A stretch of 64,000 bases of DNA, taken from NCBI GenBank assembly GCA_964387845.1, contig CAYLXA010000002.1, positions 160,001 through 224,000 on the forward strand, in the 5' to 3' direction. Below the pieces are notes generated by a model. The model was not told the origin of the DNA. It made no database searches and was given only the letters and a program-made list of their open reading frames with translations. The DNA is from an uncultured bacterium. Its GTDB lineage: Bacteria > Omnitrophota > Omnitrophia > Omnitrophales > Abzuiibacteriaceae. Of this stretch, positions 1 through 64,000 are shown one piece after another (the first letter of the stretch is position 1; every line of letters begins with the position of its first letter). The translations under genes were made by a program, and so were the position numbers.

Positions 1-1
1 T

Positions 2-718
2 AATGCGCTTCTTAACGAGGAACGTTCGATTGTTTCCGAAGTGCCTGGCACAACGCGCGACGCCGTGGATGAGATGATCGAATATAAAAATTCCAGGATC
101 CTTTTAGTGGATACAGCCGGTCTTACCAAAAAGCGGATCGAAGAAACGCCCACGGCTTTTTTCAGCATGTCGCGCACCAAAGAGTCGATCCGAAATTCTC
201 AAGTTATTTTGTTTGTTTTTGACGCTCAAAAAGGGATCGGGTCAACATCAAAGCAGATTCTGAATTTCATTTTTGAAAATAAAAAATGCTGCATTCTAAT
301 CGCCAACAAATGGGACAAGGTAAAAGGTGTTGAACAGGGAAAATATCGCGTTGTACTTGCCAAAAAAATGCCCTTCATTTCGGCTTACCCGGTCGCATTC
401 ATATCAGCGGCTACCAAACGAAACATGCTGGAACCGCTGACATTGGCGCTCGAGGGCTACGAACGGTACAACACATGGGTGAAAACTTCCGAGTTGAACC
501 GATTTCTATTAAATGTAAAGCAAGCACATGCAATCAAAGGAAATGTGCGGCTTAAATTTTTGACCCAAATTAAAACACAACCGCCGGGCTTTCTTTTGTT
601 TGTCCGGCACAGTAAATCACTGAAAGTTGACGCGATTCGTTTTCTGCGCAATCAAATTCAGGAGCATTTTAATTTATGGGGCTTTCCGGTTGATTTATCG
701 ATTAAGGAGGATGAATGA
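2..718 (+). CDS. der: GTPase Der/EngA, C-terminal part (5' end outside window)
   Basis: Frame-2 translation from position 2 reads NALLNEERSIVSEVPGTTRD...: second GTP-binding domain (TAGLTKK, NKWD) plus C-terminal KH-like domain of EngA; stop TGA at 716-718 overlaps the next start. Confidence 0.85.
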   Translation, partial: NALLNEERSIVSEVPGTTRDAVDEMIEYKNSRILLVDTAGLTKKRIEETPTAFFSMSRTKESIRNSQVILFVFDAQKGIGSTSKQILNFIFENKKCCILIANKWDKVKGVEQGKYRVVLAKKMPFISAYPVAFISAATKRNMLEPLTLALEGYERYNTWVKTSELNRFLLNVKQAHAIKGNVRLKFLTQIKTQPPGFLLFVRHSKSLKVDAIRFLRNQIQEHFNLWGFPVDLSIKEDE

Positions 719-1335
719 TGTTGATTGCTTTTGTGCTGGCTTACTTGACGGGATCTATTCCAAACGCATATCTCATCGGTAAGCTGGTGCGCGGAATTGA
801 TATCAGGCAGCATGGCAGCGGCAATGTGGGCGCAACGAACGTGTTTCGGACCGTTGGAAAGACATGGGGGAGCGTCGCGTTTGGACTGGATGTGCTCAAG
901 GGCTTTATTGCATCTGCGCTTCTCGCCAAATATTTTGCCAATCAAACATCACTTCAATTTGGTATCTTTCAGCTTACTTTGGGCATCACCGCAATCTTAG
1001 GCCATGTTTTTCCGATCTGGCTCCGGTTTAAAGGCGGTAAAGGCGTCGCCACAAGCTGTGGCGTGTTTCTCGGCATTTTCCCGAAAGCGGTCCTGGCGTC
1101 ACTTGCTATTTGGATCATCGTTGCTTTTCTGAGCCGCTACGTATCGCTTGCATCGCTCATCGCGGTTAGCTCGTTTGTGGTCTGGGTCATTTGCTTTTAC
1201 CGCGAGAGCGATATTTTTTATATGGCGATAGCCTTGTCGGTTTTGCTCCTATGTTTTATTTTTTATACCCATCGCTCAAACATTGCGCGGTTAATCCAAG
1301 GCACCGAAAATAAGATCGGATCCCGTCAAAAATAA
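715..1335 (+). CDS. plsY: Glycerol-3-phosphate acyltransferase PlsY
   Basis: 206 aa polytopic membrane protein with the GSGNVGATN signature of PlsY; ATGA overlap with der stop; GGAGG RBS at 706-710. Confidence 0.9.
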   Translation: MMLIAFVLAYLTGSIPNAYLIGKLVRGIDIRQHGSGNVGATNVFRTVGKTWGSVAFGLDVLKGFIASALLAKYFANQTSLQFGIFQLTLGITAILGHVFPIWLRFKGGKGVATSCGVFLGIFPKAVLASLAIWIIVAFLSRYVSLASLIAVSSFVVWVICFYRESDIFYMAIALSVLLLCFIFYTHRSNIARLIQGTENKIGSRQK

Positions 1336-1340
1336 AGTTC

Positions 1341-1368
1341 TTGACATTTTTTAATTTAGTCATATAAT
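1341..1368 (+). promoter_or_regulatory. Consensus sigma70 promoter (TTGACA-N16-TATAAT) driving the PC4-like gene
   Basis: TTGACA at 1341-1346 and TATAAT at 1363-1368, both perfect hexamers with a 16-nt AT-rich spacer, about 80 nt upstream of the ATG at 1450. Confidence 0.6.
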
Positions 1369-1449
1369 TCTTGTGTTTTTAGTAATACCTTCCACGCACA
1401 CCTCACGCGCAGTGCAAAAATCAAAACCAACCATCAAGAGGAGTGTGTC

Positions 1450-1692
1450 ATGGACAAACAAGTGGTTTATCAGTTTGACCGCAATCAAAATGAAAAAGTG
1501 GTAGTCTCCATAGGTGCTTATAAAGAGAAGACTTACGTCGATTTTAGGGTCTTCTTTGAGGACCCAGGCTCGGGTGATTTAAAGCCCACCAAAAAAGGGA
1601 TTACGATTGCAGAAAACCTGCTTCCGCATTTGAAAAGAGCGATTGGGGCCTGTGAGAAAACAAAGGTCCCGGCTGCGTCATTTAAGAGCTGA
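1450..1692 (+). CDS. PC4/YdbC-like ssDNA-binding protein (transcriptional coactivator p15 fold)
   Basis: 80 aa; YVDFRVFFEDPGSGDLKPTKKGITIAENLLPHLKRAI aligns with the PC4 C-terminal domain ([30 protein letters not shown]); GAGGAG RBS upstream. Confidence 0.65.
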   Translation: MDKQVVYQFDRNQNEKVVVSIGAYKEKTYVDFRVFFEDPGSGDLKPTKKGITIAENLLPHLKRAIGACEKTKVPAASFKS

Positions 1693-1800
1693 TTTTTAGT
1701 TAAAACGCACCCTATCTTCAACTTTACAAACATGTGGTAAGTGTGTATAATGCCGACATTTAGAACAAATCACGAGACCATCCAGAACGGGGAAGACGAC

Positions 1801-2904
1801 ATGAAAAAGAAACCATCATCCAAGAAAGAACATTCAGAAGAACCTCAAGGGAAAGCTGCTCAAGAAAAGAAGAAAGCATTAGAGTTAACACTTTTACATA
1901 TCGAAAAGCAGTTTGGAAAAGGTTCCATCATGAAACTGGGTGATGAACACCAGCGCCGCATGCAGGTTGATGTCATTCCAACCGGCGCCTTTACACTGGA
2001 TCTTGCAACCGGCATCGGCGGCGTTCCGCGCGGCCGCGTCATTGAGATCTTCGGGCCGGAGTCCAGCGGAAAAACCACGCTGACGCTAAGCATTGTCGCC
2101 CGCGCTCAAAAGATGGGCGGAACTGCCGCGTTTATTGATGCAGAGCACGCATTAGACCCTGCTTATGCAACCAAGCTTGGCGTGAACCTGAATGACCTTC
2201 TGATTTCTCAGCCGGATTCCGGCGAGCAGGCACTTCAGATCGTTGAAATGCTGATTCGCTCAAACGCGATTGATGTTTTGGTGGTCGATTCTGTCGCGGC
2301 GCTCGTACCGAAGTCTGAAATTGAAGGCGAAATGGGCGCTTCCTCGATGGGCGTTCAAGCGCGCCTGATGTCGCAGGCATTGCGGAAACTCACGGCAATT
2401 ATCAGCAAATCAAAAACATCGCTCATCTTCATCAATCAAATCCGCGATAAAATCGGTGTCATGTTCGGCAATCCCGAAACAACACCGGGCGGAAAAGCGC
2501 TGAAGTTCTTCTCATCGATGCGGCTCGATATCCGCCGGATTGGTTCAATTAAGAAAGGTGAAGAAGTGGTCGGTAACCGCGTGCGCGTTAAAGTCGTCAA
2601 AAATAAGTGCGCGGCACCTTTCAAACTCGCCGAATTCGACATCATGTTCGATGAAGGCATCTCGCGCTCAGCTTCGGTGATTGATATCGCGATCGAAAAC
2701 GAGATTCTCGAGAAATCGGGCAGCTGGATTGCCTACAATAACGAAAAAATCGGACAAGGGCGCGATGCTGTCAGGCTTTTCCTTCGCGAAAACCCGAATC
2801 TCCTGGAAGAAATTGAAGGCAAAGTCAGGGAAAAACTCACAGCGGTTGCCGCAGAGCATCCGCAGAAGCCTGGCTCCCAGGATGAGGAGAAAGACAGCGA
2901 ATAA
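1801..2904 (+). CDS. recA: Recombinase RecA
   Basis: Canonical RecA core ([13 protein letters not shown]alker [21 protein letters not shown]1/L2 loops). Start chosen at ATG 1801 (MKKKPSS...), because the -10 of a sigma70-like promoter (TTTACA-N17-TATAAT, 1714-1742) lies inside the longer ORF starting at 1741. Confidence 0.93.
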
Positions 2905-2938
2905 TCTCGCCTGAACTTCTAAATCTCTTGAGGGTGAA

Positions 2939-2969
2939 ACGCGGCGGATTGATTCCGCCGTGTTTTTTT
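2939..2969 (+). terminator. Rho-independent terminator/attenuator between recA and recX
   Basis: GC stem GCGGCGG-attgatt-CCGCCG (2941-2960) followed by TGTTTTTTT (2961-2969). Confidence 0.65.
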
Positions 2970-2976
2970 CTAATCC

Positions 2977-3486
2977 ATGACAGACAATCAACAGAATTTG
3001 ACGGACGTTAAGGCGCTCGAAGACGGGCAGGAGAAAAACGGCTACATTTACGCAATCCGCCTGTTGTCGGTAACAAAACGCAGTGAGCGGGAATTAAAAA
3101 AACGCCTCAAAGAAAAAGGGTACGGCGAACAAGCGATTGAGAAAATCGCACAGGTGCTTAAAAATCAGAAATATTTAAACGATCTGTCGCTCGCCAAGCA
3201 GCAGGTTGAATATTCGGTTTTCGGAAATCCGAAGGGCCGGAAGCGCATTCGGTTTGAATTAAAACACAAAGGCGTATCGGACAGCGTGATCGACTCGGCG
3301 CTTGAAAGTTACGATCAAGCCAAAGAAACCGAAATTGCGGCGGAAATTGCCGAGCGTAAGTTCGAGCAAATGACAGATCCTGATGCGGCGAAAAAATTGA
3401 AGCGCATTTTTGATTATTTATCCAGGCGCGGTTTTGATTATGAAATTTGCAGGTCGGTGGTTTCGGAACTAAAAAAGAAAACATGA
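2977..3486 (+). CDS. recX: Recombination regulator RecX
   Basis: 169 aa, three-helical-repeat RecX-like sequence (YIYAIRLLSVTKRSERELKKRLKEKGY...); immediately follows recA; stop TGA overlaps alaS ATG (ATGA). Confidence 0.85.
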   Translation: MTDNQQNLTDVKALEDGQEKNGYIYAIRLLSVTKRSERELKKRLKEKGYGEQAIEKIAQVLKNQKYLNDLSLAKQQVEYSVFGNPKGRKRIRFELKHKGVSDSVIDSALESYDQAKETEIAAEIAERKFEQMTDPDAAKKLKRIFDYLSRRGFDYEICRSVVSELKKKT

Positions 3487-6086
3487 AAACGAGTGAAATC
3501 AGAAAACGGTTTTTGGATTTTTTCGCCAAGCGCGGTCATACGGTCGTCAAAAGCGATTCCCTGATCCCGGCAGGCGATCCGACCCTGCTGTTCACGGGCG
3601 CAGGGATGAACCAATTTAAAGACTATTTTCTGAGCGTCAAAAAAGATTTGAAGCGTGCAACGTCGTCTCAAAAGTGCCTCCGAGCAGGCGATTTGGACTC
3701 TGTCGGCCAAACGCCGTATCACCACACATTTTTTGAAATGCTGGGCAACTTCTCATTCGGCGATTACTTCAAACGCGAAGCGATTGAATGGGCTTGGGAA
3801 CTTCTGACAAAAGAATTTAAACTGCCGCCTGAACGTTTGCGCATCAGCGTCCATAAAAAGGATGATGAAGCGTTTAAAATCTGGCGCGAGGTCGTGAAAG
3901 TGCCGGAAAATTGGATCGATAAACGGGACGACGACTCTAATTTTTGGCCGGCCAACGCACCTGCAGATGGTCCAAACGGGCCCTGCGGACCGTGTTCTGA
4001 GATTTATTATGATCAAGGCGAAAATTATCCAAGTGCCGGCAAAAATGCAAAATGGGCGGATGATTCATCCGGCCGGTACGCTGAAATTTGGAACCTGGTG
4101 TTTACACAATTTGACCGTCAAGACGGCGGAGGCTTGAAACCGCTTGCGGCGAAAAATATTGATACCGGCGCAGGGCTTGAGCGCCTGGCGTGTATGATTC
4201 AAGGCAAGAAAGTAAATTACGAAATCGACCTCTTTGAACCCATGCTCAAAACTATGCAGCAAATTTTTAAAGGCAAAATTGGTGCCGATAGCATCAAAAC
4301 ACTTTACACGTTTGTGGATCACGGCCGCGCTGCCGTATTTTCCATTACCGACGGCATTTTCCCGTCGAATGAAGGCCGTGGATATGTTATCCGAAAATTG
4401 ATTCGCCGAAGCGTCTGGCGCGGAAGCGCTGCCGGTGTTCATCAGCCCTTTTTGCACAAAATCGTTCCGGCCGTCATTGAAGCGATGGGCGATCAATATC
4501 CGGAAATCGCACAATCGCAAAAAAATGTGACGCAAGTGATCGAGCAAGAAGAAAAAAGATTTTTGGAAACCATTGAAAGCGGCGGTGAGTCACTTACAAA
4601 AACAATTTCGACAGTCAAAAATGCAAAACTTAAACAAATTCCGGGCGAGGAAGTATTTAAATTGTATGACACGTACGGATTTCCAGACGAATTAACTAAA
4701 CTGATTGCGACGAAAGAAGGTCTTTCCATCGACCAAAAAGGTTTCGATAAATTGATGAACGAACAGCGAGAACGCGCAAAATCAAAAAGCAAAATTGCGG
4801 ACTCCATTTTCGTGGTCGACAGCAGCAAGCAGGAAATCGCAGCCCTTCCAGCAACTCAATTCGTGGGTTACGAAAAACTCGAATCGGATGCGAAAGTGCT
4901 TTGGTCGAAAGTTGCCGACACTGGGGAGGTTCTTGCGCTTGACCGGACGCCGTTTTATCCTGAAGGCGGCGGCCAGGTTGGCGATAAAGGCAAAATCGCT
5001 GGTGACGGATTTGAGTTTGACGTCATAAATACTCAAAAAAAGGAAAAAATCATTCTGCATATCGGAAAAACCGTACGCGGAAAAATCAAGATCGGACAAA
5101 CTGTAAAAGCAAGCGTGAACGCAGAGCTGCGCCACGCGACAAAACGCAATCACACGGCAACGCATTTGCTGCAGGCGGCCTTGAAACGTGTTTTGGGCGA
5201 CCATGTCCGGCAACTAGGTTCACTGGTTAACCCTGAGAAACTCCGGTTCGATTTTTCGCATCCGAAAGCCTTAACGCAAGATGAAATCAAGAAAGTCGAA
5301 GTCGAGGTGAATCAAGTCATTCTTCAAAATTCAGTGGTCCAGCACAAAACCGAATCTTATCAAGACGCAACGAAAGGCGGCGCATTGGCGTTCTTCGGTG
5401 AAAAGTACGAAGATGAAGTGCGCGTCATCGACGTACCGGGCTTCAGCAAAGAACTGTGCGGCGGAACGCATTGCGCACGCACGGGTGATATTGGCCTTTT
5501 TGTCATTACGAACGAAAGCTCGGTGGCAAGCGGCACGCGCCGGATTGAAGCCAAAACGGGGTTGGGTGCTTTGAATTACTTGCAATCACTTCAGAAAACA
5601 ATCCTGGACGCTGCTCAGGCGATCAAATCATCGCCCGATCGCTTGGTGGAAGACGTGCAAAAAATACAGCAGAATTTGAAAAAAGCAGGCCAGCAAAAGT
5701 CCGTATCCGTCTCGCTACCAAGCGCAAGCGATTTGATTCAAAAAAGCAAGCCGGCGGGCAGTGTTAGTTTAATTGCACAAAACATACAAAACGCGCAATT
5801 GGACGATCTGCGCAATATCGGAGACGCATTGCGCCAGTCGGCCAAGCAAAGCGTTATTGCTTTATTTTCATCGCAAGACGACAAAGTGTCTTTGATTGTG
5901 GGCCTCTCGAAAGACTTGGCGCAATCCAAGTTGGATGCATCACAAATCGCAAAAAAAATTGCCGAAACACTCGACGGCTCTGCGGGCGGGCGCAAAGACC
6001 TGGCGCAGGGCGGCGGCAAAAATCCGGCGGCCATTCAAAAAGCAATTGATGAATTGCCGGCTATTTTGAAAGAAGCGGGAAAATAG
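3483..6086 (+). CDS. alaS: Alanine--tRNA ligase
   Basis: N-terminus MKTSEIRKRFLDFFAKRGHTVVKSDSLIP...FTGAGMNQFKDYF; editing-domain HxxxH (HTATHLL) and C-Ala domain; ATG at 3483 rather than the in-frame upstream 3447. Confidence 0.93.
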   Translation: MKTSEIRKRFLDFFAKRGHTVVKSDSLIPAGDPTLLFTGAGMNQFKDYFLSVKKDLKRATSSQKCLRAGDLDSVGQTPYHHTFFEMLGNFSFGDYFKREAIEWAWELLTKEFKLPPERLRISVHKKDDEAFKIWREVVKVPENWIDKRDDDSNFWPANAPADGPNGPCGPCSEIYYDQGENYPSAGKNAKWADDSSGRYAEIWNLVFTQFDRQDGGGLKPLAAKNIDTGAGLERLACMIQGKKVNYEIDLFEPMLKTMQQIFKGKIGADSIKTLYTFVDHGRAAVFSITDGIFPSNEGRGYVIRKLIRRSVWRGSAAGVHQPFLHKIVPAVIEAMGDQYPEIAQSQKNVTQVIEQEEKRFLETIESGGESLTKTISTVKNAKLKQIPGEEVFKLYDTYGFPDELTKLIATKEGLSIDQKGFDKLMNEQRERAKSKSKIADSIFVVDSSKQEIAALPATQFVGYEKLESDAKVLWSKVADTGEVLALDRTPFYPEGGGQVGDKGKIAGDGFEFDVINTQKKEKIILHIGKTVRGKIKIGQTVKASVNAELRHATKRNHTATHLLQAALKRVLGDHVRQLGSLVNPEKLRFDFSHPKALTQDEIKKVEVEVNQVILQNSVVQHKTESYQDATKGGALAFFGEKYEDEVRVIDVPGFSKELCGGTHCARTGDIGLFVITNESSVASGTRRIEAKTGLGALNYLQSLQKTILDAAQAIKSSPDRLVEDVQKIQQNLKKAGQQKSVSVSLPSASDLIQKSKPAGSVSLIAQNIQNAQLDDLRNIGDALRQSAKQSVIALFSSQDDKVSLIVGLSKDLAQSKLDASQIAKKIAETLDGSAGGRKDLAQGGGKNPAAIQKAIDELPAILKEAGK

Positions 6087-6089
6087 TCC

Positions 6090-7370
6090 ATGCAGCTCCT
6101 CCATTGGGAAAAAAACGCATTTCGAAAACTGGAAAAGGGAATCGACGGCACGATCGATAAGGATCTGTACCGCAAAGTTGAGCGCATCCTGTCCGAAGTC
6201 CGCTCAAAAGGCGATGCGGCCATCCGCCGTTTCACAAAAGAGTTTGATCGTCTTGAGCTTCCACTGAAGCGGATTCAGGTCACAGAAGGCGATATTAACC
6301 GTGCGTTTGAAAAAATTCAGGTTCAATTCGTACCGATTTTGAAACAAATCACCGACAACGTGACAGCTTACTATGAATCTGAGCTGAAAAAATCCTTTGA
6401 AATCAAATCTGAAAGCGGCGCTTATTTGGCAAAACGGTATCGTCCGATTGAACGGGTCGGCATCTATATTCCGGGCGGCACAGCACCGCTCGTTTCAACC
6501 GTTTACATGACAGTCATTCCAGCCAAAGTCGCGGGCGTTAAAGAAATCGTGATTTGCACGCCGCCAAACCGAGAAACCGGTGAAGTTAACCCGAATATTC
6601 TGGCGGTTGCTAATTTGCTGGGCGTGAAAGAAATTTACCGAGTCGGCGGCGCGCAGGCAATTGCCGCGATGGCATTCGGCACGCGGACAATCAAAAAAGT
6701 AGATAAAATCGTCGGTCCCGGAAATCCTTACGTCACGGAAGCCAAGCGGCAAGTGTTCGGCTATGTTGATATTGATATGATCGCAGGGCCCAGTGAAGTG
6801 GCCATCATTGCAGACGGCGAAGCAAACGAAGACTATGTGACTTGCGATTTACTCGCACAGTCTGAGCATTTTGGTGGAATCTCGTATCTCGTCACCAATT
6901 CCAAAAAGCTAGCAGAATCGATCCGTAAGCGCGTCGACAGCGGCTTTGTATTTTTGGTTAAAAATATGAACGAAGCCTGTGAAGCCATTAACGAAATCGC
7001 GCCGGAACATTTACAAATCATGACCGCAGATGCGGAATCCCTGGCGAAAAAAATAGAGCATGCGGGTGCAATATTTTTAGGCGCCTACTCGCCGGCTGTG
7101 TTGGGCGACTATATCGCAGGCCCGAGCCACGTACTGCCGACCGGTGGAACCGCGCGGTTTTTCTCACCGCTCAGCGCGTCCAGCTTTGTCAAAAGCACGC
7201 AGATTATTTCGTATACGCGGGAAGCGCTCGAAAAAGTCCGCCAGCACGTACACCAGCTCACGGAATTGGAAGGTTTGATTCTTCATAAAATATCGCTCGA
7301 AGCCCGGTTTGTGAATGGCTCTCCGGCCAAATCAGAAACCAGGGAATCGTCACAATCAGGAGGCAAATAA
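6090..7370 (+). CDS. hisD: Histidinol dehydrogenase
   Basis: 426 aa with HisD motifs (IAGPSEVAIIADGEANEDYVTCDLLAQSEH, GDYIAGPSHVLPTGG); starts 4 nt after alaS stop. Confidence 0.93.
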   Translation: MQLLHWEKNAFRKLEKGIDGTIDKDLYRKVERILSEVRSKGDAAIRRFTKEFDRLELPLKRIQVTEGDINRAFEKIQVQFVPILKQITDNVTAYYESELKKSFEIKSESGAYLAKRYRPIERVGIYIPGGTAPLVSTVYMTVIPAKVAGVKEIVICTPPNRETGEVNPNILAVANLLGVKEIYRVGGAQAIAAMAFGTRTIKKVDKIVGPGNPYVTEAKRQVFGYVDIDMIAGPSEVAIIADGEANEDYVTCDLLAQSEHFGGISYLVTNSKKLAESIRKRVDSGFVFLVKNMNEACEAINEIAPEHLQIMTADAESLAKKIEHAGAIFLGAYSPAVLGDYIAGPSHVLPTGGTARFFSPLSASSFVKSTQIISYTREALEKVRQHVHQLTELEGLILHKISLEARFVNGSPAKSETRESSQSGGK

Positions 7371-7371
7371 A

Positions 7372-7977
7372 TTGGCTGCACAAAAAAGAATCGGAAAAGT
7401 TGGCCGAGAAACCAAAGAAACATCGATCCAGATTGAACTCAATTTGGACGGCTCCGGATCGTCATCCATTGCGACCGGAATTCCGTTTTTAGATCACATG
7501 CTCACGAGCCTGACAAAACACGGTCTATTTGACTTGAAAGTCAAAGCGAAAGGTGATTTGGAAATCGACATTCACCACACGAACGAAGACGTCGGAATCG
7601 TGCTGGGCCAGGCACTGTCGAAAGCGCTCGGAAACAAAGCCGGTATCCGCCGGTTTGGGTTTTTCAGCATTCCGATGGATGAGGCACTGGTCCGAGTCAG
7701 CATTGATATTTCAGGGCGGCCGTCGTTTCACTTGATTAAATCAAAAACTGCAAAATTTCACCGCTCAACCAAATATTCATTTCACGACGCGTGTGAATTT
7801 ATGCGTGCCTTCACGCTCAATTCCGGCATCAACATGATCGCGGAAGTCATGCAGGGCGAAGACTCTCACCACATTACGGAAGCCATGTTTAAGGCTTTGG
7901 CTAAATCACTCGATACTGCCACACAAATCGATCCGCGAGTGAAGGGTGTTCCGTCTACAAAGGGAAAACTTGCCTAA
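7372..7977 (+). CDS. hisB: Imidazoleglycerol-phosphate dehydratase
   Basis: RETKETSIQIELNLDGSG...IPFLDHMLTSL...DIHHTNEDVGI IGPD motifs; probable TTG start at 7372 just after hisD stop, GGAGG at 7359-7363. Confidence 0.88.
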   Translation: MAAQKRIGKVGRETKETSIQIELNLDGSGSSSIATGIPFLDHMLTSLTKHGLFDLKVKAKGDLEIDIHHTNEDVGIVLGQALSKALGNKAGIRRFGFFSIPMDEALVRVSIDISGRPSFHLIKSKTAKFHRSTKYSFHDACEFMRAFTLNSGINMIAEVMQGEDSHHITEAMFKALAKSLDTATQIDPRVKGVPSTKGKLA

Positions 7978-8588
7978 TGATTTGCGTTGTTGATTATGGA
8001 ATGGGAAATCTGCGCAGTGTCAGCAAAGCATTGGAAATGCTGGGTGGGCGCGTCCGTGTTTCGGATCAACCAAAAACGCTTGAACAAGCGAGCAAGTTGA
8101 TTTTGCCCGGGGTTGGCGAATTTGGCGCTGCAATGCGGGAATTAAGAAAAAGGCGCCTTGCCGGCCCGATTTTACGCCACATAGGCCGCCAGAAGCCTTT
8201 TCTCGGGATTTGCTTGGGCTTACAGCTTTTGTTTGAAAAAAGCGAAGAGAGTCCCGGTGTCAAAGGCCTTTCCGTGATCCCCGGAAGCGTCATTCGTCTG
8301 GGTAAGAAGACGAAACAAAAATTGAAAATTCCGCAAATGGGCTGGAACCGGGTTGATTTCACGAAACGGTCCGAATTGGTGAAGAAAATCCCGGATAATA
8401 GTTATTTTTATTTCGTACATTCATTTATCGGATCGCCAAAAAGCAAGGCGGTTGTGGCCGGCGAAACCAGTTACGGATCAAAATTTATTTCCATGCTCCA
8501 GAAAGACTCTGTTTTTGCCGTACAATTTCATCCGGAAAAAAGCCAGGCAGCCGGGCTTCAGTTGTTAAAAAATTTTATCCAATATTAA
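7977..8588 (+). CDS. hisH: Imidazole glycerol phosphate synthase, glutamine amidotransferase subunit
   Basis: MICVVDYGMGNLRSVSKALE...GICLGLQLL...FHPEKS class-I GATase triad; ATG overlaps hisB stop. Confidence 0.92.
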   Translation: MICVVDYGMGNLRSVSKALEMLGGRVRVSDQPKTLEQASKLILPGVGEFGAAMRELRKRRLAGPILRHIGRQKPFLGICLGLQLLFEKSEESPGVKGLSVIPGSVIRLGKKTKQKLKIPQMGWNRVDFTKRSELVKKIPDNSYFYFVHSFIGSPKSKAVVAGETSYGSKFISMLQKDSVFAVQFHPEKSQAAGLQLLKNFIQY

Positions 8589-8600
8589 AAAGGTAATCGC

Positions 8601-9332
8601 ATGATCTTAATTCCTGCAATTGATATCCGCGGCGGACGCGTCGTGCGCTTAACACGCGGTGATTTCGCCAAAGAGAAAGTGTATTCCGATTCACCGGAAG
8701 CCGTTGCGCTCAAATGGCAGCGTGAGGGAGCTAAAATGATTCACGTCGTCGACCTGGACGGTGCTGCGACCGGCCGGCGGAAAAATTTGGGCTCGCTAAA
8801 AAATATCTGCCAAGCCGTTCGGGTTCCAATTCAATTCGGAGGCGGGCTCAGATCCGTTCAAGCGATCGAGGAAGTATTTTCTGTCGGAGTTTCGCGCGCC
8901 GTTATCGGAACCAAAGTGTTCGATTTAAAAATGCTCAAACAGCTTGTGAAAAAATTCAGCGACCGGATTGTGGTGAGCTTGGACGTCAGAGGCGATGCGC
9001 TTCAAATCGGAGGCTGGAAATCACAGGTCAAGCTGATGAAAATTGATTCGCTGTGCAAGGAGCTTGAAAAATTGGGTGTTCAAAATGCGATCTATACCGA
9101 TGTCGTCCGCGACGGAACTTTGTCGGGGCCTAATTTTGAAAAGACAGAACATTTGCTTGAAACCACCGGTTTGAAAATCGTGGTTGCGGGCGGAATTTCG
9201 GATTTGAAGGACTTAAAAAAATTAAAAGCCCTGAAACATCCCAACCTGTTCGGCGTTATTATTGGAAAGGCTTTATACGAAAAACGGTTTGAACTTCCGG
9301 AGGCGTTGGCGCTGGTCAACGGAAAATCATGA
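8601..9332 (+). CDS. hisA: ProFAR isomerase (1-(5-phosphoribosyl)-5-[(5-phosphoribosylamino)methylideneamino]imidazole-4-carboxamide isomerase)
   Basis: MILIPAIDIRGGRVVRLTRGDF...VVDLDGA...GGGLRS (beta/alpha)8 HisA signature. Confidence 0.92.
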   Translation: MILIPAIDIRGGRVVRLTRGDFAKEKVYSDSPEAVALKWQREGAKMIHVVDLDGAATGRRKNLGSLKNICQAVRVPIQFGGGLRSVQAIEEVFSVGVSRAVIGTKVFDLKMLKQLVKKFSDRIVVSLDVRGDALQIGGWKSQVKLMKIDSLCKELEKLGVQNAIYTDVVRDGTLSGPNFEKTEHLLETTGLKIVVAGGISDLKDLKKLKALKHPNLFGVIIGKALYEKRFELPEALALVNGKS

Positions 9333-9721
9333 ACTATTGGCAAACTTTGATATCTGAAAAAAGCTGGGCGTGGTCGGTGGTCGCGTTGGTGTGGCTGATC
9401 GTGATGTTAATCGTGCGCCACATGCTCCTGCGTTATATTTTTGTGGAATTAAAACGCGTTAACAAAGAAATCCGGTCGCAGGTCCAAAGAATTTATTTGC
9501 CCAGGTCTATTCTGGGATGGCTGCTCTTTTTGCTTGGTATTGCGCTAGGTACCGTGATTTGTTTAGACCCGGGCTTTATGGGCGGTCATTTGGCGCTTTT
9601 CCAGCTTCAGGTGTTGTGCATTGCCATTTTAGCGGCTTCGATTTTCGCGCATACCCACGCCTATACGGACGCTATTTTAAAAGTCGTGGTCGAGCATTTT
9701 GGGGTGGAGAAGCCTTCCTGA
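9329..9721 (+). CDS. Hypothetical small integral membrane protein inserted between hisA and hisF
   Basis: 130 aa with three predicted TM helices; ATG overlaps hisA stop (ATGA) and its TGA overlaps hisF ATG (TGATG), so it exactly fills the hisA-hisF gap. Confidence 0.55.
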
Positions 9722-10479
9722 TGCTCGCAAAGCGCATTATTCCGTGCCTGGACGTACGTGACGGGCGAGTAGTGAAAGGCGTTCGCTTTATTGATTTGAT
9801 TGACGCCGGCGATCCGGTCGCATGCGCGAAAGCCTATGATAAAGCCAAGGCTGACGAGCTGGTTTTTTTGGACATCACCGCCTCGCACGAGCGGCGCTCG
9901 ACCTTGATTCGAATTGTCGAAAAAGTTGCTGAATCAATCTACATTCCGTTTACGGTAGGTGGCGGCATCCGGAACGTGGAAGATATCCGAGCATTGCTGA
10001 AAGCCGGCTGCGATAAGGTATCGCTCAACACAAAAGCAATCGAAAATCCGAATTTGGTACGCCAAGCCAGTAAAAGGTTTGGAAGCCAGTGTATCGTGGT
10101 CGCCATTGATGCCAAGCAAAGCGCGCGCAATCGCTGGACGGTTTACACACACGGCGGGCGTAATCCAACCCGGTGGGATGCTGTCAAATGGGCGAAGCAT
10201 GTTGAAAAGCTCGGCGCAGGCGAAATTTTGCTTACCAGCATGGATTGTGATGGCACAAAAAATGGTTATGATTTGGCATTAACCCGGGCGGTTTCATCCG
10301 CCGTTCGAATTCCGGTGATTGCCTCCGGCGGCGCGGGAAAGTTGCAACATCTGCATGACGCATTCACAAAAGGAAAAGCGGATGCGGTTTTAGCGGCTTC
10401 GATTTTCCATTTTGGAAAATTTACGATACCGGAAGCCAAACAATATTTGAAAAAGAAAAAAGTAGAAGTCAGGCTTTAA
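9721..10479 (+). CDS. hisF: Imidazole glycerol phosphate synthase cyclase subunit
   Basis: [23 protein letters not shown]...VVAIDAK...ASGGAG HisF signature; start at 9721 (MLAKR) rather than the in-frame upstream 9517. Confidence 0.92.
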
Positions 10480-10502
10480 TTGGATACTGAGAAAGGATTT
10501 CA

Positions 10503-10874
10503 ATGATTAAGTTCAAGTTTAATGAAGACGGTTTAATGCCGGCCATCGTGCAGGAAAAAAAGACGGGGCAAGTCTTGATGCTGGCTTACGTCAACAAAAA
10601 GTCCCTCCAAGTTATGATGAAGAAGAAGTATACGTATTTTTATTCACGCTCCCGCAAAAAATTTTGGATGAAAGGTGAAACTTCAGGGCATGTACAAAAA
10701 GTGCTTTCAATTAAAACCGATTGCGACCGCGATACGATTCTCATTGAAGTAGAGCAGGTCGGTGCGGCGTGCCACTTGGGCTATCACTCCTGCTTCGTTC
10801 ACTTGTTAGACGCCAAAGGCAACATCAAACGCGTCACCGAAAAGCGCGAATTTGACCCAAAGTCGATTTATTAA
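10503..10874 (+). CDS. hisI: Phosphoribosyl-AMP cyclohydrolase (monofunctional, no HisE domain)
   Basis: 123 aa; [25 protein letters not shown]...[20 protein letters not shown]...[10 protein letters not shown]...CHLGYHSCF. Confidence 0.9.
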
Positions 10875-12358
10875 TGAACATCCAGCCGGACTACGCTCAA
10901 TTTACCAAGCTCGCCGCACAGGGAAATCTCATCCCTGTGTTTGCCGAAGAGTTGGCCGATCTTGAAACGCCGGTATCTTTGTTTCTTAAAATTGCCGGAA
11001 AAGATCCCCACGCTTTTCTGCTTGAATCCGCCGAATATGAGGAAAGTATCGGGCGCTACTCCTTGGTTGGCGCTCAGCCCGGCTCCGTGATTGAATTAAA
11101 GAAAAACCTCTTCACGGTCAAGAGCGCCGGCAGGTTAAAACGGATCAAAATCACATCCAAAGAAGACGCGTTAAGCGCATTTAACAATATTCTCAAATCT
11201 TACCGCTTTGTTCGAAATCCGAAACTGCCGTCGTTTGTCGGCGGCTTTGTTGGATTTCTGGGCTATGAATTCGTGACGTTTTGTGATGATATTCGCCTAC
11301 GGAGCAAACCCGGACTCGGCACGCCGGATGCCTTACTCCTCATGACGCAGAATTTGGCAGTGTATGATCACTTCGAACACAAGATTAAGTTAATCCATCT
11401 CGCGGATACCCGCACAAAATCGCCCAAGCAGGCATATACGGACGCAGAATACGCAATCAAAACCATGCAGCATAAAATCAACACGCAGCGAATACCCGCA
11501 GCACTGGAAGCAACTCGAAAAAAATCGAAATCTGTTGCAATTAAATCCAATGTTACCAAAAAGACTTTCACCGCGAGTGTCGGAAAGATCAAAGCTTACA
11601 TACGAGCCGGTGATTGTATTCAAACTGTTCTATCTCAGCGTTTCGAGCTCCCTCGAATCAAAAATGATTTTGCGGTCTACCGGGCGCTTAGGTCGCTTAA
11701 TCCATCGCCGTACATGTTTTATTTTCGGAGCGGTTCGCTGCGGCTAGTGGGCTCATCCCCGGAAATGCTGGTCAAAAAGCAGGGGAGCACGGTCGAAACG
11801 CGTCCGATTGCCGGCACGCGCCCGCGCGGCCACGACGAAACATCCGACAAGCGGCTGGAAGAGAATTTAAAAGCCTCTAAAAAGGAAATGGCGGAACATC
11901 TCATGCTGGTTGACCTTGGAAGGAATGATTTGGGCCGCGTCTGCGATTACAAAAGTGTCAAAGTCCGGCACTTTGCCCAAGTCGAGCGTTTTTCTCACGT
12001 CATGCATTTGGTCAGCCATGTCGAAGGCAGGGCGCTTAAAAATAAAAGCCCGATGGAAATCATCAGCGCCTGTTATCCGGCCGGGACCGTTTCAGGAGCT
12101 CCGAAAATTCGTGCCATGCAGATTATTGATGAACTGGAACCCGAAAAGCGCGGGCCTTATGCGGGTGCCGTCGGTTACATCGGTTTTGACGGCGATTTTG
12201 ATCTTTGCATCACGATTCGTACAATTCTCATCGATGGCAAAAAAGCGTTTGTGCAGGCAGGTGCGGGAATTGTCAACGATTCAAATCCGGAAAAAGAATA
12301 CCAAGAAACAATCAACAAAGCCCGGGCGCTCATGCGTGCTGTCGAAATGGCAGGCTAA
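10874..12358 (+). CDS. trpE: Anthranilate synthase component I
   Basis: 494 aa; chorismate-binding domain motifs ([36 protein letters not shown]); ATG overlaps hisI stop (TAATG). Confidence 0.92.
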
Positions 12359-12360
12359 CC

Positions 12361-12930
12361 ATGTTGCTCATGATCGATAACTACGATTCGTTCACGTATA
12401 ACCTCGTTCAATATTTTGGTGAATTGGGTGTCAAACTCAAAGTATTCCGGAACGACAAAATCTCAATTGCTCAAATCAAGCGCCTAGGCCCTACCAAGAT
12501 CGTGATTTCGCCGGGACCCTGCTCACCGAAAGAAGCGGGGATTTCCAATGAAGTCATCGCCTCTTTCAGTGGAAAGCTGCCGATTCTGGGTGTCTGTCTT
12601 GGGCATCAGTGCATCGGCCACGTTTTTGGCGGAAATGTGATCCGCGCCGCACGGATTATGCACGGCAAAACATCCGAAATTCATCATTCAAAAAAGGGTA
12701 TCTTCAAAGGAATGCCCGAGCCCTTTCAGGCCACGCGCTACCATTCGCTTCTAGTCGAGCGAAAATCGTTTCCGGAAGCATTGGACATCACGGCGTGGAC
12801 AAAAGAGAAAGAAGTGATGGGTCTCCAGCACAAAAAGCATGCAACCTTCGGCGTTCAATTTCATCCGGAGTCGATTCTAACCGAGCAGGGAAAACGGCTT
12901 CTCGCGAATTTCCTTAAAGTAAAAGGTTGA
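12361..12930 (+). CDS. trpG: Anthranilate synthase component II (glutamine amidotransferase)
   Basis: [23 protein letters not shown]...[10 protein letters not shown]...FHPES; ATG at 12361, 2 nt after trpE stop (the longer 12205 ORF is an in-frame overlap artefact). Confidence 0.92.
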
Positions 12931-12997
12931 TTGACCGCTCGATATCTGCTGTAAAAAAAATCCCCCATTTTCTCGAATTGTGTTAAAATTACACACT

Positions 12998-14035
12998 ATG
13001 GCATTGGACAAAATAATTGATAAGCTATTGCTATATAACGACTTAGAGAATTCAAAGGCCCGCTTTGCCTTTCAGAATCTTCTAAACGGCAAATTGGACC
13101 AAAAGACAGCCAAAGCTCTCTTGGTTTTGCTCCGCCGAAAGGGTGAGACCGCCACCGAACTTTTTTCACTCATTCAGGCCGCTCGAATGAAAAACGGCAA
13201 ACGTGTCACGGTCCGAAGCAAGCAAAAAAATCTTTGCGATGCTTGTGGAACCGGCGGTGATGGGCAAAAAACATTCAATGTGTCGACGATTTCAAGCCTG
13301 GTTGCGGCCGGCGCAGGCGCCAAGATCGCTAAACACGGCAACCGTTCGATTACATCCAGCTGTGGGAGCTCGGATTTAATGGAAGCGCTTGGTGTCAAGC
13401 TCGACGCAACGCCAAAAGCCATCGCGCGTTCAATTGATCGATCCGGCATCGGTTATTTTCACGCCCCGCTTCACAGCAAAGCCTTTGCCAATGTTCAGGG
13501 AATTCGAAAGGAATTGGCGGCGCAAAAAATTAAAACCATTTTTAATATGGCCGGGCCCTTGCTGAATCCATTGCATGTAAAACGTCAAGTTGTTGGTGTT
13601 TATCATCCGCGAATGATTCCGATTGTTCTGAATACACTCAAAAAACTTGGCACAGTTCATGCAATCGTACTTTCCGGAAAAAATGGAACCGATGAACTCA
13701 CAACCTATCAACCGACTTTTACGGGTGAATTAAAAAAGGGCATCGTGCGGTATTTTAAAATCAATCCGAGCGCTTACGGTTTACGCACTGCAAACATCGC
13801 GCTCATGCGCGGCGGAAGTGCGGCAAAAAACCTCAAAATCGCCCTTGATCTACTAACCGGCCGTGACAAAAGCGCCCGCCGTGATGTGATTCTCGCAAAT
13901 GCGGGCCTCATTTTATATGTAAGTCAAAATGCCAAAAATTTACATGATGGAATCCGGAGGGCTGATCGGGCTCTCAAGTCCGGCAGGGCTCTGCGCGTCA
14001 TCGCTGAAATGAAAAAGGCAACCCATGCTGCTTGA
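12998..14035 (+). CDS. trpD: Anthranilate phosphoribosyltransferase
   Basis: LCDACGTGGDGQKTFNVSTISSLVAAGAGAKIAKHGNRSITSSCGSSD TrpD signature; start uncertain (ATG 12998 or GTG 12980). Confidence 0.88.
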   Translation: MALDKIIDKLLLYNDLENSKARFAFQNLLNGKLDQKTAKALLVLLRRKGETATELFSLIQAARMKNGKRVTVRSKQKNLCDACGTGGDGQKTFNVSTISSLVAAGAGAKIAKHGNRSITSSCGSSDLMEALGVKLDATPKAIARSIDRSGIGYFHAPLHSKAFANVQGIRKELAAQKIKTIFNMAGPLLNPLHVKRQVVGVYHPRMIPIVLNTLKKLGTVHAIVLSGKNGTDELTTYQPTFTGELKKGIVRYFKINPSAYGLRTANIALMRGGSAAKNLKIALDLLTGRDKSARRDVILANAGLILYVSQNAKNLHDGIRRADRALKSGRALRVIAEMKKATHAA

Positions 14036-14822
14036 TAAAATTGTTGCCAATAAAAAGCGCGAAATTGAAATTTTGAAGCGCCGCCGGCCCGTTTCTGAAT
14101 TGAAAAGACTTGGTGCCGAACGGCCGCATTCGGTGATTTCATTTCGAAAACAACTCCAATCGAGCGGAAAGCGAGCTAAACTTATCTGCGAGATGAAAAA
14201 AGCATCACCTTCGGAAGGCTTGATGCGGCGTGTGTATTTGCCCAGAAAAATTGCGGCGATTTACGAACGTGCCGGCGGCAGCGCCATTTCGGTTCTGACC
14301 GATCAAAAATATTTCAAGGGCTCTATTCACACGATTCGTCATATAAAAGCAGTGACAAAGCTTCCGGTTTTACGGAAGGATTTTCTGGTGGATGATTACC
14401 AGATTTATGAATCAGCAGCGTTTGGCGCTGATGCGATTTTGTTAATTGTCGCAATTTTATCGGATCAAGAATTGGCCCGGCTCCTTAAGCTTGCAAAAAA
14501 ACTCCGATTAGACGCACTGGTTGAAGCACACAACGAATCGGAAGTAAAACGCGCGGTTCGCGCCGGAGCAAACTTAATCGGAATTAATAACCGGAATTTG
14601 GATACACTCAGCATCAACTCAAAACATGCGGAAACGTTGATGAAGTTGATTCCCAAAAATGTGACCATTGTGGTCGAGAGCGGAATTCACACGCGGAAAG
14701 ATATCGAACGCTACCAAAAACTGGGCGCTCACGCGTTCCTCGTCGGAACGGCGTTTATGAAAGCGCCGGATATTTCAAAAAAAATGAGAGAGTTGATCGG
14801 AAACCATGGAACAGCCGTCTAA
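14025..14822 (+). CDS. trpC: Indole-3-glycerol phosphate synthase
   Basis: ICEMKKASPSEG...LRKDFLVDDYQIYESAAFGADAILLI...INNRNL IGPS motifs; overlaps trpD stop. Confidence 0.9.
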   Translation: MLLDKIVANKKREIEILKRRRPVSELKRLGAERPHSVISFRKQLQSSGKRAKLICEMKKASPSEGLMRRVYLPRKIAAIYERAGGSAISVLTDQKYFKGSIHTIRHIKAVTKLPVLRKDFLVDDYQIYESAAFGADAILLIVAILSDQELARLLKLAKKLRLDALVEAHNESEVKRAVRAGANLIGINNRNLDTLSINSKHAETLMKLIPKNVTIVVESGIHTRKDIERYQKLGAHAFLVGTAFMKAPDISKKMRELIGNHGTAV

Positions 14823-15438
14823 AATAAAAATTTGCGGGAATACAAACCTCAAAGATGCGGAGCTGGCCAAACAGCTGGGCGCCGATTTTCTCGGGTTTAT
14901 TTTCGCCAAAAGTCCGCGCAAAATCGAACCGCGCGATGCCGAGCCTATCATCCGCGCACTCGGTAATTTTGAAAATTTTGTTGGTGTTTTCGCCAATCAA
15001 CCCAAGCAGGAAGTCGAACAAATCGCATCCCAACTTCAGCTGAAATGGCTCCAGTTCCACGGTGAAGAAACAAGCCGCTATTGCGATTACTTCACGGAAA
15101 AGAAATACAAAGTGATTAAATCATTTAGGATCAAAGATAGGCTCAGCCTAAAACGGCTTGACGAATACAACGTCGACGCCTTTTTGTTTGATACCTATTC
15201 TGCCAAATCATTGGGCGGGACCGGTGAAACCTTTGACTGGACCATTATTGACGACAAGCCGCATGTCCGTGACAGGTTATTTTTGGCCGGCGGGCTTTCG
15301 GTGGATAACGTTCAAGAAGCAATCCGGAAAACGCAGCCCTACGCCATTGATGTCGCAAGCGGCGTTGAAAAAGAGCCGGGCAAAAAAGATCCTGCTTTGC
15401 TTCGAAAATTCATGGAACTTGCAAGGGGAGTGAAATAA
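14806..15438 (+). CDS. trpF: Phosphoribosylanthranilate isomerase
   Basis: KIKICGNTNLKDAELAKQLGADFLGFIF...DVASGVE PRAI fold; overlaps trpC stop; trpB/trpA are not in the window. Confidence 0.85.
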   Translation: MEQPSKIKICGNTNLKDAELAKQLGADFLGFIFAKSPRKIEPRDAEPIIRALGNFENFVGVFANQPKQEVEQIASQLQLKWLQFHGEETSRYCDYFTEKKYKVIKSFRIKDRLSLKRLDEYNVDAFLFDTYSAKSLGGTGETFDWTIIDDKPHVRDRLFLAGGLSVDNVQEAIRKTQPYAIDVASGVEKEPGKKDPALLRKFMELARGVK

Positions 15439-15441
15439 CCC

Positions 15442-16632
15442 ATGGCAAACCGTCATTTCTTGACCAAAGCGATTGAAAAAATCGGAAAAGTCGACAAGCA
15501 AAATTTAGAACAGCTTGTCATCAGTCTCCGCCATGAGGCGCATTTTCTGCATGAATTGCTGAGCCGTATCCAGGAAGGCGTCATGGTGGTCAGCTCAAAA
15601 CTTGAAGTCAGATTTTTAAACCGAAAAGCCCAGCTCATTGTCGGCAGCTCCAGCCTTCTCAGGCATCACGAAACCGTGCGGGACATTGTCGAGGACGAAG
15701 GGCTCCGAGCGTTGATTGAAAAAACGGTTGAATCCGGCCAAGAAATTTATGACACCCCGGTCGATTTGTACATTCCGCGGCACGCCCAGCTCAATGTGTC
15801 CATTTTAAAATTTGAGCCAAGCCCCGGTGAAGCGCAAACCGAATGGAAAAAATTCTATATCGTCTTATTAACCCGGCAATCGGCTGCCGAAGAGCGGGAG
15901 CTTGAAAGAGCGCGCCACGAAAAAATGAATTCAGTCATCAGTCTGGCGGACGGCATTGCGCATGAAATCGGAAACCCGCTCAATTCAATCAATATTCATT
16001 TGCAACTGCTTTTAAGCGACATCGAGAAACTTCCGAAAAAAGAGCAGGCCGCGATTCGAAAAACCGCGCAAATCGTAGCGGATGAAACCAAGCGGCTGGA
16101 TTCAATTATCCGTAATTTCTTAAAAGCAAGCCGCCGAAAACCGATTGAATTCCGATCAACTCAGATCAACGACATTCTGAATCACGTTCTCGAGCTTTTA
16201 AAACCCGAAATCGTCAACAATCGGATTCAAGTAAAAACTTCTTTTGATTCTGCGCTGCCCAAATTTTTAATTGATGAAGACCGTTTGAGCCAAGTGTATG
16301 TGAATTTGATGCGCAATGCCATTCAGGCCATGCCGAAGGGCGGAAGGCTTGCAGTCTCGACGCAGATGCATAAGCGGCTTTGTATCACACAAATCGCAGA
16401 CACCGGAGTCGGCATTTCGAAAAAAGACATCCCAAAAATTTTTGACGCGTATTACACCACCAAAGAAGAGGGGAGCGGTTTGGGCTTGATGATTGCTTAC
16501 CAAATCATCGGGGAGCACGGTGGAAAAATCGAAATTGAAAGCAAATTGGGCAAAGGAACGGTCGTCACGGTCCTTCTACCGATCCGGACTGAAAAGCTGC
16601 AGCTCACCGGCCCAAAAAGGAGCAGGGAATAA
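15442..16632 (+). CDS. Cytoplasmic sensor histidine kinase (NtrB-like: PAS + HisKA + HATPase_c)
   Basis: No TM segments; H-box SLADGIAHEIGNPLNSI, N-box YVNLMRNAIQAM, G1/G2 boxes DTGVGI...GSGLGL; starts 4 nt after trpF stop. Confidence 0.85.
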   Translation: MANRHFLTKAIEKIGKVDKQNLEQLVISLRHEAHFLHELLSRIQEGVMVVSSKLEVRFLNRKAQLIVGSSSLLRHHETVRDIVEDEGLRALIEKTVESGQEIYDTPVDLYIPRHAQLNVSILKFEPSPGEAQTEWKKFYIVLLTRQSAAEERELERARHEKMNSVISLADGIAHEIGNPLNSINIHLQLLLSDIEKLPKKEQAAIRKTAQIVADETKRLDSIIRNFLKASRRKPIEFRSTQINDILNHVLELLKPEIVNNRIQVKTSFDSALPKFLIDEDRLSQVYVNLMRNAIQAMPKGGRLAVSTQMHKRLCITQIADTGVGISKKDIPKIFDAYYTTKEEGSGLGLMIAYQIIGEHGGKIEIESKLGKGTVVTVLLPIRTEKLQLTGPKRSRE

Positions 16633-18021
16633 ATGGAACATTTAAACAGCGGTATTTTGATTGTCGACGATGAAAAGAATACGCGTGAAGGGCTTCAGCG
16701 ATTTTTGGAGCAAAAGGGCTATGAAGCCCATGTTGCAGAAAATGGCGAAGAAGCGCTCAAGCTGGCCAAAGAACTCAATCCGGACATCACGCTGCTGGAT
16801 CTCCGCATGCCCGGAATGGACGGCATGCACTTGCTTCACCGGCTCAAAGCCGGACATCCAAAAATGGTTGTACTCATGCTGACTGCGTACGGGACCGTTG
16901 AAACGGCGGTTCAAGCCATGAAGGCCGGTGCGTATTACTACCTAACAAAACCGGTCAATTTGGATGAGCTGGAACTCATTCTCCGAAAAGCGATTCGCGA
17001 GCAATCGCTCGAGCATGAAAATCAGAATTTACGCCAAGATTTAATCCGCGAAAAGTTTGAAGAAGGAAAAATCGTAGGCGAATCGCCTGTGATTAAAAAA
17101 TTAATCGACATGGCCAAACAAATCGCAGGTTCCGCCGCTACGGTTTTGATTCAAGGCGAAAGCGGAACGGGAAAAGAACTGTTTGCGCATATGATCCATG
17201 ATCACAGCCCCCGAAAAGGCAAGCCATTCATCACGGTTCATTGCGCGGCGCTCACCGAAACTTTGCTTGCCAGCGAACTCTTCGGACACGAACGCGGTGC
17301 ATTTACCGGTGCAACGGAGCGAAAAATCGGCCGGTTTGAACGCGCTGACAGCGGGACGCTTTTCCTGGATGAGATCGGCGAAATTTCGGAAGAAACGCAG
17401 GTGAAGCTTCTCAGGTTTCTTCAAGAAGGCGAATTTGAACGCGTCGGAAGCTCTAAAACCATGAAAGTTGATGTGCGCCTAATTTGCGCAACCAATAAAG
17501 ATTTGAAAAGCGAAGTCGCCGCCGGGCGATTTCGTGAAGATTTATTTTACCGGATCAATGTTATTCCGCTGACTATTCCACCGCTTCGAGAACGCGGCCA
17601 GGATATTCCGCTTTTAGCGAATTATTACGTCCGTTATTTCAGCCGGCAAAATCAGAAAAAAATCTCAGGCATAGCACCGGAAGCATTGCAAAAACTGCAA
17701 AGCTACTCCTGGCCCGGCAACATCCGTGAACTCCGCAATATCATTGAGCGGGCAGTGGTGTTGGCCAAATCGGATAAAATCGAACTTCAAAATATTCCCG
17801 ATGACTTGGAGGGTTCTTCTGTGATTAAACGGCCTTCGGAATCGCTGCAAAAAGCGGAAACCGATAACGGTGTCCGGCTCACAGCGCTTGAAAAATTGGC
17901 CATTGAACGCGCACTGAAAAATGTTAACGGCAACAAATCTTTAGCCGCCAAAGAACTTGGCATTTCACGCCGAACGCTTTATCGCAAGCTTGAAGAATAC
18001 AACATTGGTGATTCAAAATGA
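16633..18021 (+). CDS. Sigma54-dependent response regulator (NtrC family: REC + AAA+ sigma54 activator + Fis-type HTH)
   Basis: REC domain ([10 protein letters not shown]...[11 protein letters not shown]), Walker [15 protein letters not shown] sigma54-contact motif, C-terminal HTH ([21 protein letters not shown]). Confidence 0.9.
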
Positions 18022-18139
18022 CACACTCTCGTTGTGTCATCCCGACAAAATCTGCCAAAAATATTCTCCAATCAAAATCTGACTATACATAAGTCATTTA
18101 TTAACAATAACTTACATAAATTAATATTTACAATCGATT

Positions 18140-18155
18140 TGGCATGTAATTTGTT
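18140..18155 (+). promoter_or_regulatory. Candidate sigma54 -24/-12 element upstream of dnaK (imperfect)
   Basis: TGGCAT-gtaat-TTGTT versus consensus TGGCAC-N5-TTGCW; GG at -24 present, -12 has GT instead of GC; lies about 60 nt upstream of the dnaK ATG and directly downstream of a sigma54 activator gene. Confidence 0.25.
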
Positions 18156-18215
18156 CTAATAGAGATAAGATTTGGGCTGTCAAAATAAGCAAAATTGAAA
18201 AGGAGCGGTACTGAA

Positions 18216-20144
18216 ATGGCAAAAATTTTAGGCATTGACCTCGGAACAACAAACTCATGCATGGCCGTGATGGAAGGCGGGGAAGCGAAAGTAATCGCCA
18301 ACAAAGAAGGGAACCGGACAACACCTTCTGTTGTGGGATTTTCAAAATCAGGCGAACGCTACGTCGGACAAGCCGCCAAGCGCCAGGCAATCACCAATCC
18401 TGAAAATACAGTGTTCAGCGCAAAACGGTTCATCGGACGCCGGACCAGTGAAGTCGATCGCGAAGTAAAATTGGTTCCTTACAAAATCGCATCAGGCAAG
18501 CACAGCGAAGCAGTGTTCAATATTGCAGGTCGCGAATATACGCCGCCCGAAATTTCGGCGATGGTTTTGCAAAAACTCAAAAGCGACGCGGAAGCTTACT
18601 TGGGTGAAAAAATAGAAAAAGCAGTCATCACAGTTCCCGCTTACTTTAACGACTCACAGCGCCAAGCCACCAAAGATGCGGGCCAAATTGCTGGGCTCGA
18701 GGTAGTTCGCATTATCAATGAACCTACCGCAGCTGCGCTCGCATACGGACTTGATAAAAAGAAAGACGAGCGCATCGCGGTTTACGATTTGGGCGGCGGC
18801 ACGTTCGACATTTCTATTTTGGAGCTGGGCGACGGTGTTTTTGAAGTCAAAGCCACGAACGGCGACACACATCTGGGTGGCGACGATTTCGATCAGCGCG
18901 TCATCGAATGGCTCATTGCCGAATTCAAGAAGCAGGAAGGAATTGATTTGTCAAAAGACCGCATGGCGCTTCAACGGTTAAAAGAAGCCGCCGAGAAGGC
19001 CAAATGCGAACTTTCCACATCACAGACATCCGAAATCAATCTGCCGTTCATTACGGCTGATGCCACAGGCCCCAAACATTTGGTTGTGTCGCTTTCGCGT
19101 GCCAAATTAGAGCAGCTGGTTCAGGACTTAATTGAACGCACTGCAGGCCCTTGCGAAAAATGTCTGCGAGATTCCGGAATTTCAGTGGATAAAATCGACG
19201 AAGTCATTTTGGTCGGCGGACAAACCCGGATGCCGGCTGTGATCGACATGGTGAAGAAAATTTTCAAAAAAGATCCGCATCAGGGGGTCAATCCCGATGA
19301 AGTCGTGGCGGTCGGTGCCGCGATTCAAGGCGGCGTTTTGGCCGGCGAAGTGCGTGACGTGCTGCTTTTAGACGTAACACCGCTTTCTCTTGGCATTGAA
19401 ACGTTGGGCGGAGTGATGACAAAGTTAATCGAACGAAATACCACAATTCCGACTAAAAAATCCGAAATTTTCTCGACGGCAGCCGACAATCAAACCGCTG
19501 TCACAGTGAAAGTGCTGCAAGGGGAGCGGGAAATGGCAAACGATAACCGCGTGCTGGGACTTTTCAATTTAGAAGGCATTCCGCCGGCACCGCGCGGCGT
19601 TCCTCAGGTTGAGGTAACGTTTGATATCGACGCCAACGGTATTGTTCATGTTTCGGCAAAAGATCTCGGAACCGGGAAAGAACAAAAAATCCGGATCGAA
19701 TCATCTTCCGGTCTCAGCAAAGACGAAGTCGAAAAACTCGTCAAAGAAGCGCAAACACATGCCGCGGACGATAAAAAGAAGCACGAACTGATTCAGTCGC
19801 GGAACAATCTCGACAATTTGATCTACGCCACCGAAAAGAGCTTGAAAGATTATGGCGACAAGGTAAGCGCAGATGAAAAGTCAAAGATTGAAGAGGCGCT
19901 CAAAGAAGCAAAAGAGACATTGAGCAAAGACGACGCGGAACTCCTCAAAAAAGCCGCTGAAAAACTGGCCGCCGCCTCGCACGGAATCGCGCAAAAGATG
20001 TATGAGGATGCCGCGAAAAAGCAGGGCGCTAAGGCCGGTGATCAACCTCAGGGAGAAGCGGGTTCTGAGAGCGGTAAAAAAGGTGATGTGGTCGACGCAG
20101 ATTTTGAAGTCGTCGATGAGGATGAAAAGAAACGCAAATCCTGA
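18216..20144 (+). CDS. dnaK: Chaperone DnaK (Hsp70)
   Basis: [18 protein letters not shown]..., DLGGGTFD, Hsp70 signatures throughout; AAGGAG RBS upstream of ATG 18216; no grpE/dnaJ adjacent. Confidence 0.95.
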
Positions 20145-20166
20145 CTTGTAGAATTTAGGATGGAAT

Positions 20167-20997
20167 ATGATGCACAAAGGTCGGCGAATTCAATTGGGCT
20201 TGCTGGCCTTTGTGCTTTTTTTCATCATCATAATCAACCCATCTCGGCTTGCCGCGGACGCGGCGCTGAAATCTTCTTTTCAATACGTACCCCAAAACTC
20301 ATCGCTCGCGATTGACCAAACCGTTACTTTGCAAGTATCGCTTCAGTGGTCGGGCAGCGAAGATCAATACCGGTTCGCGGTGCCTTCCATTTCAGCAAAA
20401 AATTTCGAACTCCTGCGCATAGGCCAAACCATCAAGCGGGAAGATGGATTCTTTCGGAAAGAGTTTGAATACGAATTCAAACCACTCAAGACCGGTTCTG
20501 CCGAAATTCCGGCCTTTCAAATTCCGTATACTTGCGATCCGAATTGTGATTCCGGCACGATTACCGTCGCCAGTAAAACATTTCAAATTACAGCGCCACG
20601 CAAATCTCGTGCACTTTGGTTAATATCGCTTATAATATTTGCTGTTTGTGCGCCGGTTGCGTTTTTTGTTTGGAAGAGACTGAACCGATCAGCGCCGAAT
20701 GCGTCTAATCCGATTAATGCAGATTCCGATCCGAAAGCCGTATGGATGCAAAAATTGGCAGAAATCGAAAGCGCTGATCAGACTCATCGAGAAAAAATAG
20801 CGGCACTTTCAAGGCTGCTGACACGATATAGTAAAGAAAAGCAGATAAGCAATGCAGACAGAGGGTTCAGCGCGCTTTTGTCATCACTAGAACAAATGAA
20901 ATTTTCAGGTTCCAATCTGAGCGAGTCTGATTTGAAAAATACTGTAAATCGGGTAAAATCATTCATTGAAAGCAATCAAGTAACCATGCCTTCATAA
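20167..20997 (+). CDS. Hypothetical exported/membrane protein (signal peptide + beta-rich ectodomain + 1 TM + cytoplasmic helical tail); paralog-like of the 22899 gene
   Basis: N-terminal hydrophobic signal, TM LWLISLIIFAVCAPVAFFVW at about aa 155, same architecture as the protein between DUF58 and the VWA genes. Confidence 0.5.
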   Translation: MMHKGRRIQLGLLAFVLFFIIIINPSRLAADAALKSSFQYVPQNSSLAIDQTVTLQVSLQWSGSEDQYRFAVPSISAKNFELLRIGQTIKREDGFFRKEFEYEFKPLKTGSAEIPAFQIPYTCDPNCDSGTITVASKTFQITAPRKSRALWLISLIIFAVCAPVAFFVWKRLNRSAPNASNPINADSDPKAVWMQKLAEIESADQTHREKIAALSRLLTRYSKEKQISNADRGFSALLSSLEQMKFSGSNLSESDLKNTVNRVKSFIESNQVTMPS

Positions 20998-21022
20998 TTC
21001 AGAATTCAACAAGGAGACAGCA

Positions 21023-22012
21023 ATGGAAGCCGGAATATCCGAACTGAACGAGCGCGTGCGCGGCGAACATCAAACCACTCAAAAGTTGTTTCAAGAAATC
21101 GGTAAGATGATTGTCGGTCAAAATTATCTGATCGAGCGGCTCATGGTCGGCCTTTTAACAAACGGCCATATCCTCATTGAAGGCGTGCCCGGTCTTGCGA
21201 AAACACTTTCCGTTAAGACGCTGTCCCAGGCCTTACACGCAAAATTCCAGCGAATTCAATTCACGCCCGACCTGCTGCCCGCAGACTTAATCGGAACGCT
21301 CGTTTATAGCCCCAAAGAGGGCAATTTCACGACCAAAAAAGGCCCTATTTTCGCCAATATCGTGCTTGCGGATGAAATCAACCGGGCGCCCTCCAAAGTG
21401 CAGAGCGCGCTTCTGGAGGCCATGCAGGAGCGTCAGGTGACGATTGGTGAGACCACCTATGAACTTCCGGAACCTTTCTTGGTCTTGGCAACTCAAAATC
21501 CGATTGAGCAGGAAGGGACCTATCCGCTTCCCGAAGCGCAGGTCGACCGCTTTATGATGAAGCTGGTGGTGGGTTATCCGACCAAAAAAGAAGAGAAAGA
21601 AATTTTGGAACGGATGACCGCACCGTCCGAGGTTCAAATCCAGCCGGTGTTGGATTTGAAAACAATCTCCAAGTTACGCGAACTCGTAAAAAAGATTTAT
21701 GTCGACGAGAAAATCAAAGATTACATTTTGGATCTCGTGTTCGCAACTCGGAATCCCGAACAATATAAACTTGATGCAATTAAGCCCTTGATTGCTTACG
21801 GCGCTTCACCGCGTGCCAGCATCATGCTTGCGCTAGCGGCAAAAGCCCAGGCCTTTCTGAAAGGCCGCGGTTACGTGATTCCGGAAGACATTAAGCAAGT
21901 CGGTATTGATATTCTACGGCACCGCGTCATCGTGACCTACGAAGCAGAAGCCGAGGAAATGAAATCCGAAGATGTGATTGGAAAGATTTTTGACCAAATC
22001 GAAGTTCCATAA
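21023..22012 (+). CDS. MoxR-family AAA+ ATPase
   Basis: HILIEGVPGLAKT Walker A, VLADEINRA Walker B, QNPIEQEGTYPLPEAQVDRF sensor region; AAGGAG RBS. Confidence 0.92.
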   Translation: MEAGISELNERVRGEHQTTQKLFQEIGKMIVGQNYLIERLMVGLLTNGHILIEGVPGLAKTLSVKTLSQALHAKFQRIQFTPDLLPADLIGTLVYSPKEGNFTTKKGPIFANIVLADEINRAPSKVQSALLEAMQERQVTIGETTYELPEPFLVLATQNPIEQEGTYPLPEAQVDRFMMKLVVGYPTKKEEKEILERMTAPSEVQIQPVLDLKTISKLRELVKKIYVDEKIKDYILDLVFATRNPEQYKLDAIKPLIAYGASPRASIMLALAAKAQAFLKGRGYVIPEDIKQVGIDILRHRVIVTYEAEAEEMKSEDVIGKIFDQIEVP

Positions 22013-22026
22013 GCGGGATTTGACGC

Positions 22027-22902
22027 ATGATCCCCAAAGATGTTTTAAAGGAAATCAAACGGATCGAGATCCGCACGACCCGGCTCGTCAACGACTTATT
22101 CGGCGGTGAATACGAGTCCGTCTTCAAGGGCCGCGGAATCGAGTTTGCGGATGTGCGCGAATATGTGCCGGGCGATGACATCCGGACCATTGATTGGAAC
22201 GTGACGGCGCGCTCTCAGCATCCCTTCGTCAAAAAATACACCGAAGAACGCGAGCTGACGGTCCTTTTTGTCGTCGACGGTTCGGCCTCTCAGCAATTCG
22301 GAACCACTGCCAAAATCAAAGCCCAGATCACGGCGGAAATCTGCGCCCTCCTGGCATTCTCAGCCATCCGGAACCACGATAAAGTCGGCATGGTCATCTA
22401 TACCGACGAAGTCGAAAAATACGTCCCTATCAAGAAGGGGAGGAGCCATGTTTTAAGGGTTGTCCGGGAAATCCTCTTCTATAAGCCCAAGCGGAAGGGG
22501 ACCCGGCTCCAGACAGCCTTAGAATACCTTCAAAAGACCCTCAAGCGGCGCGTGGTGATGTTTATCATTTCAGACTTCCAAGATTCCGGCTATGAAAAAT
22601 CCCTCAAAATCATCAGCCAAAAGCATGATGTCATTGCCATTCATTTAACGGATCCGCTTGAACGGAAATGGCCATCGGGCGGCATTCTTCAGCTTGAAGA
22701 CGCCGAAACCGGAGAGCCCATTCTTATTAATAACCGCTCTCGGCACGTCCGGGAGTTGTTCGAAAAGCAGGTAAGCGAGGAGCTCGGTGAAATCGACCGG
22801 TCTTTTAAGATGATGGGAATCGACAAGGTCAATATTGATACCTCAAAGCCGTACGCTGATCCGCTGATTCGTTTATTTAAACAGCGCGAGCGCCGAAAAT
22901 GA
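22027..22902 (+). CDS. DUF58 (VWA-like) protein, MoxR partner
   Basis: DIRTIDWNVTARSQHPFVKKYTEERELTVLFVVDGSASQ signature of the DUF58 family that accompanies MoxR. Confidence 0.85.
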   Translation: MIPKDVLKEIKRIEIRTTRLVNDLFGGEYESVFKGRGIEFADVREYVPGDDIRTIDWNVTARSQHPFVKKYTEERELTVLFVVDGSASQQFGTTAKIKAQITAEICALLAFSAIRNHDKVGMVIYTDEVEKYVPIKKGRSHVLRVVREILFYKPKRKGTRLQTALEYLQKTLKRRVVMFIISDFQDSGYEKSLKIISQKHDVIAIHLTDPLERKWPSGGILQLEDAETGEPILINNRSRHVRELFEKQVSEELGEIDRSFKMMGIDKVNIDTSKPYADPLIRLFKQRERRK

Positions 22903-23879
22903 AACGTGTTTTTGTTCTCCTGTTCGTTTTTGCGATGGCGCTGATTTTTACCCATCCCGCAGCGGTTTGGTGCGATGAAGCGAAAATATCCGTCACCGCC
23001 GAAGTGGATCATGCCTTTTTTACAATCGGCGACCGGGTCCGCTTCAAAGTAACCGCCGAACACGATCCGTCGATTCAAATTGCGCGTATCGATACTTCCG
23101 AAACATTCAAAGATTTTGAATTAAAAGAAGACAAAAGCTTTAAAACCGAACAAGGCAAAACAATCTCCGAAGGCAGGGAAATCGTATTTACCGGATATGA
23201 GCTCGGCGATTATGTCTTAAGCCCTGCGGTGATTTATTATCGCGAAGGCGCCGGTCAGGAATTAAAGAAAATCGAATCCAACAAGCTTTATGTTTCCATT
23301 GAGAGCGTGGATAAGGATGGGAAGCCGAGCGATGATATTGCAGGCATCAAAGGCGTCGTCAATCTGTCCCGCAAATGGGTCGGTTGGCTCATCGGAATCC
23401 TGTTCGGAGTTATGGCTGCCATCGGGTTCTATTTTTATTACACCAGAAAAAAGCAGTTCGCCGCCGCAATCAACCCTGAAAACCAACTCACGCCGCAGGA
23501 AGAGGCTTATCGGGCACTGAACCGGCTCGGAGATTCAGAGCTTCTGCAGCGCGGCCAAATTAAGCTTTATTTCGCCAAATTGTCAGAAATCATCCGTCGA
23601 TATATGGAACGCCGCTATCAGATTCTTGCGCTGGAATCAACGACTGATGAAATTATGAGCGCCCTAAGGCAGCGCGAATTAGACGGCAAAACACTAACAC
23701 TGATTAAAAGCCACTTTGAGGTCTGCGATCTGGTGAAATTCGCAAAATTTAAACCCGAGCCGGCAGAAATCATCCGTCAGACTAAACTGGCCAAAGAAAT
23801 TGTCGACATCACCAAAGCACCGGAGCTGCCTGCAGCAGATGAAGCGGCCGGAGCAAATCAAGCGGTGTCAAAGCCATGA
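22899..23879 (+). CDS. Hypothetical Bat-operon membrane protein (signal peptide, ectodomain, 1 TM, cytoplasmic tail; DUF4381-like position)
   Basis: Signal peptide MKRVFVLLFVFAMALIF, TM WLIGILFGVMAAIGFYFYY; overlaps DUF58 stop and the next VWA gene start. Confidence 0.5.
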   Translation: MKRVFVLLFVFAMALIFTHPAAVWCDEAKISVTAEVDHAFFTIGDRVRFKVTAEHDPSIQIARIDTSETFKDFELKEDKSFKTEQGKTISEGREIVFTGYELGDYVLSPAVIYYREGAGQELKKIESNKLYVSIESVDKDGKPSDDIAGIKGVVNLSRKWVGWLIGILFGVMAAIGFYFYYTRKKQFAAAINPENQLTPQEEAYRALNRLGDSELLQRGQIKLYFAKLSEIIRRYMERRYQILALESTTDEIMSALRQRELDGKTLTLIKSHFEVCDLVKFAKFKPEPAEIIRQTKLAKEIVDITKAPELPAADEAAGANQAVSKP

Positions 23880-24859
23880 TGGAATTCAAGAATCCTGAAT
23901 TCTTTTTACTCTTACTATTGCTTCCGCTGGTTTTGCTTTGGATATCGAGACGCAAACGAAGCTCGATTCGGTTTTCGGCAATTCAAAAATTCAAACAAAT
24001 TCGAGACCATTCCGCATCCCGCTTTTTTTTCTATTTGAATTTGCTTAGGATCATCGCGTTTGTGTTTATGGTCATCGCGCTTGCGCGGCCTCAGCACGTT
24101 GCCGCAGAGCGTGAATATGAAGCCAGCGGACTTGACATTATGCTCGCACTCGACATTTCGGGTTCGATGCTGGCCGAGGATTTTAAGCCGGTCAACCGGA
24201 TGACGGTGGCCAAAGAAGAGGCCAAGCGGTTCGTCAAAGGCCGGAAAAGCGACCGGATTGGTTTGGTCGTCTTCGCCAAAAAGAGCTATACACAATGTCC
24301 GCTCACGCTAGATTATGACGTTCTGATGAAGTTAATTGACGACGTCGAAATCGGCATGATCAAAGACGGAACCGCCATCGGCCTCGGAGTCGCCAATGCG
24401 GTCAACCGGCTTCGGGAAAGCGACGGTAAAAGCCGGGTGGTGATTCTGCTCACAGACGGCGACAACAATGCCGGAAATATTGACCCCATTACCGCCGCAG
24501 AGCTTGCGAAAAGCTTCGGCATCCGGATTTACACGATCGGAATCGGAACCGGCGGCATGGTGCCATTTCCGATTGATGACCCGATTTTCGGCAAGCGGTA
24601 TGTTCAGGCAAAAGTCGACATTGATGAAACAACGCTGAAACGGATCGCCGACATTACCGGCGGATTATTTTTCCCGGCACGTGACGCAAAAATGCTTTCC
24701 GAAATTTATCAGCGAATCGGCGAGCTTGAGAAATCCGAATTTAAAATCAAGGAATATTCAAGCTACGGCGAATTATTTCACTATTTTTTAATCCCGGGGT
24801 TTTTAATTTTGTTACTTGAAATTGGGCTCCGGCAGTTATTTTTCGTGAAGGTGCCTTGA
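23876..24859 (+). CDS. VWA-domain membrane protein (BatA-like aerotolerance protein)
   Basis: N-terminal TM, MIDAS motif DISGSM...T.G, C-terminal TM; operon context with MoxR/DUF58. Confidence 0.85.
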   Translation: MMEFKNPEFFLLLLLLPLVLLWISRRKRSSIRFSAIQKFKQIRDHSASRFFFYLNLLRIIAFVFMVIALARPQHVAAEREYEASGLDIMLALDISGSMLAEDFKPVNRMTVAKEEAKRFVKGRKSDRIGLVVFAKKSYTQCPLTLDYDVLMKLIDDVEIGMIKDGTAIGLGVANAVNRLRESDGKSRVVILLTDGDNNAGNIDPITAAELAKSFGIRIYTIGIGTGGMVPFPIDDPIFGKRYVQAKVDIDETTLKRIADITGGLFFPARDAKMLSEIYQRIGELEKSEFKIKEYSSYGELFHYFLIPGFLILLLEIGLRQLFFVKVP

Positions 24860-25881
24860 CCATGCAATTTTATCAGCCGGCTCATCTTCAATTTTTATGG
24901 CTTATCCCAATCGTGATTGCCTTGTTTTATTTTGCGGCAAAACGAAAAAAGAAAATTCTAGCCGGGCTCGGAAATCTTCAGACCCTGCGTCTATTAACGT
25001 CATTTCATTCTGAGTCAAAGCTGAAGTGGAAATCGTTTCTGCTGGTCACAGCATTGATATTTTTGGTTGTGGCGCTTGCGCAACCACAATGGGGCGAGGA
25101 AAAGAAAAAAATTAAGCGAAAAGGCATCGATTTAATATTTTTGGTCGACACATCCTTGAGCATGCTGGCTGAAGACGTAAAACCGAACCGGCTGGAAAAG
25201 GCCCGCTTTGAAATGCGGTCGTTTTTGAGGCATCTCAAAGGAGACCGGGTCGGTATTGTCACGTTTGCAGGATCGGGCTTCCTGCAATCTCCGCTTACAC
25301 TGGATTATTCGGCGTTTTCTTTGTTTGCCGATTCCATTGAAGTGGGCTACATTCCGGACATGGGGACCAGCATGAGCGAAGGTATTCACACGGCCGTCCG
25401 GTCCTTGCCGGGCGACACCAATAAACATCGCGCTGTCGTCATCCTGTCTGATGGTGAAAACATGGAAGAAGATATCCAAAATGCCATCGAATCCGCTAAA
25501 AAAGCAGGGGTGCGGCTCTATACGATCGGTATCGGAACCAAAGCGGGGGAGCCCATTCCCCTTAAATCCGAAACCGGCAAAATGAGCGGATATAAGAAAG
25601 ACAAGTTTGGGGAAGTTGTTATCAGTAAACTGAATGAACCTTTGCTGGGAAAGATTGCAAGCGAAACCGAAGGCTTGTACTTTCCGGCAACGCCGGGCGA
25701 AACTGAAACCGGCTTGATTTATCAGCATATTCAGAGCCTGGGTAAGAAAGAATTTAAGGAACAGCTTTTGGTCGAGCGCGAGGATCATTTTCAGAGTTTT
25801 CTCTTGATTGGCATACTTTTACTACTGCTTGAAACTATTTTGGGCGACCGGAGCAAGCGCCGTTATGCACAAACGATTTAA
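24856..25881 (+). CDS. VWA-domain membrane protein (BatB-like)
   Basis: VDTSLSM MIDAS, N- and C-terminal TM helices; overlapping start with the previous VWA gene. Confidence 0.85.
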   Translation: MTMQFYQPAHLQFLWLIPIVIALFYFAAKRKKKILAGLGNLQTLRLLTSFHSESKLKWKSFLLVTALIFLVVALAQPQWGEEKKKIKRKGIDLIFLVDTSLSMLAEDVKPNRLEKARFEMRSFLRHLKGDRVGIVTFAGSGFLQSPLTLDYSAFSLFADSIEVGYIPDMGTSMSEGIHTAVRSLPGDTNKHRAVVILSDGENMEEDIQNAIESAKKAGVRLYTIGIGTKAGEPIPLKSETGKMSGYKKDKFGEVVISKLNEPLLGKIASETEGLYFPATPGETETGLIYQHIQSLGKKEFKEQLLVEREDHFQSFLLIGILLLLLETILGDRSKRRYAQTI

Positions 25882-26896
25882 CTCTTCAATATTACTAAGT
25901 TGGTTTTTGATTCTCACATGGCTTGCGCTCTGCGGCTTTTTAGACAGCACTGCATCCCTCAATCAAAAAGCGAACAAACTATACAAAGACAAGCGCTATC
26001 AATCCGCTCAAGAGCTTTATCAAAAGGCTCAGGTCAGAAACCCAAAAAATTCCGAAATCGGCTACAACCTGGGCTCAACCTTGTATCAGCTTGATCAATA
26101 TGAAGACGCGCATAATCAATTCGAAAAATCGATTGCCAACACAAAAGACAAATCACTCTTGGCCCGGTCGCATTACAACTACGGAAATTCGCTTTACCGC
26201 TTAGGGCAACTCGAAGAAGCTATCACGGCCTACAAGAAAGCATTGGATTTAGACCCTAAGGATAAGGACGCAAAGCACAATCTCGAATTGCTGCTTAAGA
26301 AAAAGAATGATTTCGAGCAGAAACAAGACCAGCGGAACGAGCAAAATAAAAATCAGCAGGAGCAGCAAAAGAAACAAAATCAAAACCAGAGTCAAAATCA
26401 GCAGCAACAGCAGCAACAACAAGATCAAAACAACCAAGGCGGAAGCCAAAATCAGAAGCAGCAAAACCAAGGCGGTGGCGGTGGCCAAGATCAAAACCAA
26501 AATCAGCCCAAACCGGACCAAGAGCAGCCCGATAAAAATGCCGGCGGCAAAGGCGCGCAAGACCAGCGCAAACCCCAGGAACAGAACCAAAAGGACGAAC
26601 AAAACCAGAAAAAGGACCAAGAAACCCAAAATCAGCCTAAGCCCGACTCAAAACAGCAGAATGCCGACCTCGACCAACAAAAGGCTGATATGGAGCGTCC
26701 TGACAGCTCCGGTGAGCAGGAAAAGCCCTCAGGAGGCCAAGAGAGCGAAGAGAAGCAATACTTTCAGGGTCAGATGTCAAAAGTGGATGCTATGCGCATT
26801 TTAGACGCCTTAAAAGACTCCGAAAAGAAGATGCAGATTTTGCGCAGACCAAAGCCTCAGAATGAGAATGAGACGCCGCCCGATATGGATTGGTAG
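25865..26896 (+). CDS. TPR-repeat protein with long Q/N/K/D-rich low-complexity tail (BatC-like)
   Basis: Signal/TM then 3 TPR units (YQSAQELYQKAQ..., YNLGSTLYQL..., YNYGNSLYRLGQLEEAITAYKKALDLDP); about 150 aa of QNQ.../GGGGG low complexity; start 25865 chosen to abut the BatB stop. Confidence 0.75.
   Translation: MHKRFNSSILLSWFLILTWLALCGFLDSTASLNQKANKLYKDKRYQSAQELYQKAQVRNPKNSEIGYNLGSTLYQLDQYEDAHNQFEKSIANTKDKSLLARSHYNYGNSLYRLGQLEEAITAYKKALDLDPKDKDAKHNLELLLKKKNDFEQKQDQRNEQNKNQQEQQKKQNQNQSQNQQQQQQQQDQNNQGGSQNQKQQNQGGGGGQDQNQNQPKPDQEQPDKNAGGKGAQDQRKPQEQNQKDEQNQKKDQETQNQPKPDSKQQNADLDQQKADMERPDSSGEQEKPSGGQESEEKQYFQGQMSKVDAMRILDALKDSEKKMQILRRPKPQNENETPPDMDW
26310..26760 (+). repeat. Coding low-complexity region (CAG/CAA/AAC-rich; Q/N-rich protein segment) inside the BatC-like gene
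   Basis: Runs such as cagcagcaacagcagcaacaacaa; generates spurious ORFs on other frames and the opposite strand (26249-26629 -, 26307-26804 +). Confidence 0.8.
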
Positions 26897-26971
26897 GCGC
26901 GTTTTCTTTACCTGTTGTTTTTTTACATAAGATATATTATCGGACGTTATTAAATATAAAGAAAACACCCT

Positions 26972-28630
26972 CTAAACAGAAACCAGCTTGCCCCCGGGCA
27001 TAGCGCCAATACTTGCCAACTTCCGTTTCGCTAACTTTCCCGCGCTCGAAGACGGCTGTTTTTTGACAAGATGCTTCAGAACCCGAATTCCAAATTCGCG
27101 CAGCTCAAAAAGCTTTTCCGAAAAATGAAACCCAATGTAGTGAAGGTCCTGGGGGCCCACCGTTTTCCGGTCCTTGAGCAAGTTCTTGAAAAATTCATCA
27201 GCATTATTCTTAATCAGCGTCTGACATAGATGCAAAGCCTTATCTTGTTCCCGGAAGCCCGTAGAAAGGTCCTTTTTTGAGGTTTTGAGGCTTAAAACCG
27301 TCATTTCGTACCGTGCGGCATGGGTATACAAGTAACTGTCCTGCAAAAGCGCCAAATACGCGACTGCATCTGCCCATTTGCCCTTCTTTTTCAATGACTG
27401 AGCCTTCGTCATCACATATTTATAAAGGAGGTCTGGGTTAATATTCTTCAGTAATTGAAGGTAATTTCGGTATTTTTCATTCTTCTGCTTAATTAGCTTC
27501 TCTAGTGAATTTAGAAGCTTTTTGCAGAGAGCCGGTTTGAATGCCTTTTTATGTGCCCGTAAAACCGAAATGATTTGATCCGCTTTCTCCGGCGTTAAAT
27601 CGCTTTCGAATATTTTCAGGAGCGGCAACACGGCTTTCGGCATTTTCTCAAGCGACGTTTTGGACGCATCCCGAATCCGGATATCCGGCGAGTTTAAATA
27701 TTCAATCAATGTAGATACGTTCTCCGAGGAATCAAAACTACCCAGCTTGGAAAGCGCATAGCTTCGAATCGAAGCATGCGGGCTGTCCAAGAGTTTTGAA
27801 ATGGGAGACTGCATTTTTTTGGACACTTCGAGAGGCTCAACAACCTGTAAAGCGTATTTCCCCACATTCGCAAAGTCCGCATGATTTAAGACGGGCAGCA
27901 AAACTTTCAGCGCATCATCGTGCCCCTTCCCTTTGAATCCAAGCCGCGAGAGCGCCATTAATGCATACTTGGCGACGAAAATATCTTTGCTTTGGCTTAA
28001 TGCCGACATCAGTGCAGACTTTGACCGCGGGTCCTGAAGATAGCCGATTAAAATCAAACATGAAATCATGAAAGAATTGACTTTCTTGATCTGAGGTTTG
28101 CGCATCAATTTCAACAAAGACTGATTCAGCCATTTCCGCTCCCGCTTATCCATCCGCTCAATCACGGATCGGAACAAATCACAAACAAACTTCAAATGTT
28201 CCACTTCCCTGCTATCCCACAGCGAATCCAAAAGCAATACATAAGCTGCTTTGTTGGGAATCCGTCCAATGGTGGCCAAAATAGCTCTCTTTTCAAACGG
28301 CAGTGCTTTCGGATATCGTTTTTTAAGCGCAGGGATGGCCGAAACCCCATTCACAGCAATCGCCCGGATCACTTTCTCGCGGTTAACTGCCATATCGCTT
28401 AAAAACGGGATCAAATACGGTAGATAATCTTTGGATGGCGATTTGCTCGGAATTTCAAGCAAAGAATCCTTAATGACAGGATCTTGAATTTGGGAGAAAA
28501 GATCCCCAACTGCTTTGGCTAGCAACCGGTCTTTAATGCCGAGTTCTGATAGAACGCGTATAGCGGAAAGCTGTACGTCGCGGTCCTTTGATTTGAGAAG
28601 GCCTAAAATTTTCTTGGCAGTAACGTCCAT
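26972..28630 (-). CDS. HEAT/PBS-lyase-like repeat protein, function unknown
   Basis: 552 aa, all-helical, recurrent LL.S.D..VR/IR..A..AL..LG units. Confidence 0.6.
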   Translation of the reverse strand: MDVTAKKILGLLKSKDRDVQLSAIRVLSELGIKDRLLAKAVGDLFSQIQDPVIKDSLLEIPSKSPSKDYLPYLIPFLSDMAVNREKVIRAIAVNGVSAIPALKKRYPKALPFEKRAILATIGRIPNKAAYVLLLDSLWDSREVEHLKFVCDLFRSVIERMDKRERKWLNQSLLKLMRKPQIKKVNSFMISCLILIGYLQDPRSKSALMSALSQSKDIFVAKYALMALSRLGFKGKGHDDALKVLLPVLNHADFANVGKYALQVVEPLEVSKKMQSPISKLLDSPHASIRSYALSKLGSFDSSENVSTLIEYLNSPDIRIRDASKTSLEKMPKAVLPLLKIFESDLTPEKADQIISVLRAHKKAFKPALCKKLLNSLEKLIKQKNEKYRNYLQLLKNINPDLLYKYVMTKAQSLKKKGKWADAVAYLALLQDSYLYTHAARYEMTVLSLKTSKKDLSTGFREQDKALHLCQTLIKNNADEFFKNLLKDRKTVGPQDLHYIGFHFSEKLFELREFGIRVLKHLVKKQPSSSAGKLAKRKLASIGAMPGGKLVSV

Positions 28631-28659
28631 GGGTGGGTATTGTACTCAAAATACTGACT

Positions 28660-29556
28660 CTACTCAAGAACCATATCGTCAATGTGCCAGCCGCCCGTCA
28701 AAACACCCGCGCTGCGGGCGACCGTCATCCGAATTTGCTTCAGCAAGAATTCATTCGGAGGTGAATCTTGGTTCTTCCATAATTCAATGTCGTACTTTTT
28801 CCAGAATGTAAAGAAATCGGTTACATCATGCTCGATCATTTCTCCGGAATGCGAAACAAGCTGTATGCGAATGGGCGACATAACCCCTTTGTTATGTTTG
28901 AAATCTGCAAGCAATTTAAACGCAAGTTTGTTAAAACCGCTTATATCGATAAGGGGCAGATCAATGACAAGCGTCGCGACCTCCCCGGGCGCGGCCGTAA
29001 AATCATAAATAACCGCAAGCGCATTGCCATAGGAACCAAAACGTTTATTCGTATCGAACTCAAGATTTAACAAAGAACCCGCGGTGCTGTTGCGGATGGC
29101 GTAGATTTTGGTATTAAAGTTTGTAACAAAATCCGGTCGATTAAAATCCGCAATCATTTGCGGCTTGACTTCACGGACGCTCCCGGCCGGCGTGGCAAGA
29201 TTAAAATCCTTCATTATATTTTGAATAACTTTTTGCTTTTGGCTTGCGCCGTTAGCTTTCGAAATACCGGCTGATCCAGGCCCGGCGTTTGCCCCGGCTG
29301 CGGACTCAACAGTGTTCGGAACAGGTTCGGAATAACTTCGAATCTGGTTGAACATCTTCCATGTCATGATAAATATTACCAGCTGCGCAACAAGAATAAC
29401 GAACGAAAAAATCACAATCGCAGTCCTTTGTTGATTGCCGGGCTGCGGGCTCCGTTCGGCGGATTGGCCGGACACATTCATGCCTGATTCATTCAAAAAA
29501 GGCATCGCTGGAGATTTTTTCACTTTTGGGAATTCGGTCTTTTGCATGGTCATCAT
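28660..29556 (-). CDS. Hypothetical single-pass membrane protein
   Basis: One TM (AIVIFSFVILVAQLVIFIMTW) followed by an about 220 aa ectodomain; start probably ATG at 29556/29553 abutting the cca stop. Confidence 0.5.
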   Translation of the reverse strand: MMTMQKTEFPKVKKSPAMPFLNESGMNVSGQSAERSPQPGNQQRTAIVIFSFVILVAQLVIFIMTWKMFNQIRSYSEPVPNTVESAAGANAGPGSAGISKANGASQKQKVIQNIMKDFNLATPAGSVREVKPQMIADFNRPDFVTNFNTKIYAIRNSTAGSLLNLEFDTNKRFGSYGNALAVIYDFTAAPGEVATLVIDLPLIDISGFNKLAFKLLADFKHNKGVMSPIRIQLVSHSGEMIEHDVTDFFTFWKKYDIELWKNQDSPPNEFLLKQIRMTVARSAGVLTGGWHIDDMVLE

Positions 29557-29558
29557 AA

Positions 29559-30896
29559 TTATCCGCGCTTGAATTGCTTTAAAACCCACTCCATTGTTTT
29601 CTCTTTGTCTTTAAACTTACCTTCCAACTGCATTTCGTAGGCTTGCGCTAAAATTTCTTTAAGTATCGGCCCGGCTATATAGCCCGCCTCAAGCAGATCG
29701 TTCCCGTTGATCAGGGGTTTGGGTTTTAAATTTTCTTTTTGGTATTCCTCGGTCTTTTTTTTGAGAAATTGATAATTATCCAGCTTCCCATGACTGGACT
29801 CACAATCAATTCGGTGCAGCTCCAATTCGGTCTCAAAATTCTCGCGCCCTACAAACTGTTTGAGTTTGCCGACCCGCATCACCTGCACGTCAGCAAATTT
29901 CATATGATTCTCAACGCATGAGAGAATACCATCAATTTCCCGGTTTGAAAACCTTAGGCGCCTTAATATTTTTTCAGCCATTTTGGCGCCAATGTGAGAA
30001 TGGTTATAAAAGGTGATTTTACCCTTTTCCCTGCTGAAAGTGACAGGCTTCCCCACATCATGCAAAAGCGCGCCGAATGCTAAAATAACAGATGGGTTTT
30101 CGAGCTTTTGCAAGAGCAGCTTCGTATGCACAAACACGTCTCCTTCCGGATGAAAATCAGGCTGCTGCTCAACGCCTTTCATAGCTTCTACCTCAGGGAG
30201 AATTATCTTTAAAAGGCCGCTTTCAGATAAAAGATCAAGGCCTCGGTTGGCATTCGGTCGCGTTAAAAGCTTGATTAATTCATCACGGATCCGTTCAGGG
30301 CTGACGACCTCAATGGCCGGCGCTAAACGCTTAACTTCTTTCCATGTCGCAGGTTCAATTTTAAACCCCAAGTTTGCGGCAAACCGGATAGCCCGCAAAA
30401 GCCGGAGCTTGTCTTCCTCAAATCTATCAGCCGGCTTTCCAATGGTCCGGATTATCTGTCTCTGGATGTCTTCCCTGCCGCCCACATGGTCAATTAATTC
30501 CTCTTTCAACGGATCATAAAAGAGGCCATTCATCGTAAAATCGCGGCGTTTAGCATCTTCTGCCGGAGAAGTAAACGAAACGCTTGAGGGGTGCCTGCCG
30601 TCCAAATAACGGCCTTCAGATCGAAAGGTGGCAACTTCGAACGGAATTTCATCTTCTAAGACAATCACAACACCAAACTGCTTACCCACGGGGATTGTCT
30701 TTTTGAACAGTTTCTCGATTTCCTCTGGCCGGGCGGTTGTGGCAATATCGAAATCCTCCGGCTCTTGCTTCATGACAAGATCGCGCACGCAGCCACCCGC
30801 GAACAAAGCCGTAAAACCGCTATTTCGCAGCGTTTTAACAATCTCAGTCGCTGTTTTCCGTACAAGGTCTGTACTTTTGGCTGGTTTTTTAGTCAT
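29559..30896 (-). CDS. cca: CCA-adding tRNA nucleotidyltransferase (PolyA_pol head + HD domain)
   Basis: GGCVRDLVMKQEPEDFDIATTARPEE (class-II NTase motif), RDFTMNGLFYD, HD motif ALLHDVGK. Confidence 0.88.
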   Translation of the reverse strand: MTKKPAKSTDLVRKTATEIVKTLRNSGFTALFAGGCVRDLVMKQEPEDFDIATTARPEEIEKLFKKTIPVGKQFGVVIVLEDEIPFEVATFRSEGRYLDGRHPSSVSFTSPAEDAKRRDFTMNGLFYDPLKEELIDHVGGREDIQRQIIRTIGKPADRFEEDKLRLLRAIRFAANLGFKIEPATWKEVKRLAPAIEVVSPERIRDELIKLLTRPNANRGLDLLSESGLLKIILPEVEAMKGVEQQPDFHPEGDVFVHTKLLLQKLENPSVILAFGALLHDVGKPVTFSREKGKITFYNHSHIGAKMAEKILRRLRFSNREIDGILSCVENHMKFADVQVMRVGKLKQFVGRENFETELELHRIDCESSHGKLDNYQFLKKKTEEYQKENLKPKPLINGNDLLEAGYIAGPILKEILAQAYEMQLEGKFKDKEKTMEWVLKQFKRG

Positions 30897-31165
30897 CGAA
30901 TATCGAATGCTGTTAGTTGTAAATCCGGTGATTCCCTCACAATTTCCACGGAATCAACCCGTGCACCGCTTGGCCCTTTCCGGCACCAGTCGATTAATTG
31001 AACGACCATGGCTTCATCGCCTTGAATCCACGCTTCGACACTGCCGTTTGAAAGATTTCGAACATAGCCATGAAGCCCGCGTTTGCGCGCTTCATGAACC
31101 GTGCGCGCCCTAAAGAACACGCCTTGCACAAGCCCTTTAATTGAAATTCTTGCCGCCGATATCAT
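30893..31165 (-). CDS. acyP: Acylphosphatase
   Basis: 90 aa; IKGLVQGVFFRARTVHEARKRGLHGYVRNLSNGSVE acylphosphatase signatures. Confidence 0.88.
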   Translation of the reverse strand: MISAARISIKGLVQGVFFRARTVHEARKRGLHGYVRNLSNGSVEAWIQGDEAMVVQLIDWCRKGPSGARVDSVEIVRESPDLQLTAFDIR

Positions 31166-31172
31166 ACCTCTG

Positions 31173-32357
31173 CTAAATCGTCTTCAATCGTCTCACTACC
31201 AAAAGCCCCGACAATGTAAAAAATGCAATCGCCACGATCATTAAATGCAGTCCGATTTTTTCAAACAAAATACCACCTACGAAAGTACTGACCGCACTTG
31301 CCAGATTTTGTATGCTCATCAACACAGCAAACAGCGAACTTTCTACGCCTGTGGAATTCGCTAATTTTGCGGCAGATGAAACAAGCGGCAAAATGCTGAT
31401 ATAGCCTAAAATGCCGCACATGACGAAGATCAAAATTGCCGATGTTTTGTTATGAATCAGGCTGCAGGATAAAATTGCCAAAAAACCCACTGCGATTGCC
31501 ATCCCGAGCGCATATTTTAGCCGCATTTGCTTCAAAAACTTCAAATAAATAAAACAGCCGATGATCGCCCCGCCCCATGTCACGCTGCTCAAAATTCCGA
31601 GAAACTGCTCGCTGAAGCCCAGGGTTTCGCGCATATAAAAGAAAAGCGGCGTGGCGAGCGCTGCCGAACCTGATGCAATCACGATAAATAATGAGAACCA
31701 AAGCAAATCACCGGAAAACAGAAATTTGACGCATTGGGCAAGCGGCTGCAGGATGTTGATGGTCGGCTTTGCGCGGGTTTTCTGCTCCAAATAAAATGAT
31801 AACGCCATGATTGAAACGATGGGAAGCAGCGCGGTCCATAAAAATATAAGCCGGTATTCGTATTTTCCCGCCACATAACCGCCCAAGACACCGCTAATGA
31901 GGGCTCCGGCACTGCGCATACCCCAAGCGATACTTTGATAAATTTGAGAGGTTTGCTCGGTTGAATGCTCAACCACAATTCCATCGGTTACCACATCGAT
32001 TGCCGCAAAACCCAGATTCGCGAGCATCATCGCCAAAACCAAATAAGTCATGGTCGCCGGCAGTAGAAACATCAAAATCCAGCCGGATGACATGATTAAG
32101 CAATAAATCACCAAGTACGGTTTACGGCGGTAACCCCGGATTGGAAAAATATCAGAAACGGCGCCGTAAAAAATTTTTAGAAACCAAGGGATCGACGATA
32201 CCGACATGAAAATGGCGATTTCCTTGATACTAAAGCCAAGCGATCTTAAGAAAAGCGGCAGCGCAACACCGGAAATTCCTATAAAGCCCTGGATGAAATA
32301 TACGACGCCAATCAACTTTACAACGCCCGAATTAACTTTCTTCATAAAGGCGAACAT
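31173..32357 (-). CDS. MFS transporter
   Basis: 394 aa, about 12 TM helices; MFS-like loop motif GAVSDIFPIRGYRRKP between TM2 and TM3. Confidence 0.75.
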   Translation of the reverse strand: MFAFMKKVNSGVVKLIGVVYFIQGFIGISGVALPLFLRSLGFSIKEIAIFMSVSSIPWFLKIFYGAVSDIFPIRGYRRKPYLVIYCLIMSSGWILMFLLPATMTYLVLAMMLANLGFAAIDVVTDGIVVEHSTEQTSQIYQSIAWGMRSAGALISGVLGGYVAGKYEYRLIFLWTALLPIVSIMALSFYLEQKTRAKPTINILQPLAQCVKFLFSGDLLWFSLFIVIASGSAALATPLFFYMRETLGFSEQFLGILSSVTWGGAIIGCFIYLKFLKQMRLKYALGMAIAVGFLAILSCSLIHNKTSAILIFVMCGILGYISILPLVSSAAKLANSTGVESSLFAVLMSIQNLASAVSTFVGGILFEKIGLHLMIVAIAFFTLSGLLVVRRLKTI

Positions 32358-32372
32358 CAGTAATTGATTCCT

Positions 32373-32690
32373 TTAAGCCGAAAAGAAATCACGGGCACTT
32401 TGATTGCCGGCTGCTTTTTGAAAATCATCGTAGTCGATAAAACTTAAATCGGGCCTCTTTTCAAGAACCCTTTTGGCGATGATAAATCTTTCTGAGGGAT
32501 GTGAAACTGAGCGTCGGCTTGCGATAAAGGAGAACTTGGTTTTACAATTGGGGCATATGGTTGTTTTCCATGGATCGAGTCCTAATTCGCGGCATGCGGC
32601 ACAATCAGCAAGGCTGTCACCCAGGATGAGTAAATGATTTTTGACTTCTTCGATTTTAAAACCTCGCCATGTTCGGAGATAGAGACTCAT
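32373..32690 (-). CDS. Hypothetical protein with Cys4 zinc-ribbon (CxxC...CPNC)
   Basis: 105 aa; LADCAACRELG...TICPNCKTKF. Confidence 0.45.
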   Translation of the reverse strand: MSLYLRTWRGFKIEEVKNHLLILGDSLADCAACRELGLDPWKTTICPNCKTKFSFIASRRSVSHPSERFIIAKRVLEKRPDLSFIDYDDFQKAAGNQSARDFFSA

Positions 32691-32693
32691 GAC

Positions 32694-32969
32694 TCAGCGT
32701 ATATTTTTGCGCTTGGGCTTTGTTTCGGAGACCGGCTCTAACCCGATTTTGTGCGCAATTTCATTGAATTCCCGCCGCTCTAACTGATCTAGATTTTTGC
32801 GCTTCTTTTTAAGCTCTTCATTCAGCCTGATGGCTTTCTCCTGCATTTCCTCATGTGTCTGCTGAGAACCCCCCATTAACAAAAAATTTTCGCCCTTGGT
32901 TACGCGTTTATGCCCGCCCGCGTCATCCAAACCCAAACCCAATAAAATTCTTTTTTTTGGCGCTGCCAT
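32694..32969 (-). CDS. Hypothetical small protein
   Basis: 91 aa, charged C-terminal helix; tightly packed between neighbours. Confidence 0.4.
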   Translation of the reverse strand: MAAPKKRILLGLGLDDAGGHKRVTKGENFLLMGGSQQTHEEMQEKAIRLNEELKKKRKNLDQLERREFNEIAHKIGLEPVSETKPKRKNIR

Positions 32970-32984
32970 GCCGGCTTCCTTTAC

Positions 32985-33383
32985 CTAGTTGAGCCTATAG
33001 ACCAGATCATGCTCTCGTGCCCGCCCGTGAATCTCGAGCCCGATTTCATCGCCCTTCTTTGCGATCGGGACCGATAAATGATTAACCTGCATCGATTCCA
33101 CGTTTTGCTCAATGTGAGTCGTGTGACCTTTGATCAGGATTTTATCGCCAACTTTCAGTTGATTGTGCGTTACCTCTACAACCGCCGCTGACACTTTTGG
33201 GAAATAATGAGTGACTTTGCCAATCAAAACTCCGTCGACATCAAAAACCGGTTGCTTTACGGCTTTCTTTGTCGCTTTTTTCTTTCCAGGTTTTTTTGCT
33301 GTTTTCATTTTTAAAGTTTTGGGCTTTGCCTTTGATTTTTTTGCAGGCTTTTTTGCAGATTTGGATTTTTTCTTTTTAGCCAT
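32985..33383 (-). CDS. Histone H1-like lysine-rich tail fused to an EF-Tu-domain-2-like beta-barrel
   Basis: N-terminal 45 aa is K/A/P-rich (MAKKKKSKSAKKPAKKSKAKPK...); the C-terminal 85 aa matches the EF-Tu D2 pattern G.V..G.LKVGD.I.I.G....V.S.......A.KGDEIGL. Confidence 0.5.
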   Translation of the reverse strand: MAKKKKSKSAKKPAKKSKAKPKTLKMKTAKKPGKKKATKKAVKQPVFDVDGVLIGKVTHYFPKVSAAVVEVTHNQLKVGDKILIKGHTTHIEQNVESMQVNHLSVPIAKKGDEIGLEIHGRAREHDLVYRLN

Positions 33384-33400
33384 TTTCTGCCTCCTGATAA

Positions 33401-34906
33401 TTATTGAATAAAAGTGATATTAATATCTTCCATGTGCAAAACAGGGTCTGCCAATACCATCACCCGGCTTTTGGACGTGTTCTCAAGCTCTTGAATCGTC
33501 GTTTGCTCTTGGTTGAGCAAGCGCTCCGCCACCTGAGGATGCACGTAGACATTCAAGATTTTGCCTTTTGATGTATTGAGCGCACGGCGGATTTCTTTGA
33601 CTGTTTGAATGGACATCGTCGCGGCTGATTTGATAACGCCCTTCCCTTTGCAATAGTGACATGAATCGTAAACTGCGCTTTCAAGCGACGGCCGGATGCG
33701 CTGCCTGGTCAATTCGATCAATCCCAAGTCAGACATGGGCATAATATTGGTTTTGGCGCGGTCCTTCTTACGAATCGCATCACGAAATGCCCTGTAGAGC
33801 CTCCGCCTGTGGTCAGCTTCCATCATGTCGATAAAATCAACCACGATGATGCCGCCGATATCGCGCAAACGCATCTGCCTGGCAATTTCTTGAGCCGCTT
33901 CCATGTTGGTTTTGAAAACGGTCTCTTCTAAGTTGCGTCTTCCGGTAAATTTACCCGTATTGACATCAATGGCAACCAGGCCTTCCGTTTGTTCGATCAC
34001 AATATGGCCGCCCGAAGGAAGTATCACATTGCGCTGAAAAGTCTTGGCAATTTCTTTTTCAATATTGTACTTTTCAAACAGAGGGATCTGCCCGCGGTAC
34101 CAATCCAGATGCGGTTGGTAGTCCGGAATATAGAGCTTGAAAAAGCGTTTTACCTGGGAATACATGCCGTAATGGTCAACAACAAGGCTATCCATTTCCT
34201 CAGTAAAAAAATCTCGAATGATCCGCTCAACCAAATCCAATTCCTCATGAATCAAGCACGGCGCTTTCTGCTTGTCGATCTCACTCTTGATTCGCTCCCA
34301 CATTTTGAGGAGATATTTGACGTCGCGAACAAACTCTTTTTTACTTTTGCCTTCTCCGGCTGTGCGAACGATAAAACCGATCCCTTCCGGAAAATCGATT
34401 TCATCAAATATTTTTCGGATCCGATCGCGCTCAGCGCGCTCTTCAATTCTGCGGGAAATGCCCACACGCCGGTCGCCTGGCATTAAAACGAGATAACGCG
34501 CGGGAATGGAAAAATGGGTTGTTAAACGGGCGCCCTTACCGCGGATGGGCTCTTTGACCACCTGAACGATGATTTCCTGTCCGACTTTCAGGACCTCATC
34601 AATTCGAGGGATGGGAACTTTTTCTTTTCGTTCGTGTTCTTCTGTCTCTACGTCTTCGTATGTTGATTCGGCTAGCGGAGAATCAACTGCGTCCGCCACA
34701 TAAAGAAAACCGTCTTTCTTCATACCGAGGTCGATAAACGCTGCTCCAATTCCGCGGACTACGGATTTGACTTTCCCCTTGTAGATATTGCCGAACATCT
34801 TCGAGGTGTCGGCCCGCTCGATATAAAATTCGTCGAGCTGTCCGTTCTCTAGAATTGCTACACGTTTTTCGTTTGCTTCCAGTGAAATCAAAATTTCTTT
34901 TTTCAT
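33401..34906 (-). CDS. rng: Ribonuclease G/E family endoribonuclease
   Basis: S1 domain at the N-terminus (MKKEILISLE...GNIYKGKVKSVVRGIGAAFIDLG), RNase E/G catalytic core (DxxxxG...SGG.IVIEQTEGLVAIDVNTG); start at MKKEIL, not the upstream in-frame Met. Confidence 0.88.
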   Translation of the reverse strand: MKKEILISLEANEKRVAILENGQLDEFYIERADTSKMFGNIYKGKVKSVVRGIGAAFIDLGMKKDGFLYVADAVDSPLAESTYEDVETEEHERKEKVPIPRIDEVLKVGQEIIVQVVKEPIRGKGARLTTHFSIPARYLVLMPGDRRVGISRRIEERAERDRIRKIFDEIDFPEGIGFIVRTAGEGKSKKEFVRDVKYLLKMWERIKSEIDKQKAPCLIHEELDLVERIIRDFFTEEMDSLVVDHYGMYSQVKRFFKLYIPDYQPHLDWYRGQIPLFEKYNIEKEIAKTFQRNVILPSGGHIVIEQTEGLVAIDVNTGKFTGRRNLEETVFKTNMEAAQEIARQMRLRDIGGIIVVDFIDMMEADHRRRLYRAFRDAIRKKDRAKTNIMPMSDLGLIELTRQRIRPSLESAVYDSCHYCKGKGVIKSAATMSIQTVKEIRRALNTSKGKILNVYVHPQVAERLLNQEQTTIQELENTSKSRVMVLADPVLHMEDINITFIQ

Positions 34907-35073
34907 GTTGAATGGCCGTTTCGTAGTAATTGGGTTGTGATCTCTTGAGGCAAGCACTCCTCTCCAGCATGTGCTCAGGCTCCTTTTGTTTGGAACAAGC
35001 CTTTGGCTGTCCAAGCGTTGTTAAAATGCGAAAGAGATCGGATTGATGTTGATAATTGATGAACATATTGATC

Positions 35074-36699
35074 CTAAACAGCGGGCTGTGCCGCTTTCTG
35101 AGGTGCGATGACCGCTGTCGGGGTCGAACTTGTCACTGTTGTGGCTTTCATCGGCTGACCTTGCGTGTCAACGATGGTTACCGTAATAAAAAACAAAGTC
35201 TCAATTTTTGAATTTTTATCTTCTCCTTGGTCTCTAAAGTGACGTCGAAACAATCTGCCTAAAACCGGGATTTTTGATGCGCCAGGCACCGAATCTTCTT
35301 GGACTTGCTCGGCATCTCGCGCCAGGCCGCCAATTGCAATTGTTTCTCCGTTATTAATCAATACCTGAGTTTGTGCTGTTGTGGTTGTGAAAGAAGGTGC
35401 GACGAAACTTGATGAAAACGTCACGTCATCACCGCGACTGCTCACTTCCGGACTTAGGTCGACTAAAATTTCATTGGCTTGATTGATATGCGGAGTCACG
35501 TTTAAAACAACTCCGATATCACGATATGTGAAGCCGGTTACCTCAAAGCTACCGGTTGTTTCGTTGCGTTCAAACGACGGAATCGGGATCTGGCTTCCGA
35601 CCTGAACTTTTGCGGTTTGATTGTTTAACACAACAATGCGCGGATTGGAAACGATCTTTGTATTATTTTTTGATCGCAAATACTTCAGAGTTGCGTTAAA
35701 TGAACTAAAATTTAAAGTTCCAAAAGTGAACGTGGGCCTGTGTGACGCAAGCGTTAAATCTGGCGAGCCAATCGGTGCAACGCTGGGATCATTAACAGTA
35801 TCGGCTACGTTACCTCCATAAAACGCGTTAAAATGCGTTAGCGGGTTCTGGTCGCGGGTACCGCTTCCCGGAGCAGACCACGGAAACGTGACCTGGCGAG
35901 ACGCTCCCGTTAAGGATCCTTGCGGCGTCCAATTGATACCCAAATCTTCATTCTGATCAAGCTGAGTTCTCACGATTTTTGCATCGATATAGACCTGAGG
36001 CGTGCTCTTATCAAGACTGCGGATAACCTGGCCGATTTTATACAAATTAGTAGGAATATCCGTAATGATTACCGTGTTGGCGCGAGGCACCGATTTCACA
36101 CGACCTCGCTCAGAGAGTATGTCTTTGATAGCCGACTCCACTTCTGCCGCTGTTGTGTAATTTAAAACAAACGTCTCGGTTATCAATTCTTCGGTTGCAA
36201 GATTCTCTTTTGTTGTAACTCTGACTATGTTCTGCTCGCGCTCATAAACATACCCATAAGTCCGCAAAACAACCTCGAGCGCCTTTTGCCAAGGCACATC
36301 TTGAAGTCTGATCGTTACCGTCCCATGCACCTCAGGCCCGGCAACAATGTTGACGCCGCTTTTCAAACTCAATACCCGCAAAACATTTAAAATGTCAGCA
36401 TCTTTAAAGTCTAAACTAACATTTCCCGGACTGGTCGTTCCTTCACTGGCTGTTTGAACTGCTTTTGTATCGGCTGAGGGTTCAGCTGACGGAACCTCTT
36501 CAGAAGGACTGTATTCGTAATTTTCATTACCCGGTGATAACTCTGTGCTGTTTTGATCCAGGGGCGCACTCGCTTCGTTGGTGGGTTCTTCGGCCGACAC
36601 TTTGGCGGGCTCGACTCCGATCACCAAAATCATAAGTATAATGATCCAGGCAATTCGTCTAATCATGCTGAAGCCCGGAAGCTGTTGTGGTTGTATCAT
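35074..36699 (-). CDS. pilQ: Type IV pilus secretin PilQ
   Basis: Signal peptide, N0/N1 domains, C-terminal secretin domain (VVLNNQTAKVQVGSQIPIP...GETIAIGGL...VPGASKIPVLGRLF). Confidence 0.88.
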   Translation of the reverse strand: MIQPQQLPGFSMIRRIAWIIILMILVIGVEPAKVSAEEPTNEASAPLDQNSTELSPGNENYEYSPSEEVPSAEPSADTKAVQTASEGTTSPGNVSLDFKDADILNVLRVLSLKSGVNIVAGPEVHGTVTIRLQDVPWQKALEVVLRTYGYVYEREQNIVRVTTKENLATEELITETFVLNYTTAAEVESAIKDILSERGRVKSVPRANTVIITDIPTNLYKIGQVIRSLDKSTPQVYIDAKIVRTQLDQNEDLGINWTPQGSLTGASRQVTFPWSAPGSGTRDQNPLTHFNAFYGGNVADTVNDPSVAPIGSPDLTLASHRPTFTFGTLNFSSFNATLKYLRSKNNTKIVSNPRIVVLNNQTAKVQVGSQIPIPSFERNETTGSFEVTGFTYRDIGVVLNVTPHINQANEILVDLSPEVSSRGDDVTFSSSFVAPSFTTTTAQTQVLINNGETIAIGGLARDAEQVQEDSVPGASKIPVLGRLFRRHFRDQGEDKNSKIETLFFITVTIVDTQGQPMKATTVTSSTPTAVIAPQKAAQPAV

Positions 36700-36721
36700 A
36701 GTGCAATTCCTTTATTTTGGA

Positions 36722-37075
36722 TTACTCTTCGGTTCTAATCGCTACCCAAAACTCTTTCTCGCCGTCCGAGAATGATACTCCATCCTTGGTGATCTTCTCA
36801 ACGCGATATCCGCCAACTTTTTCACCCAACTTGATAATCGTCCCTTCTATAACTGCCATCGATGCACCGCCCGGATCTACTATAACGCCTTCTAGCTTAA
36901 AATTGGTCGGTGTTTGAGCTGTGCTTTCAACGTGCTGCGGCCGGTCGGTTGAAACAAAAAAGGGGTCGCGTTTGTCGTGCCTATCATAACGAAATTTATC
37001 CGCAAGTGCTATTGAAAAAATCAACTGAGCCGCAACAATGCCAGTAAGCACTTTCATTCCGTGTTTCATCGTCAC
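36722..37075 (-). CDS. pilP: Pilus assembly lipoprotein PilP
   Basis: 117 aa, signal peptide, RDPF motif, beta domain LEGVIVDPGGASMAVIEGTIIKLGEKVGGYRVEKI. Confidence 0.75.
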   Translation of the reverse strand: MTMKHGMKVLTGIVAAQLIFSIALADKFRYDRHDKRDPFFVSTDRPQHVESTAQTPTNFKLEGVIVDPGGASMAVIEGTIIKLGEKVGGYRVEKITKDGVSFSDGEKEFWVAIRTEE

Positions 37076-37698
37076 GCCTTCTGCGGTGCTTGCACAAACG
37101 CTACAACCTGGAACGTGCTTTGCAGCTTCTGAGAAACACCGCCCTTTGCAGATTGAATGGTCAGCTCACGTATGACCAGCCATTTACTGTAATTTTCGAT
37201 ATCATTCACAAAACGGCCGAAATTGTGATATCCGCTTTCGGCAGTTAGTTCGTAGGATGCGGTTAGATATTGTTGATTATAGGGAGCGGGCAGCTCGAAT
37301 TTTGCATCAACCGGACGAGATCCGACAATGTGAACTTTGTTTTTCTCTGCGATTTTTGACAACTCGCTGAGCAGTTGGTCAAGTTCTCGTATTTGAAGAA
37401 GCCCCGTCTTGGCAGTCACCAGCTCTTTTTGAAGATCGTCCATCTGTTTCTTTAAATCTGCCATCCGCATGACTTTTGATTTTGCGCCACCGAGCGTTGT
37501 TACCATTCGGTTCTTTTCATCTGTTAAGCTCCCGATCTTGACCATCAGCGGTATCAATATCATAAAAACCAGCACACAAAGCCCGCCGTATGTCAAAACT
37601 TGCTGAATGATTACTTTTCGATCGGTTTCAAAGCGTTTTTTGATACCCGCCAAAATATTTTTGGGGCTGCTTTTAGTTTTCGCCGGTGCTTGTGCCAT
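37072..37698 (-). CDS. pilO: Pilus assembly protein PilO
   Basis: 208 aa, single N-terminal TM, coiled-coil then ferredoxin-like periplasmic domain; position between pilN and pilP. Confidence 0.75.
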   Translation of the reverse strand: MAQAPAKTKSSPKNILAGIKKRFETDRKVIIQQVLTYGGLCVLVFMILIPLMVKIGSLTDEKNRMVTTLGGAKSKVMRMADLKKQMDDLQKELVTAKTGLLQIRELDQLLSELSKIAEKNKVHIVGSRPVDAKFELPAPYNQQYLTASYELTAESGYHNFGRFVNDIENYSKWLVIRELTIQSAKGGVSQKLQSTFQVVAFVQAPQKA

Positions 37699-37707
37699 TA
37701 TGTCAAC

Positions 37708-38310
37708 CTAAACGGTTTGAAACGACGCGTTAAACTGCATGACTTCCACACTGCCCATTTGTTCGCGGTTTGTACTCATCACCACTTTAACTTTCCTCGC
37801 CTTATCTTTCGGTCCTGCATTGCGATTGATCGTTTCTTCCAGTTTTGCCTTTACCGAATTGACGTACTCTTGAATTTGTGCAAGCGCTACCTGCTTGGAA
37901 GTCACTTTTGTGTATCCCTCTAGATCAAAATGAATCGATGCCTTTTCGCGGCGAATGCGAAATTGAGAAAACCACATACTGTCCGGCACCAAATCGCTCA
38001 AGTAGTTCATGATTTCCGAAATGTATACTTGCGAGATAACATACTGGTCAAAAAAAGCCTTTTGCGGCTGGAGGTCTTTTTCGACCGTTTCCATAAATTT
38101 ACCCGCCTGCTCACTGGCAGATTTGATTGATTCGTGTTCATTATTCATTTTGCTCAGTTGGTTCCGAACCGCTATAAAAACAATTGCATGATAAAGAATC
38201 GCCAGAACAACTAGCCCATAGACAGTAATCACAATCTTCTGAACCGGGATTTTGGATGTCTTTTTCTCAACTTGCCGTAACTCGATCGGAAGTAAATTGA
38301 TCAGAATCAC
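37708..38310 (-). CDS. pilN: Pilus assembly protein PilN
   Basis: MILINLLPIELRQ... N-terminal conserved INLLP motif of PilN, single TM. Confidence 0.8.
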   Translation of the reverse strand: MILINLLPIELRQVEKKTSKIPVQKIVITVYGLVVLAILYHAIVFIAVRNQLSKMNNEHESIKSASEQAGKFMETVEKDLQPQKAFFDQYVISQVYISEIMNYLSDLVPDSMWFSQFRIRREKASIHFDLEGYTKVTSKQVALAQIQEYVNSVKAKLEETINRNAGPKDKARKVKVVMSTNREQMGSVEVMQFNASFQTV

Positions 38311-39401
38311 GCCCCACCCCGCAGCGCAAGCCCTATGGCAACCGATAAGTAGGGTTGCAAAACTTTCAGCTTTGCATTGTCCGCATCAGATCCGACCTGA
38401 ATAGTATCAAGCGGATTCCATTGGGAGACTTTAAGTCCCGTTTCTTGCTCTAGAGTATTTGTCAGCAAATCAATTTGTGAAACCCCGCCGCTGACAAACA
38501 CGGCGCTTGGCGACTCTACATCTTGATGTTGGCTTTGAAAATAGTTAAGCGATAGCTTGATTTCTTGGATGATGGGGCCGAAGCTCGCCTTCAGCGCTTG
38601 CTCTTGCGCCGGATCCTCCCAATTTTTTTTAGTCTGAATCTGGTAAGCATCCAACTCATTAAGGCCCAGCTTTTTGGCCAAGGAAGCCGTAATGTCCGAT
38701 CCGCCCAGCGAAATATCGCGTGAAAACCTAAGGCTGCCATGATCTAAAATATTAATATTCGTATTGCGCGAACCAAAATCAATCAGAACCAAGCTTTTGC
38801 TTTTAGCATCCGGAGTTGTTTCGACAAATGCATTGGCAAATGCAATAGCATCTACATCGACTGCCGTAGGCTGCAACTCTGCTGCCTGAACAGCCGTGAC
38901 CGATTTCATCACTTCCTGCTTGCGCGCAGCGACCAAAATGACATCCATACTTTTCCCGGAGGCGCCTGATGAGCCGCCGCTATTCACGATGTGAAAGTCG
39001 AGAATCACCTCCGACATAGAGAATGGGATGTATTTTTCCGCCTCGTACTGAATGGCGCTTTCAAATTCCTCTTTTGCCATCCTGGGAAACGAAATAAATC
39101 TAAGGATCACGCCATGGCCCTTCATTGATATACAGACTTTTTTCTCAGTAATTCCGGCCGCTAAAAACAAATTTTTGATTTGAGCAGGTATTGGAATATC
39201 AGCTTTGAGCGATTCGTGCTCGGCTTTTTGTAAAATGATTTTATTCTGACTCATTGATAACTGAACGAGCGTGAGGGATGTATTGCCGATATCCAACCCG
39301 ATGCCGGACCGATTTTGCTGTGATTGGCGGGGGGAATCCTGCTTTTTGGCTAGAGGCGACAAGCGACTCAATTGCGACGACAACGCTTGAGGAATTTTCA
39401 T
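38307..39401 (-). CDS. pilM: Pilus assembly actin-like ATPase PilM
   Basis: 364 aa; actin/FtsA-like fold motifs (GLDIGNTSLTLV, LIDFGSRNTNI, VSGGVSQ). Confidence 0.85.
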   Translation of the reverse strand: MKIPQALSSQLSRLSPLAKKQDSPRQSQQNRSGIGLDIGNTSLTLVQLSMSQNKIILQKAEHESLKADIPIPAQIKNLFLAAGITEKKVCISMKGHGVILRFISFPRMAKEEFESAIQYEAEKYIPFSMSEVILDFHIVNSGGSSGASGKSMDVILVAARKQEVMKSVTAVQAAELQPTAVDVDAIAFANAFVETTPDAKSKSLVLIDFGSRNTNINILDHGSLRFSRDISLGGSDITASLAKKLGLNELDAYQIQTKKNWEDPAQEQALKASFGPIIQEIKLSLNYFQSQHQDVESPSAVFVSGGVSQIDLLTNTLEQETGLKVSQWNPLDTIQVGSDADNAKLKVLQPYLSVAIGLALRGGA

Positions 39402-39448
39402 TAAACTAGGCTCAATAGTTGCATAGAGATGGCTTTTAATAAACAGCT

Positions 39449-39460
39449 TATATTATATCA
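39449..39460 (-). promoter_or_regulatory. Candidate extended -10 (TGaTATAAT) promoter for pilMNOPQ
   Basis: Minus-strand reading TTTGATATAATATAAG about 50 nt upstream of the pilM ATG; no good -35. Confidence 0.3.
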
Positions 39461-39546
39461 AAGTATATATCGACATCCCTCCCGCTGAAATTGACTACTT
39501 TTAAGAGGTTTTTCTTGTGGGTCAAGGCATCTAAAAAACCGTTAAA

Positions 39547-41337
39547 TCATCGGTTTTTTTGAGTTTTCTGCATCTGCCTGGAGATTTTCTGAACTAAAGG
39601 ATCTTCCGGGTATAAATCGAGCAATTGATTGTAAAACCCATAGGCGCGCTCATAGTTTTGGGTCGATAGGTAGTATTGACACAACTGCGACAGGATCCCG
39701 CGGGAATCCGGATCAACCTTCAACCCCTCATTCAAAACAGCAACCGCCTCCTGGTCACGCCCTTGCCGCATCAGAAATTCGGCAAGATGCTGAAATGTCG
39801 GGACTGCGGGCTTTGTCTTCACAGATTGCCGGTAAAGCGACTCTGCTTCGGATAAATTTCCTTTTTGGTGATGGTATTGCGCCATCAAGTCCTCATACAT
39901 GAAAAGCAACTGGCCCGGCCTCCCCGGTTCAATCAGCTTCAAATAACGGTAAGCGTCATCCGGTTTCTGTAGAATTAAATAATTCTGTGCCTGCATCAAA
40001 ATATCTTTCTCGCTCGCAAACGGAAAGGATAGCACTTTGTCCAGGTATTCAATCGATTTTTGAATATCGCCCTGGATAAAATAAGTCACTGCCGAATTGT
40101 AGTAGAATCGAGGGTCGGGAAACTGGGAATTCGCCTGATCCGTTGCCCAAAGGTCTTGATTGTGCTGCCACTGTTTTACACGAAGAACGCTCAACCAAAC
40201 CAACGAAATTAAAAGCACTACCCCGATAAACGTCGCGATCCGCCAGCCGAATTTTGCACCGCGGCTTGATAGATATTTCTTCGCGATGATTTGCAATCCA
40301 GACATCCAAAATGCCGCAAAGCCAATAATGGGAATGTATAAATATCGATCATTCATGAGCGTTGAAATCGGAGTGAAAATGTTAGACACGGGGATCAGGA
40401 AAATAAAAAACCACCCGAACCAAAATGCAAGCTTTGGATTTTTTCGCCAACACCAACAAAAAAAGCATGCCAGAATAAAAATTCCGGCTAACGATGCAAT
40501 AACGGGAAACTCCCAAACCGACTGAAAAACGCGCGTGGTATAGAAAGTTCGCAGATTAAACGGATAAGCAAGATGAGCAAAGTAACGGAATAGAATAGTT
40601 GCCATGACCCAAAGATTGCTCCAAAAACCGCCGCCGCGGAATTGAAACTCCGTTGTCACGTGCAGCCCGATAGTCACCGCGGCCGAAAAGAATGCGAGAG
40701 CAAAGGTGCTTAGGTAAACAAATAATCTCCTTTTCCCTTCAAACGGTTTCTCAAATGCACGTTCATACGCGAAAAAGATAAGCGGCAAAACAACCACGCT
40801 CGGTTTTGATAACACCGCCAGGCCGAAAGAAATCACCGTGAACCAAAAACGCTTTTGTCTGAAACTGATGAAAGAGACAAGCATCCACAAAGTTGATAGC
40901 ACATTCTTCCTCTCGGCAATCCACACAACCGATTCAATTTGAACCGGATGCAGCGCAAACAGAAACGCGCTTACAACGGCGATAGGCAAACTTCCGATCA
41001 TGCTCAGGAGAAGGAAATAGACTACGGCGGTATTGATACAATGGATCGCAATATTGGTCCGGCGGTAGCCTTCTGGATTTAATTTTGAAAATTGATAATC
41101 AACAGCGTAGCTTGCGATTGTCACAGGAATATAGTTCAGGACATACTCCTTAGAAAACCAATGCTTCATCGACTCCAGGTCAATCCTTCGGATGTCGCCA
41201 TTTTGGATTACATATTCGTCATCGTCTAGATTTGTAAATTCATAGTGAATGGAAGGTGTGTATACAAACAAAACAAGCGCTACGACTGCCAGAAGCGGTA
41301 TAACTTTGTGGATGCTTTTGAAGTAGGATGTCATCAT
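39547..41337 (-). CDS. GT-C-fold membrane glycosyltransferase with C-terminal TPR repeats (PMT/TMTC-like); candidate pilin glycosyltransferase
   Basis: About 11 TM helices with an Asp-rich first-loop motif (FTNLDDDEYV) typical of GT-C enzymes, then about 6 TPR units; immediately downstream of pilA. Confidence 0.65.
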   Translation of the reverse strand: MMTSYFKSIHKVIPLLAVVALVLFVYTPSIHYEFTNLDDDEYVIQNGDIRRIDLESMKHWFSKEYVLNYIPVTIASYAVDYQFSKLNPEGYRRTNIAIHCINTAVVYFLLLSMIGSLPIAVVSAFLFALHPVQIESVVWIAERKNVLSTLWMLVSFISFRQKRFWFTVISFGLAVLSKPSVVVLPLIFFAYERAFEKPFEGKRRLFVYLSTFALAFFSAAVTIGLHVTTEFQFRGGGFWSNLWVMATILFRYFAHLAYPFNLRTFYTTRVFQSVWEFPVIASLAGIFILACFFCWCWRKNPKLAFWFGWFFIFLIPVSNIFTPISTLMNDRYLYIPIIGFAAFWMSGLQIIAKKYLSSRGAKFGWRIATFIGVVLLISLVWLSVLRVKQWQHNQDLWATDQANSQFPDPRFYYNSAVTYFIQGDIQKSIEYLDKVLSFPFASEKDILMQAQNYLILQKPDDAYRYLKLIEPGRPGQLLFMYEDLMAQYHHQKGNLSEAESLYRQSVKTKPAVPTFQHLAEFLMRQGRDQEAVAVLNEGLKVDPDSRGILSQLCQYYLSTQNYERAYGFYNQLLDLYPEDPLVQKISRQMQKTQKNR

Positions 41338-41350
41338 GCCTATAAAGCAA

Positions 41351-41382
41351 ACGGCACTTGGATATGATTCCCCAAGTGCCGT
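41351..41382 (-). terminator. Rho-independent terminator downstream of pilA
   Basis: Perfect 11-bp inverted repeat ACGGCACTTGG / CCAAGTGCCGT with 10-nt loop, 36 nt after the pilA stop, followed on the minus strand by TTGCTTTAT. Confidence 0.6.
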
Positions 41383-41417
41383 CGCCTTTTGTGAAACAGT
41401 TGCTCCAATACTGCTGA

Positions 41418-50560: not shown

Positions 50561-51784
50561 TCACCGGAGCACTGAATAAATCATGTGAAACGCACGGACT
50601 GCAGACACTTGCCGGATCCGGTCGCGATTTCCGCCGATCAAAAAATGTTTCACAAGAATGCTTTTCTCGGACGCAACTGCAATCCAAACGGTTCCAACCG
50701 GTTTTTGCTTACTGCCACCAGACGGGCCCGCGATCCCGGTTACGGCGATTGAATAATCCGTTTTGAGCAATGCGCGGACATTTTTAGCCATCAAAATAGC
50801 GGTCTGCTTGGAAACAGCGCCGTGCATTTTTAAAATCTGAGCAGGCACATTCAACACCCCTCTCTTCACAGAATCCGCATAGGCCAGAATACCGCCCCTA
50901 AAATACTGAGAGGCGCCGGGGTGATCCGTTAAGCGCTTGGCAAGCAATCCGCCCGTACAGCTTTCGGCAACCGAAATTGTTTTTCTCCGCTTCGTTAAAA
51001 GTTTTGAGACAGCCGATTCAATCGGCTCTTCCGTTTCAGTGTAAATAGCCTTTCCCAATCGCGAAAGCATTTCACGCCGCAGCGTTTTAATTAGTTGGCC
51101 GCTTTTTGAACGGACCTTGATGCTAATCCAACCGAGTTTTGGGTAAATACCAAATTCAAAGTCGCGCTTTCCGAAAAAACTCTTTCGCAGCTTCTGCATG
51201 ACTTGAGGCTCGCCGAGACCGGCCAAGCTCACGGTAAATGCCGGCAATCGCAGAAGTGCCTGTTTAAATTTTCTAAGCAGCATTCTTCTTACTTCATGCT
51301 CAAACATGTGAATCATTTCACGGGGAACGCCGGGCAGGACGACCAGTATTTTACCGTGATCCTCGACATAAAAACCAAGCGCGATTCCGGCCCGGTTCAG
51401 GATCGGATGTGCAATTCTTGGAAAATACGCCTCCCGCCGCGTAATGGGAATATTCTTTTGTTTAGTTCTTCTGAAATAGTTTTGAATGTTGCGGTATTGC
51501 TCAGGATTAAATACGAGGTCTGTCCGAAAATACGCTGCCACCGCTTCGCGTGTCACATCGTCCGGTGTTGGCCCAAGACCGCCAGTTGCAATCACAAGAT
51601 CCGAGCGGTCTAGCGCGAGCCCGAGCGCGTCTTCGATTTTCTCAACCGAATCAACGCAGGCAGTTTGACGATTCACCTGAAAACCAAGGCTGGTCAACTC
51701 CTTACCCAAGTACTGCGCATTTGAATTTAGCGTACTTCCCTGCAGCAATTCGGAACCGATGGTCAAAATTTCCGCGGAGTTCAT
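50561..51784 (-). CDS. cinA: CinA-family protein (MoCF-biosynthesis-like N domain + CinA/PncC C domain)
   Basis: MNSAEILTIGSELLQGSTLNSNAQYLG...ATGGLGPTPDD; start at internal Met abutting the pgpA stop. Confidence 0.85.
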   Translation of the reverse strand: MNSAEILTIGSELLQGSTLNSNAQYLGKELTSLGFQVNRQTACVDSVEKIEDALGLALDRSDLVIATGGLGPTPDDVTREAVAAYFRTDLVFNPEQYRNIQNYFRRTKQKNIPITRREAYFPRIAHPILNRAGIALGFYVEDHGKILVVLPGVPREMIHMFEHEVRRMLLRKFKQALLRLPAFTVSLAGLGEPQVMQKLRKSFFGKRDFEFGIYPKLGWISIKVRSKSGQLIKTLRREMLSRLGKAIYTETEEPIESAVSKLLTKRRKTISVAESCTGGLLAKRLTDHPGASQYFRGGILAYADSVKRGVLNVPAQILKMHGAVSKQTAILMAKNVRALLKTDYSIAVTGIAGPSGGSKQKPVGTVWIAVASEKSILVKHFLIGGNRDRIRQVSAVRAFHMIYSVLR

Positions 51785-52230
51785 TTGAGCAGAAAATGAG
51801 AAGCTAATTGAAGGATAATGTTTGATGCAACACCCGCCGCAAGATCGTCCGTCATAACACCCCATCCTTTCGGCAGTTTTTCTAACTGGCGGATCGGAAA
51901 CGGCTTTACAATATCAAAAAACCGAAACAAGATAAAACCGCTCACCGCCGTGACCCAACTCACCGGCACCAAGAAAAAAGTAACCAAAATGCCGCATACT
52001 TCGTCGATTACAACCTCGCTCGGATCCATTTTTCCGGTTTTTGTGATAACAAAATTGGAAGCTTTCACACCCAAAAAATATACCGCTAAAATTAAAACCA
52101 ATTGAGTTTGCGGGGTTGAGCGATTTAACAAAAAAAGAAGAGCTGCCAAACTTGCCGCAGTACCGGGAAGGAACTTTAATTTACCGATTCCGAAGAAAGT
52201 AGCAAACAATGTCCAAAACTGAGCGTTCAT
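51781..52230 (-). CDS. pgpA: Phosphatidylglycerophosphatase A
   Basis: 149 aa; FFGIGKLKFLPGTAASL...IDEVCG...FRFFDIVKPFP PgpA signature. Confidence 0.85.
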   Translation of the reverse strand: MNAQFWTLFATFFGIGKLKFLPGTAASLAALLFLLNRSTPQTQLVLILAVYFLGVKASNFVITKTGKMDPSEVVIDEVCGILVTFFLVPVSWVTAVSGFILFRFFDIVKPFPIRQLEKLPKGWGVMTDDLAAGVASNIILQLASHFLLK

Positions 52231-52233
52231 ATG

Positions 52234-52782
52234 TCAGCGAATGGTTTGCTTTAAAAATAAATACCCGGAAAATAACGTCAGTGCATTTGCAATCAAAAGA
52301 GAAGCATGTAAAACGATGTTTAAAACCGGGACGATTCCTGACCAGTTTATCCGGAAAGCCCACACCAATAAAAATGCCAACCCAACGGTTGCAAATTGAA
52401 CCACGGCCTTTACTTTTCCGGAATATTCAGCTGCCAAAATTTTACCGCGCAATATATTCTGCGTCCGGATCCAAGTCACTGCCGCTTCGCGGATAAAGAT
52501 CGGGATTACCCACCATATCGAATAAATCTTCAAATATGAAAAACTGAACAGAAGGCCAAGCACCAGAATTTTATCGGCAATTGGGTCCGCAATTTTTCCG
52601 AAATCGGTGATTAATCCTTTTGCGCGTGCCAGATGGCCATCCCACCAATCCGTCAAACATGCCGCCAGAAATATCAGGAATGAAAATCCAAGAGCTCGCA
52701 AATCGTTCGAGCTGGTCAGAATCAAACAGGACAGAACCGCCATGACAATTCTGGCGATGGTCAACATATTGGGCGTAATCAT
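52234..52782 (-). CDS. pgsA: CDP-diacylglycerol--glycerol-3-phosphate 3-phosphatidyltransferase
   Basis: CDP-alcohol phosphatidyltransferase motif D..DG..AR......G...D...D. Confidence 0.88.
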   Translation of the reverse strand: MITPNMLTIARIVMAVLSCLILTSSNDLRALGFSFLIFLAACLTDWWDGHLARAKGLITDFGKIADPIADKILVLGLLFSFSYLKIYSIWWVIPIFIREAAVTWIRTQNILRGKILAAEYSGKVKAVVQFATVGLAFLLVWAFRINWSGIVPVLNIVLHASLLIANALTLFSGYLFLKQTIR

Positions 52783-54179
52783 GAAATCAAATCGGCGGTT
52801 AAATCGTATTCATTTGCCGCAGCGACCTTGGCTTTTACAAAATCACCGGGTTTGAGATTGAGTTTTTTGGTTTTGCTTGAAGGGCGTAAATAAACAATGC
52901 CATCCACGTCCGGAGCATCCATCTGGCTTCTTCCTTGAAACATGTTCGGATAATCTTGGCTGGCCCCGTCTACCAAAATATCCAGTTCCCGTCCGATCCA
53001 TTTTTGATTATTTTCCAGTGAAATTTTCTGCTGAAGTTGCATGGCTTGCTTAAACCGTTCCTGCTTTACTTTTTCCGGAATTTGATTCTTCATCACACCG
53101 GCCGGCGTACCGTCTTCCTGCGAATACTGAAAAACACCCAATCTTTCAAATTTGGTCTCGTGCATAAATTCAAGCAGCTCATTAAAATCTCGGTCGGTTT
53201 CTCCGGGAAACCCGACAATGAATGTGGTCCGGATAGCAACGCCCGGAACTTCCTTCCGGATTTGCTCAACCAAACGCAGCGTCCGCTCTTTCGTAACACC
53301 GCGCTTCATCGCCAAAAGCATCGGATCGCTGATGTGCTGGAGCGGCATGTCCAAATAATTGCACACTTTTGGAAGTTTTGCGATCGCTTGAATCATTGAT
53401 AAATTCACGCAAGACGGATACAAATACAAAACGCGGATCCATTTGATTCCGCGGATCGAATTCAGTTCATTTAATAACTCGGGTAAGATATATTTTCCAG
53501 TCAAATCACGGCCGTAAAAAGAAGTGTCCTGGCCGGTTAAAATCACTTCCTTAGCACCCTCTGCTGCCAATTTTTCAATTTCTTTTACAATATCCGAAAC
53601 CGGCCGCGACCGGTGTTTCCCGCGAAATGACGGAATCGAACAGAAAGTACAAATATGATCGCAGCCCTCCGAAATTTTGACATAGCGAAAATGCACTGGC
53701 GTTAATGCGACACGCGAATTTTCTGCGCTGTAAACATAACCGGGACTACCCAGGGCAATAATTGGTTTGGTGTTGGTGCGGTATATTTTTTTTCGCCTTG
53801 CCAATTCCGAAAAAACGGATTCAATTTTGTCATACTCTCCCGTCCCCACAAATGCGTCCACTTCCTTGAATTCTTTTTGCAGCGTTTTTGAATACCGTTG
53901 AAAGAGGCAGCCCAAAACAACCAGCCCTTTGATTTGCCCGGCTTTTTTCAACTCGACCAATTCGATAATTTTATCGATCGACTCCTGCTTTGCCTCTTGA
54001 ATAAAAGAACAGGTGTTCAAAACGGCAACATCGCAATGAGAAATATCCGAGGTAACGGAAAATCGCGCAGAATCAAGCCTTCCGAGGGCCAATTCACTGT
54101 CTACAAGGGTTTTGGGACACCCAAGCGACAATATACCGACCGAGATAGGTTTTTGGGCTTTTGAGGCAGTTTTTAGCAT
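52779..54179 (-). CDS. rimO: Ribosomal protein S12 methylthiotransferase RimO (radical SAM MTTase + TRAM)
   Basis: N-terminal MTTase Cys triad (GCPKTLVDSE...), radical SAM CxxxCxxC (CDHICTFC), C-terminal TRAM. Confidence 0.85.
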   Translation of the reverse strand: MLKTASKAQKPISVGILSLGCPKTLVDSELALGRLDSARFSVTSDISHCDVAVLNTCSFIQEAKQESIDKIIELVELKKAGQIKGLVVLGCLFQRYSKTLQKEFKEVDAFVGTGEYDKIESVFSELARRKKIYRTNTKPIIALGSPGYVYSAENSRVALTPVHFRYVKISEGCDHICTFCSIPSFRGKHRSRPVSDIVKEIEKLAAEGAKEVILTGQDTSFYGRDLTGKYILPELLNELNSIRGIKWIRVLYLYPSCVNLSMIQAIAKLPKVCNYLDMPLQHISDPMLLAMKRGVTKERTLRLVEQIRKEVPGVAIRTTFIVGFPGETDRDFNELLEFMHETKFERLGVFQYSQEDGTPAGVMKNQIPEKVKQERFKQAMQLQQKISLENNQKWIGRELDILVDGASQDYPNMFQGRSQMDAPDVDGIVYLRPSSKTKKLNLKPGDFVKAKVAAANEYDLTADLIS

Positions 54180-54245
54180 AAATCGGCGTTATTGTAGCAT
54201 ATGGGGTCAGCTATTTCGATTGAGATTTGACTAAGCGATAAGAAA

Positions 54246-54319
54246 TGGAGCGGGCGAAGGGAATCGAACCCTCGTCATGGGCTTGGGAAGCCCAGGTAAT
54301 GCCATTATACGACGCCCGC
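54246..54319 (-). tRNA. tRNA-Gly (anticodon CCC)
   Basis: Minus-strand GCGGGCGTCGTATAATGGCATTACCTGGGCTTCCCAAGCCCATGACGAGGGTTCGATTCCCTTCGCCCGCTCCA folds as a cloverleaf: 7-bp acceptor stem, anticodon stem TGGGC/GCCCA with loop TTCCCAA, T-loop TTCGATT, U73 discriminator, encoded CCA. Confidence 0.85.
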
Positions 54320-54335
54320 ATTTTTTAGTGATCAG

Positions 54336-54400
54336 TGATAAGTTGTAGTAAAGCACAAATTGTTTTTTATCTTTTGTTTATCACTTAACACTTATCACTT
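54336..54400. repeat. Three copies of a CTTATCACT motif (one inverted, two direct) upstream of tRNA-Gly
   Basis: cagtgataag (54336-54345) is the reverse complement of cttatcactg; ttatcactta occurs twice in tandem at about 54377-54400. Confidence 0.5.
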
Positions 54401-54409
54401 ATAACTGAC

Positions 54410-55324
54410 TTAAAAGTGGCAGATTTTTTTAAATTCTTGATACCGGTTCTCAATTTCGTCTATGGCAAGAGATCTGAGGCGCTCAAGGCCGAATTGCTCA
54501 ACCGTAAACGAAGCCACCACACTTCCGTAAGCAACCGCACGCTTCAAAGTCTCAAAATTGAGAACATTTTGCTTTGCCAAATATCCCACCATCCCGCCCG
54601 CAAAGGTGTCTCCTGCGCCGGTAGGATCAAATACTTCTTCCAACGGAAATGCCGGCAATGCAAAAAAATTGCTTTCGTAGAACAAAAGCGCGCCATGCTC
54701 GCCTTTTTTAATGACGACAATCGACGGGCCGAACTCCTGAATCATGCGCCCGGCCTTGATGAGACTTGGTTGGCCGGTCAATTGACGAGCTTCCCCGTCA
54801 TTGACCACAATCATATCCACGCGCTTGAGGACTTTGAGCAATTCGTTTTTCTTGCTCGCAATCCAAAAATTCATCGTATCGCAGGCAACCAGCTTGCACT
54901 TCGGACGCTTGACCTGATTGAGGACTTCCTGCTGGAGAATCGGATCAATGTTTGCTAAAAATAAGAAATCAGGTTCGACTCCGTGGTTAAGCTTTGGTTT
55001 GAAATCAAGCAAAACGTTCAGTTGCGTATCAAGCGTAATCGCCGTGTTTAGATCCGATTCATATTTCCCTTTCCAACGAAATGTTTTTCCGGCGGATAAA
55101 ACTTCAAGGTGATCTAACCCGATTTTACGTTCTTCTAAAATTTTGCGGTATTCGACAGGAAAATCCGCACCCACCACCGCTACCAGTTCGGCGGGGACAA
55201 AAAAACTGGATGCGTATGAAAAATAAGAAGCCGAGCCGCCGAACACTTCTTGCTTGGCACCGAACGGTGTTTCAACCGAGTCAATCGCGACCGTGCCAAT
55301 GACCATGAGAGGATACTGACTCAT
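54410..55324 (-). CDS. PfkB/ribokinase-family sugar kinase (possible heptose-7-phosphate kinase)
   Basis: 304 aa; C-terminal anion-hole motif DPTGAGDTFAGG, N-terminal GG motif. Confidence 0.75.
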   Translation of the reverse strand: MSQYPLMVIGTVAIDSVETPFGAKQEVFGGSASYFSYASSFFVPAELVAVVGADFPVEYRKILEERKIGLDHLEVLSAGKTFRWKGKYESDLNTAITLDTQLNVLLDFKPKLNHGVEPDFLFLANIDPILQQEVLNQVKRPKCKLVACDTMNFWIASKKNELLKVLKRVDMIVVNDGEARQLTGQPSLIKAGRMIQEFGPSIVVIKKGEHGALLFYESNFFALPAFPLEEVFDPTGAGDTFAGGMVGYLAKQNVLNFETLKRAVAYGSVVASFTVEQFGLERLRSLAIDEIENRYQEFKKICHF

Positions 55325-55325
55325 T

Positions 55326-55958
55326 TTAGGCCATCCTTTGTTTTAATTGCTGAGCAGCCGCTTTCGGGTTTGCATCATTAAAAATAGCCCGAACGACCGC
55401 AATGCGTTTGGCGCCTGCGCCAACAACTTGTTTTGCATTTAACCGATTGATGCCGCCGATACAGACAAACGGAATTTTAACTCTTTGACTGACTGTGTGA
55501 ATTGAACGAAGTCCGATTGGTTGATAGTCCGGCTTTGTCGGGGTACCGAAAATCGGCCCAAAGCCGATGTAATCCGCACCGTTTTTTTCGGCTCTAACCG
55601 CTTGCTCGACGCTATGAGTCGAAATGCCGATTATTTTTTCTTTTCCCGTAATCTTACGCGCCGCCTGAATCGGCAAATCATCCTGTCCCAAATGCACACC
55701 GTCAGCACCTGCCGCCATTGCCAAGTCAATGCGGTCATTGATGATAAAAAGCTTTTTTTGCTTCGCCGTCATCTTCTGAATTTTAACCGCAAGTCTATAC
55801 AATTCATTATCCAGTAATGATTTGGAGCGAAGCTGAATAATATCAACACCGCCGCAAAGCGCGTCATTGATTTTTTGCAGAATCGCGGAACCGGATTCTT
55901 TCAGATCAGTGATTGCGTAAAGCTGAAAATTTTTTAATAATTCCTTTTTCCAGTTCAT
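55326..55958 (-). CDS. thiE: Thiamine-phosphate synthase
   Basis: LYAITDL...IQLRSK...INDRIDLAMAAGADGVHLGQDD...GISTH...GADYIGFGPIFGTPTK TMP-synthase signature; N-terminal boundary ambiguous (see finding). Confidence 0.85.
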   Translation of the reverse strand: MNWKKELLKNFQLYAITDLKESGSAILQKINDALCGGVDIIQLRSKSLLDNELYRLAVKIQKMTAKQKKLFIINDRIDLAMAAGADGVHLGQDDLPIQAARKITGKEKIIGISTHSVEQAVRAEKNGADYIGFGPIFGTPTKPDYQPIGLRSIHTVSQRVKIPFVCIGGINRLNAKQVVGAGAKRIAVVRAIFNDANPKAAAQQLKQRMA

Positions 55959-56337
55959 AAATATCAAACCGAAGCGCTTGAAAGCCGGATACGGCTCGCG
56001 GCGCCGCCATTTTTGCGCATTCTTCCAACGTGCGCAAACTTTCTTCAACGCGCTTGAAATTGGCAGCCGCCAGATCGTTCAGGCGAATGTGGTGCTGATC
56101 GGCAATCCGGCTTTTTTTACCGACATCCCGTTTTGAATTCCGGGACTCCAGTAAGTGAAGCGAGCTCACTGCCGGGCTTAACAAAATACGGCTGACTTGA
56201 TGGCGGATGCGCTTAATTTTGGCTGTGCTCTTTTTATCATTTAACACAAAACGCGCAAGATCTTCTAAAACACGCAAGCCTTCCCGCGCCCGGTTAAAAT
56301 TGGCATCCATTATCCGTTTAATCGAAGTCATGCGCAT
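55906..56337 (-). CDS. Hypothetical protein with internal duplicated motif (ANFxRxxExLRxLEE), possibly an N-terminal domain of ThiE split by a frameshift
   Basis: Start ATG 2 nt after the stop of the upstream cytidylyltransferase gene; the 3' end overlaps thiE by 53 nt in another frame across an A6 run. Confidence 0.45.
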   Translation of the reverse strand: MRMTSIKRIMDANFNRAREGLRVLEDLARFVLNDKKSTAKIKRIRHQVSRILLSPAVSSLHLLESRNSKRDVGKKSRIADQHHIRLNDLAAANFKRVEESLRTLEECAKMAAPRAVSGFQALRFDIYELEKGIIKKFSALRNH

Positions 56338-56339
56338 GC

Positions 56340-56816
56340 CTAAAGCTTTGAAATCTTTTTCAAAACGGCAGTCGTCGATCTGCCCTTCAAAAGGCGAACT
56401 CGTTTTACCCGGCCTCCCCATCCCTTTACTTCTTTGGCGCCGACAATTTTGGAAAGAGGCCAATCGCCCCCTTTCACCAAAACGTGAGGCTTTACAGCCA
56501 TAATTAAACGAATGGGCGTCGGATCTGAGAAAACAGAGACTGAACCTACAAAAGCTAGAGATGAAAGAATGAGCGCACGGTCACGTTCATTTTGAACCGG
56601 ACGCGTTTTGCCTTTGATTTTCCGGACCGACAAATCGCTATTGAGACCCACAATCAAATGATCGCCGAATGACTTTGCCTTCTTGAGATACATCACATGG
56701 CCGGCATGCAGGATATCAAAGCAGCCGTTGGTGAACACGATTTTTTTGCCCTGCCGGCGAAGTTTCGCGGCTAAAGATTTTAATTGCGGGCGTGATTTAA
56801 TTTTTAAGTTGTCCAT
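56340..56816 (-). CDS. D-glycero-beta-D-manno-heptose-1-phosphate adenylyltransferase (RfaE domain II / HldE C-terminal-like cytidylyltransferase fold)
   Basis: 158 aa; FTNGCFDILHAGH nucleotidyltransferase motif. Confidence 0.8.
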   Translation of the reverse strand: MDNLKIKSRPQLKSLAAKLRRQGKKIVFTNGCFDILHAGHVMYLKKAKSFGDHLIVGLNSDLSVRKIKGKTRPVQNERDRALILSSLAFVGSVSVFSDPTPIRLIMAVKPHVLVKGGDWPLSKIVGAKEVKGWGGRVKRVRLLKGRSTTAVLKKISKL

Positions 56817-56825
56817 GAAAACTGC

Positions 56826-57413
56826 TTATTTGGAAAGAACTTCTTCGGCAATTTCAGAAACCGCATGTAAAGCGGTAATGTGCATTTCTTGGATGTGCGA
56901 GGTTTCGTTAGACGCTGCAGAAAAGTTCAAATCCGTCATTGGCTTGAGCGCGCCGCCTTTTTCTCCGGTAAACGAAACGGTCTTGAGGCCTATTTGCTGC
57001 GCAGCTTTTACGGCTTCAATCACATTTTTTGAGTTTCCGCTCGTTGAAATTGCAATCAAGAGGTCGCCCTTCCGCCCCAAACCCTCCACCTGCCTTTTAA
57101 ACACACAATCATAATTATAGTCATTGGCAAGCGCAGTTAAAATTGAAGAGTCAGTTGTCAGCGCAATCGCAGGCAGGCTTTTGCGCTCTTTTTTGAACCG
57201 GGCGATGAACTCGGCTGCGATGTGCTGCGAATCAGCCGCGCTTCCCCCGTTGCCGCAAATCAAGAGTTTACCGCCCTTTTGAAGTGTTTGAATTATGGCT
57301 TCTGCGACTTTTACAAGATCGGCATTCCGGCTTGATTGAAAGGTCTTGCCTGCAATTTCAATGTGGTCGCCCAATATCACTTCTAATTTTGCCTGGATAT
57401 CCGCACTCGACAT
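56826..57413 (-). CDS. gmhA: Phosphoheptose isomerase (SIS domain)
   Basis: LLICGNGGSAADSQHIAAEF...ISTSGNS SIS motifs. Confidence 0.85.
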   Translation of the reverse strand: MSSADIQAKLEVILGDHIEIAGKTFQSSRNADLVKVAEAIIQTLQKGGKLLICGNGGSAADSQHIAAEFIARFKKERKSLPAIALTTDSSILTALANDYNYDCVFKRQVEGLGRKGDLLIAISTSGNSKNVIEAVKAAQQIGLKTVSFTGEKGGALKPMTDLNFSAASNETSHIQEMHITALHAVSEIAEEVLSK

Positions 57414-57426
57414 TACGCTTCCTCGA

Positions 57427-58452
57427 TTAACCGAAAAATATTTTTGCCATGTCGTAGTACTCTTTTGGGACTACTTTCAGCTCGCCGGTTGCTTGAGAGA
57501 GCGGCACCGAAACGATCTTCGTTCCGGCTAAGCTCACCATCTGGCCAAACTGCTTCGCCTTGATTAATTCAACCGCCTTAACGCCAAACCGCGTGCCCAA
57601 AACGCGGTCAAAGGCAGTCGGTGTTCCGCCGCGCTGGATGTGGCCCAGTACGGTCACGCGGGTCTCGAATCCCGTGTTTTTTTCGATCATTTCGGCAAGG
57701 GTCTGCCCGATACCACCCAGGCGGACGTGGCCAAATTGATCCTTCTTTTCTTCCAAGGTAACGTCTTTTCCCGCAAGCTTGGCACCTTCCGCGACCGCGA
57801 CAATGCTGAAAGTTTTTCCGCGCGCATGGCGCTTTTTGATCAAACTGCAGACTTCGTTGATATCAACCGGAATTTCAGGGATCAAAATCACGTCCGCGCC
57901 GCCCGCAATACCGGACTCCAAAGCAATCCAACCGGCATGCCGGCCCATGATTTCGACAACAATCACGCGATTATGCGATTCTGCGGTCGTGTGAAGCCGG
58001 TCAATGCACTCGGTCACAATATTGATTGCCGTGTCAAAGCCGAACGTATAGTCCGTTGCGGAAAGATCGTTATCGATGGTTTTTGGAACACCGACAACCG
58101 GTAAGCCGTCCTTGACCAGCTTGCTCGCAACGCCCAGCGTGTCTTCGCCGCCGACTGCAACAAGTGCTGTAAGCTGATTTTTTTCAAACGTTTTTTTGAC
58201 TTTCTCGAGGCCGTTTGCATCTTTATACGGATTGGTTCGTGAAGTTCCGAGAATCGTTCCACCCTTCGGCAAAATACCTGACACAACCTTTCCATCCACC
58301 ACCATAAACTCATTTTCCATGACGCCTTTCCAGCCGTACCGAAAACCAAGCACTTGCCAGCCTTCCATGCTGGCTGTTTTTTCTACAGCGCGAATCACTG
58401 AATTAAGGCCGGGGCAATCACCGCCGCCCGTTAAAATACCTATTTTCCCCAT
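57427..58452 (-). CDS. pfkA: 6-phosphofructokinase
   Basis: GILTGGGDCPGLN, GGEDTLG, MGRHAGWIAL PFK signatures. Confidence 0.9.
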   Translation of the reverse strand: MGKIGILTGGGDCPGLNSVIRAVEKTASMEGWQVLGFRYGWKGVMENEFMVVDGKVVSGILPKGGTILGTSRTNPYKDANGLEKVKKTFEKNQLTALVAVGGEDTLGVASKLVKDGLPVVGVPKTIDNDLSATDYTFGFDTAINIVTECIDRLHTTAESHNRVIVVEIMGRHAGWIALESGIAGGADVILIPEIPVDINEVCSLIKKRHARGKTFSIVAVAEGAKLAGKDVTLEEKKDQFGHVRLGGIGQTLAEMIEKNTGFETRVTVLGHIQRGGTPTAFDRVLGTRFGVKAVELIKAKQFGQMVSLAGTKIVSVPLSQATGELKVVPKEYYDMAKIFFG

Positions 58453-58470
58453 TGCTTCCTCCGTTTGAAT

Positions 58471-59019
58471 TTATGATGCCATCTGTAAAGGCGATTCTAC
58501 TATTTTCGAAACATTCATGAAAACGTCAATCAATATTTCATACCCAACGATTTTTAAAATTCTTTCCTTGATTTCGACTTCAATAAGCGGCTTTAGCGCC
58601 TGCAAATCTGCCGATGAAAGAACGGTTAAATCAATATTAATTTTAAGCACTTGTTGCTCAAAACTCGACGTCGCTTCGCAGCTCTGCACTGCGTCAAATT
58701 TCTTTAAGGCGCGCCTGACAATTTCGTTAATTGCCGAGAAGCGCAACGTGGTCTGCCCGCCATCTCCAAAGACTAAAAACTCGTCTTCGCTACGCACCTT
58801 TTTAACAAGCGATTTTGTTAGCGCAAGCCCTGTGATGATAAAAAAAAGCCCTGCGATTCCGATTTGAAAGCGCTGTCCGCCCGAGTCATAAAGATCTTGA
58901 AGTTTAATCAGCGCATCCTCCATCGGGAGAACTCTGAGCGCCACAATCATCATTAAACTTCCGAATGTCAAAAGAGCGATAATACAAAAAACATCGACAA
59001 AAAAATTAAAAACCCTCAT
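58471..59019 (-). CDS. Hypothetical membrane-anchored protein (Asp23/Gls24-like?)
   Basis: 182 aa, two N-terminal hydrophobic segments then a soluble domain; overlaps accC stop. Confidence 0.4.
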
Positions 59020-60392
59020 CCTGCTGTTTCTTTCTCGGCGTTGTTGGCGGGCGGTGTCAGCATCGTATCAATGAACGTTGTGGTTACCTTGCCCTGCCGA
59101 AAGCGCGGCCTGTTCAAAATCTTCTCAAGCAGCGGGATCGTGGTTTTAATGGGGCCGACAGTCATCTCATGAAGAGCCCGCTGCATCATTGCAATTGCTT
59201 CATTCCGGTCATGGCCGTGAACAATTACCTTTGCAATCATCGAGTCATAAAATGGCGGGACACTGTAACCGGAATAAATATGCGTATCTACGCGCACATT
59301 CGGCCCGCCGGGAATGATAAGTGTGTCGATTTTGCCCGGTGATGGCATAAAATTCTTTTCGGAATCCTCCGCATTAATCCGGCATTCAATCGCAGCACCT
59401 TTGAACTGAATTTGGTCCTGCTTAAACCGCAGTTTGTGGCCGGCCGCAATCCGGATTTGCTCTTTCACCAAATCGATTCCTGTAATGAACTCGGTCACAG
59501 GATGCTCAACCTGAAGCCGCGTGTTCATCTCCATGAAATAAAAATTTCCGTCGACATCTAACAAAAATTCAACAGTGCCGACATTTTCATATTTCACCGC
59601 TTTCGCCACTTTAATTGCGGCCTCACCCATTTTTTTGCGTAGTTTTGCGTCAACCGATGTTGACGGCGATTCCTCGAGCAATTTCTGGTGGCGCCGTTGA
59701 ATCGAGCAGTCACGCTCACCCAAATGAATAACATTTCCGTGTGCGTCTGCCATGATTTGAATTTCAATGTGCCGCGGCTCCCGGATATATTTCTCGATAT
59801 ACACTTCGCGGTCTCCGAAAGCAGCCTCGGCTTCGGCTTGTGCAGTTAAAAAAGCATTCACCAACTTGCCGTCATTATGTGCAACTTTCATTCCCTTACC
59901 GCCGCCGCCGGCTTTTGCCTTGATAATAACGGGATACCCGAACTTTTTAGCGATTTTGAGCGCTTGCTCTTGATCTTCGACAACGCCTTTACTGCCTGGC
60001 GTCGTAGGAACACCTGCCTTGTCCATTGTGATCCGCGCCATGACTTTATCGCCCATCAAACGAACGCTTTCGGGTTTGGGCCCGATAAATTTGATCTGGC
60101 AGGATTCACAAATTTCTGCAAAGTGCGGATTCTCGGACAGAAATCCATAACCGGGGTGAATGGCTTCGACGTCCGCAATTTCGGCAGCGCTGATAATCGC
60201 GGGAATATTTAAGTAGCTCTCGCTGGAAGGCGCCTCGCCGATGCAAATGGCTTCGTCCGCCATTTTCACGTGGAGCGATTCGCGGTCGGCTTTCGAATAA
60301 ACGGCGACGGTTTTGATGCCGAGGTCGCGGCACGCCCGGATGACGCGCACCGCAATTTCACCGCGATTGGCAATTAAAATTTTGTTAAACAT
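59016..60392 (-). CDS. accC: Acetyl-CoA carboxylase biotin carboxylase subunit
   Basis: [26 protein letters not shown]...ATP-grasp motifs; start at MFNKIL rather than the upstream in-frame Met. Confidence 0.93.
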
Positions 60393-60444
60393 TGATGATT
60401 GCTCTTTCGAGTTGATTGATTCAAAAGCATGAGGAAGCGGTGGG

Positions 60445-60906
60445 TTATGCTTTTTGAATTTTGAATAAGGGCTGGTCGAACTCGACGGGTTGGCCGTTTT
60501 GGACCAAAATATCAATTACACGCCCGCTAAGCTCCGCCTTGATTTCATTCATCAGCTTCATTGCTTCGATAATGCAGAGAGTGTCACCCGAGGCGATGTT
60601 TTTACCTTTTGTCACATAAGCCTCTTGGTCAGGCGCCGGCGCTGAGTAAAATGTTCCAACCATGGGTGAGCGGACAATCACAACCCCAACCTCTTCCTTG
60701 GCCGCACCCGCATTCACGGATTTCGGCTCTGCTTTCTCTGCTGACTTGATTACCTGAACTTCTCCGGCCTCCTCGCGCTGGATGACAACGCTGCCGCCGG
60801 ATCCCTTTTTGAGCCGAATCTTAAATCCGTTTTTCTCGATCTCAAGCTCCGTAAGCCCGTATTCCGCCATCAAATTCAGCATTTCCTTAAGTTCCTTAGG
60901 ATTCAT
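60445..60906 (-). CDS. accB: Acetyl-CoA carboxylase biotin carboxyl carrier protein
   Basis: Biotinyl-lysine motif [10 protein letters not shown], Ala/Pro-rich linker. Confidence 0.9.
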
Positions 60907-60978
60907 TCGCGTATCTCCGTTATCAGCCCCATGTTGAATAATTAAATCATCATCTTTTTGAGATAATCGGTTGATTAA

Positions 60979-61146
60979 TTAGGAAGGTCTTTCGGCCTCA
61001 TCGATCAGCATAATAGGAATTCCGTCTTTAATCGGAAATTTCAAGCCGCATTTTGCATTCTGGCAGACGATTTTTTGCCCTTCCAGTCGGATGGCCTGCT
61101 TACAGGCCGGGCAAGCTAAAATATCGAGCAATGATTGATCGATCAT
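60979..61146 (-). CDS. Trm112-like / UPF0434 (YcaR) small zinc-finger protein; not in the supplied ORF track (55 aa)
   Basis: Hand translation: MIDQSLLDILACPACKQAIRLEGQKIVCQNAKCGLKFPIKDGIPIMLIDEAERPS; matches the LLxILxCPxCKGxL...C..C...YPI.DGIPV/ML..EA pattern of the family; ATG overlaps the stop of the upstream membrane gene (ATGA). Confidence 0.7.
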   Translation of the reverse strand: MIDQSLLDILACPACKQAIRLEGQKIVCQNAKCGLKFPIKDGIPIMLIDEAERPS

Positions 61147-62123
61147 GATTGATGAGTTGTTGTGTGACGGATTTTACCGCCAAATACGGCATATAGAATA
61201 CCACAAAGAAGGCCCAATCCATAGAGCAAAATATCATTGGCCAGGGCGAAGGCTGCGGCATGCGCTTTGCTCGTGTATTGGCTAAGAAAATAGATAAGCG
61301 ACGCCTCGCGGACACCCAAACCGCCAAGCGAAGGTGCCATGGATGCAATTCCGCTTACGGGAATAACTAGAAATAAAACCAGAAATGATATGTCCGCCGA
61401 GAGACTCTTAAAAATCATATAGCCGATATAAATGGAAATAATCTGGACTGCGATTGAAATCAAAAAACCTGAGAAAAGTGCGGCGTGTGAATGACGGTAT
61501 CGCGCAATAGCTTGATAAAGTTCTGATATCTTCTGCTTCCCCATTTCACTGGGAATAAACCGGGTAACAAATTTGAACTTGCGCGCCAGCGGCTCATTCA
61601 ATAGAAGTGCGATCACGATCACAAACATAATCGCAATGCAAAAAACGATAATCGGAAGCTGCCAATTGTGAAACTGGACAATAAAAAACGGCAGAGAAAC
61701 AAGCGCAACGAACACGAGCGTGGTTAACCCCACCAGGCGATCGACAAAAATTGCGGAAACGGCCCGAATGGTTGACCCGGAGTCTCTTCCGAGGTAATAG
61801 GCTTTCACGAGGTCGCCTCCGAGCGAGGAAGGTAGAAATAAATTAAAGAAAAGCCCCACAAAACTCATGTAAAACACTCGTCCGGCCGGGACAACAATTT
61901 TTTCGGCACGCATAATGATGAAAAGCCTTAAAGCAATCAACGCGTTCAGGCCGACAAAAAGCAGGAAGACAAACGCAAAGAGCGCCAAATCGATTTGGCG
62001 AACGGCCGCAAGCGCGTGCATCCACCGGTCACGCAAAAAATAGATCACGCCGGCCACAAACGCCAGGCTGACCCCTACCCGGAGGAACTCTTTTAATATT
62101 TTTTGACGACTGATTCTGATCAC
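61143..62123 (-). CDS. UPF0104 / lysylphosphatidylglycerol-synthase-TM-region-like (flippase-like) membrane protein
   Basis: 326 aa, about 8 TM helices; conserved SLGGDLVKAYYL motif. Confidence 0.7.
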   Translation of the reverse strand: MIRISRQKILKEFLRVGVSLAFVAGVIYFLRDRWMHALAAVRQIDLALFAFVFLLFVGLNALIALRLFIIMRAEKIVVPAGRVFYMSFVGLFFNLFLPSSLGGDLVKAYYLGRDSGSTIRAVSAIFVDRLVGLTTLVFVALVSLPFFIVQFHNWQLPIIVFCIAIMFVIVIALLLNEPLARKFKFVTRFIPSEMGKQKISELYQAIARYRHSHAALFSGFLISIAVQIISIYIGYMIFKSLSADISFLVLFLVIPVSGIASMAPSLGGLGVREASLIYFLSQYTSKAHAAAFALANDILLYGLGLLCGILYAVFGGKIRHTTTHQS

Positions 62124-62138
62124 AGCCCGTTATCTTTA

Positions 62139-62194
62139 GTTAAAAAAAAGAGGTTCACGGCATCCGCGGAATCGGATATTACCGTGAACCTCTT
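62139..62194 (-). terminator. Rho-independent terminator after the first STAS-PilZ gene
   Basis: 13-bp perfect inverted repeat AAGAGGTTCACGG / CCGTGAACCTCTT (62148-62160 / 62182-62194) followed on the minus strand by T8 (62139-62146). Confidence 0.7.
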
Positions 62195-62265
62195 ACTGGG
62201 TGAGAGAGACGTCCGTCTCTTGAAACGTAAGTGAATTTATATCACAACCATATCAGACTGTCAAA

Positions 62266-63000
62266 TCAAACTTGTTTGGAATCGAGAAATTGAATACCCA
62301 GCCCCACCTGGCGCTTCGACAACTCGATTCGCTTAATACAACCTTGAATCTTGACCTCCTCCGGAAAGCTTTCATTGGCCGGAACCAAGATAGTTACCTT
62401 GTTGCTCTCCAGGTCTGACATCTGTGAAACCTGAAGCGAACTGTCCAAATCCAGATATTCAGCGAACAAGCCGCCTTGGCTGATGTTGGTCGCAATCGCT
62501 TTAGAGTGAACCTTCTTGCCATCCGCGGTTTCGAATTCGATTTCGATCGGAATCGCCACCCGAATACGTTTACTCCGCCTGCGCTCCAGGCCGTATTTGT
62601 CATGCAGCAAGCCGAGTTCCTTTGGAACACCGGTATCCTTGTCCTTTTCGAACAAGAACGAACCCACTGAATCGGCAATTTCAGCTTCCGAAATACAGAG
62701 TTTGATATTTTTCGGCAGGTAGGTCCCCTTGAAAAACTGGGTGAACCGGTCGTTGGTGCAGAACACCAAACTTTTCTGTGGCCGGATCAGGCTCGCAATA
62801 AGCCGCCTAACGATCAGCTCGTCAAGCTCCTGGACCTTCTGCAGGTTCAGGATCACCCGCTTCAGTTTCTTTTTTTGGATGACGTGATCAATTTTATCGA
62901 TCACCTCCACCGACTGCTCGCCGGTCAGAGTTCCGTACAAGTCGAAGACCTGAACTCTTCCGATCTGTCTTTGCTCAACTTTTGGCATTAATGTTTTCAT
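62266..63000 (-). CDS. STAS (anti-sigma-antagonist-like) + PilZ fusion protein, putative c-di-GMP receptor
   Basis: N-terminal SpoIIAA-like pattern (IGRVQVFDLYGTLTGEQSVEVIDKID...RVILNLQKVQELDELIVRRL); C-terminal PilZ motifs RRSKR (RxxxR) and NISQGG (D/NxSxxG). Confidence 0.7.
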   Translation of the reverse strand: MKTLMPKVEQRQIGRVQVFDLYGTLTGEQSVEVIDKIDHVIQKKKLKRVILNLQKVQELDELIVRRLIASLIRPQKSLVFCTNDRFTQFFKGTYLPKNIKLCISEAEIADSVGSFLFEKDKDTGVPKELGLLHDKYGLERRRSKRIRVAIPIEIEFETADGKKVHSKAIATNISQGGLFAEYLDLDSSLQVSQMSDLESNKVTILVPANESFPEEVKIQGCIKRIELSKRQVGLGIQFLDSKQV

Positions 63001-63026
63001 AACACACCTCTCTCTTTCATCTAGAA

Positions 63027-63194
63027 TTAAAACGCTCGATGCCGCCGTATGCGTTCCAACGCTTGAAACTTGGCATGCATCTTTTCTCCAATATACCCCG
63101 TCAAAATCTCATAACCATACACATGCAGCGGAACCGCAAAGCGCCCGCTTTTCTTATGTTTCACTTTTAGCAGCTTATTAAATAACCGTTTCAT
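63027..63194 (-). CDS. Possible small basic ORF (55 aa) between the two STAS-PilZ genes
   Basis: MKRLFNKLLKVKHKKSGRFAVPLHVYGYEILTGYIGEKMHAKFQALERIRRHRAF; AAAGGGG RBS 6 nt upstream; no homolog recognised. Confidence 0.3.
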   Translation of the reverse strand: MKRLFNKLLKVKHKKSGRFAVPLHVYGYEILTGYIGEKMHAKFQALERIRRHRAF

Positions 63195-63210
63195 TGAGAG
63201 CCCCTTTACT

Positions 63211-63969
63211 TTACTTATCCAGATCCGTCAAAAGCTGTCTGATTTTCTTTTTCGCTTCCGCCGCAATTCCGTAAAATTCGATTCCAATTCCGACTTGATC
63301 GCCGTCTGCCTTGACGTGAATTACCTTGCCCTCGGCTTCAATCGGCATGTCGTCCGGCCCCGCGATTTCCAGTTTCAACAAACTCAATTCATAAGGATTG
63401 ATAATCGCTTTTGACTTCTCCGCGTCTTCCAAGTCGATGTACTCCGCAAACAGACCGCCTTCGCTCATATTTGTCACAATCGCCCGAAACTGAATCATCT
63501 TCCCCTTTTTATCCTTGCAGTAAAAAAACATCGGTAACGCGGTTTTGATTCTGCGAAAAAGCCTTTTGTCCGTCTTGGCATCCGTTTGCGCCATTTCCCT
63601 TCCAAATAGTTTCACAAGCTCCTCTTCTCCGTTAATCACATTCATACTTCGCTTTACCGGATACGCTTTAATCATGCTCATGACCTGTTCACTGCCGCGG
63701 ATCATTCCGCTTCGTTCCCTTTTGATCAAATTCTCCACCACTGCTTTCGCGCCAAGCGAATCCATCGTTTCGAGCGGCCTTAAATTAAGAACCAGCGCGG
63801 ATGCCAGATCGTTTTCGGCCATTGAATCTATTTCTTGCTGAACGCGAACTGCCCAAGGCCCCACCAAATCACCTTTAAGGTCCACCAAGTCCAACTTGCC
63901 GATTCTCCTTTTTACCACTTGTGGAAATTTAGCTGGCTTCATGCGCTCATACTCCTCGTTGGGTGTCAA
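63211..63969 (-). CDS. STAS + PilZ fusion protein (paralog of 62266-63000)
   Basis: Same architecture; PilZ motifs RLFRR and NMSEGG, shared GGLFAEY(I/L)DL block. Confidence 0.7.
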   Translation of the reverse strand: MTPNEEYERMKPAKFPQVVKRRIGKLDLVDLKGDLVGPWAVRVQQEIDSMAENDLASALVLNLRPLETMDSLGAKAVVENLIKRERSGMIRGSEQVMSMIKAYPVKRSMNVINGEEELVKLFGREMAQTDAKTDKRLFRRIKTALPMFFYCKDKKGKMIQFRAIVTNMSEGGLFAEYIDLEDAEKSKAIINPYELSLLKLEIAGPDDMPIEAEGKVIHVKADGDQVGIGIEFYGIAAEAKKKIRQLLTDLDK

Positions 63970-64000
63970 TAGTACAACAAGCGTGCCAACTTTATTTGAT

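Follow-up and report, generated by a model that had tools for sequence, protein, structure and literature searches.

To our knowledge, PilZ is the most widespread receptor domain for c-di-GMP, and the STAS domain forms the core of partner-switching regulation. Omnitrophota is an uncultured phylum of very small cells with a possibly predatory or symbiotic lifestyle. We analysed two neighbouring genes, termed A and B, in a 64-kb stretch of DNA (the window) from an uncultured Omnitrophota bacterium. The closest described systems are two-domain PilZ receptors: YcgR (PilZN-PilZ), B. subtilis MotI/DgrA, Borrelia PlzA and Klebsiella MrkH. Like A and B, they have a C-terminal PilZ barrel, an RxxxR motif in the linker together with [DN]xSxxG, and an N-terminal output domain. 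They are also similar to A and B in size (~210-250 aa) and gave structure matches for the PilZ half. The difference lies in the N-terminal domain, which is a PilZ-like barrel (PilZN, PilZN2, xPilZ) in YcgR, MotI, PlzA and MrkH, whereas it has an alpha/beta STAS fold in A and B. The STAS fold is not among the PilZ architectures surveyed (10.1101/814665), and the literature that we searched, including this survey, contained no description of a STAS-PilZ fusion. Such a fusion would let a second messenger act directly on a protein-protein switch.

Both genes are minus-strand ORFs, as the original prediction had placed them, and a small gene lies between them:

62266-63000, minus strand: gene A, encoding a 244-aa STAS-PilZ protein
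63027-63194, minus strand: orf55, encoding a conserved basic 55-aa protein with the invariant core VYGYEI.TGY.GEKMH
63211-63942, minus strand: gene B, encoding a 243-aa STAS-PilZ protein

The ORF of gene B extends at most over 63211-63969 (minus strand). Its start is almost certainly the ATG at 63942, giving 243 aa, because AGGAG is found 9 nt upstream and this start agrees with the N-termini of homologues. A and B showed 25% identity over their full length (E 4e-27), indicating that they are paralogues as predicted. They formed sister clades in an NJ tree, which is consistent with an origin of the pair by old duplication. The search for gene A homologues found 170 sequences. The ~200 homologues, the confidence of the structure models and the conservation of synteny rule out chance or artefact ORFs.

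The basic 55-aa ORF, previously noted as a possibility, is evidently a real gene and forms a third component beside A and B. It is separated from B by 16 nt and from A by 26 nt. Its homologues fell into four clusters, all of 55 aa, and three of the four clusters were on contigs whose length equals that of the contigs with B homologues P0002, P0003 and P0005. Comparison of the window with related locus L041 revealed 23 synonymous and 7 non-synonymous codon changes in orf55, and dN (0.061) was far below dS (2.99, saturated). No Pfam or NCBIfam family matched orf55, and in the homologue search and the related loci its homologues were confined to the subclade of the window. Nothing was found in favour of orf55 being a PilZ N-terminal remnant (KHKKSGRFAVPL).

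The domains and motifs of the two proteins are as follows:

62656-62982, minus strand: STAS domain of A (~residues 7-115), from Pfam and a profile comparison with SpoIIAA structure sequences
63589-63921, minus strand: STAS domain of B (~residues 8-118)
62818-62820, minus strand: Glu61 of A, in L-D-E-L-I, at the SpoIIAA phospho-serine position by HMM alignment to SpoIIAA
63757-63759, minus strand: Ser62 of B, in M-D-S-L-G, equivalent to Ser58 (in DSSG) of B. subtilis SpoIIAA, which is phosphorylated
~residues 146-240 of A, minus strand: PilZ domain without the C-terminal helix
63217-63567, minus strand: PilZ domain of B (~residues 126-242), C-terminal helix included
62566-62580, minus strand: RxxxR of A (R141-R-S-K-R145), where the low-confidence linker ends, R141 and R145 invariant
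62470-62487, minus strand: [DN]xSxxG of A (N172-I-S-Q-G-G177), from sequence comparison
63550-63564, minus strand: RxxxR of B (R127-L-F-R-R131), within the linker between the domains, R127 and R131 invariant
63454-63471, minus strand: [DN]xSxxG of B (N158-M-S-E-G-G163), from sequence and conservation

Pfam search and family-level matches bore out the predicted STAS-PilZ architecture of both genes. The STAS domain (PF01740, SpoIIAA-like) of A scored just over the gathering score (E 4.6e-5) and that of B under it (E 0.0026); the STAS profile matched 38 of 40 family members, and the agreement of profile and fold spanned the whole domain. For PilZ (PF07238), A was just over the gathering cut-off (E 5.3e-5; 23.9 bits, cut-off 22.5), B scored 35.7 bits (E 1.2e-8), and all 40 family members matched. 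The AF2 model of A had a pLDDT of 84.1, and Foldseek matched it to SpoIIAA, the PilZ domain of BcsA, and MotI. In both sequence and fold, the STAS half was closest to SpoIIAA, RsbV and RsbS; its structure matches also included MlaB and the YchM STAS domain bound to ACP. A canonical PilZ domain has a beta-barrel of six strands and, after it, a C-terminal alpha-helix (10.1101/814665). Both models had six strands and matched the PilZ domains of BcsA, YcgR, MotI and Alg44; each also had a short additional helix between strands 3 and 4. The C-terminal helix was present in B (residues 228-242), whereas A ended without one.

The original prediction that both c-di-GMP motifs are intact in both genes was correct. 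RxxxR, which is located in the low-confidence interdomain linker of both models (residues 120-143 of A are disordered), occurred without exception in the 65 sequences examined (44 of A, 11 of B and 10 of B-like type); for [DN]xSxxG there were few exceptions. Identity between the A, B and B-like clades is only 22-30%. Retention of both motifs across clades at ~25% identity indicates that selection acts on the motifs, and A and B are predicted from these sequences to bind c-di-GMP.

The phospho-serine position distinguished the two clades. We located Ser62 of B by aligning the A profile to SpoIIAA and carrying the position over through the A/B alignment. D-[ST]-x-G was kept in 11 of 11 activator-linked B sequences (the activator is described below) and in 7 further metagenome loci; outside this clade, it was found in one of 10 activator-less B-like copies and in none of 44 A sequences. 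The A sequences have E, P, A, Y, Q or H at this position, never S; one outlier aligned as IATSK, with T at the phospho-serine position. With no kinase in view, the conserved D-S/T-x-G of B could have a structural role.

The following elements flank the B-orf55-A genes:

63974-63988, minus strand: sigma-54-type -24/-12 element TGGCAC-GCTTG-TTGT, first base 46 nt from the B start codon
62142-62194, minus strand: intrinsic terminator downstream of A; the predicted fold is a long hairpin with 19 base pairs and an internal bulge, and U8 comes next

The -24 part and the spacing of the element upstream of B are canonical, whereas the -12 part reads TTGT instead of TTGC (GT vs GC). A search for TGGCAYN5TTGY in the 64-kb window revealed only one other match (18140-18154), with a REC-sigma54 activator gene on one side and dnaK on the other. 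That match is directly downstream of an activator gene, as is the B element in relatives, which supports the reading as a promoter. A third, related element (TGGCATGGAAGTTGA) is situated between a PilR-like activator gene and a pilin gene; this pilin promoter is of the same type. Equivalent elements were found upstream of B in eight related loci (L041, L043, L040, L001, L002, L049, L051 and L055). The -12 variant thus recurs both in these eight loci and downstream of another activator gene in the window. No clear -24/-12 element was observed upstream of B in the group of L003-L006, L052, L054 and L057, or upstream of A in loci lacking B. These sequences suggest that sigma-54 promoters of this lineage use a TTGT/TTGA -12 element; if so, this variant would aid regulon prediction in these genomes. 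The terminator region (62135-62270) had a minimum free energy of -44.9 kcal/mol (z = -5.1), and none of 200 shuffles was as good. In view of the sigma-54-type element before B and the strong terminator after A, B-orf55-A reads as one transcription unit. Rfam at gathering threshold gave a single tRNA and no c-di-GMP riboswitch.

The window stops at 64000 and shows no more than the -24/-12 element; the palindrome and the gene further upstream are described from relatives. An activator gene was located directly upstream of B in every relative that has a true B ortholog and for which upstream DNA was fetched (L001, L003-L006, L041-L043, L047 and L049-L057), and never at this position in ~45 loci without a true B ortholog. 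The original prediction had missed this activator, tied strictly to the B clade, as well as the sigma-54-type promoter before B and the terminator after A. The activators (326-342 aa) consist of AAA+ and HTH_8 only, with AAA+ starting from residue 26, a GSFTGA loop and no sensory domain. A GTAAC-N6-GTTAC palindrome was found in the activator-B spacer of L004, L005, L040, L043, L055 and L056, with variants in L006 and L049 and looser ones, identified by eye, in L001 and L003; among 30 control upstream regions it occurred in one, with different spacing. The palindrome is a candidate binding site for the activator. This sigma-54 activator is the only transcription factor nearby in relatives, and the window contains no candidate sigma factor. 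Since co-occurrence of activator and B is confined to one clade, it may reflect a single insertion rather than repeated selection for linkage, and an activator that drives B need not itself be regulated by B. No activator was present near the Planctomycetota members or most Omnitrophota A genes; thus, the general partner must be something else.

Taxonomic spread, as read from a representative-protein search and cluster names, comprises Omnitrophota plus distant members in anammox Planctomycetota. Gene A was present in ~70 Omnitrophota loci, and in nearly all of the related loci fetched, and is therefore likely a main c-di-GMP effector of this phylum. In a Brocadiaceae member, the gene divergently adjoins an HDOD-GGDEF gene, which ties this distant member to c-di-GMP. 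The "pilZ genes downstream of giant genes" reported in Omnitrophota (10.1101/2023.11.21.568195) are probably not A or B; their neighbourhood differs, with a secretion system upstream and transporters downstream.

Relatives' neighbourhoods were Pfam-annotated directly in L006, L041 and L043 and elsewhere deduced from conserved gene order by tblastn; other window genes were named by homology to these Pfam-annotated neighbours. No RsbW-like kinase or PP2C was detected among window ORFs of at least 150 aa, which cover all the non-overlapping long ones, in agreement with the original statement that no anti-sigma kinase is adjacent. RsbW-like kinases, PP2C and SulP were likewise missing from the window and from the fully accounted-for neighbourhoods of ~70 related loci, and nowhere in these regions were a GHKL kinase and PP2C encoded with an antagonist, as in a partner-switching module. 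Inspection of the ORFs in the additional space between B and A of L055, in search of a kinase, revealed small ORFs only. The remaining window genes are housekeeping and type IV pilus genes. Two PilB-type ATPases match Pfam MshEN, but neither has RLGxxLLxxG...Q, which we take to be the MshEN binding motif; the case for c-di-GMP receptors, MshEN included, as the dominant theme of this region is accordingly weak.

The reading that we regard as probable is that A and B are c-di-GMP-gated STAS adaptors encoded in the B-orf55-A unit; within this reading, a feedback loop with the activator would be the likeliest partner arrangement for B. Each protein comprises a SpoIIAA-type STAS domain, a flexible RxxxR-bearing linker and a PilZ beta-barrel. 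By analogy with YcgR, MotI, PlzA and MrkH, c-di-GMP would bind the linker/PilZ surface and turn the N-terminal domain. The protein-binding face of STAS would then become exposed or hidden, making STAS the output domain. Because A lacks the phospho-serine, it would respond to c-di-GMP alone. The B subclade, which carries a phosphorylatable D-S/T-x-G and is encoded directly downstream of an AAA+/HTH-only enhancer-binding protein, would be wired differently: the activator would drive expression of B from the sigma-54 promoter, and the B protein, under the control of c-di-GMP and perhaps also of phosphorylation, would feed back on the activator or on a factor controlling it. Action of B on the adjacent activator is possible from the gene arrangement, and this link provides a concrete hypothesis for how a sensor-less activator is controlled. 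In a stronger form, which we consider rather unlikely, B would represent a new type of partner switching: as a STAS adaptor gated by c-di-GMP and possibly phosphorylatable, it would exert direct control over a sensor-less sigma-54 activator instead of an anti-sigma kinase, in an autoregulatory loop on its own promoter, with A and orf55 as competing or accessory partners. If true, c-di-GMP would reach sigma-54 transcription by a previously unknown path, and PilZ would gain a new class of output.

The original prediction favoured classical partner switching, in which the STAS domain antagonises a remote RsbW/SpoIIAB-type anti-sigma kinase and PilZ-bound c-di-GMP modulates this interaction. Partner-switching genes can be dispersed within a genome, the STAS half is nearest to SpoIIAA, RsbV and RsbS, and B keeps the phosphorylatable D-S-L-G. 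However, neither the scanned window ORFs nor the examined neighbourhoods contained a HATPase_c-type Ser kinase, PP2C or alternative sigma factor, and the widespread A clade altogether lacks the phospho-serine by which classical partner-switching antagonists are defined. We consider a remote kinase improbable; sequestration of an anti-sigma factor or a transporter, as originally suggested, gained no direct support, with SulP also missing from the window and ~70 loci.

A role at the membrane is less probable still. The matches to MlaB and to YchM STAS with ACP could point to a link between c-di-GMP and the genes that follow A in most related loci reaching far enough, namely DUF1844, an LPG_synthase_TM-family membrane protein gene, Trm112 and the acetyl-CoA carboxylase genes accB and accC. 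These genes belong to a ~30-kb syntenic housekeeping block (thrS-infC-rplT-pheST-mgsA ... accBC-pfk), so adjacency carries little functional weight; moreover, DUF1844 is absent from the window, L041 and L042, in the window a strong terminator lies between A and the membrane-protein gene, and the closest structures are anti-sigma antagonists, not MlaB. We find it similarly hard to credit that the PilZ barrel no longer senses c-di-GMP and is structural or binds another ligand, leaving A and B as plain STAS regulators. Degenerate PilZ domains are known (10.1101/814665), and the marginal PilZ score of A and its missing C-terminal helix would fit such a loss, but both binding motifs are retained despite the low identity between clades, and Omnitrophota encode GGDEF domains (10.1101/2023.11.21.568195).

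Among STAS proteins, SpoIIAA, RsbV, RsbS, BtrV and SypA are single-domain, whereas A and B carry a fused PilZ domain and lie near no gene for a cognate kinase or phosphatase. A further differs from SpoIIAA-type antagonists in lacking the phospho-serine, and the input to A and B would be a second messenger, instead of or besides phosphorylation. The B locus of relatives resembles PspF-PspA and HrpS-HrpV-HrpG, in which an AAA+ and HTH activator stands beside a sigma-54-dependent operon, and the first gene of this operon encodes a candidate trans-regulator. PspA acts on PspF, and HrpV/HrpG act on HrpS; HrpG and HrpV form a partner switch on the activator. B has no sequence relationship to PspA, HrpV or HrpG, and we infer its interaction with the activator solely from gene order and co-occurrence. 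In Streptomyces RsiG-WhiG and Pseudomonas FleQ, c-di-GMP is bound directly by the anti-sigma factor or the activator, with no STAS or PilZ domain, unlike A and B; the concept is the same, in that c-di-GMP gates a transcription-initiation factor complex.

The elements considered here are, in order of coordinate:

62142–62194, minus strand: terminator 3′ of A, a long hairpin followed by U8 (region fold z = −5.1)
62266–63000, minus strand: gene A, a 244-aa ORF with c-di-GMP motifs R141-RSK-R145 and N172-ISQG-G177 in its sequence
63027–63194, minus strand: orf55, 55 aa, based on homologues and codon changes
63211–63969, minus strand: ORF of gene B, likely start ATG 63942 (243 aa from that ATG), with motifs R127-LFR-R131 and N158-MSEG-G163
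63974–63988, minus strand: core of a sigma-54-type sequence element directly 5′ of B, where the window reads TTGGCACGCTTGTTGTA

B most likely starts at ATG 63942, because AGGAG lies 9 nt upstream, homologue N-termini start at the same residue, and the alternative TTG (63969) would fall within the promoter region. A and B were 25% identical over their full length (E 4e-27), in agreement with their proposed paralogy. Pfam placed STAS and PilZ of A barely over the curated cut-offs; in B, PilZ was clear and STAS below threshold. At family level (mixed alignment), PilZ was found in 40/40 and STAS in 38/40 members, and the A-family profile matched SpoIIAA crystal-structure sequences across the whole STAS domain (E 1.9e-5). 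The family-level evidence for both domains is far stronger than the single-protein Pfam scores. AF2 models were confident for A (pLDDT 84.1, pTM 0.79) and B (pLDDT 89.4, pTM 0.78); no solved structure spanning both halves was matched. This domain evidence, together with intact RxxxR and [DN]xSxxG motifs in both proteins, confirmed the original prediction of tandem STAS-PilZ proteins. Both models place RxxxR in the flexible linker between the domains, where YcgR-type receptors have it too; the C-terminal PilZ helix is present in B and absent from A. The first β-hairpin of STAS carries an R-x-I-G...D..G signature that is invariant in both paralogue clades (A/B: R11/R12, I13/I14, G14/G15, D20/D21, G23/G24). 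It is not known as a general STAS feature and might touch the PilZ domain or ligand.

The fusion would be a PilZ receptor of known kind whose output domain is new. No description of it was found in the literature searched, and STAS goes unmentioned in a survey of PilZ architectures (10.1101/814665). Source databases name the proteins "PilZ domain-containing", "STAS domain-containing", "anti-anti-sigma regulatory factor" or hypothetical. When 1.84 billion representative proteins were searched exhaustively with a profile, 113 matched at E ≤ 1e-10, most of them 230–260 aa and aligned end to end; the family is thus small. All homologues with a source name came from Candidatus Omnitrophica/Omnitrophota MAGs. 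Judging by their labels, the 40 GTDB-representative loci were also Omnitrophota; those labelled only 'uncultured bacterium' have the same synteny, as do the 29 metagenome loci. Among the distant full-length members, those bearing names belong to anammox Planctomycetota (Candidatus Scalindua, Brocadiaceae, one Planctomycetes MAG). In two of these, proteins P0263 and P0281, Pfam found both STAS and PilZ, and their genes stand alone. In the Brocadiaceae locus L045 (3886–6765) the gene is monocistronic, with an HDOD-GGDEF protein gene as divergent neighbour.

The gene order, on one strand, is conserved: thrS-infC-rpmI-rplT-pheS-pheT-mgsA-[activator]-[B]-A-DUF1844-LPG_synthase_TM-Trm112-accB-accC-x-pfk-... 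A was present in nearly all loci fetched. A neighbour-joining tree gave two clades, A and B, the latter including divergent "B-like" copies. This fits a tandem duplication older than these lineages, after which B evolved faster and was lost in many cases; long-branch attraction could underlie the split. In all loci that carry a true B ortholog (at least 35% identity) and for which upstream DNA was available, the upstream gene encoded a sigma-54 enhancer-binding protein (L001, L003–L006, L041–L043, L047, L049–L057). This activator (326–342 aa) consists only of an AAA+ domain beginning at residue 26, with loop GSFTGA, a lid and HTH_8, and has no receiver or other sensory domain. It occupied this position in none of ~45 loci with A only or with A and a divergent B-like copy. 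The co-occurrence is clade-limited and may be explained by one insertion event.

Other variation was seen around these genes. In most relatives, on comparison with L001, L043 and other loci, a DUF1844 gene (~125 aa) separates A from the LPG_synthase_TM-family gene. It is missing from the window and from L041/L042, which have only a 142-nt spacer holding the terminator (62124–62265 in the window). Between pheT and mgsA, L041 has a LytS/LytTR two-component pair, and L003 (1626–6374) and L005 (31–5889) have very long ORFs of at least 1,582 and 1,952 aa, the latter cut by the locus end. These may be related to Omnitrophota giant genes, which are reportedly followed by pilZ genes (10.1101/2023.11.21.568195). 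In the divergent lineage of L055 (2489–4633), a 145-aa protein and a 563-aa PilB-like ATPase are encoded between mgsA and the sensor-less activator; by eye, the former resembles the N-terminal region of the latter.

The element 5′ of B has a sigma-54-canonical −24 (TGGCAC) and spacing; its −12 is TTGT, not TTGC. TGGCAYN5TTGY has just two matches across the 64 kb. The second match, TGGCATGTAATTTGT (18140–18154, plus strand), lies between a receiver-sigma-54 activator gene (16633–18021) and dnaK (18216–20144), directly 3′ of the histidine kinase and activator genes (15442–18021). The spacer between a PilR-like activator gene (42077–43447) and a pilin gene (41418–41885) holds TTGGCATGGAAGTTGA (41926–41941, minus strand). 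Three activator-adjacent sites share this form, which argues that it is the usual one for sigma-54 promoters of this organism, and they suggest a lineage −12 element of TTG(T/A) in place of TTGC. Like elements precede B in L041/L042, L043, L040, L001, L002, L049, L051 and L055; none was recognisable in the L003–L006, L052, L054, L057 group. An A/T-rich 'ATAGAAAT' box recurs ~15–30 nt 5′ of −24 in several loci. The dnaK arrangement suggests sigma-54-dependent two-component control, a mode of regulation that heat-shock genes would not usually have; an inverted repeat, GACACACTCTCGTTGTGTC, lies at ~18021–18039, and a complete BatD/MoxR/DUF58/VWA/BatA/TPR 'aerotolerance' operon (20167–26896, plus strand) directly follows dnaK.

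The activator-B spacer of relatives contains a GTAAC-N6-GTTAC palindrome ~100–250 nt 5′ of B (L004, L005, L040, L043, L055, L056); L006 and L049 carry variants, and looser forms can be made out by eye in L001 and L003. One of 30 control regions had it, with different spacing. It is a plausible upstream activator sequence. Activator gene and palindrome were seen in relatives' loci; the window stops at 64000, 5′ of B.

The possible 55-aa ORF between the two genes proved to be a real gene. Its homologues form four clusters, all exactly 55 aa, three of them on contigs equal in size to B-homologue contigs, and share the invariant core VYGYEI.TGY.GEKMH. Against the L041 copy, 23 codon changes were synonymous and 7 non-synonymous, and 25/34 substitutions fell at third positions, giving dN 0.061 and dS ~3 (saturated). 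In L043 its ATG overlaps the B stop codon. Among the loci compared it was restricted to the window's subclade, and family profile searches matched no known family. Bounded by the sigma-54-type element and the terminator, and with just 16 and 26 nt on the two sides of orf55, B-orf55-A reads as one sigma-54-dependent operon.

Phosphorylated Ser58 of SpoIIAA (D-S-S-G) aligned with Glu61 of A and Ser62 of B. D-[ST]-x-G was found in 11/11 members of the activator-linked B clade and 7/7 further metagenome loci, in 0/44 of the A clade and in about 3/16 activator-less B-like copies; all three groups keep RxxxR, and nearly all of the sequences also have [DN]xSxxG. Classical partner switching, with an RsbW-like kinase encoded elsewhere, is possible for B and unlikely for A. 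Against it, neither a kinase or PP2C gene nor one for a sigma factor was found among the scanned window ORFs or examined neighbourhoods, in line with the earlier observation that no anti-sigma kinase is adjacent. The genes downstream of A hint at a lipid or membrane role, but the terminator 3′ of A and the generally housekeeping character of the synteny weaken this reading.

The original prediction also named an MshEN protein as a c-di-GMP receptor, making such receptors the region's dominant theme. Two tandem PilB/GspE-type ATPases (45950–49404, minus strand) both have a Pfam MshEN match. The c-di-GMP-binding MshEN motif, RLGxxLLxxG...Q, is absent from both, so their binding of c-di-GMP is doubtful and the wider statement weak; PilB2 has a degenerate stretch, RLLDILRERKII...

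The best-supported reading is that A and B are c-di-GMP receptors whose output is a STAS protein-interaction domain. c-di-GMP would bind the linker/PilZ surface and re-orient the STAS domain, as we infer from YcgR, MotI, PlzA and MrkH. In this reading, A would serve as the phylum's general, phosphorylation-independent effector. For B, four lines of evidence converge: its strict co-occurrence with the sensor-less activator, the sigma-54 promoter in front of it, the palindrome, and the phospho-site that it keeps. Together they raise the possibility, a rather unlikely one, of a module in which B feeds back on the activator or its controller. The link of STAS-PilZ to sigma-54 control is suggestive and testable; the logic of such feedback would be comparable to that of PspA-PspF and HrpV/HrpG-HrpS.
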